DNA from: Candidatus Iainarchaeum sp.
GTDB lineage: Archaea; Iainarchaeota; Iainarchaeia; Iainarchaeales; 0-14-0-20-30-16
Length of the DNA stretch: 24,631 nucleotides
Assembly (NCBI GenBank): GCA_903916665.1
Contig: CAIWXP010000013.1
Span: 1 to 24,631, forward strand
Reading direction: 5' to 3'
Shown here: one piece after another, positions 1 through 24,631 of the stretch
Position numbering within the stretch: position 1 is the first letter of the stretch
How the letters are laid out: every line of letters begins with the position of its first letter
Translations under genes and position numbers: made by a program
Notes under the pieces: model-generated
What the model saw: the letters and a program-made list of their open reading frames with translations, nothing else
What the model was told of the DNA's origin: nothing
Databases searched by the model: none

Positions 1-720
1 AAAGATTTTTTTAGAAAAAAAGACATTAATTTTGAAGAATTAAATAAAGAAATATTACTAAATATTGAATTAAATAAAGATCCAATAGTTTTTGAAAAAA
101 ACCCTAAAGATTATATTCTTATTTTTACTCCAAACTCATTAAGAGGTATAATGAATAGTTTTATTATTATGCAGTCTACATTAGATTCAAAAATGAAGAA
201 AGATTCATACCTAAACACTTGTAAATTTGATAAAAAAATTAATATATTTGAAGATCCTTTTGTTAATTATTCGCCCTATTCTTGTAAATTAGATTTTGAT
301 TTTATAAACACTACGAAAAAATATTTAATTAAAAATGGGAAACAAACTGGCTATATTACAACTTTAAATGATGCTTTTAAATATAATAAAAAACCAACTG
401 GAAATAATATACCTGGATCAGTAACAAATTTGTATTTTTCAAAAGGAAAATATAATAAAGATCAATTAATTAAAAAATATAACAACGTAATTTTAATAAC
501 TAATTTAATAGGAATACACACAACTAATAGTAAAGAAGGAACTTTATGTTTATCTGCCTGTGGTATTGAATATAAAAAAGGAAAGAGAATTAATGCTTTG
601 AAAGATATTAAATTAAATGAAAAAATACAAGATCTATTTAAAAAGGTAGAAATAAGTAAAGAAACAAAATGGGTTGGAAATTATAACCTACCCTATTTAC
701 TATGTTTAAGAGATAAATAA
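1..720 (+). CDS. TldD/PmbA-family metalloprotease-like protein, C-terminal part (5' end lies outside the window)
   Basis: The frame is open from base 1 and in frame with the tracked ATG at 151. The C-terminal region (TGNNIPGSVTNLYF..., ILITNLIGIHTTNSKEGTLCLSACGIEYKKGKRI..., NLPYLL) resembles the conserved C-terminal half of TldD/PmbA proteins. The match is from memory, not from a search. Confidence 0.5.
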   Translation, partial: KDFFRKKDINFEELNKEILLNIELNKDPIVFEKNPKDYILIFTPNSLRGIMNSFIIMQSTLDSKMKKDSYLNTCKFDKKINIFEDPFVNYSPYSCKLDFDFINTTKKYLIKNGKQTGYITTLNDAFKYNKKPTGNNIPGSVTNLYFSKGKYNKDQLIKKYNNVILITNLIGIHTTNSKEGTLCLSACGIEYKKGKRINALKDIKLNEKIQDLFKKVEISKETKWVGNYNLPYLLCLRDK

Positions 721-735
721 TGAAGTGATGATGTC

Positions 736-1170
736 ATGTTACCTTGGGAACACATATTATTAGGACTATTTCCAATGATTAATCTATGGCAAACTTTTAA
801 TCCTGTTTTTGGAATGATATTTTTACTTAGTTCGGTATTAATTGATGTTGATCATTATCTTTTAGTTTTGTATGCGACTAAATTTAAAATTTGGGATTTA
901 AAAAAAGCCTATAATTTCTTTTTAATAAAACATGGCACACACTATCACATTGATGCAATATATGTTTTTCATACAATAGAATTTGTTTTGATATTGCTTT
1001 TAGTATATTGGTTTACAAGATATATTTACCTATTAGCAATAATATTTGGTTGGGTATATCATATGTTCTTTGACATTGCAGAAGTAATATACTTTAAATT
1101 GAAACATAGCAGTAGTCATAAATTCAAACAGATGTCAATAGTTTGGTATCTTATTAAGAAGAACTTGTGA
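736..1170 (+). CDS. Small polytopic membrane protein, possibly a YdjM/DUF457-like membrane-bound hydrolase
   Basis: 144 aa with several hydrophobic segments and His/Asp-rich motifs (DVDHYL, HGTHYH, FHTIEF, YHMFFD). The family assignment is weak. Confidence 0.45.
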   Translation: MLPWEHILLGLFPMINLWQTFNPVFGMIFLLSSVLIDVDHYLLVLYATKFKIWDLKKAYNFFLIKHGTHYHIDAIYVFHTIEFVLILLLVYWFTRYIYLLAIIFGWVYHMFFDIAEVIYFKLKHSSSHKFKQMSIVWYLIKKNL

Positions 1171-1210
1171 TATTTATGGCCGTACAAAAAACAATGTCAA
1201 AAAAAGTGGA

Positions 1211-1573
1211 ATGACTACCAACGAGAAAAATGAAGCTGATTTGAATAAACGATCTTCACAATTAAAAAGAGTACAAACTCAATTTGACAAAAATGAATAT
1301 AGATCTGCAATAACAAGAGCAAGAATATTATTAGAAAGAGGAGTACCCGATGCCTATTTCTTAGTTATGAATGCTTGTGTAAAACTAAAAGATGTTAAAA
1401 CTGCAGAAAGAATAGTTAAATTGGCATTAAAAAGAAATATTCGAAAAGACTATTTAGCAAAAATATTATTAGATGTATATAATGAAGCTGAAGAATTTAA
1501 CAAATATGATAAATTATACGCTAATTTAAAAATAATGAGTGCTGAAGAAGCACTAAGAAGTATTACTTCTTAG
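1211..1573 (+). CDS. Hypothetical small helical protein
   Basis: 120-aa ORF with coding-like composition and helical-repeat-like sequence. No family recognised. Its 3' end overlaps the convergent gene by 11 nt. Confidence 0.45.
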   Translation: MTTNEKNEADLNKRSSQLKRVQTQFDKNEYRSAITRARILLERGVPDAYFLVMNACVKLKDVKTAERIVKLALKRNIRKDYLAKILLDVYNEAEEFNKYDKLYANLKIMSAEEALRSITS

Positions 1574-2030
1574 TTTTCTTTTCTTGTTTGTAATTATCTA
1601 AATGATTTGGTAAATCTTGTTTTGTTGAAAAATCTTTGTATATGTGATGATTTACCAACATATGCCAATTATTTCCAATATTATAGGTAAATAATCCCAA
1701 AAACATAATTACTATTGCAAACAATACCCAAATTAAAGGCCAAAATGAAACCATTACATTTATTGTCTGATCTTGAACATATCTATCTGGATATAATGCA
1801 TGACCTGTGGTTTGATAAAAATAATCTCTACACAAAGAAGCATCTGCAGCAGTGTTTGCTTTTTCAAAACAAGTTTTTATACTACTCATAGTATCCCATT
1901 GATGAAATAGATTTGCAAATGAAACTATAAAACCAATCAACCCTATAAAGAATACAAAGGTTGCAATTAAACTAATTATATTAAAAGTATGTTTTTTATT
2001 AGACATGTATGGAATATTATGCCAAGCCAT
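1563..2030 (-). CDS. Hypothetical membrane protein
   Basis: 155 aa with two clear hydrophobic helices (FNIISLIATFVFFIGLIGFIVSF and VMVSFWPLIWVLFAIVIMFLGLF). A GGAGATGAT Shine-Dalgarno-like element lies 7 nt upstream of the ATG. Confidence 0.55.
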   Translation of the reverse strand: MAWHNIPYMSNKKHTFNIISLIATFVFFIGLIGFIVSFANLFHQWDTMSSIKTCFEKANTAADASLCRDYFYQTTGHALYPDRYVQDQTINVMVSFWPLIWVLFAIVIMFLGLFTYNIGNNWHMLVNHHIYKDFSTKQDLPNHLDNYKQEKKTKK

Positions 2031-2059
2031 TAATAATCATCTCCTATTTATGGTTCCTG

Positions 2060-2101
2060 TTATATAATTTTGATATTTTGAGAAATTATTAACTGAGCCA
2101 T
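2060..2101 (-). other. 13-codon upstream mini-ORF (MAQLIISQNIKII) with its own GAGGTGAT ribosome-binding site
   Basis: On the minus strand, GAGGTGATTATTAATGGC precedes the mini-ORF. It nearly duplicates GGAGATGATTATTAATGGC, which precedes the 155-aa gene about 70 nt downstream. Confidence 0.25.
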
Positions 2102-2178
2102 TAATAATCACCTCAAACTAGAAAATAATATGACTTGGATTTATTTAAACCTTTTGTTTGACCACAATACTCTTTTAA

Positions 2179-3186
2179 TCAATAAAGCGTCTCGGCATTT
2201 ATGGGATAATTTGTAGTTATTCTTATATCATTTACTCCCAAAACACTTTGCGATACTCTATTAAATCCTATTCCACAACCCGAGTGTAATATTCTATGGT
2301 TTTTTATCAAATCTAAATAATCTTTAAATGTATCTAAAGTTATTCCTCTTTTAACTAATATTTTATACATGTTACTATCTTTTAATCGTTCAACTAAAAT
2401 ATTATAATCATCTTCTCTTTCTGCGCTTCCCACACTTTCCCCGGCATAGGGCATTAATAAATCGCAACTATTTACAATATCTTCATTTTCTCTATTCACA
2501 CGCATGTTAAAAAATTTTATTTTCTTTGGAAAATGTGTAACAAATGTTGGTTTATTTCCTAATAACTTTATTATTTCCATTTCATGCATATGCTTAAAAT
2601 CATCACCCCAATTTATTTCAACACCATTTTTTTGTAATAATTGTATCGCATCAGTATAGGTAACTCTATTAAAAGGCAAAGTAAAACTTCTTAATTCATC
2701 AATATTTCTACCTAAACTTTTCAATTCATCGTGAGTTAAATCCAATGCATTATTTATCATACTTTTTATTGTTCCTTCTATATTATTTAATAATTCATCT
2801 AAAGTTCCAGCATGCTCAAATTCTAAAAGCATAAATTGATTTAAATGTCGCGAGTCAACTGCTTGCTCAGCTCTAGAACTTGTAATAGTTGTCCAAACTT
2901 TTTTGTGACTTGGTATTTTTGCTTCTAAAAAAAGCTGTCCGGTTTGTGCCAAATATGCTTGTTTACCAAAATGATCTAAAGCGTATAGTGTATCAACATT
3001 TTCACAGGCACCGGTAACCTTTGTCATTGTTGGAACTTCTACCCACAAAAATCCTTTTTTCTGCAAATATTGAGTTGCTCCAGAATATAAAGCATCATTT
3101 ATTTTATCTATTTTAGACATCTCATCACAGGTTACCAATTCAAATCTATTATTTGTTTCTTTTAGCTTATCCATCACATCACCCAA
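2179..3186 (-). CDS. Class II aminoacyl-tRNA-synthetase catalytic core without an anticodon-binding domain (archaeal AsnRS-paralog / AsnA-like asparagine synthetase)
   Basis: 335 aa. Class II motifs are present: GFLWVEVPTMTK, RHLNQFMLLEFEHAG (motif 2-like) and GCGIGFNRVSQSVLGVNDIRITTNYP (motif 3-like). There is no N-terminal OB-fold domain. The tracked start is TTG at 3186; the ATG at 3174 (MDKLKE...) is an equally plausible start. Confidence 0.65.
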   Translation of the reverse strand: MGDVMDKLKETNNRFELVTCDEMSKIDKINDALYSGATQYLQKKGFLWVEVPTMTKVTGACENVDTLYALDHFGKQAYLAQTGQLFLEAKIPSHKKVWTTITSSRAEQAVDSRHLNQFMLLEFEHAGTLDELLNNIEGTIKSMINNALDLTHDELKSLGRNIDELRSFTLPFNRVTYTDAIQLLQKNGVEINWGDDFKHMHEMEIIKLLGNKPTFVTHFPKKIKFFNMRVNRENEDIVNSCDLLMPYAGESVGSAEREDDYNILVERLKDSNMYKILVKRGITLDTFKDYLDLIKNHRILHSGCGIGFNRVSQSVLGVNDIRITTNYPINAETLY

Positions 3187-3218
3187 AACTATTGCTATGG
3201 AAGTATTATAAATTCATT

Positions 3219-3240
3219 TGTTGTAAATTATTTTACAACA
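3219..3240. promoter_or_regulatory. Perfect 9-bp inverted repeat (TGTTGTAAA-ttat-TTTACAACA) abutting a TATA-like box; candidate operator of the TrmB-family regulator
   Basis: Read directly from the sequence. It lies in the 78-nt divergent intergenic region, immediately upstream of TTTAATATATA (about 3243-3253) and about 30 nt upstream of ATG 3274. Confidence 0.4.
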
Positions 3241-3264
3241 CTTTAATATATAGTTTAAAGACCA

Positions 3265-4002
3265 ATGATTACTATGGAATTATACAATACATTAAAACAT
3301 TCAGGATTAACAAAAAACGAATCTAAAATATATTTGGCACTAATTAGATTGGGTTCTGTGAAAGCAGGACAGGTATCAAAGGAAACCGAATTTAATAGAA
3401 CTACTACCTACGAATGTTTGAAATCTTTGGGGTCTAAAGGTTTGGTAAGCTACGTTATAATTGGAAAAATAAAATATTTCCAAGCATCAAATCCCAAAAA
3501 TTTAGAAATGTATATGCAAGATAAATTAGATGATATAAAATCTATTTTACCAGAATTAGAAAAACAATATAAATCAACAAAACTAAAAGAAAATATTCGT
3601 TTATTTAAAGGGAATAAAGGAGTTAAAAGTGTTTTAAATGATATTATTGAAAATGCAAAAGAAAATTATATATTTGGTTCTGAAGGTCAACTAGAAGAAA
3701 GATTACCAGAATATGCAAAAAAGTTTGTTACTATTTTAGAAAAGAAAAAAGTTCAAGTTAGAAGTATAGTTAGATCAGGAAGAACTACAAAAGAAACAAG
3801 GAATAAAAAAAATAAATATATTGACATGGATGTTGAATCACCAGTAGTTACAAATATATTTAATAATAAAATTGCAATAATAATTTGGTCAGAAATACCA
3901 GAAGTTATTTTAATAGAAAATGAAAATGCTGCAAAAAGTTATAAAGAGTTTTTTGAATTTATGTGGAAAAATGCAAAAACTAATTCTAAAAAATCAAAGT
4001 AA
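3265..4002 (+). CDS. TrmB-family winged-helix transcriptional regulator
   Basis: The N-terminus (LKHSGLTKNESKIYLALIRLGSVKAGQVSKETEFNRTTTYECLKSLGSKGLVSYV) is the typical TrmB HTH. The second ATG at 3274 (MELYN...) may be the true, possibly leaderless, start. Confidence 0.75.
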   Translation: MITMELYNTLKHSGLTKNESKIYLALIRLGSVKAGQVSKETEFNRTTTYECLKSLGSKGLVSYVIIGKIKYFQASNPKNLEMYMQDKLDDIKSILPELEKQYKSTKLKENIRLFKGNKGVKSVLNDIIENAKENYIFGSEGQLEERLPEYAKKFVTILEKKKVQVRSIVRSGRTTKETRNKKNKYIDMDVESPVVTNIFNNKIAIIIWSEIPEVILIENENAAKSYKEFFEFMWKNAKTNSKKSK

Positions 4003-4038
4003 ATTTTAAAATAAATATTTAGAAAAACTAATTATAAT

Positions 4039-5439
4039 TTATTTACCATTAATATTTTTTGCATTAATTCTCGCTTGTTCTGTTGGATAATCAGCATTTA
4101 AACAACCTGTGCATATTGGTAAACCTATTGCTTTTTGTAAACCTTCAATTGATAAGTATCCTAGGGAATCAGCAGTTAAAAATTTTCTAATTTCTTCAAT
4201 TGATTTCTGATTTGCAATTAATTCCCCAAAAGAAGGTATATTAACACCATAAAAACAAGGATTTGTTATGGGAGGAGAAGTTATTCGCACATGAATTTCT
4301 TTTGCTCCTGCCTCTCTTACACTTAAAATTATTTCTCTTAATGTGGTGCCTCTAACAATACTATCATCAATTAATACCACACTTTTGTTTTCTATTAAAC
4401 CTCGAACTGGATTTAGTTTCATTCTCACAGCTAAAGCTCTTTTATCTTGATTTGGCATAATAAAAGTTCTTCCGATATATCTGTTTTTTATTATTCCTTC
4501 TTCATAGGCAATGTTTAATTCTTTTGCAAAAATTTCTGCTGCTGTTCTTGATGTATCTGGAACAGGAATAACAACATCTGCTTTTACTAAATGTTCTTTT
4601 GCTAATTCTTTTCCTAGGTTTTTTCTAATTTCAAAAACATATTGATCATTTATTTTTGAATCTGGTCTTGAAAAATAAACATATTCAAACATACAATGTT
4701 TTATTTCTTTTTTCAAAATATTTTTTCTTTCTATTCCTGAATTATTTATTAAAACTAATTCACCAGGATTAACTGAACCTTTATATGGGATTTTATTTAT
4801 ATCCAAAGCAACACTTTCAGATGCAAAACAAATATAGTCTTCATTCTCGCCCCAAACCAAAGGCCTTATTGCATGAGGGTCTCTAAATACTAATAATTGA
4901 CCAGCAACAATACAGGCATTAGAATAGGCACCATCCAATTTTTGCATTAAATGTTCTAATACTTTTTCTAAACTTAAACCTAGTTCTAATTGTTCTTTTA
5001 ATAAAAACGCAATTATTTCCGAGTCAACAGTTCCATCAAAAACAAAACCTGTTTGTTCTAATTCTTTTTTTATCATAACATAATTAGCTAAATGCCCGTT
5101 ATGAGATACGGCAATATTTTTGTAAACCAAAGGCTGAACATCAACAATTTCACAGGCAGAAACAGTAGGATATCTTGTATGTCCGATACCAATTGATCCT
5201 TTCAAATTTAACTTTTCAGTAAATACTTCATTAACTAGACCAAAGCCTTTTTTTGTATTTAAATTATAGCCATCAAAAATAGTCATACCACAAGCATCTT
5301 GTCCTCTATGTTGTAAAGCTAACAATGCCCTATATACGGCAGGAGCTACATCTAATCCTTTCTTAGACAATATGGCAACTATCCCGCACTCTTCTCGTTT
5401 TTCTTCGGTATTAAAATTAGTTAAATTTAATTTACTCAT
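4039..5439 (-). CDS. purF: Amidophosphoribosyltransferase (glutamine-PRPP amidotransferase)
   Basis: Ntn Cys after a short propeptide (EECGIVAI), the PRPP-binding loop VVLIDDSIVRGTT, and Fe-S cluster cysteines (PCFYG, CTGCLNADYP). Confidence 0.9.
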   Translation of the reverse strand: MSKLNLTNFNTEEKREECGIVAILSKKGLDVAPAVYRALLALQHRGQDACGMTIFDGYNLNTKKGFGLVNEVFTEKLNLKGSIGIGHTRYPTVSACEIVDVQPLVYKNIAVSHNGHLANYVMIKKELEQTGFVFDGTVDSEIIAFLLKEQLELGLSLEKVLEHLMQKLDGAYSNACIVAGQLLVFRDPHAIRPLVWGENEDYICFASESVALDINKIPYKGSVNPGELVLINNSGIERKNILKKEIKHCMFEYVYFSRPDSKINDQYVFEIRKNLGKELAKEHLVKADVVIPVPDTSRTAAEIFAKELNIAYEEGIIKNRYIGRTFIMPNQDKRALAVRMKLNPVRGLIENKSVVLIDDSIVRGTTLREIILSVREAGAKEIHVRITSPPITNPCFYGVNIPSFGELIANQKSIEEIRKFLTADSLGYLSIEGLQKAIGLPICTGCLNADYPTEQARINAKNINGK

Positions 5440-5479
5440 ATCTAATATAGATTTAGACTATTTAAATGTAACCTCAAAA

Positions 5480-6235
5480 TTAATCTAAATTTGAATCAAA
5501 TATTTTTAATTTCGAAATTTCTGGAAGCTTTAATAATCCTAGTTCTTTATCTATTGCAATTATTTTCAATTTATCTATATCAACATCATTTCGTAAAATT
5601 GGAGATAATAAATGTCTTTTGTCAATTAAATTAATTTCTGTACCGGCACTTAAAGGAGAAAAACTAGGCATAACAATTATATTCTTTTTATCTAAAGTTT
5701 TTCCATAAACAAAACAAGGTAATTTAAATTTTTCAAACCCTTGTCTTAATACTACTGCTGGTTGTTCGTGACCCATAACTACGATTTTAAATTTTTTATC
5801 TGGCAAAGCTTTGTGGCCATGAGTAAATAAAACATCTTCAATTAAAAGATCTTCAACTAATCTTAATTTATATTTTGCAACAATTTGTGGCAAGAAAGTA
5901 TCATGATTTCCTTTTACTATTATGATTGTTTTTATTTCTTTTTGTATAGTTTCAATAAAATGCGATAATTCAGAAAATTCTTCCTTTGAATTTCTTGTAA
6001 AATCATGTTTAAAATCACCATTAATTAATAATCGTTTAGGTTTTAATTCTTTAATGATATTTAATAATTCTTCTAAAATTATCTTTGTTTGATGCTTTGG
6101 CAAAAAAAATCCTTTTGATGCAAAATAATTTTCTTGCCCTATTTGTAAATCTGCAATCACTAATAATTCTAATGATTTAAAATACAGTGCTTTATCATAG
6201 ACAAAAATATTTTTAAAAATTTCTAGTTTATTCAT
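5480..6235 (-). CDS. PdeM/MPE-type calcineurin-like metallophosphoesterase (Lhr-associated nuclease family)
   Basis: Motifs LLVIADLQIGQ, LLINGDFKHDF, VKGNHD, FTHGH, GHEQPAV and LPCFVY match the ligase/Lhr-associated PdeM family. It lies 12 nt downstream of the Lhr gene. Motif I reads D-L-Q where D-x-H is expected. Confidence 0.7.
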   Translation of the reverse strand: MNKLEIFKNIFVYDKALYFKSLELLVIADLQIGQENYFASKGFFLPKHQTKIILEELLNIIKELKPKRLLINGDFKHDFTRNSKEEFSELSHFIETIQKEIKTIIIVKGNHDTFLPQIVAKYKLRLVEDLLIEDVLFTHGHKALPDKKFKIVVMGHEQPAVVLRQGFEKFKLPCFVYGKTLDKKNIIVMPSFSPLSAGTEINLIDKRHLLSPILRNDVDIDKLKIIAIDKELGLLKLPEISKLKIFDSNLD

Positions 6236-6247
6236 TATATCACAACA

Positions 6248-8500
6248 TTAGGTTCCAACTTTCTCAATAATCTTTTTATGCAAAGCTAATAATATTTTCT
6301 TTCTATCTTCCATTAAAACTATATCTGCATCTGCTAATATTATTAAATTATGAGCAAATGGACTTGCTAAATTACTTTCAGGTAATTGCTCTAATTTAAT
6401 TTTTCCTGTGTTAATTTTATCTAATATTACCAAAGCATTATTTATATCCATGTAGTCTACCATTACTTCTCTAAATACTTCTTCAATAACTGGAAAATTT
6501 TCAATTGCGTCACAAACTTTAAATAAACGATCAGCACTCATCTGTTGACGTCCTGCGGGGTACTCATAGCCTTTATAATTTCTCAAAATCATCAATGATC
6601 TTGTGGCAACATGTCTGAATTTTCTTTTTAATAATTCTGTTTGTTTTAATGCTAGCCTTAATATCCCTGAAAAATTATCTTTTCTAATACTTTTGAATAA
6701 TTCTGATGTGTGTGGGCAAAGTTTTTTATCCTCTGCATGAATTGTTAAAATAAATCCATTATCATTCACACCAATTGGAATACTTCTTTCAACTTGTTTT
6801 GATAAAATAAATGCCAATACTCTTGACAAAGCATCATTAACTCTTCTTCCAAACAATGCATGAAATATTAAATTTTTATTGCCGGCATCATCAATATAAT
6901 CTTCTATAACTATATTATTATTGTTAGGATAAATATTTGTTTTTAGAGAATCTAAAAACTTTTGTTCATAGTAAAAATAATCTGTTATTGCTTTGCTTGC
7001 ATTCAAATCAATTTTATATTCTTTAATTAAGTGATCTTTGATTTCTGTTTTTGTTTTAAATTTACAAAGCACAAAAATCTCACCACGAAATTTTCCTATT
7101 TCTTGAGATAAATCAAAATTCAAAGGTAATTGTTCTGAAAACCAACTAGGTACTGTAGGCTTTCTATCTTTCAAAGCAATAACAAATGCAGTCATTCCTA
7201 ATGAACGAGAAAACTGATAACTTTTTCCCGCCAAAACAAAAATATCTCCTTTTGATAAACGAGCTAGAAAATCTTCCTCTATTGTTCCAATGATATCTCC
7301 TTTTGTTGTTTTAACTTTCACTTTAACTTCATCAGGAATAGTTCCTATGTTCATTGAATATAACATTCTCGCTAATCTTCCTCGCTTTCCAAATTGATTT
7401 AACACAGGATCATACCAAATTTTTCCATAGACGTGTTTATCTTCTAAACTATGATATTCCCCTGACATATATTTTATTACATTCATGTAAGTTTCGTAGG
7501 TTATATCGTTATAACAATAGGATTGCTTAATTAATTCGTAGGCATCTTTGATATACCATTTATTTTCTAGACTTAATCCCATAATATGTTGACACAAAAC
7601 ATCCAAAGCATTTTTTACTATATGAATTCTATCTAACCAGTTTTCTGATGCTTTCTTGAACATTACAGTTGTTTCAACCAAATCATCTCTATCTAAGCAA
7701 ATAACTCTTCCTTTAGATGTTTGATGAATCTTATGCCCAGCTCTTCCAATTCGTTGAAGTGCTCGCGAAACACTTTTAGGTGAGCCTATTTGTATTACTA
7801 AATCAACAAATCCAATATCAATTCCTAATTCTAAACTTGTTGAACTTACAATAACTTTTAATTTTCCTGCTTTCAATTTATTTTCCAATTCTAATCTTGT
7901 TTCTTTTGAAACAGAAGAATGATGCGCACCAATATCTTCATCACTATAGGTTTCAGGATAACTATCTTTTAAATGATGAACTATTCTTTCTGTTCCCGAT
8001 CTTGTATTAGTAAAAATTAAAGTTGTTGTATGGGTTCTAATTTGTTTATCTAAAAAATCATATAATTTTTTGTTTATAGTTTCTGTATCAGTATACATCA
8101 AATCATTTGTTGGACTCATAACAACTATATCCATTGTTTTTGAAAATCTTGCATCTATTACTATACAATCTCTTGGTTCATTATTTTCAAAACCAACTAA
8201 ATATTTCGCAACTTCTTCCAATGGTTCTAGTGTAGCTCCTAAACCAATTCGAACCATTTTATGTTCAACTAAATGTTGTAACCTTTCAATACTTAATGAT
8301 AAATGAGCACCTCTTTTTGAATTTGCTAACTCGTGTATTTCATCAATAACAATATATTTAACACTTTTTAATTTTTCTCTGAATTTTGGAGCACATAATA
8401 ATATTGCTAATGTTTCAGGAGTAGTACATAAAATATGTGGAGGCTTTCTTAATTGTTTAGCTCTTATTTTTGTTTCTGTGTCACCAGTTCTTATTCCCAC
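6248..8500 (-). CDS. lhr: Lhr-family superfamily-2 DNA helicase, C-terminal 750-aa fragment (motif Ib to C-terminus). It is in frame with the upstream fragment across one TAA.
   Basis: RTGDT, PPHILCTTPETL, the DEIH box (VIDEIHEL), FTNTR, SSTSLELGIDIG and QRIGRAGH, followed by Lhr-type WH and C-terminal domains. The tracked start is a GTG that is simply the Val codon of ...LRVGIRTGDT. Confidence 0.85.
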   Translation of the reverse strand: MGIRTGDTETKIRAKQLRKPPHILCTTPETLAILLCAPKFREKLKSVKYIVIDEIHELANSKRGAHLSLSIERLQHLVEHKMVRIGLGATLEPLEEVAKYLVGFENNEPRDCIVIDARFSKTMDIVVMSPTNDLMYTDTETINKKLYDFLDKQIRTHTTTLIFTNTRSGTERIVHHLKDSYPETYSDEDIGAHHSSVSKETRLELENKLKAGKLKVIVSSTSLELGIDIGFVDLVIQIGSPKSVSRALQRIGRAGHKIHQTSKGRVICLDRDDLVETTVMFKKASENWLDRIHIVKNALDVLCQHIMGLSLENKWYIKDAYELIKQSYCYNDITYETYMNVIKYMSGEYHSLEDKHVYGKIWYDPVLNQFGKRGRLARMLYSMNIGTIPDEVKVKVKTTKGDIIGTIEEDFLARLSKGDIFVLAGKSYQFSRSLGMTAFVIALKDRKPTVPSWFSEQLPLNFDLSQEIGKFRGEIFVLCKFKTKTEIKDHLIKEYKIDLNASKAITDYFYYEQKFLDSLKTNIYPNNNNIVIEDYIDDAGNKNLIFHALFGRRVNDALSRVLAFILSKQVERSIPIGVNDNGFILTIHAEDKKLCPHTSELFKSIRKDNFSGILRLALKQTELLKRKFRHVATRSLMILRNYKGYEYPAGRQQMSADRLFKVCDAIENFPVIEEVFREVMVDYMDINNALVILDKINTGKIKLEQLPESNLASPFAHNLIILADADIVLMEDRKKILLALHKKIIEKVGT

Positions 8501-8521
8501 TCTTAGGTCTAATTTTACTTT

Positions 8522-8914
8522 TTATTTCTTTTTTGCGATTTCACTTATTTCTTCTAAAGGAGTAATTAGATTTTTTTCAACATCATTAATCAATGCTTTC
8601 AAAGGACTAATATAGATACAATAAACTTCGTCTTTCAATTCTTGTTTTTCTTCTAAATTACAAAGTTCATTTATTATTGCTCCAAAACCAGAAATAGTTT
8701 TTCCTGATCCTGTTGGCGCAGTTACTAAAGTATTTTTACCTAGGTGAATTGCAGGTATTGATAATCTTTGAGGGGGTGTTAACTTCTTGAAACCTGTTTC
8801 AAACCATTCTCTAACGTAAGGTCTTAAGATAGCAAATACTTCTTTGTCCTCAGGAGCCTTATCGCTGGTAATATACTTAATCATAAAATCACAACATAAA
8901 CATGAATTAATCAA
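8522..8914 (-). CDS. lhr: Lhr-family helicase, N-terminal fragment (Q-motif and Walker A), ending at an in-frame TAA
   Basis: VREWFETGFKKLTPPQRLSIPAIHLGKNTLVTAPTGSGKT ... YISPLKALINDV is the canonical Lhr N-terminus. The likely true start is the second ATG (MIKYI..., 8884). Confidence 0.85.
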   Translation of the reverse strand: MINSCLCCDFMIKYITSDKAPEDKEVFAILRPYVREWFETGFKKLTPPQRLSIPAIHLGKNTLVTAPTGSGKTISGFGAIINELCNLEEKQELKDEVYCIYISPLKALINDVEKNLITPLEEISEIAKKK

Positions 8915-8982
8915 AACAATTAAAAATAATGAAAAAGGACAAATCTGCCTATAAAATAAGAATTAGATATATAATATATATA

Positions 8983-8999
8983 GGAAAAAGAATAAAAAC
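8983..8999 (-). terminator. Oligo-T tract (minus strand TGTTTTTATTCTTTTTC) downstream of the 9065-13354 cluster; candidate archaeal terminator
   Basis: T-runs on the coding strand begin about 65 nt after the stop of the 402-aa gene. An AT-alternating TATA-like stretch (8965-8982) follows and could drive lhr. Confidence 0.3.
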
Positions 9000-9064
9000 A
9001 GATTATTAAAATTCGACCTTTGTGAAGAAGTTCTGATACTTTATCTAACTTTTGAACAAAATGA

Positions 9065-10273
9065 CTATTCTATTTGATGATCATCGTAGTTTAGAATTCT
9101 ACCTGCGTCTTCAGATCTATTTTCAGCAGTATAATATTGTGATAGCTTTTGAGACACTCTCGCAAAACCAGCCATATCTTTATGTAATCTATATTGTTCT
9201 CTAGCAAAAAGATATGTTGATTCCAATTCTCTTTTAAAATCAACTAGGGATAATCCAAATGCAGTATAATGATCCCAACCATCCTGGTTTTTTTTTAATT
9301 TATATTTTTTCTCATTATGACTCATATCTGGAACATAGGTATTTTTAATAAATAATGAATCTACGGACTCTGGATAATATTTTGAATATTGATCTCCAGC
9401 GATTTCAAATAAATCTGCAAAATTATTATTATCACCAATTAATGTTGATTTTAAACTATTAATAAATTCTCTAAAACCCATAAAAAATACATAAGCCTCT
9501 ACCGTTTCTTTTATTTGACTCATTTTCCCAGACCTATCTATACTATTATAATTATAGGAAATCGGTTTTTTATATTCTGTAGGATAACTTAAAATTAAAT
9601 ATTTAAAAAAATCATTAAATATGGACTCGCCTAATGATCCACCAAATCTACTACAATAGTCTTTAACAAAATGTATAAAATCAGAGAAATCTGGTAAAAT
9701 TAAACTTTTCTGTTTCCATTTCTGGTCAACTGTTCTAATATCAAATGATCCTGAAATATTATCGACAGAAAAATGTAAAGACAATATGGAACGCACCATA
9801 TTTTTTAAAAAACTATTTCGTTCAAAAATTTCTTTGGGGCTGCTACCAAATTCAAAGCACTTTAAAAAAAGATATTTTAATGCAAATGATTGAACTTTTG
9901 AAGTATAATTTGTATTTACAGAATTTCTAGAATCTAAATATTTTTGTATTATGATTTCAAATCTTTTTGTTCTCCAAAAATCCTCAAATTCAAAAAATAT
10001 AGAATCATTCCCTGACTCCAACGCATTATCAAACAATCCAAAAAAATGATTTTCTATAATTTCTGAATCTTTCTTCGGATCTCCAACTAATAATGATCTA
10101 TCAAATCCCTTAGGTAAATAATCACTATGAGCTTCTTCACGAGATTGATCTGCAGCAATTCTTTTAGCTAATTCAAATTGCCTTAAACGATTTTTTAATT
10201 TTAATTCTTGATTAAAATTACGCCGTTTTCTTAATGCCTCTACTAATCTTTTAAATGTTGGTTTTTCAGCCAT
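9065..10273 (-). CDS. Hypothetical 402-aa protein, last gene of the GHKL-swivel cluster
   Basis: Long uninterrupted ORF that starts 17 nt after the upstream gene. It has a basic N-terminus (KRLVEALRKRRNFNQELKLKNRLRQ) and looks mostly helical. No motif recognised. Confidence 0.7.
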   Translation of the reverse strand: MAEKPTFKRLVEALRKRRNFNQELKLKNRLRQFELAKRIAADQSREEAHSDYLPKGFDRSLLVGDPKKDSEIIENHFFGLFDNALESGNDSIFFEFEDFWRTKRFEIIIQKYLDSRNSVNTNYTSKVQSFALKYLFLKCFEFGSSPKEIFERNSFLKNMVRSILSLHFSVDNISGSFDIRTVDQKWKQKSLILPDFSDFIHFVKDYCSRFGGSLGESIFNDFFKYLILSYPTEYKKPISYNYNSIDRSGKMSQIKETVEAYVFFMGFREFINSLKSTLIGDNNNFADLFEIAGDQYSKYYPESVDSLFIKNTYVPDMSHNEKKYKLKKNQDGWDHYTAFGLSLVDFKRELESTYLFAREQYRLHKDMAGFARVSQKLSQYYTAENRSEDAGRILNYDDHQIE

Positions 10274-10290
10274 AGTTTCACATTTTAATT

Positions 10291-11409
10291 TTATAATTTC
10301 TTTATATCATAGGGTGTTAGATCTTGAGTCATAACTTGTATTTTTAAGTTATTTGGTAAATGCCAAACTATATCTTTAAATACTGCTGCATGACCTGATT
10401 CATATTCATCTAATTTTAATATTTTTGCAATTTCACCATGTATTTTTCCAAACCAAAATGGAATTAATTGTGGATCTATTTCACCAAAAATATCTTTTGC
10501 TTCAATAAATTGTCTAGACATACCATAAACAGCAATAAATTCAGTATATTCTTTTTTAGACAATTTTTTCTTTGCTAATTTAACAATTTTTTCTAATCTT
10601 ACTTTCATTGATTCAAATCTTTGTTGTAAATCTAATGATTTTTGTCTAAATTGAATACTATGAATTACAACATTATAGACCATTAAATTATCGCCTCTAA
10701 CTTTAGCACCATGAAATGGCAATAATTTCATTACTTCTTGATATAATTTATTATCTTTATGTGATTCTAATTCTATAAGTAATTTCTCAATAATTGCATA
10801 ACTATCATCGTATTTTTCCACTGCAACTTTTGCTTTTATATCATCAGAATATTTCTTTAATGTTTTATTTGAAATCATTAAATCATATAACTTAATTCCT
10901 TTCAAAACACTCTTCAAATATAAATCAGCATAGTCACTTTGCAATAAATCTCTTTCCAATTGTAAAACTGATTTATCTTTTTCATCCAGATCTTCCCATA
11001 CAGATACTTTTTCGGCATATTCTCTAACTTTTGAAACATAATAATCATGTAAAGGCCCATCACAAAATAAATAATTTATAATCCAAAATCTATAGCAAAA
11101 TAATTTATGCAGTCTTTGATCGATATCAATTAAAAAATCTAAGTCTTTTTTCTTACAATTATCATAATCTTTTTTTATCTTCTCAAATCCTTGAAACAAA
11201 TCTTTTTGTAAATCAAAACAAGTTTGTCTAAATTTTACAGGATTATTATGAAGTTGTTTTACTAATTTTGTGTAATATTCTTTTATTGGTGGAAACTTTT
11301 TAGGATAATAAACTGTAAAATCTTCAACATCATTAGGTAAAACTTTTGGAAATCTAAATAAATGTTCTATTTCATTCCCCATCATATACCACCCCATTAT
11401 AGGCATCAA
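10291..11409 (-). CDS. Hypothetical 372-aa helical protein, third gene of the GHKL-swivel cluster
   Basis: Long ORF whose 5' end overlaps the GHKL gene stop (11372-11374). The real start is probably one of the internal Met codons (MMGNEIEHL, about 11385/11382), leaving an overlap of about 11-14 nt. No family recognised. Confidence 0.7.
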   Translation of the reverse strand: MMPIMGWYMMGNEIEHLFRFPKVLPNDVEDFTVYYPKKFPPIKEYYTKLVKQLHNNPVKFRQTCFDLQKDLFQGFEKIKKDYDNCKKKDLDFLIDIDQRLHKLFCYRFWIINYLFCDGPLHDYYVSKVREYAEKVSVWEDLDEKDKSVLQLERDLLQSDYADLYLKSVLKGIKLYDLMISNKTLKKYSDDIKAKVAVEKYDDSYAIIEKLLIELESHKDNKLYQEVMKLLPFHGAKVRGDNLMVYNVVIHSIQFRQKSLDLQQRFESMKVRLEKIVKLAKKKLSKKEYTEFIAVYGMSRQFIEAKDIFGEIDPQLIPFWFGKIHGEIAKILKLDEYESGHAAVFKDIVWHLPNNLKIQVMTQDLTPYDIKKL

Positions 11410-12631
11410 CTATTATTTTTTGACCATCTCTAATTCGTTCTGTTGCATTTCTAGTTCCAACTATTGCTGGAATTCCAAATTCTCTTGCAACTATTGCTGC
11501 GTGACATAAAGCCCCACCTTGATCAGTAACAATTGCACTAGCTCTTTGTATTTGTAAAATAAATTGAGGTCTAGTCATACCAGTTACAATTATGCTTCCT
11601 GGTTTTATTCGATCTAATTCTTTAATTGGTGTTTCAGGCCACAAATCAATTACTACCGCAATACCTTCAACTCGTCCCCCACTTGCCGGCAAACCAGAAA
11701 CTATTTTTTGCAATTTAGTATCAAAATCTTTCATGTAATCAATTAATTTCTTTTTCACTTCTTTAAACTCTTTTGATTCTCTAATCCAATCTCTTTTATT
11801 ATGAGTTACAGGAACATGATCCATATGTAATTCACCAATAATCTGTTTATCTTTTTGAGATGAACTAATTGCAAATTTATCGAACGTACTAATTAATCTA
11901 TTCAATCTATAGGTATTAAAACCGAAATAATCCCCCATAGTATCTTTCATTTTAAAACCATACCAACCAGTAACTTTATTTCCAGAAGGCAATTTAATAT
12001 TTATATTGTGTTTCCCTTCAACTGTTAAATTTATAATATATGGTTTACATAATTTATTATTTACTTTTATTTCAACTAAATTATTTTCTAAAAAAGGAGC
12101 AAATCTTTTTGAAAATTCTTCCATTAATCTTGCAACTTCTTTTTCTTCTGTATTAATTCGTAAATTATTTACTTTAATTATTGTTCCAGTAAATAATTTT
12201 GTTTTTTTAACTAATTGCATAGGATATTTTGTCCAAGATCCTGAATCTAACCATTTCTTTTCTGAATATTCAATAAAATATGCAAATTTATCTTTTTCTG
12301 TAGAAGTGTAAATACTAAACTTTTCACCCATACTTGAACAGGCAGTTTTTAATCCTAAACCAAACATTCCCAAAAGTTTTTTCTTTTTAGAAAAACCTAA
12401 TCTTATTGAACTGGCAGCATCTTCTTTAGACATACCAAAACCATTATCTTCAATAACAATTTCTTTTCCAATTGATATTTTTATATTTAATTTTTTGCCT
12501 TCAACTCTAGCATCAATTGAATTATCAACTAATTCTGCAATTGCTTCTGTTAATGAATATCCACTGTTACCCAATTTTAACATTATAGATCTGTGTGGTG
12601 TAATATCAATATACTCTGTCTTTCCAATCAA
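11372..12631 (-). CDS. MORC/Hsp90-type GHKL (Bergerat-fold) ATPase fused to a C-terminal PEP-utilizer mobile ('swivel') phosphohistidine domain
   Basis: GHKL N-box EAIAELVDNSIDA (Asn37), G1 box IEDNGFGM and G2 box GMFGLGLK, then a prokaryotic MORC-like middle region (GFNTYRLNRLI...IIGELHMDHVPVTHNKRDW). The C-terminal approx. 100 aa (GRVEGIAVVI...PGSIIVTGMTRPQFILQIQRASAIVTDQGGALCHAAIVAREFGIPAIVGTRNATERIRDGQKIIVDAYNGVVY) is a textbook PEP-utilizer mobile domain with the phospho-acceptor His retained (His377, codon 11501-11503). Confidence 0.8.
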   Translation of the reverse strand: MIGKTEYIDITPHRSIMLKLGNSGYSLTEAIAELVDNSIDARVEGKKLNIKISIGKEIVIEDNGFGMSKEDAASSIRLGFSKKKKLLGMFGLGLKTACSSMGEKFSIYTSTEKDKFAYFIEYSEKKWLDSGSWTKYPMQLVKKTKLFTGTIIKVNNLRINTEEKEVARLMEEFSKRFAPFLENNLVEIKVNNKLCKPYIINLTVEGKHNINIKLPSGNKVTGWYGFKMKDTMGDYFGFNTYRLNRLISTFDKFAISSSQKDKQIIGELHMDHVPVTHNKRDWIRESKEFKEVKKKLIDYMKDFDTKLQKIVSGLPASGGRVEGIAVVIDLWPETPIKELDRIKPGSIIVTGMTRPQFILQIQRASAIVTDQGGALCHAAIVAREFGIPAIVGTRNATERIRDGQKIIVDAYNGVVYDGE

Positions 12632-12637
12632 AATAAT

Positions 12638-13354
12638 TCACCTCAATCTCATTGGTTTTATTTTTGGTTTATTATTACCTAGTTCACCAATTCTAAATTT
12701 TTTTTCCATTCTTGGTGCGCCAATTACAAAAGGCATAGTTCTAGATCGCCTAATTTCTGGATGGTTTTGTGCCAACTTCATTGCCAATAGTTTTCCAACT
12801 CTACTAGCTTCTTCAACTAAAAAATATGTTGCTTTAGGACTTGGTTTTGTTTCTGTTTCTTTTAATGATCCTCTTTTGAATTTTGTAGGTTTATCTACTC
12901 TTGAAAATGGGCCTCTAATAGTTGCTCCCTTTTCTGATAATTTTGTATCTAATAAAAAATCTCTGACAATTCTTATTTTTCCTGCATGATCTGGAAATTT
13001 TTCTCTCAACGCAGTTTCAACAGCAGGGTCAACAGCAAAAATAATATCTGATTGCGCCAATAAATCAGCAGTTATTGGTTTACTAAATCGTCTAGTGTAT
13101 ATTTGTCCAAAAACTTCTCCTTTCTTTCTCAAATATTCATCCCTAGCAACAATCATTCTATCTCTAACTTCATCATAAAAACGAGGCATTCCTTGTTCTC
13201 TAGCCCATTCTTCGTTTAAAGCAATAACTTTATCTTTAAAACCAGCACTATCAACGTGAACATCTAAATTCAATGCTCTAGCATATTGCTCTAAAAAATG
13301 CGCAATAGTTAAACTTCTTTTTACATTTTCAGCACAAACTACCAAAACATTCAT
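12638..13354 (-). CDS. Divergent low-molecular-weight protein-tyrosine-phosphatase/ArsC-fold protein with a basic C-terminal extension
   Basis: N-terminal P-loop VLVVCAENVKRS (C-X5-R-S; Cys7 codon 13334-13336), VDSAG, and SDIIFAVD...FPDHAGKIRIV. The usual D-P-Y acid loop position reads G-P-F. An extra Lys/Arg-rich tail of about 85 aa follows. Confidence 0.6.
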   Translation of the reverse strand: MNVLVVCAENVKRSLTIAHFLEQYARALNLDVHVDSAGFKDKVIALNEEWAREQGMPRFYDEVRDRMIVARDEYLRKKGEVFGQIYTRRFSKPITADLLAQSDIIFAVDPAVETALREKFPDHAGKIRIVRDFLLDTKLSEKGATIRGPFSRVDKPTKFKRGSLKETETKPSPKATYFLVEEASRVGKLLAMKLAQNHPEIRRSRTMPFVIGAPRMEKKFRIGELGNNKPKIKPMRLR

Positions 13355-13364
13355 TGTATCCCCA

Positions 13365-14276
13365 TTAATCTTTCAACTTATAAGTCTTTAATTCTTCGCC
13401 GAGTTCAGCATCAGGATAGGTAGATTGAACTTCGTGTAATAAAGCATTCAAATCTGTGTATCTTGCACTGAAATTAAAAATTATTAACTTTTTTACTTTT
13501 GCGTTCTTTGCAACTTTACCAACATTATCTGTTACACTGTGAAAATTCTTTCTTGCCAACGCAATATCTTTTTTCATAAACATAGCTTCATGAAATAAAA
13601 CATCAACATTTTCTAAGAAAGTATCATAATCTTTATCAAAACAATCAACAACATAGCCCAGAGATTTTCCGTGTTTTATACTATCTAAATCCATTACATC
13701 TTTAGGATGAATTTTCTTTCCTTTAAATTCAATTGTTTTTCCATCCTGCAATTGTGAATACATTGGACCTTCTGGAATACCCAATGCAACAGCTTTAGCT
13801 TTTAAAAATTTTCCAACTTTATCTTTTTCTTTGAAAACAAAAGCATAGGTCTCTAACAAATGTTTAACTCTTCTTGCAAACACTTGATATTCTTTTGTAT
13901 CACAAACCAAACCATTTGATAACTCTTGATATTTAATAGGATAAACTGTTTGTATTTCATATATTTCCAATAATTTAGTTATTCTTTGTTCTACTCCTCT
14001 CGGACCATAGATAACAACAGGATCCTCTCTTTTATGCAAAGACATTGTTGCCAATAAACCTGGCAAACCTAAGAAATGATCAGCATGAAAATGAGATATG
14101 AAAATTTTATCAATTTCCATATTACTTACTTTAGAACGCATTAACTGTTGTTGAACACCTTCACCAGCATCAAAAAGAATAACTTCGCCATCAAATTTAA
14201 CTGCTAAACAGCTATGATTTCTATCTTTTAAAGGTATTGAACTACTTATACCCAATAATGTTGCTTGAAATACCAT
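13365..14276 (-). CDS. rnz: Ribonuclease Z (tRNA 3' endonuclease, metallo-beta-lactamase fold)
   Basis: 303 aa with the HxHxDH motif ISHFHADHFLGLPGLL, N-terminal LGISSSIP...RNHSCLAV, and a typical short-form RNase Z length. Confidence 0.85.
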   Translation of the reverse strand: MVFQATLLGISSSIPLKDRNHSCLAVKFDGEVILFDAGEGVQQQLMRSKVSNMEIDKIFISHFHADHFLGLPGLLATMSLHKREDPVVIYGPRGVEQRITKLLEIYEIQTVYPIKYQELSNGLVCDTKEYQVFARRVKHLLETYAFVFKEKDKVGKFLKAKAVALGIPEGPMYSQLQDGKTIEFKGKKIHPKDVMDLDSIKHGKSLGYVVDCFDKDYDTFLENVDVLFHEAMFMKKDIALARKNFHSVTDNVGKVAKNAKVKKLIIFNFSARYTDLNALLHEVQSTYPDAELGEELKTYKLKD

Positions 14277-14387
14277 AATAATCTTATATAATATATGCTA
14301 TGATATTTATATATTATTATAGTATATATCAATATACAAAATTTACTGTCTAATGGGCAGATTATATATTTGAAGGATTGATTTAAT
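14277..14387. promoter_or_regulatory. Divergent promoter region between rnz (minus) and PIN-cca (plus), with several TATA-like boxes
   Basis: A 111-nt, almost pure A/T intergenic region (CTTATATAATATATG, TTTATATATTATTATAGTATATATC) sits between two divergently oriented start codons. Confidence 0.4.
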
Positions 14388-16001
14388 ATGCAAAAGGTAT
14401 TTGACACTTCAGCTTTTCTAAATAGATTCTTCTTCAATGACATTGAAAATGTGATAACAACTAATTCTGTATTATTAGAAATAAAAAATAGAGAACAAAA
14501 AATGCAAATTGAAAATCTAATTCAAAGAGGAAAAATTCAAATACAAGACCCTTCAAAAGAAATATTTATTCAAATAAGAGCCAAAGCGCCCAAAATGCTA
14601 TCAAGAACAGATGTTGAAGTGGTAGCATTAGCAAAAGAATTAAACCTAGAATTGCATACTGATGATTTTATGATGCGAAAATTTTGTAATGATTTGAAAA
14701 TTAAAGCTTGCCCAATTGCCTATGCTATGCAAGACAATGAAAATATTTTAGATACTGTTTATGAAAAAATAAAACCTACAAAAGAAGAATTAGAAAATAT
14801 TAAAAAAATAAGTAAAGAAATTATTGCAAAATTGAACATAACAGTAAAAAAAGAAAACTATCCAATTAAAAAAATTATATTGGCAGGATCTAGTCCGAGA
14901 GGTACTTTTATTAGCAATAAAAAAGATCTAGATATATTTTTATTATTTGATTTATCTTTAACTGTTGAAGATATTAGAAAATACAATGAATTAATATTGC
15001 GTAAGACATTTCCAAAAATTAAATTTAGAGAAGAATATGGGGAACACCCTTATTTGAAAGCAGTTATAGATGATCACAATATTGATTTCGTTCCTGGATT
15101 TTATATAAAAAACATAAAAGAAAGAAAATCTTCCGTTGATAGAACACCTTTACATTTAGCTTTTTTAAATAAACATCAAAGTGAAGAAATTAAAAAACAG
15201 GTTATTATTTTAAAACAATTTTTAAAGAATAATTTGCTTTATGGAGCCGATCAAAAAAACAATGGTTTTTCTGGATATTTAACAGAACTTTTAATATTAG
15301 AGTTTAAAACATTTGAAAACACATTAAAAGAATTAATTGATATTGAAAAAAATAAATATATTTACATCAATAAACCCAAAATAATGAAAAAGTTTGACGA
15401 TTACTTTGTTTTCCTAGATCCTACTGATGAATCAAGAAACGTTGCTTCTGCAGTATCAAAAAAAACAATGAGCATATTCAAAGATGTTGCAAAAAGATAT
15501 TTAAATGAAAAGAATATTGATTTCTTTTTCAAAGATATTTATCCAAAAATAGAAAAGGATCTGGTTTGTTTTATTATAAAAATTGATGGAAAAACAGAAG
15601 ATTCAAATTGGGGAATAGTAAAAGGACTAACAAAAAGATTGGCAAATGAATTAAATACAAAACACTATAATGTTGTTAACCATTCTGGAATAATTCATGA
15701 AAATAAAGGATTGATCATTTTAGAGAGTAAATTAAAGGATACATTGAGAGGCCCTGAATTAAAGGACACAAAAAATTCAAAAGCATTTAAAGCAAAACAT
15801 AAAACTTTCTATATCAAAGACAATAGGCTATACTGCGATGTTAATTTATCAAAAGAAGCATTGGTTAAAGATTCTAAAAAGCTTTTGAAAAGTTTATCTA
15901 ACAATAGTGCAAAACTAATTGATTATAAAACCATTAAACTAATGCCCGAAGAATTAAAAAGAATTAGAAAGGACTTTTTAAACCCAAAGGAAAAGGATTA
16001 A
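14388..16001 (+). CDS. cca: Fusion protein: N-terminal Nob1-like PIN nuclease domain plus archaeal class I CCA-adding enzyme (tRNA nucleotidyltransferase)
   Basis: Residues 1-112 (VFDTSAFL...TTNSVLLEIKNRE...LSRTDVEVVALAKELNLELHTDDFMMRKFCNDLKI) resemble the archaeal Nob1 PIN domain and retain the acidic residues D6/E31/D75/D92. No zinc ribbon is present. Residues from about 118 onward carry class I CCA motifs: LAGSSPRGTFISNKKDLDIFLLF, EHPYL, VDFVPGF, SSVDRTPLH and GFSGYLTELLILEF. Confidence 0.8.
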   Translation: MQKVFDTSAFLNRFFFNDIENVITTNSVLLEIKNREQKMQIENLIQRGKIQIQDPSKEIFIQIRAKAPKMLSRTDVEVVALAKELNLELHTDDFMMRKFCNDLKIKACPIAYAMQDNENILDTVYEKIKPTKEELENIKKISKEIIAKLNITVKKENYPIKKIILAGSSPRGTFISNKKDLDIFLLFDLSLTVEDIRKYNELILRKTFPKIKFREEYGEHPYLKAVIDDHNIDFVPGFYIKNIKERKSSVDRTPLHLAFLNKHQSEEIKKQVIILKQFLKNNLLYGADQKNNGFSGYLTELLILEFKTFENTLKELIDIEKNKYIYINKPKIMKKFDDYFVFLDPTDESRNVASAVSKKTMSIFKDVAKRYLNEKNIDFFFKDIYPKIEKDLVCFIIKIDGKTEDSNWGIVKGLTKRLANELNTKHYNVVNHSGIIHENKGLIILESKLKDTLRGPELKDTKNSKAFKAKHKTFYIKDNRLYCDVNLSKEALVKDSKKLLKSLSNNSAKLIDYKTIKLMPEELKRIRKDFLNPKEKD

Positions 16002-16029
16002 ATACCCCTATAGGCTATAATATATACCT

Positions 16030-16857
16030 ATGACTAAGATATTTGATAGGTTAAAAAAAGCTTTTGACTCTGAAGACAGCATTCACGAAAGGGAACTCGA
16101 ATTATTAGAATATATTTCTAAGTATGAGAATAAACTTGAGAAAGAATCTAATTCTGAAAGATGGAAAGATATTGCAAAAACAGTTCAAAAGTTAAAAAAA
16201 GAATTACAAGACTTACATGAAAATGATCCTATTAAATTAAAATATAGATTAGACGAATTAAACAAAGATTTGGCCGATGAAGAAACAAAAAATTCAGAAG
16301 CCAAAACAATTAAAAACTATTTTCAATTCATTGTTGAGAAAAATCTAGCCTGTATGCAAAAAACAAGTGCAGAAGATTTAAAGAGCCTAATTGATTATAG
16401 TGCAATTGATTTTGACATGGTTTTTGAAAAAATAACGCCTAAAGACTATTCCTACGAAGATAATTATTTGGATGCAATTGAAAACCTATATGATTTATTG
16501 GAAGAAGATTTTGATATAATTATTCAAAAAACTCCAAATTACCTATTAACTGCGGCAGACATTTTACAATTAAAATCAGGCAATCAAGCAGATATAAGTA
16601 TATTTGTTTGTGCAATTATGCACAAATTAGGAGACTTTAATGCAAAAGTAACTGTTGCACTATTAGATGATTTCACAACAATTCATTTTGTTCAAACAAA
16701 ATATAAATACAGAACGCTAATATTTGATTTTTATAATTCTGAAAAATACAATGACTACTTAGAATACGATAATAAGATTTGGGAAAAATATAAACCTGAA
16801 GACAAAGCAATAAGAGAAATAAAATTTTCGTTTAATAAGTTTAATTATGAAGAATAA
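16030..16857 (+). CDS. Hypothetical protein with an N-terminal coiled coil and a C-terminal transglutaminase-like (papain-fold) region in which the catalytic Cys position is Gln
   Basis: GNQADISIFVCAIMHKLGDFNAKV...TIHFVQTKY...LIFDFYN aligns by eye with the transglutaminase-core pattern G-x-C-x-D-F-A-x-L-F-x-A-L-x-R-x-L-G...H-x-W-x-E...D. This gives Q186/H219/D233. The 3' end overlaps the first pilin-like gene by 11 nt. Confidence 0.35.
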   Translation: MTKIFDRLKKAFDSEDSIHERELELLEYISKYENKLEKESNSERWKDIAKTVQKLKKELQDLHENDPIKLKYRLDELNKDLADEETKNSEAKTIKNYFQFIVEKNLACMQKTSAEDLKSLIDYSAIDFDMVFEKITPKDYSYEDNYLDAIENLYDLLEEDFDIIIQKTPNYLLTAADILQLKSGNQADISIFVCAIMHKLGDFNAKVTVALLDDFTTIHFVQTKYKYRTLIFDFYNSEKYNDYLEYDNKIWEKYKPEDKAIREIKFSFNKFNYEE

Positions 16858-17311
16858 AGGATTTTTTGCATTTATTATTTGTGCACTATTAATTTTACTT
16901 ACCATAGAACTTGTTGCAATTAAAATTAATTTTAATAAACAACAACTAATTACAGACAAAGAATTGATTGAAATTAAAGATCTTTCATATATGAGAACCG
17001 AATTCGAATATAATGTTAAAAACGCCATTAAAATACATTTGGATAATGCAGTGCAAATTACACAGGAACAACCTGTTTTAAAAACGTCAGTAGATGAATT
17101 AGTCAAATCAATATTAAATGATTATAATTTTAATTCTACTCTTAATTCCGGATTATTAATTACAATATTTTCCTGTGGCATTAACAATTGTATTTATTAT
17201 AAATATTCAATACTTTTGCCAATAACAAAAGAAATAACAAAAAATAACAAAATCATTGAATTTAAATTACCAATAAATTATAGTGTTGAAAATACAGTGG
17301 TGATTCCTTGA
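16847..17311 (+). CDS. Pilin-like protein with a class III (type IV prepilin-like) signal peptide
   Basis: The N-terminus MKNKG|FFAFIICALLILLTIELVAI has a short basic leader, Gly, then a hydrophobic helix. The ATG overlaps the upstream stop. Confidence 0.6.
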   Translation: MKNKGFFAFIICALLILLTIELVAIKINFNKQQLITDKELIEIKDLSYMRTEFEYNVKNAIKIHLDNAVQITQEQPVLKTSVDELVKSILNDYNFNSTLNSGLLITIFSCGINNCIYYKYSILLPITKEITKNNKIIEFKLPINYSVENTVVIP

Positions 17312-17562
17312 ACAAAAAAGCACAATTATCAATATATTTTTTAATTATGATAATTGCTATTATTGGAATTTTAGCTATATTTGTTAAGGAAATTTATAAA
17401 TTAAATGAGTTAAAGATTAATTTGAAAACCAACTATGATTTTAAAGAAACAAAGGAACTATTATCCACATTAAATAGTGCAAAAAAATCAATAATAAAAG
17501 AAATAAATCGAGGTCCCTTTATAATTAATTCTGATATTAATGTTGGAGATCACTATGAATAG
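17308..17562 (+). CDS. Small pilin-like protein with a class III signal peptide
   Basis: A TTG start overlaps the upstream TGA (TTGA). The N-terminus (M)NKKA|QLSIYFLIMIIAIIGILAIF matches the archaeal [KR][GA]|Q-L/I-S prepilin pattern. Confidence 0.6.
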   Translation: MNKKAQLSIYFLIMIIAIIGILAIFVKEIYKLNELKINLKTNYDFKETKELLSTLNSAKKSIIKEINRGPFIINSDINVGDHYE

Positions 17563-17938
17563 AGGATTTACATTATATGATTTCCTTTTTGTATTATTTT
17601 GCTGTGTTCTTTGTTTTGTGGTATTTTTCTCTATCATTGAAAACGATCTTAATAGATTTGATAAATTAACACAATACTTGATAATAACAGAGAATGCAAT
17701 TTCAAAAAATAATCTAGAAGGAATAGGTTTTGCAAAAATTGATAATGAAACAAAAACAACTTTACAAAATACAATAGAAAACCCTAAACTAATTGATCCG
17801 ATTAAAAGAATAGAATTATATGATGAAAATAATAAAATATTTGATATTGGAAACGATTGTGAAAAACAAATTAAACTATCGAGGCTAGCAATATATGAAG
17901 ATAAAATTGTTAAAGCAGTATTTACATTCTGTGAATAG
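17555..17938 (+). CDS. Pilin-like protein with a class III signal peptide (start re-assigned from 17540 to ATG 17555)
   Basis: From ATG 17555 the N-terminus is MNRG|FTLYDFLFVLFCCVLCFVVFF, which is G|FTL-like with an acidic residue at +5. The start overlaps the upstream stop as ATGAATAG. Confidence 0.6.
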   Translation: MNRGFTLYDFLFVLFCCVLCFVVFFSIIENDLNRFDKLTQYLIITENAISKNNLEGIGFAKIDNETKTTLQNTIENPKLIDPIKRIELYDENNKIFDIGNDCEKQIKLSRLAIYEDKIVKAVFTFCE

Positions 17939-18284
17939 CAAAGGAATATTATTTATCGTAGAAATATTATTTGTATTTTTATTCCTTGCTATTTTTATTT
18001 TGGCCTATTCAAATATTAATTATTCCTATAATGATTCAAAAATAATAAATTACTATAAATGTCAAGATATTTTTGTTTTGAGTGTTGCAAAGAACTTATC
18101 AATAAATGAAATTAAAGATTTAATACAGCAATATTTACCAAATAGTGACTATGTTATTGATGATAAAAACACAAAAATTGAAAATTTAAATAACAATAAA
18201 AAAGAATGTTATGCAAAGACTATTTTAATATATAATGATTTTCCAACTACAAAAAAAGAAATGTATATTAAAATTTGTTCTTAA
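17931..18284 (+). CDS. Pilin-like protein with a class III signal peptide (start re-assigned from 17895 to GTG 17931)
   Basis: From GTG 17931 the N-terminus is (M)NSKG|ILFIVEILFVFLFLAIFILAY. The junction GTGAATAG mirrors the ATGAATAG junction of the previous pair. The tracked ATG 17895 would add 12 residues that lie inside the upstream gene. Confidence 0.55.
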   Translation: MNSKGILFIVEILFVFLFLAIFILAYSNINYSYNDSKIINYYKCQDIFVLSVAKNLSINEIKDLIQQYLPNSDYVIDDKNTKIENLNNNKKECYAKTILIYNDFPTTKKEMYIKICS

Positions 18285-18741
18285 AAAAATTATAATAGTA
18301 CCACAAAGCAAAAATAATTGCTGACATTAAAAACCAACCGAGTATATGCAAAAATTCAATGCCAAAATATTTTGCAAAATCAAAGAATATAAAAAGTCTA
18401 AATATGTTTGCAACGTATAAAATTCCCGAACCTATTAAAAATGCCTTAATTTTCTGCTTCCACGTTAATTTTGTAATCGGGCTAAATATAATTGCCAAGT
18501 AAACAAAAATCGAAAAAAAACCAGAACACTGTGAACCAATTATAACTGTAGTACCTAAAATAATTGTTTTTCCAAAAACATCCACAAACCCCAAATATAC
18601 AAATAACTGTATAATCGGCCACTCTAAAGCAACAAAGCTCTGTAACAAATAAAATACCAATAATGACCCAAATAAGCTAAGAATAAGCCAAAGAACTGGC
18701 AATAACCTCTTATCTCCTTCATTATTTACTTTATAAGCCAT
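18268..18741 (-). CDS. Miniature exosortase/archaeosortase-family transpeptidase (157 aa)
   Basis: Polytopic membrane protein with the family's Cys/Arg/His signature in the right order and spacing: IGSQCSGFFSIF, YVANIFRLFIF and LHILGWF. Confidence 0.65.
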   Translation of the reverse strand: MAYKVNNEGDKRLLPVLWLILSLFGSLLVFYLLQSFVALEWPIIQLFVYLGFVDVFGKTIILGTTVIIGSQCSGFFSIFVYLAIIFSPITKLTWKQKIKAFLIGSGILYVANIFRLFIFFDFAKYFGIEFLHILGWFLMSAIIFALWYYYNFFKNKF

Positions 18742-18835
18742 AATATAAGAAGTAACTCAATTTATAATACTTTTCCTATTAATATACTTATAAACTTCTA
18801 CTAATAAGTTAATATTTGGACAAAAGGTTATTTTT

Positions 18836-20035
18836 ATGGACATAAAAGACATGTTTAGAAAAGAAATAAACAAAAAGAGTGTTTTCAAAAATAAAGACTT
18901 GATATCTCCGCATTTTGTGCCGGATACTTTGCCCTTTAGAGAAAATCAAATTCAAGACATAATTACTAATTTGGCCCCTGCTTTACAAGGAATAATGCCC
19001 ACTAATCTTTTTATTTATGGAAAAACTGGAACAGGAAAAACATCAACAATAAATAAAGTATTAGAAAAAATGATTGAAATACAAAAAGAAAGTAATATTC
19101 AACAAAGAATTTTAACTGTTTATATTAATTGTAGAACCTATAACTCTAAATATAAAGTTCTATTAAAAATTTCAGATAATTTATTTCCAAAAAGTTATTT
19201 TGGTTATAGTGCTAGTTTTATCTATGACTGCATTGTAAAAGAATTGGTTAAGAAAAAAGTTTTTGTGCTAGTTGTTTTGGATGAAATTGATTTAATAAAA
19301 GATGCAAATGATGCAATTTATTCTTTGGTAAGAATTAATGATGAAATAAAAGAAGGCGCTATAACAATTATTGGTGTTTCAAATAATGTTTTATTTAAAG
19401 ATCAATTAGACACAAGAACAAAAAGTGGCCTTTGTAAAAAAGAATTAGTATTTCCACCCTATAATGCACAAGAATTAAGAGAAATTTTATTGCAAAGAGT
19501 TAATATTGGTTTTCAAGATGATTGTGTTGGAGATGGTGCGCTTGCTTTGGCCAGTGCCTATGCTGCCCAAGAATCCGGGGATGCAAGAACTGCGCTATTA
19601 TTATTAGAAAGTGCAGGAGAAATTGCAGATAAAAAACAAACCTATAAAATAACAGAAGAAGAAATAACAGAAGCAAAGAAAAATGTTGAAGAAGAATTAA
19701 TTGTTGATATGATTTCTACTTTACCTGATCAAATTAAAATTGTTTTATTCTCAGTAGCAACCATGGTAAAAAGTAATAGATTCTCTACACACTTATTAGA
19801 TGATGGTTACGTTATTTATTCTGGTGATGCCTACGTTGAATACGTAAAACAAATTAAACAATTATCAAAACAACCAGTTACAATGAAATGGTTTAAAGAA
19901 TATCTAGAAGAGCTTACAACCTATGGTTTATTGATTACAACAACTTCTGGAAAAGGAGTTAGAGGATCAACCACATTAATCAAAATGGCCATAGATACTA
20001 ATACAGTATTAAAAGTTTTAGAAACTAGTCTGTGA
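18836..20035 (+). CDS. cdc6: Orc1/Cdc6 replication initiator (AAA+ plus winged helix)
   Basis: PFRENQIQ, Walker A LFIYGKTGTGKTS, Walker B VVLDEIDLI, sensor-1 IIGVSNN, GDARTALLLLE, and a C-terminal winged-helix region. Confidence 0.9.
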   Translation: MDIKDMFRKEINKKSVFKNKDLISPHFVPDTLPFRENQIQDIITNLAPALQGIMPTNLFIYGKTGTGKTSTINKVLEKMIEIQKESNIQQRILTVYINCRTYNSKYKVLLKISDNLFPKSYFGYSASFIYDCIVKELVKKKVFVLVVLDEIDLIKDANDAIYSLVRINDEIKEGAITIIGVSNNVLFKDQLDTRTKSGLCKKELVFPPYNAQELREILLQRVNIGFQDDCVGDGALALASAYAAQESGDARTALLLLESAGEIADKKQTYKITEEEITEAKKNVEEELIVDMISTLPDQIKIVLFSVATMVKSNRFSTHLLDDGYVIYSGDAYVEYVKQIKQLSKQPVTMKWFKEYLEELTTYGLLITTTSGKGVRGSTTLIKMAIDTNTVLKVLETSL

Positions 20036-20039
20036 GATT

Positions 20040-20513
20040 ATGGAATTTAAAATTAGAAGAGTCATACAATTTGGTGGCGCAGATTATCTTGTTTGTGACA
20101 AAGAAACAAATGCAGAAATAATTAAAATTGCAATAACTAATTTAACTGGCGCTATATTAGTAAATAGCATAACAACTCCTCGTTCTAAAAATTATAATGA
20201 ATTGTTTTTAGCAAAACATAAAGTAAGTTTAGAAAGAGCATTATTGTTAGCAGTTGTTAGAGATTATGGTTCATCAGTATTAGGATTCAGAGTAAATACA
20301 AATTTTATTAAAGATCCATTAGCAAGATCTACATTAGAAACTGCATTAAAATCAATTGATGCAAACCAAAGATCAGAAGGTATATTTAGAGTTGCAGCAA
20401 AAACAGTTAGAGCATTAAAAACAGAATTTAAAGCATCACCTTTAAGCCCAAAATCTGCTCTGCAAAACGCCTATGAAAGAATAAGAAATAGATTTAAAGA
20501 AAAACCAAAATAA
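20040..20513 (+). CDS. Hypothetical 157-aa protein tightly coupled to orc1/cdc6
   Basis: The start lies 4 nt after the cdc6 stop. The ORF is coding-like and no family is recognised. Confidence 0.55.
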   Translation: MEFKIRRVIQFGGADYLVCDKETNAEIIKIAITNLTGAILVNSITTPRSKNYNELFLAKHKVSLERALLLAVVRDYGSSVLGFRVNTNFIKDPLARSTLETALKSIDANQRSEGIFRVAAKTVRALKTEFKASPLSPKSALQNAYERIRNRFKEKPK

Positions 20514-21074
20514 TTATTTTTTATTTTCTAAAATCTTTAAAAATTCATTAATTCTTTTTTGTTTTGTTTCTGGTAATTTAGCTCGCAAAATAAATCGATG
20601 TTGCATTTTTTTCATAGATGGTGCTAACTTTTCATATTTTTCTTTTAAAATTTTATTTTCTTTTTTATTTAATTCTTGTTCTAACTCTTTTGGAATATCT
20701 GGATTTTTAGGAATACCAAAATCATGGGTGGGTTTTTTTAAACCGTCTTTGTAAAAATATAAACCTTGCATACGCATTCTTTTTTCTTTAATTAATTTCT
20801 TTGCATAGGCAACAGTATTATCACTCCATCTACTATTCTTTGTTCTTTTTGAATATATTACTTTATACTTGTCCTCATCAACCCTGTGGCTAGTTGTATC
20901 AATCCAACCAAAACAAATAGCTTCGTGCATTAATTCCATTGAACTCGGGCTTGTTTTACCAGTATGTTTTTTATATCTAATTACTGCAACTTTATTTTCT
21001 TTTATATGATTCTTTTTCAACCATTTTGTAAAATCAGATAATTTTAAAACAATAACTTCTTTTATATCGCTCAT
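20514..21074 (-). CDS. YdeI/OmpD-associated family protein
   Basis: FTKWLKKNH...VAVIRYKKHTGKTSPSSMELMHEAICFGWIDTTSHRVDEDKYKVIYSKRTKNSRWSDNTVAYAKKLIKEKRM matches the YdeI-family pattern (WL..NH, CFGWID, R-K-x-S-x-WS). Confidence 0.6.
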   Translation of the reverse strand: MSDIKEVIVLKLSDFTKWLKKNHIKENKVAVIRYKKHTGKTSPSSMELMHEAICFGWIDTTSHRVDEDKYKVIYSKRTKNSRWSDNTVAYAKKLIKEKRMRMQGLYFYKDGLKKPTHDFGIPKNPDIPKELEQELNKKENKILKEKYEKLAPSMKKMQHRFILRAKLPETKQKRINEFLKILENKK

Positions 21075-21097
21075 AAAAATCAGTTATATATTTATTA

Positions 21098-21649
21098 TTA
21101 TTTCTTCTGTTCTGGTTTTTTATTTTCTTTATTTTTATTTTGAGAATTTAATTGTGCTAATTCTTTTGAGAATTCAATTTGCATTTCATTGTACAAATCT
21201 TCGGGAATTTCTTGTTTGAAATATTTTTTCTGAACAAATTCAATTGATCGTTTTAAATCTTTATCTCTTGTTAATTGTGAATCAAAAAATTGTAATTTAT
21301 AATCTATCATAATTATTTTTTTATCAATGGAGTTTACTTGCATTTTAAATTGTTTTTCACTAACCTGTCTTTTCAAATATTGTTTTTGCAAATCATTCTT
21401 TTGTAATAGCAAACTTTCTTTTAATTTATGATATTCTAAAAGTTCTTTCAATGGCGCAGTTTTACTATCATTAACTTTACCATCATTGCCAGCATATAAT
21501 AAATACCCAAAAACTATGGCTACTGCAAAACTTACACAAAAAACAATTAAAACCACTGTTTCTCTAAAAAATAAATAGACCAAAAGCAGAATTAGAGCAA
21601 AAAACAAGAAAATTATGAAAAATACTGCTTTGAACCTTTGTGAATCCAT
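21098..21649 (-). CDS. Hypothetical membrane-anchored coiled-coil protein
   Basis: Two N-terminal hydrophobic helices followed by a long charged heptad-like region and a Lys-rich tail. Confidence 0.55.
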   Translation of the reverse strand: MDSQRFKAVFFIIFLFFALILLLVYLFFRETVVLIVFCVSFAVAIVFGYLLYAGNDGKVNDSKTAPLKELLEYHKLKESLLLQKNDLQKQYLKRQVSEKQFKMQVNSIDKKIIMIDYKLQFFDSQLTRDKDLKRSIEFVQKKYFKQEIPEDLYNEMQIEFSKELAQLNSQNKNKENKKPEQKK

Positions 21650-21886
21650 AAATATTACCTTTTATGGATGTGTCAAACACCCATTTTTGACATTTTGTAA
21701 AAGATTTTGTATCTTGGATAAAAATCTTATACACTCTGTTGTAACTTTTGATAACTCTTGAAAAAGTAACAACTGTCCATAGGTTATACATATATGATAT
21801 ATATATAAATATTTGGTGGCATTAATATTATAAGCGAAAGGCAAAAAGCTTAAAATGCTAATTTTTTATGTTACAAAGGTGTATTT

Positions 21887-22642
21887 ATGGGATTAAGACC
21901 AGCAAGATGTTTTAGAAAAGTAGAAAGAGCGTTCACAAGAATAGCTCCAAAAGTTCAGAGAAAGAACTTCCTAGGTGGTGTACCAGGGGTAAGAACAAGA
22001 GATTTTACCATGGGAAACCAAACTAAAAACTTTAATACTCAATTTGATGTAATTTCACAGGAAAGTATGCAAATTAGAGATAACGCAATAGAAAGCATGA
22101 GACAAAAATTAGTTAAGAAATTAACTGATTTGGTGGGAAAAGATGGTTTTGTAATAAAAATCAGATTATACCCTCATCACGTTTTAAGAGAGCACAAGTC
22201 AGCATCAGGAGCTGGAGCAGATAGAGTATCAAAAGGAATGAAGCATCCCTACGGTAAAAACACAGGTAGAGCCATTCAAATTAGATACGGCCAAATGCTT
22301 TTGTCTATAGTTGTTGATAAGGCCAAAAAAGATAAAGTAAGACAAATAATTAAAGGTATTAAATACAAAGTTCATATGCCATTTATAATTAAAGAAAAGG
22401 AACACCTAAACCAAATCCTATCTGGTAAGAAGAAATGGACTAGAGAGGCAAAGGTTGTAAAGATCAAGGAAGCAGAAGCAGCACCAGTTGCAGCAGCACC
22501 AGTTAAAGGCGGAAAAGGAATGCCTGCAGTTGCCGCACCAGTTGCAGCAGCACCAGTTAAGGGTGGAAAAGCACCTGCAAAAGGAAAAGCAGCTCCCGTT
22601 GAAAAGGTTAAGAAAGCCGGTGTTAAAAAGTTAATGAGATAA
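21887..22642 (+). CDS. rpl10e: Ribosomal protein uL16 (L10e) with an Ala/Pro/Lys-rich C-terminal extension of about 75 aa
   Basis: The N-terminus MGLRPARCFRKVERAFTRIA...GGVPG...DFTMGN is canonical archaeal L10e. The conserved body ends near residue 175, and the tail EAEAAPVAAAPVKGGKGMPAVAAPVAAAPVKGGKAPAKGKAAPVEKVKKAGVKK follows. Confidence 0.9.
   Translation: MGLRPARCFRKVERAFTRIAPKVQRKNFLGGVPGVRTRDFTMGNQTKNFNTQFDVISQESMQIRDNAIESMRQKLVKKLTDLVGKDGFVIKIRLYPHHVLREHKSASGAGADRVSKGMKHPYGKNTGRAIQIRYGQMLLSIVVDKAKKDKVRQIIKGIKYKVHMPFIIKEKEHLNQILSGKKKWTREAKVVKIKEAEAAPVAAAPVKGGKGMPAVAAPVAAAPVKGGKAPAKGKAAPVEKVKKAGVKKLMR
22481..22573 (+). repeat. Two copies of a 39-nt near-identical segment spaced 54 nt apart (18-aa period) inside the uL16 tail
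   Basis: GCACCAGTTGCAGCAGCACCAGTTAAAGGCGGAAAAGGA (22481-22519) versus GCACCAGTTGCAGCAGCACCAGTTAAGGGTGGAAAAGCA (22535-22573). The segment is locally much more GC-rich than its surroundings. Confidence 0.8.
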
Positions 22643-22682
22643 GGGTAATTCCTTATTTCTTATTCTGGGCTTATTTTGGCCC

Positions 22683-22697
22683 TTCTTTTTTTATTTT
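22683..22697 (+). terminator. Oligo-T tract after rpl10e; candidate archaeal terminator
   Basis: TTCTTTTTTTATTTT follows a weak GGGC...GCCC hairpin (22667-22682), in the 73-nt convergent gap before the methyltransferase gene end. Confidence 0.3.
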
Positions 22698-22715
22698 ACT
22701 ATATTTACAATTAGT

Positions 22716-23381
22716 TTATAATTTTCCTTTTACTATAAAATGTCTTTCACTTACTTGTTCTACTGTTAATTTTTTATCTAGATTTGCCTGTGTTAATTGT
22801 TGCTTAATTTCATCTAATGTAAATGCGGCCAAAAGAGAATTATAAAAATCTTGTTTTAATGTTTCTGATTCATTTCCTGAAACTGTTTCAACAATTTGTT
22901 TTGCTTTTTCTTTTGATTCTGCTCGAATTAAATCCATAACATAAACAATGGTTCCTGGTCTTGAAAACTCTTTTATTTTATTCCATAAAATCATAGGATC
23001 TGGTAAATGATGTAATAGATCTTTTGATATAATTAAATCATAGTCATCAATTAATTTTAAATCAGATAAATATTCTTTTTTAAATTTAATTTTATATTTA
23101 ATTTTTGCATTAACCATTGCATCTTTAGCTAATTCTAACATTGGTTGTGATGCATCAACAGCTAAAATACCTATGTCTCGTTTTGCTTTTGCTAACCTTA
23201 TACAAACATCGGCGGGGCCGCAACCTAAATCTAAAACATAGATAAATAAGTTAGAATATTTAATTAAACTGTCAACAAAGAATTGATTTGAAACAGAAAA
23301 ATCAGCTTTCGCATAGCAAGCAGCTTGTTCTTTGTCAGACATTATTTCTTTTTCTAATATCCTTTCGATAGAAACACCCAA
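22716..23381 (-). CDS. Class I SAM-dependent methyltransferase
   Basis: Motif I VLDLGCGPAD, post-I ILAVDASQPML and motif IV-like DLIISKDLLHHLPD. The tracked start is TTG 23381; ATG 23342 (MSDKEQ...) is an alternative start. Confidence 0.75.
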   Translation of the reverse strand: MGVSIERILEKEIMSDKEQAACYAKADFSVSNQFFVDSLIKYSNLFIYVLDLGCGPADVCIRLAKAKRDIGILAVDASQPMLELAKDAMVNAKIKYKIKFKKEYLSDLKLIDDYDLIISKDLLHHLPDPMILWNKIKEFSRPGTIVYVMDLIRAESKEKAKQIVETVSGNESETLKQDFYNSLLAAFTLDEIKQQLTQANLDKKLTVEQVSERHFIVKGKL

Positions 23382-23423
23382 CTATTTAAAATAAAAAAAT
23401 AGAAATAAAAGAAATTAATTCTT

Positions 23424-23627
23424 CTATTCAACTTTTGCTTTTTTAGCTCTTTTTGTTTCTCTTACCAAATAACCAGATATTCTGTTTACTGTTTTTTTAG
23501 ACATTGGTAATTTTAAACTTGAAATAGTCTTTTTATTTTGTTCAAAATCATCACCTAATTTGTCACCCAATTGTTCTTTCATATAAACAGATTTTGTTTT
23601 CAAAGGTTTTTGCATTGAATTTCCCAT
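23424..23627 (-). CDS. rps17e: Ribosomal protein eS17 (S17e)
   Basis: 67 aa. DDFEQNKKTISSLKLPMSKKTVNRISGYLVR matches the archaeal S17e core (DFE-x-NKK...SKK-x-RN-x-I-A/S-GY). Confidence 0.7.
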   Translation of the reverse strand: MGNSMQKPLKTKSVYMKEQLGDKLGDDFEQNKKTISSLKLPMSKKTVNRISGYLVRETKRAKKAKVE

Positions 23628-23639
23628 TTAATCACCTAA

Positions 23640-23819
23640 TTATAATTTATTTTTAACTACTTTCAAAGGAGTTTTTCCTTCTTTAAATTCAGCTTCTGCC
23701 AATCTAACAGAATTTGGTTCCTTTGATGCTTTGCTCAAATATACTGGAGCATTATCGCTTATTTGCAATGCTCTTGCAGATAGCATTCTTACTCTTTCAT
23801 ATTTTGTTAATTTTTCCAT
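23640..23819 (-). CDS. rpoK: DNA-directed RNA polymerase subunit Rpo6/RpoK (59 aa; absent from the supplied ORF track)
   Basis: Manual translation of the minus strand gives MEKLTKYERVRMLSARALQISDNAPVYLSKASKEPNSVRLAEAEFKEGKTPLKVVKNKL. LTKYE-R-x-R-x-L-x-ARALQIS...AP...A-x-x-E...G-x-x-P is the Rpo6/RpoK signature. The gene ends 12 nt upstream of the rps17e start. Confidence 0.8.
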   Translation of the reverse strand: MEKLTKYERVRMLSARALQISDNAPVYLSKASKEPNSVRLAEAEFKEGKTPLKVVKNKL

Positions 23820-23896
23820 AGTATCAACTCGCTAAATAGAATAAAACTCGTTTAATATATATATTTTATATAGTGCTTTTTAAAAATCAATGCTCT

Positions 23897-24631
23897 TTAT
23901 TCCTTTTTCTCTTCTAGACCCGCATCTTTAATTTTGGCCTCTAACAAATCCCCATACTTATCAATAAATCCTTCTAATTTGCTTTTTTCTCCAGGATTTG
24001 GTGCTAATTTACCAGCTAGTATTTCTGCCATTTTACTAAATTCCATGGGGAATATAATCTTTGAAGATGCGCCCTTAGACATTTCTTCCAAAGCTTTTAT
24101 GTAGTAATAAGTAATAGAATTGCCACTTAAGTTTGAAGCTGCTTTATTTATGGCTTCAATTTTTTCTCTTTCGGCCTCAGCCAATTGAACTATTGCTAAT
24201 CTATCTTGAGTTGCTGCCTTTTGTCTATTCATTGCGTCTACAACCTTATCTGGTATAATTATTTCCTTTAATTCAACACTTTCAACTGAGATACCCCAAT
24301 CTCCAGACATGTGGGCTAATTCTGTAACCATTCTTTTATTCAAATCATTTATGTTTCCAATAACTTCACTCAAAACCATTGAACCAATAACTTCTCTTAT
24401 TGTTGATTTAATAAATAATTGTGCAGCTTGCTTATAATCATCAATTGCAAAAACAGAATTAATAACACTTTGTGGATCTTTTCGAACATATAAATAAATT
24501 ACCGCATCAATTTTAATTGAAACATTATCTTTAGTTATAACATCCTGTTTTGGAACTTCTAAAGTTTGTGTTCTTAAATCAACTAATTTAAAAGTTTCAA
24601 TACCTGGAATCATAAAAGCCCAACCAGGACC
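23897..24631 (-). CDS. SPFH/band-7 (stomatin/prohibitin-like) domain protein; the 5' end lies outside the window
   Basis: The frame stays open to the window edge (GPGWAFMIPGIE...). DLRTQTLEVPKQDVITKDNVSIKIDAVIYLYV...WGISVESVELKEI...A-E-rich helix is typical SPFH. Confidence 0.8.
   Translation of the reverse strand, partial: GPGWAFMIPGIETFKLVDLRTQTLEVPKQDVITKDNVSIKIDAVIYLYVRKDPQSVINSVFAIDDYKQAAQLFIKSTIREVIGSMVLSEVIGNINDLNKRMVTELAHMSGDWGISVESVELKEIIIPDKVVDAMNRQKAATQDRLAIVQLAEAEREKIEAINKAASNLSGNSITYYYIKALEEMSKGASSKIIFPMEFSKMAEILAGKLAPNPGEKSKLEGFIDKYGDLLEAKIKDAGLEEKKE

Follow-up and report, generated by a model that had tools for sequence, protein, structure and literature searches.

Sequence comparison identifies three adjacent minus-strand genes of Candidatus Iainarchaeum sp., encoding the proteins P1, P2, and P3, as a widespread, conserved operon in the three-gene form that it takes in DPANN archaea. 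The operon brings together a predicted phosphatase, a MORC-type ATPase that ends in a phosphohistidine swivel domain, and an all-α protein. It is undescribed: the architecture does not appear in the literature found, including Iyer, Abhiman and Aravind 2008 and recent defence-discovery papers, and PADLOC searches likewise bear out the first-pass annotation of this DNA, which had recognised no named system in the combination. With about equal measures of confidence and doubt, we propose that P1-P2-P3 forms a multi-subunit phosphohistidine-swivel phosphotransfer machine, similar to a two-component dikinase, in which a MORC ATPase would replace the usual substrate-binding domain.

The window, by which we mean the whole 24,631-nucleotide stretch of contig CAIWXP010000013.1 that was analysed, carries the three genes and a fourth, P4, as tightly packed ORFs on one strand (Table 1); all four minus-strand frames and their close junctions, reported previously, were confirmed. 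The rnz stop codon is separated from the P1 ATG by 10 nt (TGGGGATACA), and the P1 stop from the P2 start by 6 nt. Judging by an alignment with its homologs, P3 begins with an ATG at 11385 or 11382 rather than with the TTG at 11409, which gives a P2/P3 overlap of 14 or 11 nt. P4 begins with an ATG 17 nt downstream of the P3 stop in the same orientation, and is probably co-transcribed with P3. A scan for sigma-70 promoters and terminators told us little, the archaeal sequence being so AT-rich (47 promoter-like sites vs. 38 expected).

Table 1. Positions in the window of the four genes and of the domains and residues discussed in the text
Feature	Position	Strand	Description and basis
P1	12638-13354	minus	238 aa, ORF
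P1 phosphate-binding loop C7-A-E-N-V-K-R13-S14 (C-X5-R-S)	13313-13336	minus	motif search, alignment to 4lrq
P2 (component A)	11372-12631	minus	419 aa, TTG start
P2 GHKL (Bergerat) ATP-binding domain, residues 25-125	12257-12559	minus	HATPase_c_3, invariant columns
P2 S5-fold transducer domain, residues 216-302	11726-11986	minus	Morc6_S5, invariant H277 and K279
P2 PEP-utiliser mobile (swivel) domain, residues 342-413	11393-11608	minus	PEP-utilizers
P2 His377 codon, putative phospho-acceptor in motif GGALCHAAIVARE	11501-11503	minus	invariant, 58 homologs
P3 (component B) as listed	10291-11409	minus	372 aa, upstream TTG start
P3 revised	10291-11385	minus	364 aa, start set by homolog alignment
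P4	9065-10273	minus	402 aa

P2 matches three Pfam families well above their cut-offs: HATPase_c_3 (3.8e-20; 72.8 bits, cut-off 25), Morc6_S5 (1.7e-11; 44.8 bits, cut-off 26.2), and PEP-utilizers (PF00391; 3.7e-26; 91 bits, cut-off 23.1). Bergerat motifs I-IV (E-x-x-x-N-x-x-D, D-x-G-x-G, G-x-x-G-x-G, and G-T) are all present. In an alignment of 58 homologs, which has an unusually high mean column identity of 63%, residues E33, N37, D40, D62, G66, G88, G91, G93, K95, and T96 are invariant, and T150 of the G-T motif is invariant or nearly so. K279 is invariant within the S5 domain and is a candidate S5 catalytic lysine; the GHKL-S5 ATPase is apparently catalytically competent. The swivel motif GGALCH377AAIVARE conforms to the pattern used to recognise a phospho-acceptor His (G-G-x-x-x-H-A-A-I), with G372, G373, H377, A378, I380, and R383 invariant, and the C-H context of His377 is that of PEP synthase, as at E. 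coli PpsA His421. Pfam and the alignment thus agree with the initial description of P2 as a MORC/Hsp90-type Bergerat ATPase with a C-terminal swivel whose His is intact.

The AF2 model of P2 has a mean pLDDT of 89, with the ATP lid disordered at residues 84-92, and Foldseek highlights MORC3, MORC2, and MORC4 as its closest matches (E ~1e-16, 360-420 columns). The closest solved relatives of the swivel are PEP synthase (9dae, 7.5e-24; 8a8e) and rifampin phosphotransferase (RPH; 5fbs, 6e-15), while Enzyme I (1eza/3eza) aligns at 1e-7. Searches returned 1672 P2 homologs; among the matches listed, those of full length (~404-441 aa) share the P2 architecture.

Conservation was counted over 26 non-redundant locus groups from DPANN archaea, CPR bacteria, and gut Clostridia. 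P2 and P3 are adjacent in all 26, their stop and start codons always overlapping, and P3 is predicted to be an obligate, translationally coupled partner of P2. P3 matches no Pfam or NCBIfam family, and its own family, with at least 75 homologs, is represented by only 49 sequences among 1.84 billion proteins. Identities range from 32 to 54% across domains of life, and 27 alignment columns, many of them polar, are invariant. The AF2 model is all-α (mean pLDDT 95); it has no significant Foldseek match in the PDB or BFVD, and a profile search against the PDB also gave no match. Kinship with the rifampin-binding domain was rejected (hhalign ≤0.14%; RPH absent among the Foldseek matches listed), as was kinship with the N-terminal domains of accessory swivel proteins or with the histidine-phosphatase-type C family described below (hhalign ≤0.14%). 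It is our conjecture that P3 is an acceptor-binding subunit; its lack of detectable similarity to the rifampin-binding domain or any known fold speaks against this role.

P1 scores 33.4 bits against Pfam LMWPc (cut-off 23.2), the match being strongest at residues 3-40, and retains an intact C-X5-R-S loop, in keeping with its earlier designation as a Cys-X5-Arg phosphatase-fold protein. The loop (VVCAENVKRS) and a VDSAG motif align with the solved LMW-PTP 4lrq, whose loop reads CMGNICRS. The C-terminal half, which would contain the general-acid Asp (D-P-Y-Y loop region), has no confident alignment to 4lrq, and the C-terminal extension is basic. In the closest-clade homologs the loop is shortened, with Asp replacing Cys in one. 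BLAST relatives of P1 with an intact CX5RS loop adjoin the P2-P3 pair in three loci (L001, L037, and L107).

A phosphatase-fold gene adjoins P2-P3 in 24/26 locus groups, and is of LMW-PTP type in DPANN and of histidine-phosphatase type in CPR bacteria and Clostridia. The motifs differ accordingly: CX5RS in P1 and the three loci above versus RHG...HG in the C family. This pattern points to non-homologous displacement between lineages, with P1, a predicted phosphatase, filling the slot in the DPANN form of the system. Both phosphatase folds act through covalent phospho-Cys or phospho-His intermediates. Because two unrelated folds occupy one slot across lineages, the functional link between swivel and phosphatase-fold protein first suggested from their adjacency is strengthened, and the adjacency counts likewise uphold the idea of one operon centred on phosphotransfer.

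In 16 of the 26 locus groups the operon is completed by a standalone ATP-grasp subunit of PEP-synthase/RPH type (component D); seven groups with readable flanks are without it. D aligns with PEP synthase 8a8e (2e-67), RPH 5fbs/5hv6 (~1e-64), and 9goj (1.6e-58), which marks it as a genuine dikinase ATP-grasp domain. No ATP-grasp (PPDK_N) gene was found in any frame of the 24.6-kb window by tblastn, or by Pfam among its other ORFs, nor within 6-10 kb of the operon in the closest relatives, so that the dikinase step is not demonstrable in this organism. The tblastn search also discounted a hidden AsnC-type regulator in the window. Some loci carry extra swivel proteins, D-swivel fusions, or acylphosphatase genes, which fit the theme of phosphate handling, and a YchF gene follows the operon in two CPR lineages.

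The operon extends across DPANN and many CPR phyla, which are tiny symbionts, and some gut Clostridia, one 90% cluster alone having 613 members on 244 contigs. Its spread across the two domains of life is patchy, with identities of 43-50%, and implies horizontal transfer, a trait that accessory and conflict genes commonly show as well.

P4 has a different standing. It is a real ORF, since 402 open codons at 27% GC lie far beyond chance (P ~1e-15 by our own estimate of ~8.5% stops per random codon). Its only match among 5.8 billion proteins is P4 itself; no match was found in Pfam, NCBIfam, PADLOC, or PHROGs, or by hhalign or tblastn on 110 loci, and hhalign (≤0.3%) dismisses it as a diverged component C, D, or E. 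P4 is absent from the other 25 locus groups, and is best classed as an unrelated ORFan rather than a conserved component of the system. For this reason the four-gene unit of the first-pass annotation is withdrawn in favour of P1-P2-P3, which co-occur in other genomes as P4 does not. The orphan label formerly given to both P3 and P4 suits P4 only, P3 belonging to a compact, conserved family; profile searches placed neither in a housekeeping family.

The arrangement recalls split dikinases, in which the ATP-grasp subunit is separate from the swivel-bearing subunit (PMC12167813, PMC4844700) and the operons are compact (PMC12167813). In hydroxyphenylethanone kinase (HpeHI) and phenylphosphate synthase (PpsAB), HpeI and PpsB would be the equivalents of D, and the second subunit carries a C-terminal His-swivel (PMC12167813). 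However, HpeH and PpsA join their swivel to a helical substrate domain of rifampin-binding-like type, whereas P2 joins it to a MORC-type GHKL-S5 ATPase. The system described here also adds P3 and a phosphatase-fold protein, and its ATP-grasp subunit is encoded nearby in related groups but not in this window. The swivels of RPH and of PEP synthase/PPDK are homologous to that of P2, which is C-terminal as in RPH. Unlike these single polypeptides, the present system is divided among subunits, lacks both a PEP/pyruvate TIM barrel and any detectable RIF-binding domain, and contains a second nucleotide-binding module (GHKL). RPH catalyses ATP + X -> X-P + AMP + Pi via phospho-His (PMC4844700); by analogy with RPH and PEP synthase, formation of X-P through a phospho-His intermediate would be expected here.

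P2 shares its GHKL and S5 domains, with intact Bergerat motifs, with prokaryotic MORC/paraMORC ATPases and with MzaB of MZA. In contrast to MORC/paraMORC conflict loci, it has no helicase, nuclease, or methylase partners and lies in a housekeeping context, and Iyer, Abhiman and Aravind 2008 mention no swivel fusion. As is proposed for the P2 swivel, a swivel His domain (Enzyme I) starts the relay of the PEP:sugar phosphotransferase system (PTS), but HPr, EIIA, EIIC, and a PEP-binding domain are missing here, and the likeness is one of logic only. In the PTS, the EIIB-cellobiose phosphocarrier is phosphorylated on Cys and has an LMW-PTP-like fold; SixA, a histidine-phosphatase-superfamily enzyme, erases phospho-His.

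In the proposed phosphotransfer machine, ATP would load His377, through D where D is present; in the D-less clade to which this window belongs, either the GHKL module itself or an ATP-grasp enzyme encoded at an unlinked site would be the donor. From His377 the swivel would carry the phosphate to an acceptor site of the GHKL-S5 module and/or to the conserved polar pocket of P3, and P1 would remove or relay it via a Cys7 thiophosphate intermediate. The MORC module would most likely gate or power the cycle by ATP-driven dimerisation, with P4 and rnz as bystanders. We infer a way of working like that of HpeHI, phenylphosphate synthase, and rifampin phosphotransferase. A second ATP site would be superfluous in a simple dikinase, yet the GHKL catalytic residues are invariant, which counts against the dikinase reading.

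The same invariance, extending to the candidate S5 lysine, favours a self-contained GHKL histidine kinase. Here the P2 GHKL domain would move the ATP γ-phosphate to its own His377, from which it would pass to P1 Cys7 (or the active-site His of a histidine-phosphatase-type protein) and on to a P3-bound target in PTS-like fashion, with ATP-grasp as an alternative or additional input. The minimal conserved set, seen in the seven groups without D, comprises P2, P3, and the phosphatase-fold protein, and GHKL domains have kinase activity in histidine kinases, SpoIIAB, and PDK/BCK. However, GHKL-S5 modules of the MORC/Hsp90/MutL class, to which P2 is structurally closest, are hydrolases, the swivel is of PEP-synthase/RPH type and often encoded with its cognate ATP-grasp subunit, and D may be merely unlinked in the DPANN clade. 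We consider a self-contained kinase unlikely. Much less probable is a split PEP synthase, pyruvate phosphate dikinase, or other central-metabolic kinase mistaken for something novel. Homologs are indeed annotated as 'PEP-utilizing enzyme', 'pyruvate, water dikinase', or 'probable phosphoenolpyruvate synthase', and the best NCBIfam matches of the swivel are PEP synthase models; but the match covers only ~115 residues of P2 (302-418; 116 bits vs. a cut-off of 598), no locus examined has a PEP/pyruvate-binding TIM barrel (PEP-utilizers_C), and PEP synthase contains nothing equivalent to the GHKL-S5 module or to P3.

A conflict system, the kind of role raised in the first-pass annotation, would have the MORC-like ATPase sense invading nucleic acid and trigger either toxic phosphorylation or a futile cycle of kinase and phosphatase that turns ATP into AMP + 2 Pi. 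Restriction and conflict loci typically contain prokaryotic MORC-type GHKL ATPases (PMC2292703), viral contigs often carry generic MORC-like GHKL genes, the distribution of the operon is patchy and crosses domains of life, and two loci have a ParE toxin gene and an integrase gene in their vicinity. The resemblance of P2 to MzaB is weak and N-terminal (41 bits in NCBIfam, cut-off 850; 34 bits in PADLOC, residues 12-111 only against a 500-position model), and PADLOC-DB v2 otherwise gave one marginal match for P3 (0.0025), none for P1 or P4, and no full-length component match. Against defence, 108 flanking genes from 24 loci, classified with PADLOC and Pfam, make up a varied housekeeping set in which no defence family recurs, no contig in the viral scan has the GHKL-swivel architecture, and a PHROGs search lent no support. 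The operon has no associated nuclease, helicase, methylase, or other effector and occupies a single fixed locus in an abundant species of gut Clostridium, and the column identity of P2 contrasts with the usual diversification of defence genes. A defence role is therefore quite improbable and is not retained; the operon is best read as serving a stable role in the cell rather than as a mobile island of defence genes. Least credible is an RNA/tRNA-processing accessory module co-transcribed with rnz, raised earlier as a caveat. The short rnz-P1 junction and a PIN-CCA-adding enzyme gene (Pfam) beside the four-gene cluster are in its favour, but rnz adjoins the system in this window only (0/25 other locus groups), which leaves the caveat and any functional link to rnz unsupported, and in the closest relatives a divergent AsnC-type regulator takes the place upstream of the operon.

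With this outcome the locus drops out as a possible new defence system, and the unit shrinks from four genes to three, joined in other lineages by an ATP-grasp partner. In no earlier case, it would seem, has an ATPase of the MORC/Hsp90 class been coupled directly to a phosphohistidine swivel; P2 would thereby widen the known roles of both module types, and the predicted structure of P3 offers a confidently modelled fold without a solved relative. It is tempting, though doubtful, to see here a third kind of histidine-based phosphorelay beside two-component systems and the PTS, in which a MORC-type ATPase, alone or with an ATP-grasp subunit, would charge the swivel histidine for transfer to a Cys or His carrier and then to an acceptor; such a relay would be kept as a core cellular function in reduced CPR and DPANN genomes. 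Among the hosts, some (Christensenella, Clostridium spp.) may lend themselves to culture or, failing that, to expression of their proteins, making the biochemistry directly approachable. Much of microbial diversity belongs to CPR bacteria and DPANN archaea, whose minimal genomes contain many genes of unknown function; strong conservation of the operon between domains, and in abundant human-gut Clostridia, suggests a likely important and transferable role.

The window is AT-rich (GC ~27%) and carries archaeal housekeeping genes for Cdc6/Orc1, ribosomal protein L10e, PurF, a class II aaRS-like protein, RNase Z, a PIN-CCA-adding enzyme and an Lhr helicase. An ORF check reproduced exactly the four minus-strand ORFs placed at 9065-13354 by the first-pass annotation, and Pfam profile searches upheld its domain calls for P1 (LMW-PTP-like) and P2 (GHKL-S5-swivel). 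The RNase Z gene, rnz, lies 10 nt upstream of P1, and P1 is separated from P2 by 6 nt; P2 and P3 overlap, and 17 nt lie between P3 and P4, which is followed by an AT-rich spacer of ~150 nt with T-runs. Two ORFs antisense to P2 and P1 are most likely spurious, being low-complexity, hydrophobic and wholly contained in conserved genes. Among the neighboring genes, the PIN_6/CCA-adding protein is an unusual fusion, encoded divergently from rnz. The Lhr-type helicase is in two pieces, reflecting either a frameshift or pseudogene, a sequencing error or a true split gene, and is followed by a Metallophos gene. A further protein has a sub-threshold match to the ubiquitin C-terminal hydrolase (UCH) family, which one would not expect to see in a DPANN-like archaeon.

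Coordinates of features in the window and in related loci of other genomes (L numbers)
Feature	Locus	Position (strand)	Remarks
Lhr-type helicase	window	6248-8914 (-)	two pieces, frames differ
Lhr N-terminal DEAD fragment	window	8522-8914 (-)	130 aa
Lhr remainder	window	6248-8500 (-)	750 aa; GTG start
Metallophos gene	window	5480-6235	36% identity to the L007 Metallophos gene, which lies close to the system
PIN_6/CCA-adding fusion	window	14388-16001 (+)	537 aa; N-terminal PIN_6 ribonuclease domain, archaeal class I CCA-adding enzyme (NTP_transf_2 + tRNA_NucTransf2)
UCH match	window	16030-16857 (+)	275 aa; below threshold (2.2e-4, 21.4 bits vs cut-off 23.9)
Antisense ORF	window	12006-12311 (+)	101 aa; antisense to P2
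Antisense ORF	window	12495-12989 (+)	164 aa; antisense to P1
Short-loop LMW-PTP-like protein	L109	1883-2533	Asp at nucleophile position (G-D-Y-G-G-T-R-S)
Short-loop LMW-PTP-like protein	L006	6297-6947	C-Y-G-N-T-R-S loop
Short-loop LMW-PTP-like protein	L007	4203-4901	C-Y-G-N-T-R-S loop
AsnC-type regulator	L006	4944-5924
AsnC-type regulator	L007	3058-4068
AsnC-type regulator	L107	5874-6848
AsnC-type regulator	L109	625-1614
DNA gyrase B gene	L006/L110	1264-4494 (L006)	contains intein
Enlarged system	L017	6675-8678	CPR
Enlarged system	L018	4934-7243; 7487-10186	CPR
Enlarged system	L036		CPR

P2 matches HATPase_c_3, Morc6_S5 and PEP-utilizers in Pfam. Database searches returned 1672 matches, and the full-length homologs among the matches listed (about 404-441 aa) share the same four-Pfam architecture. 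These homologs, at 43-66% identity, are from Woesearchaeota and Nanoarchaeia (DPANN), many CPR/Patescibacteria lineages and gut Clostridia. Across 58 aligned members the columns average 63% identity, and all Bergerat motif residues are invariant (E33, N37, D40, D62, G66, G88, G91, G93, K95, T96), as are H277 and K279 of the S5 domain and T353, R354 and H377 of the swivel. In the AF2 model (mean pLDDT 89) disorder is confined to the ATP lid. The nearest structures to the GHKL-S5 part are MORC3/2/4, followed by TRAP1/Hsp90 and SMCHD1, and the swivel is closest in sequence to PEP synthase and rifampin phosphotransferase (RPH). Given the invariant catalytic residues, the confident model and these relatives, P2 looks like an active ATPase joined to a functional phosphate carrier rather than a decoy.

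P3 and P4 had both been regarded as orphans. This held for P4, for which a search of 5.8 billion proteins returned nothing but P4 itself, and which has no match in Pfam, NCBIfam or PHROGs; P3 belongs to a compact conserved family that counts 49 representatives when 1.84 billion proteins are clustered at 50%, with no more distant relatives found in that set. P3 has no match in Pfam, NCBIfam or PHROGs and a single marginal one in PADLOC. The family has 27 invariant columns, mostly polar and aromatic, in motifs such as DQRxxKLxCYRFWIVNYLFxDGPLH and QSDYADLY, and the highly charged composition of P3 suggests a soluble protein. An invariant polar cluster in P3 comprises N18, D19, K30, K94, N104, Y105, D109, Q149, Y152, D154, Y156, K297, D298, D304 and K348. 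The AF2 model (mean pLDDT 95, pTM 0.88) comprises 18 helices and no strands. Foldseek searches gave nothing significant against the PDB (best E = 0.2, TM <0.25) or BFVD, and a profile search of PDB sequences and hhalign comparisons with the accessory domains and the histidine-phosphatase-type family were negative.

Neighborhoods were gathered by exact-protein look-ups and a genome scan with the P3 profile, and ORFs were classed with custom HMMs. Clustering of component A (P2 and its homologs) at ≥90% identity gave 26 non-redundant groups. In all 26, component B (the P3 homolog) lies directly 3' of A, its start overlapping the A stop, which indicates translational coupling. A phosphatase-fold gene adjoins in 24 groups (LMW-PTP-type in 7, histidine-phosphatase-type in 17), and 16 groups contain component D, a standalone PPDK_N ATP-grasp gene that in some cases includes a swivel of its own. 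D resembles PEP synthase, RPH and 9goj, with matches between 1e-58 and 1e-67. Some loci have further swivel proteins or an acylphosphatase. The association of A, B and phosphatase is obligate and the ATP-grasp partner frequent, and the operon block moves as a unit between lineages. The proteins of the enlarged CPR loci include fusions of ATP-grasp to swivel (667-769 aa), a double-swivel protein of 899 aa, and as many as three additional swivel proteins (~360 aa) whose N-terminal domains vary, which hints at several acceptors or at a relay of multiple steps.

The operon comparison is most informative at the phosphatase slot. P1 matches LMWPc above the Pfam gathering score, and its VVC7AENVKR13S loop and VDSAG motif align with a solved LMW-PTP. 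The C-X5-R-S loop is intact in four of the seven LMW-PTP-type groups, all DPANN-like, including that of the window. The other three, the closest relatives of the window, have a loop shorter by one residue (CYGNTRS), one with Asp at the Cys position, suggesting from sequence that phosphatase chemistry was changed or lost in this sub-clade. The 17 CPR/Clostridia groups carry histidine-phosphatase-superfamily proteins with RHG...HG motifs. That two unrelated covalent-phospho-enzyme folds fill the same operon slot is strong evidence that its function is integral to the system.

The DPANN sub-clade of the window (with L006/L110, L007, L107 and L109) has the order LMW-PTP-like, A, B, and D was not found within the readable 6-10 kb of its loci. 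L006 comes from the MAG GCA_974428215.1. The first-pass annotation had proposed a four-gene unit, possibly linked to RNA function through rnz. Searches with BLAST, tblastn and hhalign gave no counterpart of P4 at any other locus. P4 is a genuine ORF, probably co-transcribed, and a lineage-specific addition. The rnz gene is linked to the system at the window only, where it occupies the position of an AsnC-type regulator absent from the window. This regulator (two wHTH domains, ~325-336 aa, 27-42% identity) is orthologous in four DPANN loci, divergent from the operon, and probably dedicated to the system. A LAGLIDADG gene adjoins it in L107. In gut Clostridia the divergent regulator is of a different type, AraC + GyrI-like (small-molecule-binding).

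A conflict role, also proposed initially, is not borne out. The 108 flanking genes from 24 loci are varied housekeeping genes (aaRS, YchF, aldolase, iPGM, GyrA, YceG, PfkB, NUDIX) with no recurrent defense family; YchF is directly downstream of the operon in two CPR lineages, and the operon's locus is fixed in an abundant gut Clostridium, where it lies beside sporulation genes. The operon is not located in defense islands. The PADLOC match for P2 covers only a generic GHKL N-terminus, and the viral contigs scanned contain generic MORC-like GHKL genes, none with a swivel. Conflict-associated prokaryotic MORCs have the MORC-type module in common with P2, but their partners and genomic context are absent here. 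In gut Clostridia (L023, L025, L027-L031, L033, L034; lengths 10773-11003, D ending near 10620), contigs from many independent MAGs stop ~170-380 bp past D, pointing to a repeated element directly downstream (e.g., an rRNA operon or IS) that breaks assemblies.

In two-component dikinases and RPH, an ATP-grasp module uses ATP to load the swivel His, which phosphorylates substrate at a distant site with release of AMP and Pi (PMC12167813; PMC4844700). The domain composition and catalytic-residue conservation of the present system are directly observed, and its sequences would place it among swivel-based phosphotransfer enzymes. By analogy, His377 would be loaded with phosphate and deliver it to an acceptor site built by GHKL-S5 and/or P3, and P1 would erase or relay it. 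The system would work like a split dikinase, but the window's version lacks the adjacent ATP-grasp subunit and RIF-binding-like domain of those enzymes. With its invariant ATPase site, the MORC module may gate the cycle via ATP-driven dimerisation or, in the main rival reading, may itself be the phosphodonor in the clade without D.

As first proposed, the architecture seems to correspond to no named system: no description was found in the literature searched, and the swivel fusion is not mentioned in Iyer 2008 on prokaryotic MORCs. On a purely computational case, the significance of the system lies in its breadth across CPR and DPANN, its unprecedented GHKL-swivel fusion and the unmatched fold of P3.

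Follow-up and report, generated by a model that had tools for sequence, protein, structure and literature searches.

The locus described here lies in a 24.6-kb stretch of archaeal DNA, called the window below (by which we mean the whole stretch that was analysed). Three genes are adjacent there: one for an LMWPc-like phosphatase-fold protein, gene A and gene B (Table 1). Gene A encodes a protein in which a GHKL ATPase and an S5-fold transducer are followed by a swivel phosphohistidine domain of the type found in PEP synthase (PPS). The TTG codon at 12631 is preceded by GAGGTGA, and it must be the start of A since the conserved N-terminus (I8, D9, I10, P12) needs that start. The stop of the LMWPc-like gene is 6 nt upstream of it. 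The flanks of the A operon consist of housekeeping genes, which vary from locus to locus.

Table 1. Genes, domains and key residues at the locus, in window coordinates
Feature	Positions	Strand	Remarks
Gene A, GHKL-S5-swivel protein	11372..12631	(-)	419 aa; TTG start 12631, TGA stop 11372-11374
MORC-type GHKL (Bergerat) ATPase domain of A	12032..12631	(-)	residues ~1-200; also holds D62-G66 and G88-K95
Codon of E33 (GHKL domain)	12533-12535
Codon of N37 (GHKL domain)	12521-12523
S5-fold transducer domain of A	11717..12031	(-)	residues ~201-305
K279 (transducer)	11795-11797		motif THNK
PPS-type swivel phosphohistidine domain of A	11375..11716	(-)	residues ~306-419
His377 (swivel)	11501-11503
Gene B	10291..11385	(-)	~364 aa, all-alpha; likely start ATG 11385 or 11382
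LMWPc-like phosphatase-fold gene	12638..13354	(-)	238 aa; P-loop C7-X5-R13-S14; LMWPc E 6.2e-8

The original prediction, made from the letters of the DNA, was that a GHKL ATPase and a PPS-type swivel are joined in one polypeptide, and this is borne out by profile and fold comparisons alike. The Pfam matches are HATPase_c_3 (residues 25-125, E 3.8e-20), Morc6_S5 (residues 216-302, E 1.7e-11) and PEP-utilizers (residues 342-413, E 3.7e-26, over the whole profile, 72/72), and the NCBIfam model of PEP synthase matches the swivel at 1.3e-33. In a sequence profile search of the PDB the C-terminus finds PEP synthase (8a8e, 1e-31) and the N-terminus MORC3 (1e-19), with the pyruvate-kinase entries 2e28 and 3t05 also among the matches. 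The AF2 model of A (pLDDT 89.4, pTM 0.77) has MORC3, MORC2 and MORC4 as its closest PDB folds in Foldseek, then TRAP1/Hsp90 and SMCHD1, and the matches to MORC2/3/4 cover both the GHKL and the S5 domain. The linker from GHKL-S5 to the swivel is about 8 residues long. All the motifs that had been pointed out (N-box Asn37, DNGFG, GLGLK and a canonical His377) are indeed present: ELVDNSIDA holds E33 and N37, DNGFG and GMFGLGLK follow, and the swivel motif, TDQGGALCHAAIV, contains H377. The lysine typical of MORC transducers, K279, is found within PVTHNKRDW. Neither a PEP/pyruvate TIM barrel nor an ATP-grasp domain (PPDK_N) was detected in A with Pfam and NCBIfam; the absence of an acceptor domain from this polypeptide had also been foreseen.

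The same residues stand out in the family. In an alignment of 84 homologues of A (mean column identity 63%) the positions E33, N37, D62/G66, G88-K95, H277, K279 and H377 are invariant, and T150 is kept in at least 90% of the sequences. The swivel is the most conserved domain; its G372, G373, H377, A378, R383 and E384 do not vary, and it follows the dikinase pattern GGxxxHAAxxARE. Bacterial and archaeal members are about 44% identical over their whole length, their swivels alone about 50%. Of the 120 best database matches to A, every full-length protein has this three-domain architecture, which is therefore neither a fortuitous fusion nor a chimera made in assembly. The family occurs in CPR/Patescibacteria, in DPANN archaea and in low-GC gut Clostridia; the genomes are very small, some of them among the smallest on record, and the operon is present in one copy in each locus examined. 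The closest relatives without a swivel are proteins of 526-678 aa, about 40% identical to A over GHKL-S5 and equipped with other C-terminal domains, which in one of them include Sigma70_r4 and a DnaA_C HTH. A neighbourhood of GHKL and PPS-like genes in two other loci (L057 and L058) was set aside as a coincidence, being an ordinary mutL-miaA operon beside a large PPS-like gene.

We disagree with the original prediction regarding the parallel with histidine kinases. It is true that two-component histidine kinases also have a GHKL nucleotide domain and a phospho-accepting histidine in one protein. However, the histidine of A is on a PPS-type, beta-rich swivel and not on a DHp/HisKA helix, and A possesses a transducer. 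No HisKA/DHp-type domain was matched in A with Pfam, hence its GHKL module is not of the histidine-kinase class; neither a HisKA domain nor a response-regulator partner was found in A or its loci. The generic HATPase_c model scores far lower (2.7e-8) than HATPase_c_3. Judged by its motifs, the module belongs to the hydrolytic MORC/GHL class, with E33 as the general base and K279 in the S5 transducer. With MORC2/3/4 and the prokaryotic MORC-like proteins A shares GHKL motifs I-IV, the S5 domain with its THNK lysine, and the N-terminal strap, but it carries a swivel where these proteins would have a coiled coil, a CW zinc finger or another domain for dimerisation or DNA binding. Indeed, neither a coiled coil nor a CW zinc finger nor another canonical MORC dimerisation module was found in A, whose residues 306-419 are the swivel. 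From the conserved strap (I8-S15) and the catalytic residues, A is predicted to dimerise and to hydrolyse ATP as MORC proteins do. By analogy, DNA is suggested as a target of A and B, the basis being the MORC ancestry and the HTH-bearing sister protein.

Another possible reading is anti-phage defence or a conflict system with a prokaryotic MORC at its centre, comparable to the MORC/GHKL proteins of restriction-modification and defence islands. PADLOC and NCBIfam do give weak, partial GHKL matches to MzaB and to a BbrUII/HgiDII-type restriction enzyme, and a phage-like region lies about 3 kb downstream in one locus (L008). However, both matches are confined to the generic GHKL core and stay far below threshold: MzaB is matched over residues 12-113 with 34-41 bits (cut-off 850), the restriction enzyme with 42 bits (cut-off 550). 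Conserved defence neighbours are absent, B has no significant match, full-length A was not found on plasmids and B was not found in phages. In our opinion a role in defence is very improbable.

The gene that most constantly accompanies A is B, which lies directly downstream in 33 of the 33 non-redundant loci and whose start overlaps the stop of A by 11-14 nt. On this arrangement B is an obligate, translationally coupled partner of A, and so the suggestion that partners are to be sought among the neighbouring orphan proteins was right for B. It does not hold for the second orphan (9065-10273), which resembles none of the other components (B, LMWPc-like, or the C, D and E described below) and has a counterpart in none of the 33 loci. 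The B proteins of the family are about 370 aa long. The AF2 model of B consists of 18 helices (pLDDT 95.9, pTM 0.89). No match was obtained for its sequence in Pfam, NCBIfam or the PDB, nor for its model with Foldseek in the PDB or BFVD. A profile of B run against 1.84 billion representative proteins yielded 49 matches, every one of them B-like, and no remote homologues or fusions. Its polar residues N12, D13, K24, K88, C91, Y146, D148, Y150, K291, D292 and D298 (numbering of alignment A2) are invariant. Three possible origins of B were rejected, with an hhalign probability below 1% in each case: a detached C-terminal domain of the swivel-less MORC-like sisters, the detached X domain of the split Rph-like proteins introduced below, and a relative of the Nitrosopumilaceae downstream partner.

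Phosphatase folds are the next recurrent element. Bacterial loci have His_Phos_1-like proteins, C or E, and archaeal loci have LMWPc-like ones. Protein C carries RHG and HG motifs and matches His_Phos_1 at 2.9e-6; E is related to it (hhalign 93%). Genes of the LMWPc-like kind adjoin A and B in L144 and L003 and, more weakly, in L001 and L143. The gene of the window evolves fast, and a direct homologue search with its LMWPc-like protein returned the query alone. From its position this gene is probably the phosphatase, or a phospho-acceptor, of the archaeal version of the system. An acylphosphatase is found in three loci.

The original prediction further held that GHKL is the only nucleotide-binding module. 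This is correct for the polypeptide but not for the operon: a stand-alone ATP-grasp gene of the PPS/Rph type, D, is in the same operon in 20 of the 22 loci with enough flanking DNA. The usual gene order is A-B-C-D, and other conserved neighbours are absent. D is closest to the N-terminal domain of PPS (PRK06464, residues 3-314 against 6-339, E 5.7e-97), and it also matches the N-terminus of Rph/PRK06241 from end to end (E 7e-86 to 1e-94). It conserves the motifs GGK..LGE, VAVRSSA..ED, Q.M and PqDIEW. As far as the sequence tells, D is a complete PPS/Rph N-terminal ATP-grasp, i.e. the canonical charger of swivel histidines. Moreover, L037 and L030 encode D-X-swivel fusion proteins whose N-terminal parts share 59-75% identity with D, and these fusions provide a Rosetta-stone link of D with this kind of swivel domain. 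In related loci, split Rph-like proteins of the form "X-swivel" occur in arrays; their X region matches the part of PRK06241 that binds the substrate. The Rph/PPS-like enzymes of CPR and DPANN organisms come in pieces, with a single ATP-grasp subunit for many swivel client proteins, an arrangement that is apparently undescribed. In L101 and in type-2 loci the only D is part of another swivel protein or its neighbour, so that D may mainly serve that protein.

Our preferred reading, to which we give a little less than an even chance, is that D charges His377 of A and the phosphatase-like protein removes the phosphate again, the A-B complex being either switched by this cycle or the acceptor for it. 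Gene A would then be central to a conserved phosphotransfer module of several components (A, B, D and a phosphatase-fold protein), which we likewise propose tentatively. First, D would bind ATP and phosphorylate His377 on the mobile swivel in trans, by the reaction known from PEP synthase and rifampin phosphotransferase; the conserved operon, the D-swivel fusions and the intact catalytic motifs on both sides speak for this step. Second, the phosphorylated swivel would redock on the complex of GHKL-S5 and B and set its state. Here we rely on analogy with PykA, whose PEPut domain is regulatory. Third, the phosphatase-fold protein would remove or relay the phosphate and so close the cycle, as suggested by the way in which a phosphatase fold is repeatedly exchanged for an unrelated one. 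The alternative offered in the original prediction, an ATPase gated by phosphorylation of its histidine, is close to this explanation and plausible.

Regulation of an enzyme through the phosphorylation of an attached swivel/PEPut domain has a precedent: pyruvate kinase of the PykA type is regulated by the phosphorylation state of its PEPut domain (PMC9009071). PykA of B. subtilis and the Geobacillus pyruvate kinase (2E28) also have a C-terminal swivel/PEPut with no ATP-grasp in cis. A differs from PykA in having LCH instead of TSH, a different host enzyme, and an operon with a dedicated ATP-grasp and phosphatase-fold protein. The PTS (Enzyme I, DhaM-DhaL) likewise uses a swivel histidine as a mobile phosphoryl carrier to separate proteins, but the donor in the A system would probably be ATP via ATP-grasp and not PEP via a TIM barrel; Pfam and NCBIfam profiles detected no HPr, EIIA or EIIB homologues in the A system. 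The phosphatase-like fold of the LMW-PTP-like EIIB is able to serve as a pCys carrier, and the phosphatase-fold proteins of our loci could instead be relay acceptors (pHis/pCys).

The weak point of charging by D is the window itself. With four D proteins as tblastn queries no D gene was found in its 24.6 kb, and the related locus L001 has none within 8 kb. In the organism of the window D would be encoded elsewhere in the genome, or replaced; charging by D is an assumption for this subclade. These two loci are an argument for a histidine-kinase-like autophosphorylation of independent origin, in line with the original prediction: the GHKL domain would pass the gamma-phosphate of ATP to His377 of its own swivel or that of its dimer partner. 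The invariant fusion of both domains in A and the precedent of GHKL-to-histidine transfer in histidine kinases point the same way, and the short linker together with the pTM of the model suggests a defined arrangement of GHKL-S5 and swivel. Against this stand the canonical charger in the operon of most informative loci and the lack of a HisKA/DHp-like element in A. Further, E33, K279 and the N-terminal strap place A in the MORC/GHL class, where transducer and dimer partner close around the gamma-phosphate. Finally, the swivel of the window and that of an archaeal homologue with a linked D share 67% identity, hence the swivel is under the same constraint with or without a linked D. Autophosphorylation is therefore less parsimonious than charging by D, and we consider it improbable.

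A more serious competitor accepts charging by D and differs in what follows. In every characterised family the pair of D and a swivel is a catalytic phosphotransfer device, and full PPS-like conservation of the swivel is equally compatible with catalytic transfer to an acceptor and with regulation. The system would then be an Rph/PPS-like enzyme in pieces, to which D, A (through its swivel) and an acceptor site contribute; His377~P would be passed on to a substrate that B or GHKL-S5 binds, and the phosphatase-fold protein or the acylphosphatase would act on the product. This substrate might be a small molecule, the end of a nucleic acid or B itself, through a hydroxyl or carboxyl. Rph/PRK06241 has the same set of elements (ATP-grasp, swivel histidine and a non-TIM-barrel acceptor domain), its C-terminus is matched by the swivel of A at E 7.9e-20, and split versions of it occur in loci related to A. 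A has GHKL-S5 where the split Rph-like proteins have X; the many invariant polar residues of B would suit an active or binding site, and the acylphosphatase hints at an acyl-phosphate species. However, in the A system the parts are on separate polypeptides, and the GHKL-S5 ATPase and B replace the acceptor domain without any similarity of either to the substrate domain of Rph. Searches of A, B, C, D and E for an acceptor domain (PEP/pyruvate TIM barrel or Rph-type substrate domain) gave no match, and B resembles neither X nor Rph nor any known ligand-binding fold. All residues for ATP hydrolysis are kept in the GHKL domain, which a mere substrate scaffold would not need. A kinase and a phosphatase of one operon acting on one metabolite would make a futile cycle, and the replacement of His_Phos_1 by LMWPc fits a phosphoprotein target more easily than a specific metabolite. 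We regard a split enzyme of this kind as unlikely, though still worth considering. The comparison with PEP synthase and PPDK is similar: the swivel of A and D are both most similar to PEP synthase, but the TIM barrel is absent from A and from the conserved operon, and the threonine two residues before the histidine of dikinases (TSH/TCH), which is regulated by PDRP/PSRP, is a leucine in A (L375-C376-H377).

It may also be asked why an intact ATPase site and an intact swivel are fused, and conserved together with D. DhaM re-phosphorylates the ADP cofactor of DhaL, and in a similar manner His377~P, loaded by D, might re-phosphorylate ADP kept in the GHKL pocket, so that the clamp is driven without nucleotide exchange. 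Such recharging in situ would account for the fusion, but it is purely inferential, costs the conversion of ATP to AMP to regain one ATP, and leaves B and the phosphatase unexplained; we think it highly improbable. In a broader form, A, B, D and the phosphatase-fold protein may be a new machine, in which a phosphohistidine relay is coupled mechanically or chemically to a MORC-class GHKL clamp. Possible couplings are an exchange between the phosphohistidine of the swivel and the nucleotide of the Bergerat pocket (from GHKL to histidine or from histidine to ADP), or a B that is an enzyme or acceptor of new fold. This we find rather unlikely. If it were true, CPR, DPANN and reduced gut Clostridia would share a dedicated energy-state-sensing ATPase without counterpart in model organisms.

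Whichever mechanism is correct, the operon family appears to be new, in that both halves of A are textbook modules and their union was hitherto undescribed; no account of the GHKL/MORC-swivel architecture or of its operon was found in the searchable full-text literature. MORC/GHKL ATPases are controlled by nucleotide, by partner proteins and, in eukaryotes, by chromatin marks, and we know of none that is controlled by a covalent phosphohistidine carrier. To our knowledge, swivel domains have been known only from metabolic dikinases, PTS Enzyme I, enzymes of the Rph/PigC type and pyruvate kinase. The four proteins are small and soluble-looking, and thus the competing mechanisms are directly testable in vitro. 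Strong conservation in streamlined genomes suggests that the A family has an important function. In an abundant lineage of human-gut Clostridia one 90% cluster of the family comprises 613 member sequences, counted on 244 contigs.

As the original prediction had it, the 419-residue protein A joins a GHKL ATPase to a swivel His domain; Pfam, PDB fold matches and PDB-sequence profile matches agree on this, and the motifs listed for it (ELVDN37SIDA, D62NGFG66, G88MFGLGLK95 and TDQGGALCH377AAIV) are all present. What the prediction overlooked is the middle domain, an S5-fold transducer with the MORC signature THNK (Lys279). Stated more precisely, the N-terminal part of A is a MORC-type GHKL plus transducer module. 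A profile search against PDB sequences relates the N-terminus to MORC3 (1e-19) and the C-terminus to PEP synthase (1e-31), and profile and structure searches together confirm both the Bergerat fold and the PEP-utilizer domain. The AlphaFold2 model, built from an 84-sequence alignment, is confident (pLDDT 89.4, pTM 0.77), with disorder limited to residues 20-22 and 84-91, the latter being the ATP lid; its best PDB fold matches are, in order, MORC3, MORC2 and MORC4, followed by TRAP1/Hsp90 and SMCHD1. The start codon follows the upstream gene's stop by 6 nt and, on our reading of the sequence, has GAGGTGA ahead of it. A later start is excluded by the strongly conserved N-terminus (I8, D9, I10, P12, S15).

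Features of the window, with domain positions in residues of protein A
Feature	Position	Strand	Details
Gene A	11372-12631	-	ORF, 419 aa; start TTG 12631
HATPase_c_3	A residues 25-125	-	Pfam E 3.8e-20
Morc6_S5	A residues 216-302	-	Pfam E 1.7e-11
PEP-utilizers	A residues 342-413	-	Pfam E 3.7e-26, entire profile covered
LMWPc-like gene	12638-13354	-	adjoins A upstream; P-loop C7-X5-R13-S14; Pfam 6e-8
Orphan gene	9065-10273	-	402 aa; directly downstream of B, 17-nt gap
Lhr-type (PRK13767) ATP-dependent helicase	6248-8914	-	two same-frame ORFs, 8522-8914 and 6248-8500
Archaeal-type CCA-adding enzyme	14388-16001	+	NTP_transf_2 + tRNA_NucTransf2; N-terminal PIN_6 ribonuclease domain (residues 4-85)
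RNase Z	13365-14276		divergent from the CCA-adding enzyme gene

Searching 5.8 billion proteins with A gave 1672 matches. Architecture was inspected in the best 120 of these, among which all full-length proteins have 404-441 residues and carry both GHKL and swivel domains. Named hosts are Patescibacteria/CPR (Colwell-, Kuenen-, Campbell-, Vogel- and Nomurabacteria, Parcubacteria) and DPANN archaea (Woesearchaeota, Nanoarchaeia); the window itself is archaeal (Cdc6/Orc1, L10e, archaeal-type CCA-adding enzyme, TrmB; ~27% GC). The family also occurs in low-GC Clostridia MAGs from the human gut, where a single 90% cluster comprises 613 members spread over 244 contigs, with sporulation genes (SpoIID, sigma-F operon) among its neighbours. 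Public annotation refers to these proteins as 'ATP-binding protein', 'PEP-utilizing enzyme' or 'phosphohistidine swiveling domain-containing protein'. Across 84 sequences the invariant residues are E33, D36, N37, D40, D62, G66, G88, G91, G93, K95 and T96 in the GHKL domain, H277 and K279 in the transducer, and T350, M352, T353, R354, P355, G372, G373, H377, R383 and E384 in the swivel, which is the best-conserved domain. Hence purifying selection acts on the ATPase site and the phosphohistidine site alike.

In our opinion, A is more interesting in its genomic context than as a lone protein. We pooled 33 non-redundant loci from four sources: contig look-ups for eight A homologues, a species-representative genome scan, a metagenome scan seeded with the gene downstream of A, and local HMM and BLAST analysis. 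That downstream gene, B (~360-390 aa), lies immediately 3' of A in 33/33 loci, its start overlapping the A stop by 11-14 nt (in the window, ATG 11385/11382 and TGA 11372-11374). D, a stand-alone PPDK_N protein of 236-315 aa, belongs to the same gene string in 20 of the 22 loci whose downstream sequence extends for ~2.5 kb or more. The commonest order is A-B-C-D, where C (270-365 aa, 16 loci) belongs to the histidine phosphatase superfamily and has conserved RHG and HG motifs (His_Phos_1 E 2.9e-6, above the Pfam cut-off). Seven 'type 2' loci have E, a distant relative of C (hhalign 93%), in its place, plus an additional swivel-bearing protein. In archaeal loci an LMWPc-like gene takes the place of C/E; it is directly upstream of A also in locus L144, and downstream in L003. 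Two further loci, from close archaeal relatives, L001 (7297-7947) and L143 (4203-4901), have upstream of A a more divergent gene with a weak LMWPc-like alignment (hhalign 65%) and a shortened P-loop, C-X4-R-S (CYGNTRS) versus C-X5-R-S, a change that may have modified or abolished its chemistry. An acylphosphatase gene is found in three loci. No other conserved neighbours were found in the 33 loci, which indicates a self-contained operon rather than a by-product of synteny.

Several observations on these neighbourhoods may be added. The LMWPc-like protein of the window has a long, very basic, K/R-rich C-terminal extension (residues ~150-238; …KPTKFKRGSLKETETKPSPK…RRSRT…KKFRIGELGNNKPKIKPMRLR); no homologues of the protein were detectable. 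A double HTH_AsnC/HTH_24 regulator, oriented divergently, is conserved upstream in L001, L143 and L144 but not in the window. Three gut-metagenome assemblies of the Clostridia lineage, independent of one another, each have the operon at the end of a 274-308 kb contig (L005-L007) that stops ~230 bp past D; this suggests a repeat, e.g. an rRNA operon or IS element, directly downstream.

The original prediction suggested that the acceptor site may lie in the neighbouring orphans; one of these, B, is an obligate partner of A. The model of B is an 18-helix all-alpha fold of very high confidence (pLDDT 95.9, pTM 0.89). B has no match in Pfam, NCBIfam, PADLOC or PDB sequences, and its model has none by Foldseek in PDB and BFVD (best E 0.25, TM < 0.25). 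Only 49 relatives exist among 1.84 billion representative proteins, all B-sized or fragments. Its invariant polar and aromatic residues suggest, at the level of sequence, a functional site, and B is acidic (median pI 5.5) versus basic A (8.4). The other orphan, the 402-aa protein, is probably not a component: it resembles none of them, gave no match in Pfam, NCBIfam or PADLOC, and lacks a counterpart in the 33 related loci.

Over its whole length D aligns with the N-terminal ATP-grasp of PEP synthase (residues 3-314 of D on 6-339 of PRK06464; E 5.7e-97) and with that of Rph-like PRK06241 enzymes, and keeps the nucleotide-binding motifs of the family. In two loci (L037, L030) a D sequence (59-75% identity) is the N-terminus of D-X-swivel fusion proteins. 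There are also long tandem arrays (L028-L049, e.g. L034 51-9351, L031, L038, L042) of up to about 8-10 X-swivel paralogues of 350-520 aa, each with a C-terminal swivel His domain and an N-terminal X part matching the substrate-binding region of PRK06241 enzymes. One PPDK_N ATP-grasp, stand-alone or fused, accompanies them; D itself stands alone within arrays. Hosts are CPR, Woese-/Nanoarchaeota, Methanosarcinales, Aminicenantes and 'Gammaproteobacteria' MAGs. Fusions and arrays together imply that in these lineages an Rph/PPS-like enzyme often comes in pieces, with a single ATP-grasp subunit for several client proteins that carry a swivel. A belongs to these clients, its MORC ATPase standing where the others have X. 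The arrays are apparently an undescribed expansion of split Rph-like phosphotransferases.

Who, then, charges His377? In one of its two readings, the original prediction gave this role to the GHKL domain of A, and indeed no D lies within reach of A in the window or in L001. At the family level this is probably wrong, and we regard such autophosphorylation as improbable, given D in 20/22 loci. The GHKL domain of A is of the hydrolytic GHL/MORC class (ExxxN general base E33, transducer lysine K279, conserved N-terminal strap), in which transducer and dimer partner close over the gamma-phosphate, and this disfavours a histidine kinase. By Pfam, A also lacks a DHp/HisKA-like element, and beside a self-charging GHKL domain a second dedicated ATP-using loader, D, would be redundant. 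D is favoured since, to our knowledge, its type is the sole kind of enzyme loading such swivels from ATP, since it is inherited together with A in bacteria and archaea alike, and since the window swivel is equally similar to a D-linked archaeal homologue (67% identity) and a D-unlinked one (64%).

What the data show directly is how A is built, that both its catalytic sites are conserved, that B is its obligate partner, that it is linked in operons to D and to a phosphatase-fold protein, and that relatives have D fused to a swivel. We propose that D would phosphorylate His377 in trans using ATP, as in PPS and Rph; that C/E or the LMWPc-like protein would remove or relay the phosphate; and that the swivel's phosphorylation state would control the A-B ATPase complex, or the phosphate be consumed by it. 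To a phosphorelay of this kind, regulating an ATPase, we give slightly less than an even chance. The fully PPS-like swivel fits equally a true catalytic transfer to B, to a B ligand or to GHKL-bound nucleotide, and a split catalytic dikinase, though rather unlikely, deserves consideration. A regulatory cycle is favoured over a metabolic product because loader and phosphatase-fold protein share one operon, and because the latter is swapped for an unrelated fold between bacteria and archaea. Control by a swivel domain has a documented precedent in B. subtilis pyruvate kinase, whose PEPut domain regulates its host enzyme by its own phosphorylation state (PMC9009071). Recharging of ADP in situ seems to us very improbable. 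A defence role is not supported by searches of PADLOC, NCBIfam, plasmid/phage sequences and neighbourhoods.

A swivel-less sister family (L011-L024, L027, L072) consists of MORC-like GHKL-S5 proteins of 487-678 aa, ~35-45% identical to A over residues 1-300 (the closest, of 526-678 aa, ~40% over GHKL-S5), from Micrarchaeota, Paceibacteria, Kaiserbacteria, Nitrosopumilaceae and a haloarchaeon. The Kaiserbacteria protein (L019 4480-6516) ends in Sigma70_r4 and Bac_DnaA_C HTH domains, and in the Nitrosopumilaceae loci a ~370-aa gene with no relation to B is conserved downstream. MORC ancestry and this family with one HTH-bearing member suggest, by analogy, a possible DNA-related role for A.

In its working the module would come closest to a split dikinase of the Rph/PPS type, or to a PTS-like relay, that feeds a MORC-class ATPase, yet it belongs to none of the dikinase, PTS and MORC families proper. 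Unlike a dikinase, A has neither an ATP-grasp nor an acceptor domain in cis; it departs from canonical MORC proteins at the C-terminus, and from histidine kinases in having a transducer instead of a DHp domain. Full-text literature searches found no published description of the architecture or the operon. The finding is real and undescribed: A is the core of a four-component system, including a partner of new fold, conserved in CPR, DPANN and reduced gut Clostridia. We see an appreciable, though minor, chance that the coupling of a phosphohistidine carrier to a Bergerat-fold ATPase is mechanistically new.

Elsewhere in the window, the fusion of PIN domain and CCA-adding enzyme looks unusual. 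The two helicase ORFs are parted by a single in-frame TAA (8522-8524) within an A-rich run (aaaaagaaaTAAaaagtaaaa), which could be a pseudogene point mutation, a sequencing error or a site of read-through.

Follow-up and report, generated by a model that had tools for sequence, protein, structure and literature searches.

The window, meaning the whole stretch of 24,631 nucleotides that was analysed, contains on its plus strand an open reading frame from 14388 to 16001 that begins with an ATG codon and specifies a protein of 537 amino acids. An in-frame stop is found two codons 5' of the ATG (this frame segment runs from 14382), and because only two codons lie between the ATG and that stop, the N-terminus of the product is fixed. 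The gene was confirmed to be a single-gene fusion in which a Nob1-family PIN domain is followed by a short linker and a full archaeal class I CCA-adding enzyme (Cca). The PIN endonuclease domain comprises residues 1–112 (14388–14723, plus strand), as supported by matches to Pfam PIN_6, to the PDB entry 2lcq_A and in Foldseek. The linker (residues 113–120; 14724–14747, plus strand) is short, variable and predicted to be disordered, as judged from pLDDT values, low identity and indels, and the complete CCA-adding enzyme takes up residues 121–537 and the stop codon (14748–16001, plus strand; TIGR03671, Pfam and Foldseek).

Divergent from the PIN-cca gene, on the minus strand at 13365–14276, lies a gene (rnz) for RNase Z, the tRNA 3'-trailer endonuclease, with a product of 303 amino acids. 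This protein scored 295.7 bits against TIGR02651, for which the equivalog cut-off is 292.95, and 292.1 bits against NF000801 (cut-off 252), and its Pfam match is Lactamase_B_4, described as 'tRNase Z endonuclease'. The 111-bp spacer between the two genes (14277–14387) is very AT-rich and is a putative shared bidirectional promoter region. Scans of the window and of fusion loci detected neither tRNA nor rRNA genes.

Integrity of the fusion and of its Cca part

The first-pass annotation had pointed out that 537 residues is oversized for a CCA-adding enzyme, which proved right, as unfused relatives mostly have about 410–480 residues. It had also read the gene as encoding one polypeptide and had called for a survey of related genomes; that survey recovered the same architecture, as an uninterrupted open reading frame, in at least 18 protein clusters, which are 40–77% identical and come from NCBI, JGI, ENA and Logan assemblies. 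Genomes bearing the fusion include PEXK01, CAZMGA01 and CAZQQS01, and more fused loci were present in JGI metagenomes. The fusion belongs to a subclade of the Iainarchaeota (Diapherotrites, DPANN), a small uncultured group, and when every protein among 1.84 billion representatives was searched with a profile, no more than two clusters at 50% identity were seen to carry it. Mean pairwise identity among 18 homologues is 59% in the PIN domain, 63% in the Cca head and 25% in the linker, the length of which differs, with indels, from one homologue to another. The fusion is real and lineage-conserved and, as judged from sequence conservation, under selection.

One could suppose that two neighbouring genes only look like one, because a stop codon was missed, the frame shifted or the assembly is chimeric, and one homologue of 131 amino acids (P0121) does appear to be split. 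However, the contig of P0121 has a coverage of 0.53 and every gene on it is fragmented, and P0121 is thus a broken copy of the fusion. Moreover, the intact fused frame and its conserved junction recur, in at least 18 clusters, in independent samples and with different assemblers. We regard such an artefact as extremely improbable.

The AlphaFold model of the full-length protein (pLDDT 95.3) consists of two well-folded modules with a disordered linker between them, and pLDDT falls below 50 at residues 113–116; no fixed PIN-Cca interface is evidenced in this model, in which the domains are joined by the disordered linker. An internal start at Met114, from which the first-pass annotation had envisaged a stand-alone Cca isoform, was considered and rejected as unsupported: Met114 is present but not conserved, the linker is variable, and just 4 of the 18 homologues have a Met near the junction.

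The Cca part scored 297.1 bits against TIGR03671 (cca_archaeal; residues 121–494), above the equivalog cut-off of 281.3, and contains the Pfam domains NTP_transf_2 and tRNA_NucTransf2. In Foldseek it matched the CCA-adding enzyme of A. fulgidus (AfCCA) with an E-value of 4e-29 and a TMt of about 0.7 over about 430–450 aligned columns. In the model the Cca part is a complete class I fold with head, neck, body and tail, for which we used a working split into head (residues ~121–262, with G167–T173 and D180/D182), neck (~263–385) and body/tail (~386–537). Residues G167, S168, R171, T173, D180, D182 and D251–H256 are invariant in all 18 sequences, and the motifs comprise the GS...R.T and DxD elements of a pol-beta-type nucleotidyltransferase together with the neck-domain DRTPLH. 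When compared with AfCCA (1R89, 3OVA; TIGR03671), the whole Cca part aligns, its fold is complete and the nucleotidyltransferase motifs are present; however, AfCCA is without an N-terminal nuclease, the fusion adds a module of 120 residues, and identity between the two enzymes is only about 24%. Two tRNA genes in an Iainarchaeum relative do not encode CCA, indicating that Cca activity is needed.

The PIN domain and the missing zinc ribbon

Pfam PIN_6 (PF17146) represents the Nob1 family (COG1439) and has a gathering score of 27. Residues 4–85 matched this profile with 43.6 bits in the full protein and with 47.7 bits when residues 1–117 were searched alone, whereas the generic PIN profile PF01850 reached 13.3 bits, below its cut-off of 23.6. 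The best sequence match in the PDB was Nob1 of P. horikoshii (2lcq_A; E 2.3e-13, residues 4–103), followed by yeast NOB1 (8c01_o). The AlphaFold model of residues 1–113 (pLDDT 93) likewise had 2lcq as its best fold match (E 2.7e-9, TMq 0.84), and human and yeast NOB1 in pre-40S particles ranked next, followed by HARP and VapC. The domain shares its PIN fold with P. horikoshii Nob1 (PhNob1; 2LCQ; PIN_6, COG1439) at an rmsd of about 2 Å and 37% identity, and residues D6, D75, D92 and D93 of the fusion correspond to D12, D82, D99 and D100 of PhNob1. The first-pass annotation had called the N-terminal region Nob1-like, and it is specifically so, with PIN_6 above and generic PIN below threshold; the outcome that would have told against that view, a generic VapC-type PIN or none at all, gave way to PIN_6 and the Nob1 structures. 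By profile score and predicted fold, the domain belongs to the Nob1 family and is not a generic VapC PIN.

Against an HMM of stand-alone Nob1 proteins, fused PIN domains scored 103–113 bits, little below the 117–127 bits of stand-alone PIN-only relatives, and the orthology evidence favours a retained Nob1 identity for the fused PIN. When our own Nob1 HMM was run against six-frame translations, no second Nob1 homologue was detected across the window (24.6 kb) and the roughly 100 kb retrieved from fusion contigs, which amount to a small share of each genome. The PIN_5 family (PF08745), to which the minimal protein-only RNase P, HARP (7OG5, 8KDA), belongs, is a weak match: its score was 18–22.1 bits against a gathering score of 27, over residues 72–108 only, and no full-length match was obtained. 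Sequence hits to HARP were likewise weak (E 0.05), and HARP folds ranked below those of Nob1. HARP acts on pre-tRNA, where it cuts 5' leaders, but it is about 190–205 amino acids long, carries a helical insertion and forms dodecamers, whereas the fusion PIN has only 112 amino acids.

PIN domains are common as toxins, and 'VapC family toxin' is the NCBI label on many archaeal Nob1 proteins, so that the domain might be taken for a VapC-like toxin, for a defence nuclease, or for an appendage of Cca that is structural and inactive. We consider all of these very unlikely. PF01850 remained below threshold where PIN_6 was clearly above it, with Nob1 giving the best structures, and no antitoxin-like gene adjoins the PIN domain, which has the divergent RNase Z gene upstream and the fused Cca downstream. 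PADLOC matches were weak, of the nucleotidyltransferase fold only, and located within the Cca part. An inactive appendage is at odds with the invariance of all acidic catalytic residues and with a PIN domain that is conserved like the Cca head.

These acidic residues are D6 (14403–14405), E31 (14478–14480), D75 (14610–14612) and D92–D93 (14661–14666). E31, D75, D92 and D93 are invariant in the 18 fusion proteins, and D6 is present in every fusion that has an N-terminus (a full-length relative of P0017 was found in L039); all five are also invariant in the window PIN and 36 stand-alone Nob1 proteins. The first-pass annotation was therefore correct in listing D6, E31, D75 and D92 as retained, and its statement that the Nob1 zinc ribbon is absent also stands. 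Our Nob1 HMM, which has about 157 positions, aligns to the fusion at positions 1–117 only, and neither a CxxC motif nor a conserved Cys is present in any of the 18 fusions, whereas canonical Nob1 members carry two CxxC motifs. Where PhNob1 has its C-terminal zinc ribbon, the fusion instead has the linker and a CCA-adding enzyme of 417 residues. In PhNob1, the catalytic and substrate-positioning residues lie in the PIN domain, and the zinc ribbon is merely a flexibly tethered anchor for helix 40 (PMC3326319). Nob1 homologues that consist of a stand-alone PIN domain of 111–144 amino acids were found in sister lineages and in other, probably DPANN, lineages. We considered loss of the zinc ribbon as a result of the fusion and rejected it: sister lineages have stand-alone PIN-only Nob1 together with an unfused cca, and loss of the ribbon preceded the fusion.

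Ancestry and gene neighbourhood

The nearest non-fused PIN domains are stand-alone proteins of 113–119 amino acids that lack the zinc ribbon (P0122, P0123 and the protein of Ca. Iainarchaeum sp. STB_43, a PIN-only protein of 114 amino acids). In two of the genomes concerned, an unfused cca is found on the contig of the PIN gene: P0122 and the cca P0241 share a 238.5-kb JGI contig, and L012 and the cca L005 share JAQTTP010000001.1. In a first Cca tree (neighbour joining with simple distances), built without P0241, monophyly of the fusions was recovered in 98 of 100 replicates. When P0241 was added under the same method, the fused Cca sequences and P0241 formed one clade in 199 of 200 bootstraps, and within it a three-way split was obtained, the resolutions receiving 38/200, 114/200 and 45/200. 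Given this split, the history may have involved one fusion, a fusion followed by fission, or two fusions. A simple origin from adjacent nob1 and cca genes was considered and rejected: some 25 kb lie between the two genes in STB_43, they occupy different sites of one contig in the organism with P0122 and P0241, and adjacency was seen only on L030, where the genes are divergent.

In fused and unfused relatives alike, the PIN gene is arranged head-to-head with rnz, with spacers of about 45–110 bp (about 45 bp in L042 and L045), and this pairing holds even in relatives whose PIN and RNase Z are only about 45% identical to those of the window. On L030, the PIN gene is head-to-head with an unfused cca. 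Unlike these loci, none of 17 canonical Nob1 loci from other archaea has rnz or cca within about 10 kb, and such linkage is also lacking at the 3 other PIN-only Nob1 loci, the contexts of which are unrelated housekeeping genes. The linkage of rnz, PIN and cca, which the first-pass annotation had not seen, speaks for a functional connection with the metabolism of tRNA 3' ends. A neighbour of about 265 amino acids next to PIN-only Nob1 genes was also considered as a conserved partner and discarded, since these neighbours are homologous neither to one another nor to the gene (275 aa) that follows the fusion on its downstream side.

Possible roles of the fused enzyme

The target of the PIN domain may be ribosomal RNA, tRNA or both. 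The first-pass annotation had offered two readings, a Nob1 function carried along on Cca as an economy of genes and a coupling of tRNA 3'-end trimming with repair, and either may hold. Our preferred explanation, to which we assign a probability of roughly 0.5, is that neither domain has given up its ancestral activity: the PIN part would still cleave 16S 3' ends and the Cca part would still add CCA, the two operating in a co-regulated module for RNA 3' ends. The PIN domain would be the lineage's own Nob1 orthologue, a manganese-type endonuclease from which the zinc-ribbon RNA anchor had already disappeared prior to the fusion, and the short flexible linker would tether it to the complete class I CCA-adding enzyme. 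It would act at the D site, as Nob1 does, cleaving the 3' end of pre-16S rRNA, with CCA addition to tRNAs left to the Cca part. The fusion would represent one step toward a co-regulated 'stable-RNA 3'-end maturation' module in which the genes for RNase Z, Nob1-PIN and Cca are grouped at a single bidirectional promoter, and no obligatory chemical hand-off would be needed between the PIN and Cca active sites. Architecture, active-site conservation in both domains, orthology pattern and linkage of the genes are shown here, and we infer the substrates of the PIN domain, the co-regulation and the mutual independence of the two activities.

Retention of ancestral activities is consistent with the Nob1 HMM, sequence and fold identity of the fused PINs, with the lack of a second Nob1 homologue in the window or in the parts of fusion contigs that were fetched, and with a model of two well-folded modules on a disordered linker. 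The neighbouring gene already supplies a canonical RNase Z, so that no new nuclease is required for ordinary removal of tRNA 3' trailers. However, the zinc ribbon, which is the small-subunit anchor of Nob1, is missing, and this explanation leaves ribosome targeting unaccounted for. In addition, the PIN gene is tied in this clade to the genes for both tRNA 3'-end enzymes (rnz and cca), and repeated clade-specific linkage, treated here as mere co-regulation, usually signifies a direct functional tie. A separate canonical nob1 could also lie outside the contigs examined, which would free the PIN domain for another role.

The linkage invites a second explanation, which we put forward tentatively, as a less likely but serious rival: a Nob1 homologue without a zinc ribbon would have become a tRNA 3'-end endonuclease of the Iainarchaeota within an RNase Z/PIN/Cca module, and the fused form would cut and immediately rebuild the CCA end. 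The Nob1-derived PIN domain would sever faulty 3' ends while the body and tail of Cca hold them; such ends could be extended, damaged or aberrantly tagged (long trailers or CCACCA-type ends, for example). The adjacent polymerase site would then restore CCA, and the Nob1 role could either be given up in favour of this one or persist beside it. In class I CCA-adding enzymes, the head houses the polymerase site, which accepts the 3' end of the tRNA, and in the fusion the PIN domain is joined to the N-terminus of the head by only about 8 residues. The gene fusion itself, the head-to-head pairing of PIN and rnz that is conserved even at about 45% identity, the L030 arrangement with cca, and the lack of such linkage at the 17 canonical and 3 other PIN-only Nob1 loci are all in agreement with a tRNA substrate, as are the loss of the ribosome-anchoring zinc ribbon and the existence of a pre-tRNA endonuclease, HARP, in the sister PIN_5 family among the next-best fold matches. 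Yet the fused PIN has not obviously diverged from stand-alone Nob1, to judge from similar HMM scores, and in our alignments no conserved residue was seen that separates the 18 fused PINs from stand-alone PIN-only proteins. A canonical RNase Z is already present for trailers, the linker is disordered with no fixed interface in evidence, and PIN-only orthologues stand alone without Cca; moreover, should no other Nob1 homologue exist, the fused PIN must still serve the ribosome.

Two other known enzymes bear some resemblance to the fusion. The bacterial class II Cca of E. coli carries an HD phosphohydrolase domain with phosphatase and 2',3'-cyclic phosphodiesterase activities, which have been read as tRNA 3'-end repair. 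It sets a precedent for a CCA-adding enzyme that has a further catalytic domain directed at RNA 3' ends, but it differs from the fusion in polymerase class, in accessory fold (HD versus PIN) and in chemistry (end-healing versus endonucleolytic cleavage), and the two accessory domains are evolutionarily unrelated. Rrp44/Dis3 also combines in one chain a PIN endonuclease and a second RNA 3'-end enzyme, the RNB 3'-exonuclease (PMC2651783). However, it is eukaryotic and exosome-bound, its PIN domain is of another family, and its partner domain degrades 3' ends and does not extend them.

A third explanation would keep 16S rRNA as the substrate, as in our preferred reading, but with the RNA-binding Cca substituting for the zinc ribbon and delivering a weakly binding PIN domain to the D site; the docking site of Cca would be either a tRNA, or an element resembling one, close to the 3' end of pre-16S rRNA, or else a helix within the pre-30S particle. 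Cca is located exactly where the zinc ribbon would be, C-terminal to the PIN domain on a flexible linker, and the arrangement mirrors the PhNob1 design of a low-affinity catalytic domain and an RNA anchor on a flexible linker (PMC3326319). A fold like that of class I CCA-adding enzymes is already used in eukaryotic small-subunit biogenesis, by the SSU-processome factor Utp22 (PMC3794860), which takes part in small-subunit rRNA maturation; Utp22 is catalytically degenerate, duplicated and without a Nob1 fusion, whereas the Cca motifs of the fusion are intact. Foldseek also matched the fusion to long chains of SSU-processome/90S pre-ribosome structures (7mq8_NH and 6rxv_UV), which, from their length, are probably Utp22. 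Nevertheless, the PIN-only orthologues of sister lineages apparently manage without either anchor, and the invariant active-site motifs argue that Cca is not a mere scaffold. We consider an anchoring role of Cca to be improbable.

The first-pass annotation did not recognise the PIN_6-Cca architecture as a described one, and we found no mention of it in the searchable full-text literature or in the catalogue of the PIN superfamily (PMC5499597). NCBI and JGI annotate its members simply as 'CCA tRNA nucleotidyltransferase', a label that hides the nuclease domain, and genomes with the fusion may consequently seem to lack Nob1. Nob1 exists without a zinc ribbon in many lineages that are probably DPANN, and one may ask how it reaches the small subunit there. 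If the fused enzyme does cut and rebuild tRNA ends, it would constitute a repair and quality-control machine without a described counterpart, and the universal 18S/16S-maturing nuclease family would have been given a new substrate. Both Nob1 and Cca work on RNA 3' ends and are housekeeping enzymes of near-universal occurrence; no report linking them was found. The fusion, together with the clade-specific linkage to rnz and cca, leads to the testable hypothesis that rRNA and tRNA 3'-end maturation form one module in reduced DPANN genomes, and the two processes are possibly coupled mechanistically in these organisms.

Domain composition and conservation of the fusion protein

The fusion gene (14388-16001, + strand) is an uninterrupted open reading frame of 537 codons in a window of about 27% G+C, and its N-terminus is not in doubt because only two sense codons separate the ATG from the preceding in-frame stop. 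The Pfam model of the Nob1 family, PIN_6 (PF17146), matched residues 4-85 of the full protein with 43.6 bits and the isolated residues 1-117 with 47.7 bits (threshold 27). Neither of two other PIN models reached its threshold on the fusion protein: the generic, VapC-type one gave 13.3 bits, and PIN_5, which aligned to the C-terminal part of the PIN domain only, gave 22.1 bits. When residues 1-117 were compared with the sequences of solved structures, Pyrococcus horikoshii Nob1 (PhNob1; 2lcq_A) ranked first (E 2.3e-13), with yeast NOB1 next. Of the PRK12496 models, which are about 165 aa long and probably archaeal Nob1-type, only the PIN part matched. The remainder of the protein carries NTP_transf_2 (residues 155-255) and tRNA_NucTransf2 (residues 271-381), and scored 297.1 bits over residues 121-494 with TIGR03671, the NCBIfam archaeal CCA equivalog (cut-off 281.3).

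A search of 5.8 billion proteins recovered 17 further clusters with the PIN_6 and Cca architecture (527-551 aa, identity from 77% down to 40%), drawn from NCBI, JGI, ENA and Logan assemblies, and JGI metagenome contigs, when scanned, yielded the fused loci L035-L039 and L041 in addition. When 18 fusions were aligned, the acidic residues E31, D75, D92 and D93 of the PIN domain were invariant, and D6 was kept in every fusion whose N-terminus is present (L039 supplies the full-length relative of the fused cluster P0017). The Cca motifs G167, S168, R171, T173, D180, D182 and D251-H256, among others, were also invariant. Mean pairwise identity was 59% in the PIN domain, 63% in the Cca head, 61% in the neck and 44% in the body and tail; the eight-residue linker averaged 25% and contained indels. 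Neither a CxxC motif nor a conserved cysteine was found in any of the 18 proteins, and the zinc ribbon is therefore genuinely missing. The sole apparent split version, P0121, lies on a contig with a coverage of 0.5 in which every gene is broken, and is therefore an artefact. We conclude that the fusion is a real, conserved protein; that it arose by misassembly is improbable in the extreme.

An AlphaFold2 model of the full-length protein, built from a 116-sequence alignment, had a mean pLDDT of 95.3 and a pTM of 0.81. Values below 50 were confined to residues 113-116 and the C-terminal tail, and the model thus indicates two well-folded modules joined by a flexible tether. With the Archaeoglobus fulgidus CCA-adding enzyme it aligned over about 430-450 columns (E 4e-29), and its more distant matches included long chains of the SSU processome and 90S pre-ribosome, probably Utp22. 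When residues 1-113 were modelled by themselves (pLDDT 93.1), PhNob1 was the top match, with an E-value of 2.7e-9 and a TMq of 0.84; the NOB1 chains of human and yeast pre-40S particles came next, and HARP (the minimal protein-only RNase P with a PIN_5 domain) and VapC ranked lower still. The structural ranking, like the profile scores, argues that the domain is neither a generic VapC-type PIN nor something other than a PIN; that it serves as a toxin, or is inactive, is very improbable. The first-pass annotation had read this region as Nob1-like, with an intact active site and no zinc ribbon, and each of these points held. Its further proposal, a separate Cca isoform started internally at Met114, found no support.

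Distribution and ancestry

Three GTDB species representatives carry the fusion, 'Candidatus Diapherotrites archaeon CG08_land_8_20_14_0_20_30_16' along with two MAGs of uncultured archaea; the closest relative without the fusion is a Candidatus Iainarchaeum. Together these genomes place the lineage in the Iainarchaeota (formerly Diapherotrites; kingdom Nanobdellati, DPANN). When a protein profile was run against all 1.84 billion 50%-identity representatives, P0003 and P0017 were the only clusters among the matches listed that covered it as far as position 533 from a start at 1 or 10; no other match listed began before position 104 (110-130 for nearly all), and these matches therefore represent unfused Cca. 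NCBI names one fused member, PIU22067.1, 'CCA tRNA nucleotidyltransferase' and nothing more. The suspicion that the architecture was undescribed was borne out, as neither full-text literature searches nor the PIN-superfamily catalogue (PMC5499597) mentioned it. This undescribed domain architecture and gene linkage, made from two well-known enzymes, is confined to a small uncultured DPANN clade. Other additions to archaeal class I CCA-adding enzymes were also seen: an N-terminal PAP2 (membrane phosphatase) domain in P0251 (695 aa) and P0326 (708 aa), and a C-terminal cytidylyltransferase-like domain in P0250 (592 aa).

Searching with a profile of the fused PINs brought up many Nob1 homologues that stand alone and have no zinc ribbon; these PIN-only proteins have 111-144 aa and no CxxC, compared with 155-180 aa and two CxxC in canonical Nob1. 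The nearest are P0122 (119 aa), P0123 (113 aa) and a 114-aa protein of Ca. Iainarchaeum sp. STB_43. P0122 shares a 238.5-kb JGI contig with the unfused cca P0241, and in STB_43 the PIN-only locus (L012) and an unfused cca (L005) lie about 25 kb apart on JAQTTP010000001.1. Because the closest PINs are PIN-only, two of them in organisms with an unfused cca on the same contig, the zinc ribbon must have been lost before the two genes fused, and the fused PIN represents the clade's orthologue of Nob1. The zinc-ribbon-less proteins form several distinct metagenomic groups, probably of DPANN archaea (P0122-P0133, P0141-P0144, P0152, P0166, P0202; loci L032-L034), whose genes lie among ordinary housekeeping genes such as those for RFC and PheRS and of which we found no published description.

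In a simple NJ tree of Cca, the fused sequences and P0241 formed one clade (199/200 bootstraps), within which 16 'core' fusions grouped together (200/200); the core fusions, the P0017/P0018 fusions and the unfused P0241 made a three-way split that the tree did not order. An earlier tree, built without P0241, had suggested that the fusions are monophyletic. A single fusion, a fusion followed by fission, and two fusions cannot be told apart on simple NJ trees.

Linkage with rnz and cca

The RNase Z gene rnz (13365-14276, - strand; TIGR02651, 295.7 bits, cut-off 292.95) lies upstream of the fusion gene and diverges from it. This head-to-head pair also occurs in the relatives' loci L001-L003, L009, L011, L035-L038 and L041 and in L031, which carries the deep-branching P0018 fusion, and is absent from L004. 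In the unfused Iainarchaeum-like loci L042 and L045, rnz directly adjoins a PIN-only gene, the two diverging across about 45 bp; the gap is about 680 bp in L044, and a Fic-like gene intervenes in L012 (9028-9927, - strand; 299 aa, HPFGDGNGR motif seen by eye). The RNase Z and PIN proteins of these four loci are only about 45% identical to those of the window. On L030, a 916-bp contig, the PIN-only gene P0123 stands head-to-head with the start of an unfused cca 33 bp away, which has 50% identity to the window's Cca head. Neither rnz nor cca flanked any of 17 canonical Nob1 loci (Thermoprotei, Nitrososphaerota, Methanobacterium, haloarchaea, Thermoplasmata and Altiarchaeales), and in three other PIN-only lineages the genes adjoin RFC or PheRS genes. 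Among the loci examined, only this clade repeatedly ties a Nob1-type PIN gene to both enzymes of tRNA 3'-end maturation.

Several other features accompany these genes. In L031, a toxin-antitoxin-like pair of a minimal nucleotidyltransferase and a HEPN gene (616-1585, + strand) adjoins the rnz/fusion pair. The cumulative GC skew of the window reaches its minimum at the divergent junction (about 14000), where gene orientation switches, and the fusion gene is followed, after about 3 kb, by an Orc1/Cdc6 gene (18836-20035, + strand). A 275-aa protein with no assigned family and only a sub-threshold UCH match is encoded 28 bp after the fusion gene (16030-16857, + strand) and may be co-transcribed with it; its homologues and those of the next, 154-aa protein keep their positions in the compared fusion loci, followed by similar-sized genes. 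A series of small open reading frames with hydrophobic pilin-like N-termini comes after the gene of the 275-aa protein (16847-18284, + strand). An Lhr-type DEAD/DEAH helicase, encoded by a single 876-aa gene in relatives, is divided here into 130-aa (8522-8914, - strand) and 750-aa (6248-8500, - strand) frames by an in-frame TAA that lies within A-rich sequence (8522-8524, - strand; ...EISEIAKKK*KVKLDLRVG...). Possible explanations are a nonsense mutation, pseudogene formation and an error in sequencing. A 419-aa GHKL/MORC-type ATPase protein (11372-12631, - strand) combines HATPase_c_3, Morc6_S5 and a C-terminal PEP-utilising 'mobile' domain, an unusual architecture with a weak PADLOC match to MzaB.

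Proposed function

The PIN domain of PhNob1 holds a Mn2+ site and substrate-positioning residues and binds single-stranded RNA weakly, and the enzyme is held on helix 40 by its zinc ribbon, which sits on a flexible linker (PMC3326319); in the fused protein a CCA-adding enzyme follows the linker instead. Against our own Nob1 HMM the fused PINs scored 103-113 bits and their PIN-only relatives 117-127 bits, and by this sequence measure the fused PIN has lost none of its likeness to stand-alone Nob1. Its active site is intact and the Cca part complete; two tRNA genes of an Iainarchaeum relative lack an encoded CCA, and a canonical RNase Z is at hand for ordinary trailer removal. The best-supported reading, which we consider about an even bet, is that the protein is bifunctional and that both domains retain their ancestral activities: the PIN domain would cut the 16S 3' end and the Cca domain would add CCA.

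Alternatively, tRNA 3' ends may now be the target of the PIN, which would cut them in cis with Cca, and Cca would then rebuild them. The clade-specific linkage of the PIN gene with rnz and cca, the lost ribosome anchor and the attachment to the Cca head by only about eight residues all favour this main rival; however, the PIN has not detectably diverged from Nob1 and RNase Z is present, and we regard it as a tentative possibility. Cca could also have replaced the zinc ribbon as the RNA anchor bringing the PIN to pre-16S rRNA, since it sits where the zinc ribbon would, C-terminal to the PIN; yet the orthologues that stand alone argue that no anchor is strictly needed, which makes this unlikely.

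If the ancestral activities are indeed retained, joining the two genes would have further consolidated a co-regulated RNase Z/Nob1/Cca 'stable-RNA 3'-end' module centred on one bidirectional promoter. The PIN-only groups, for their part, raise the question of how Nob1 reaches the small subunit in these organisms.
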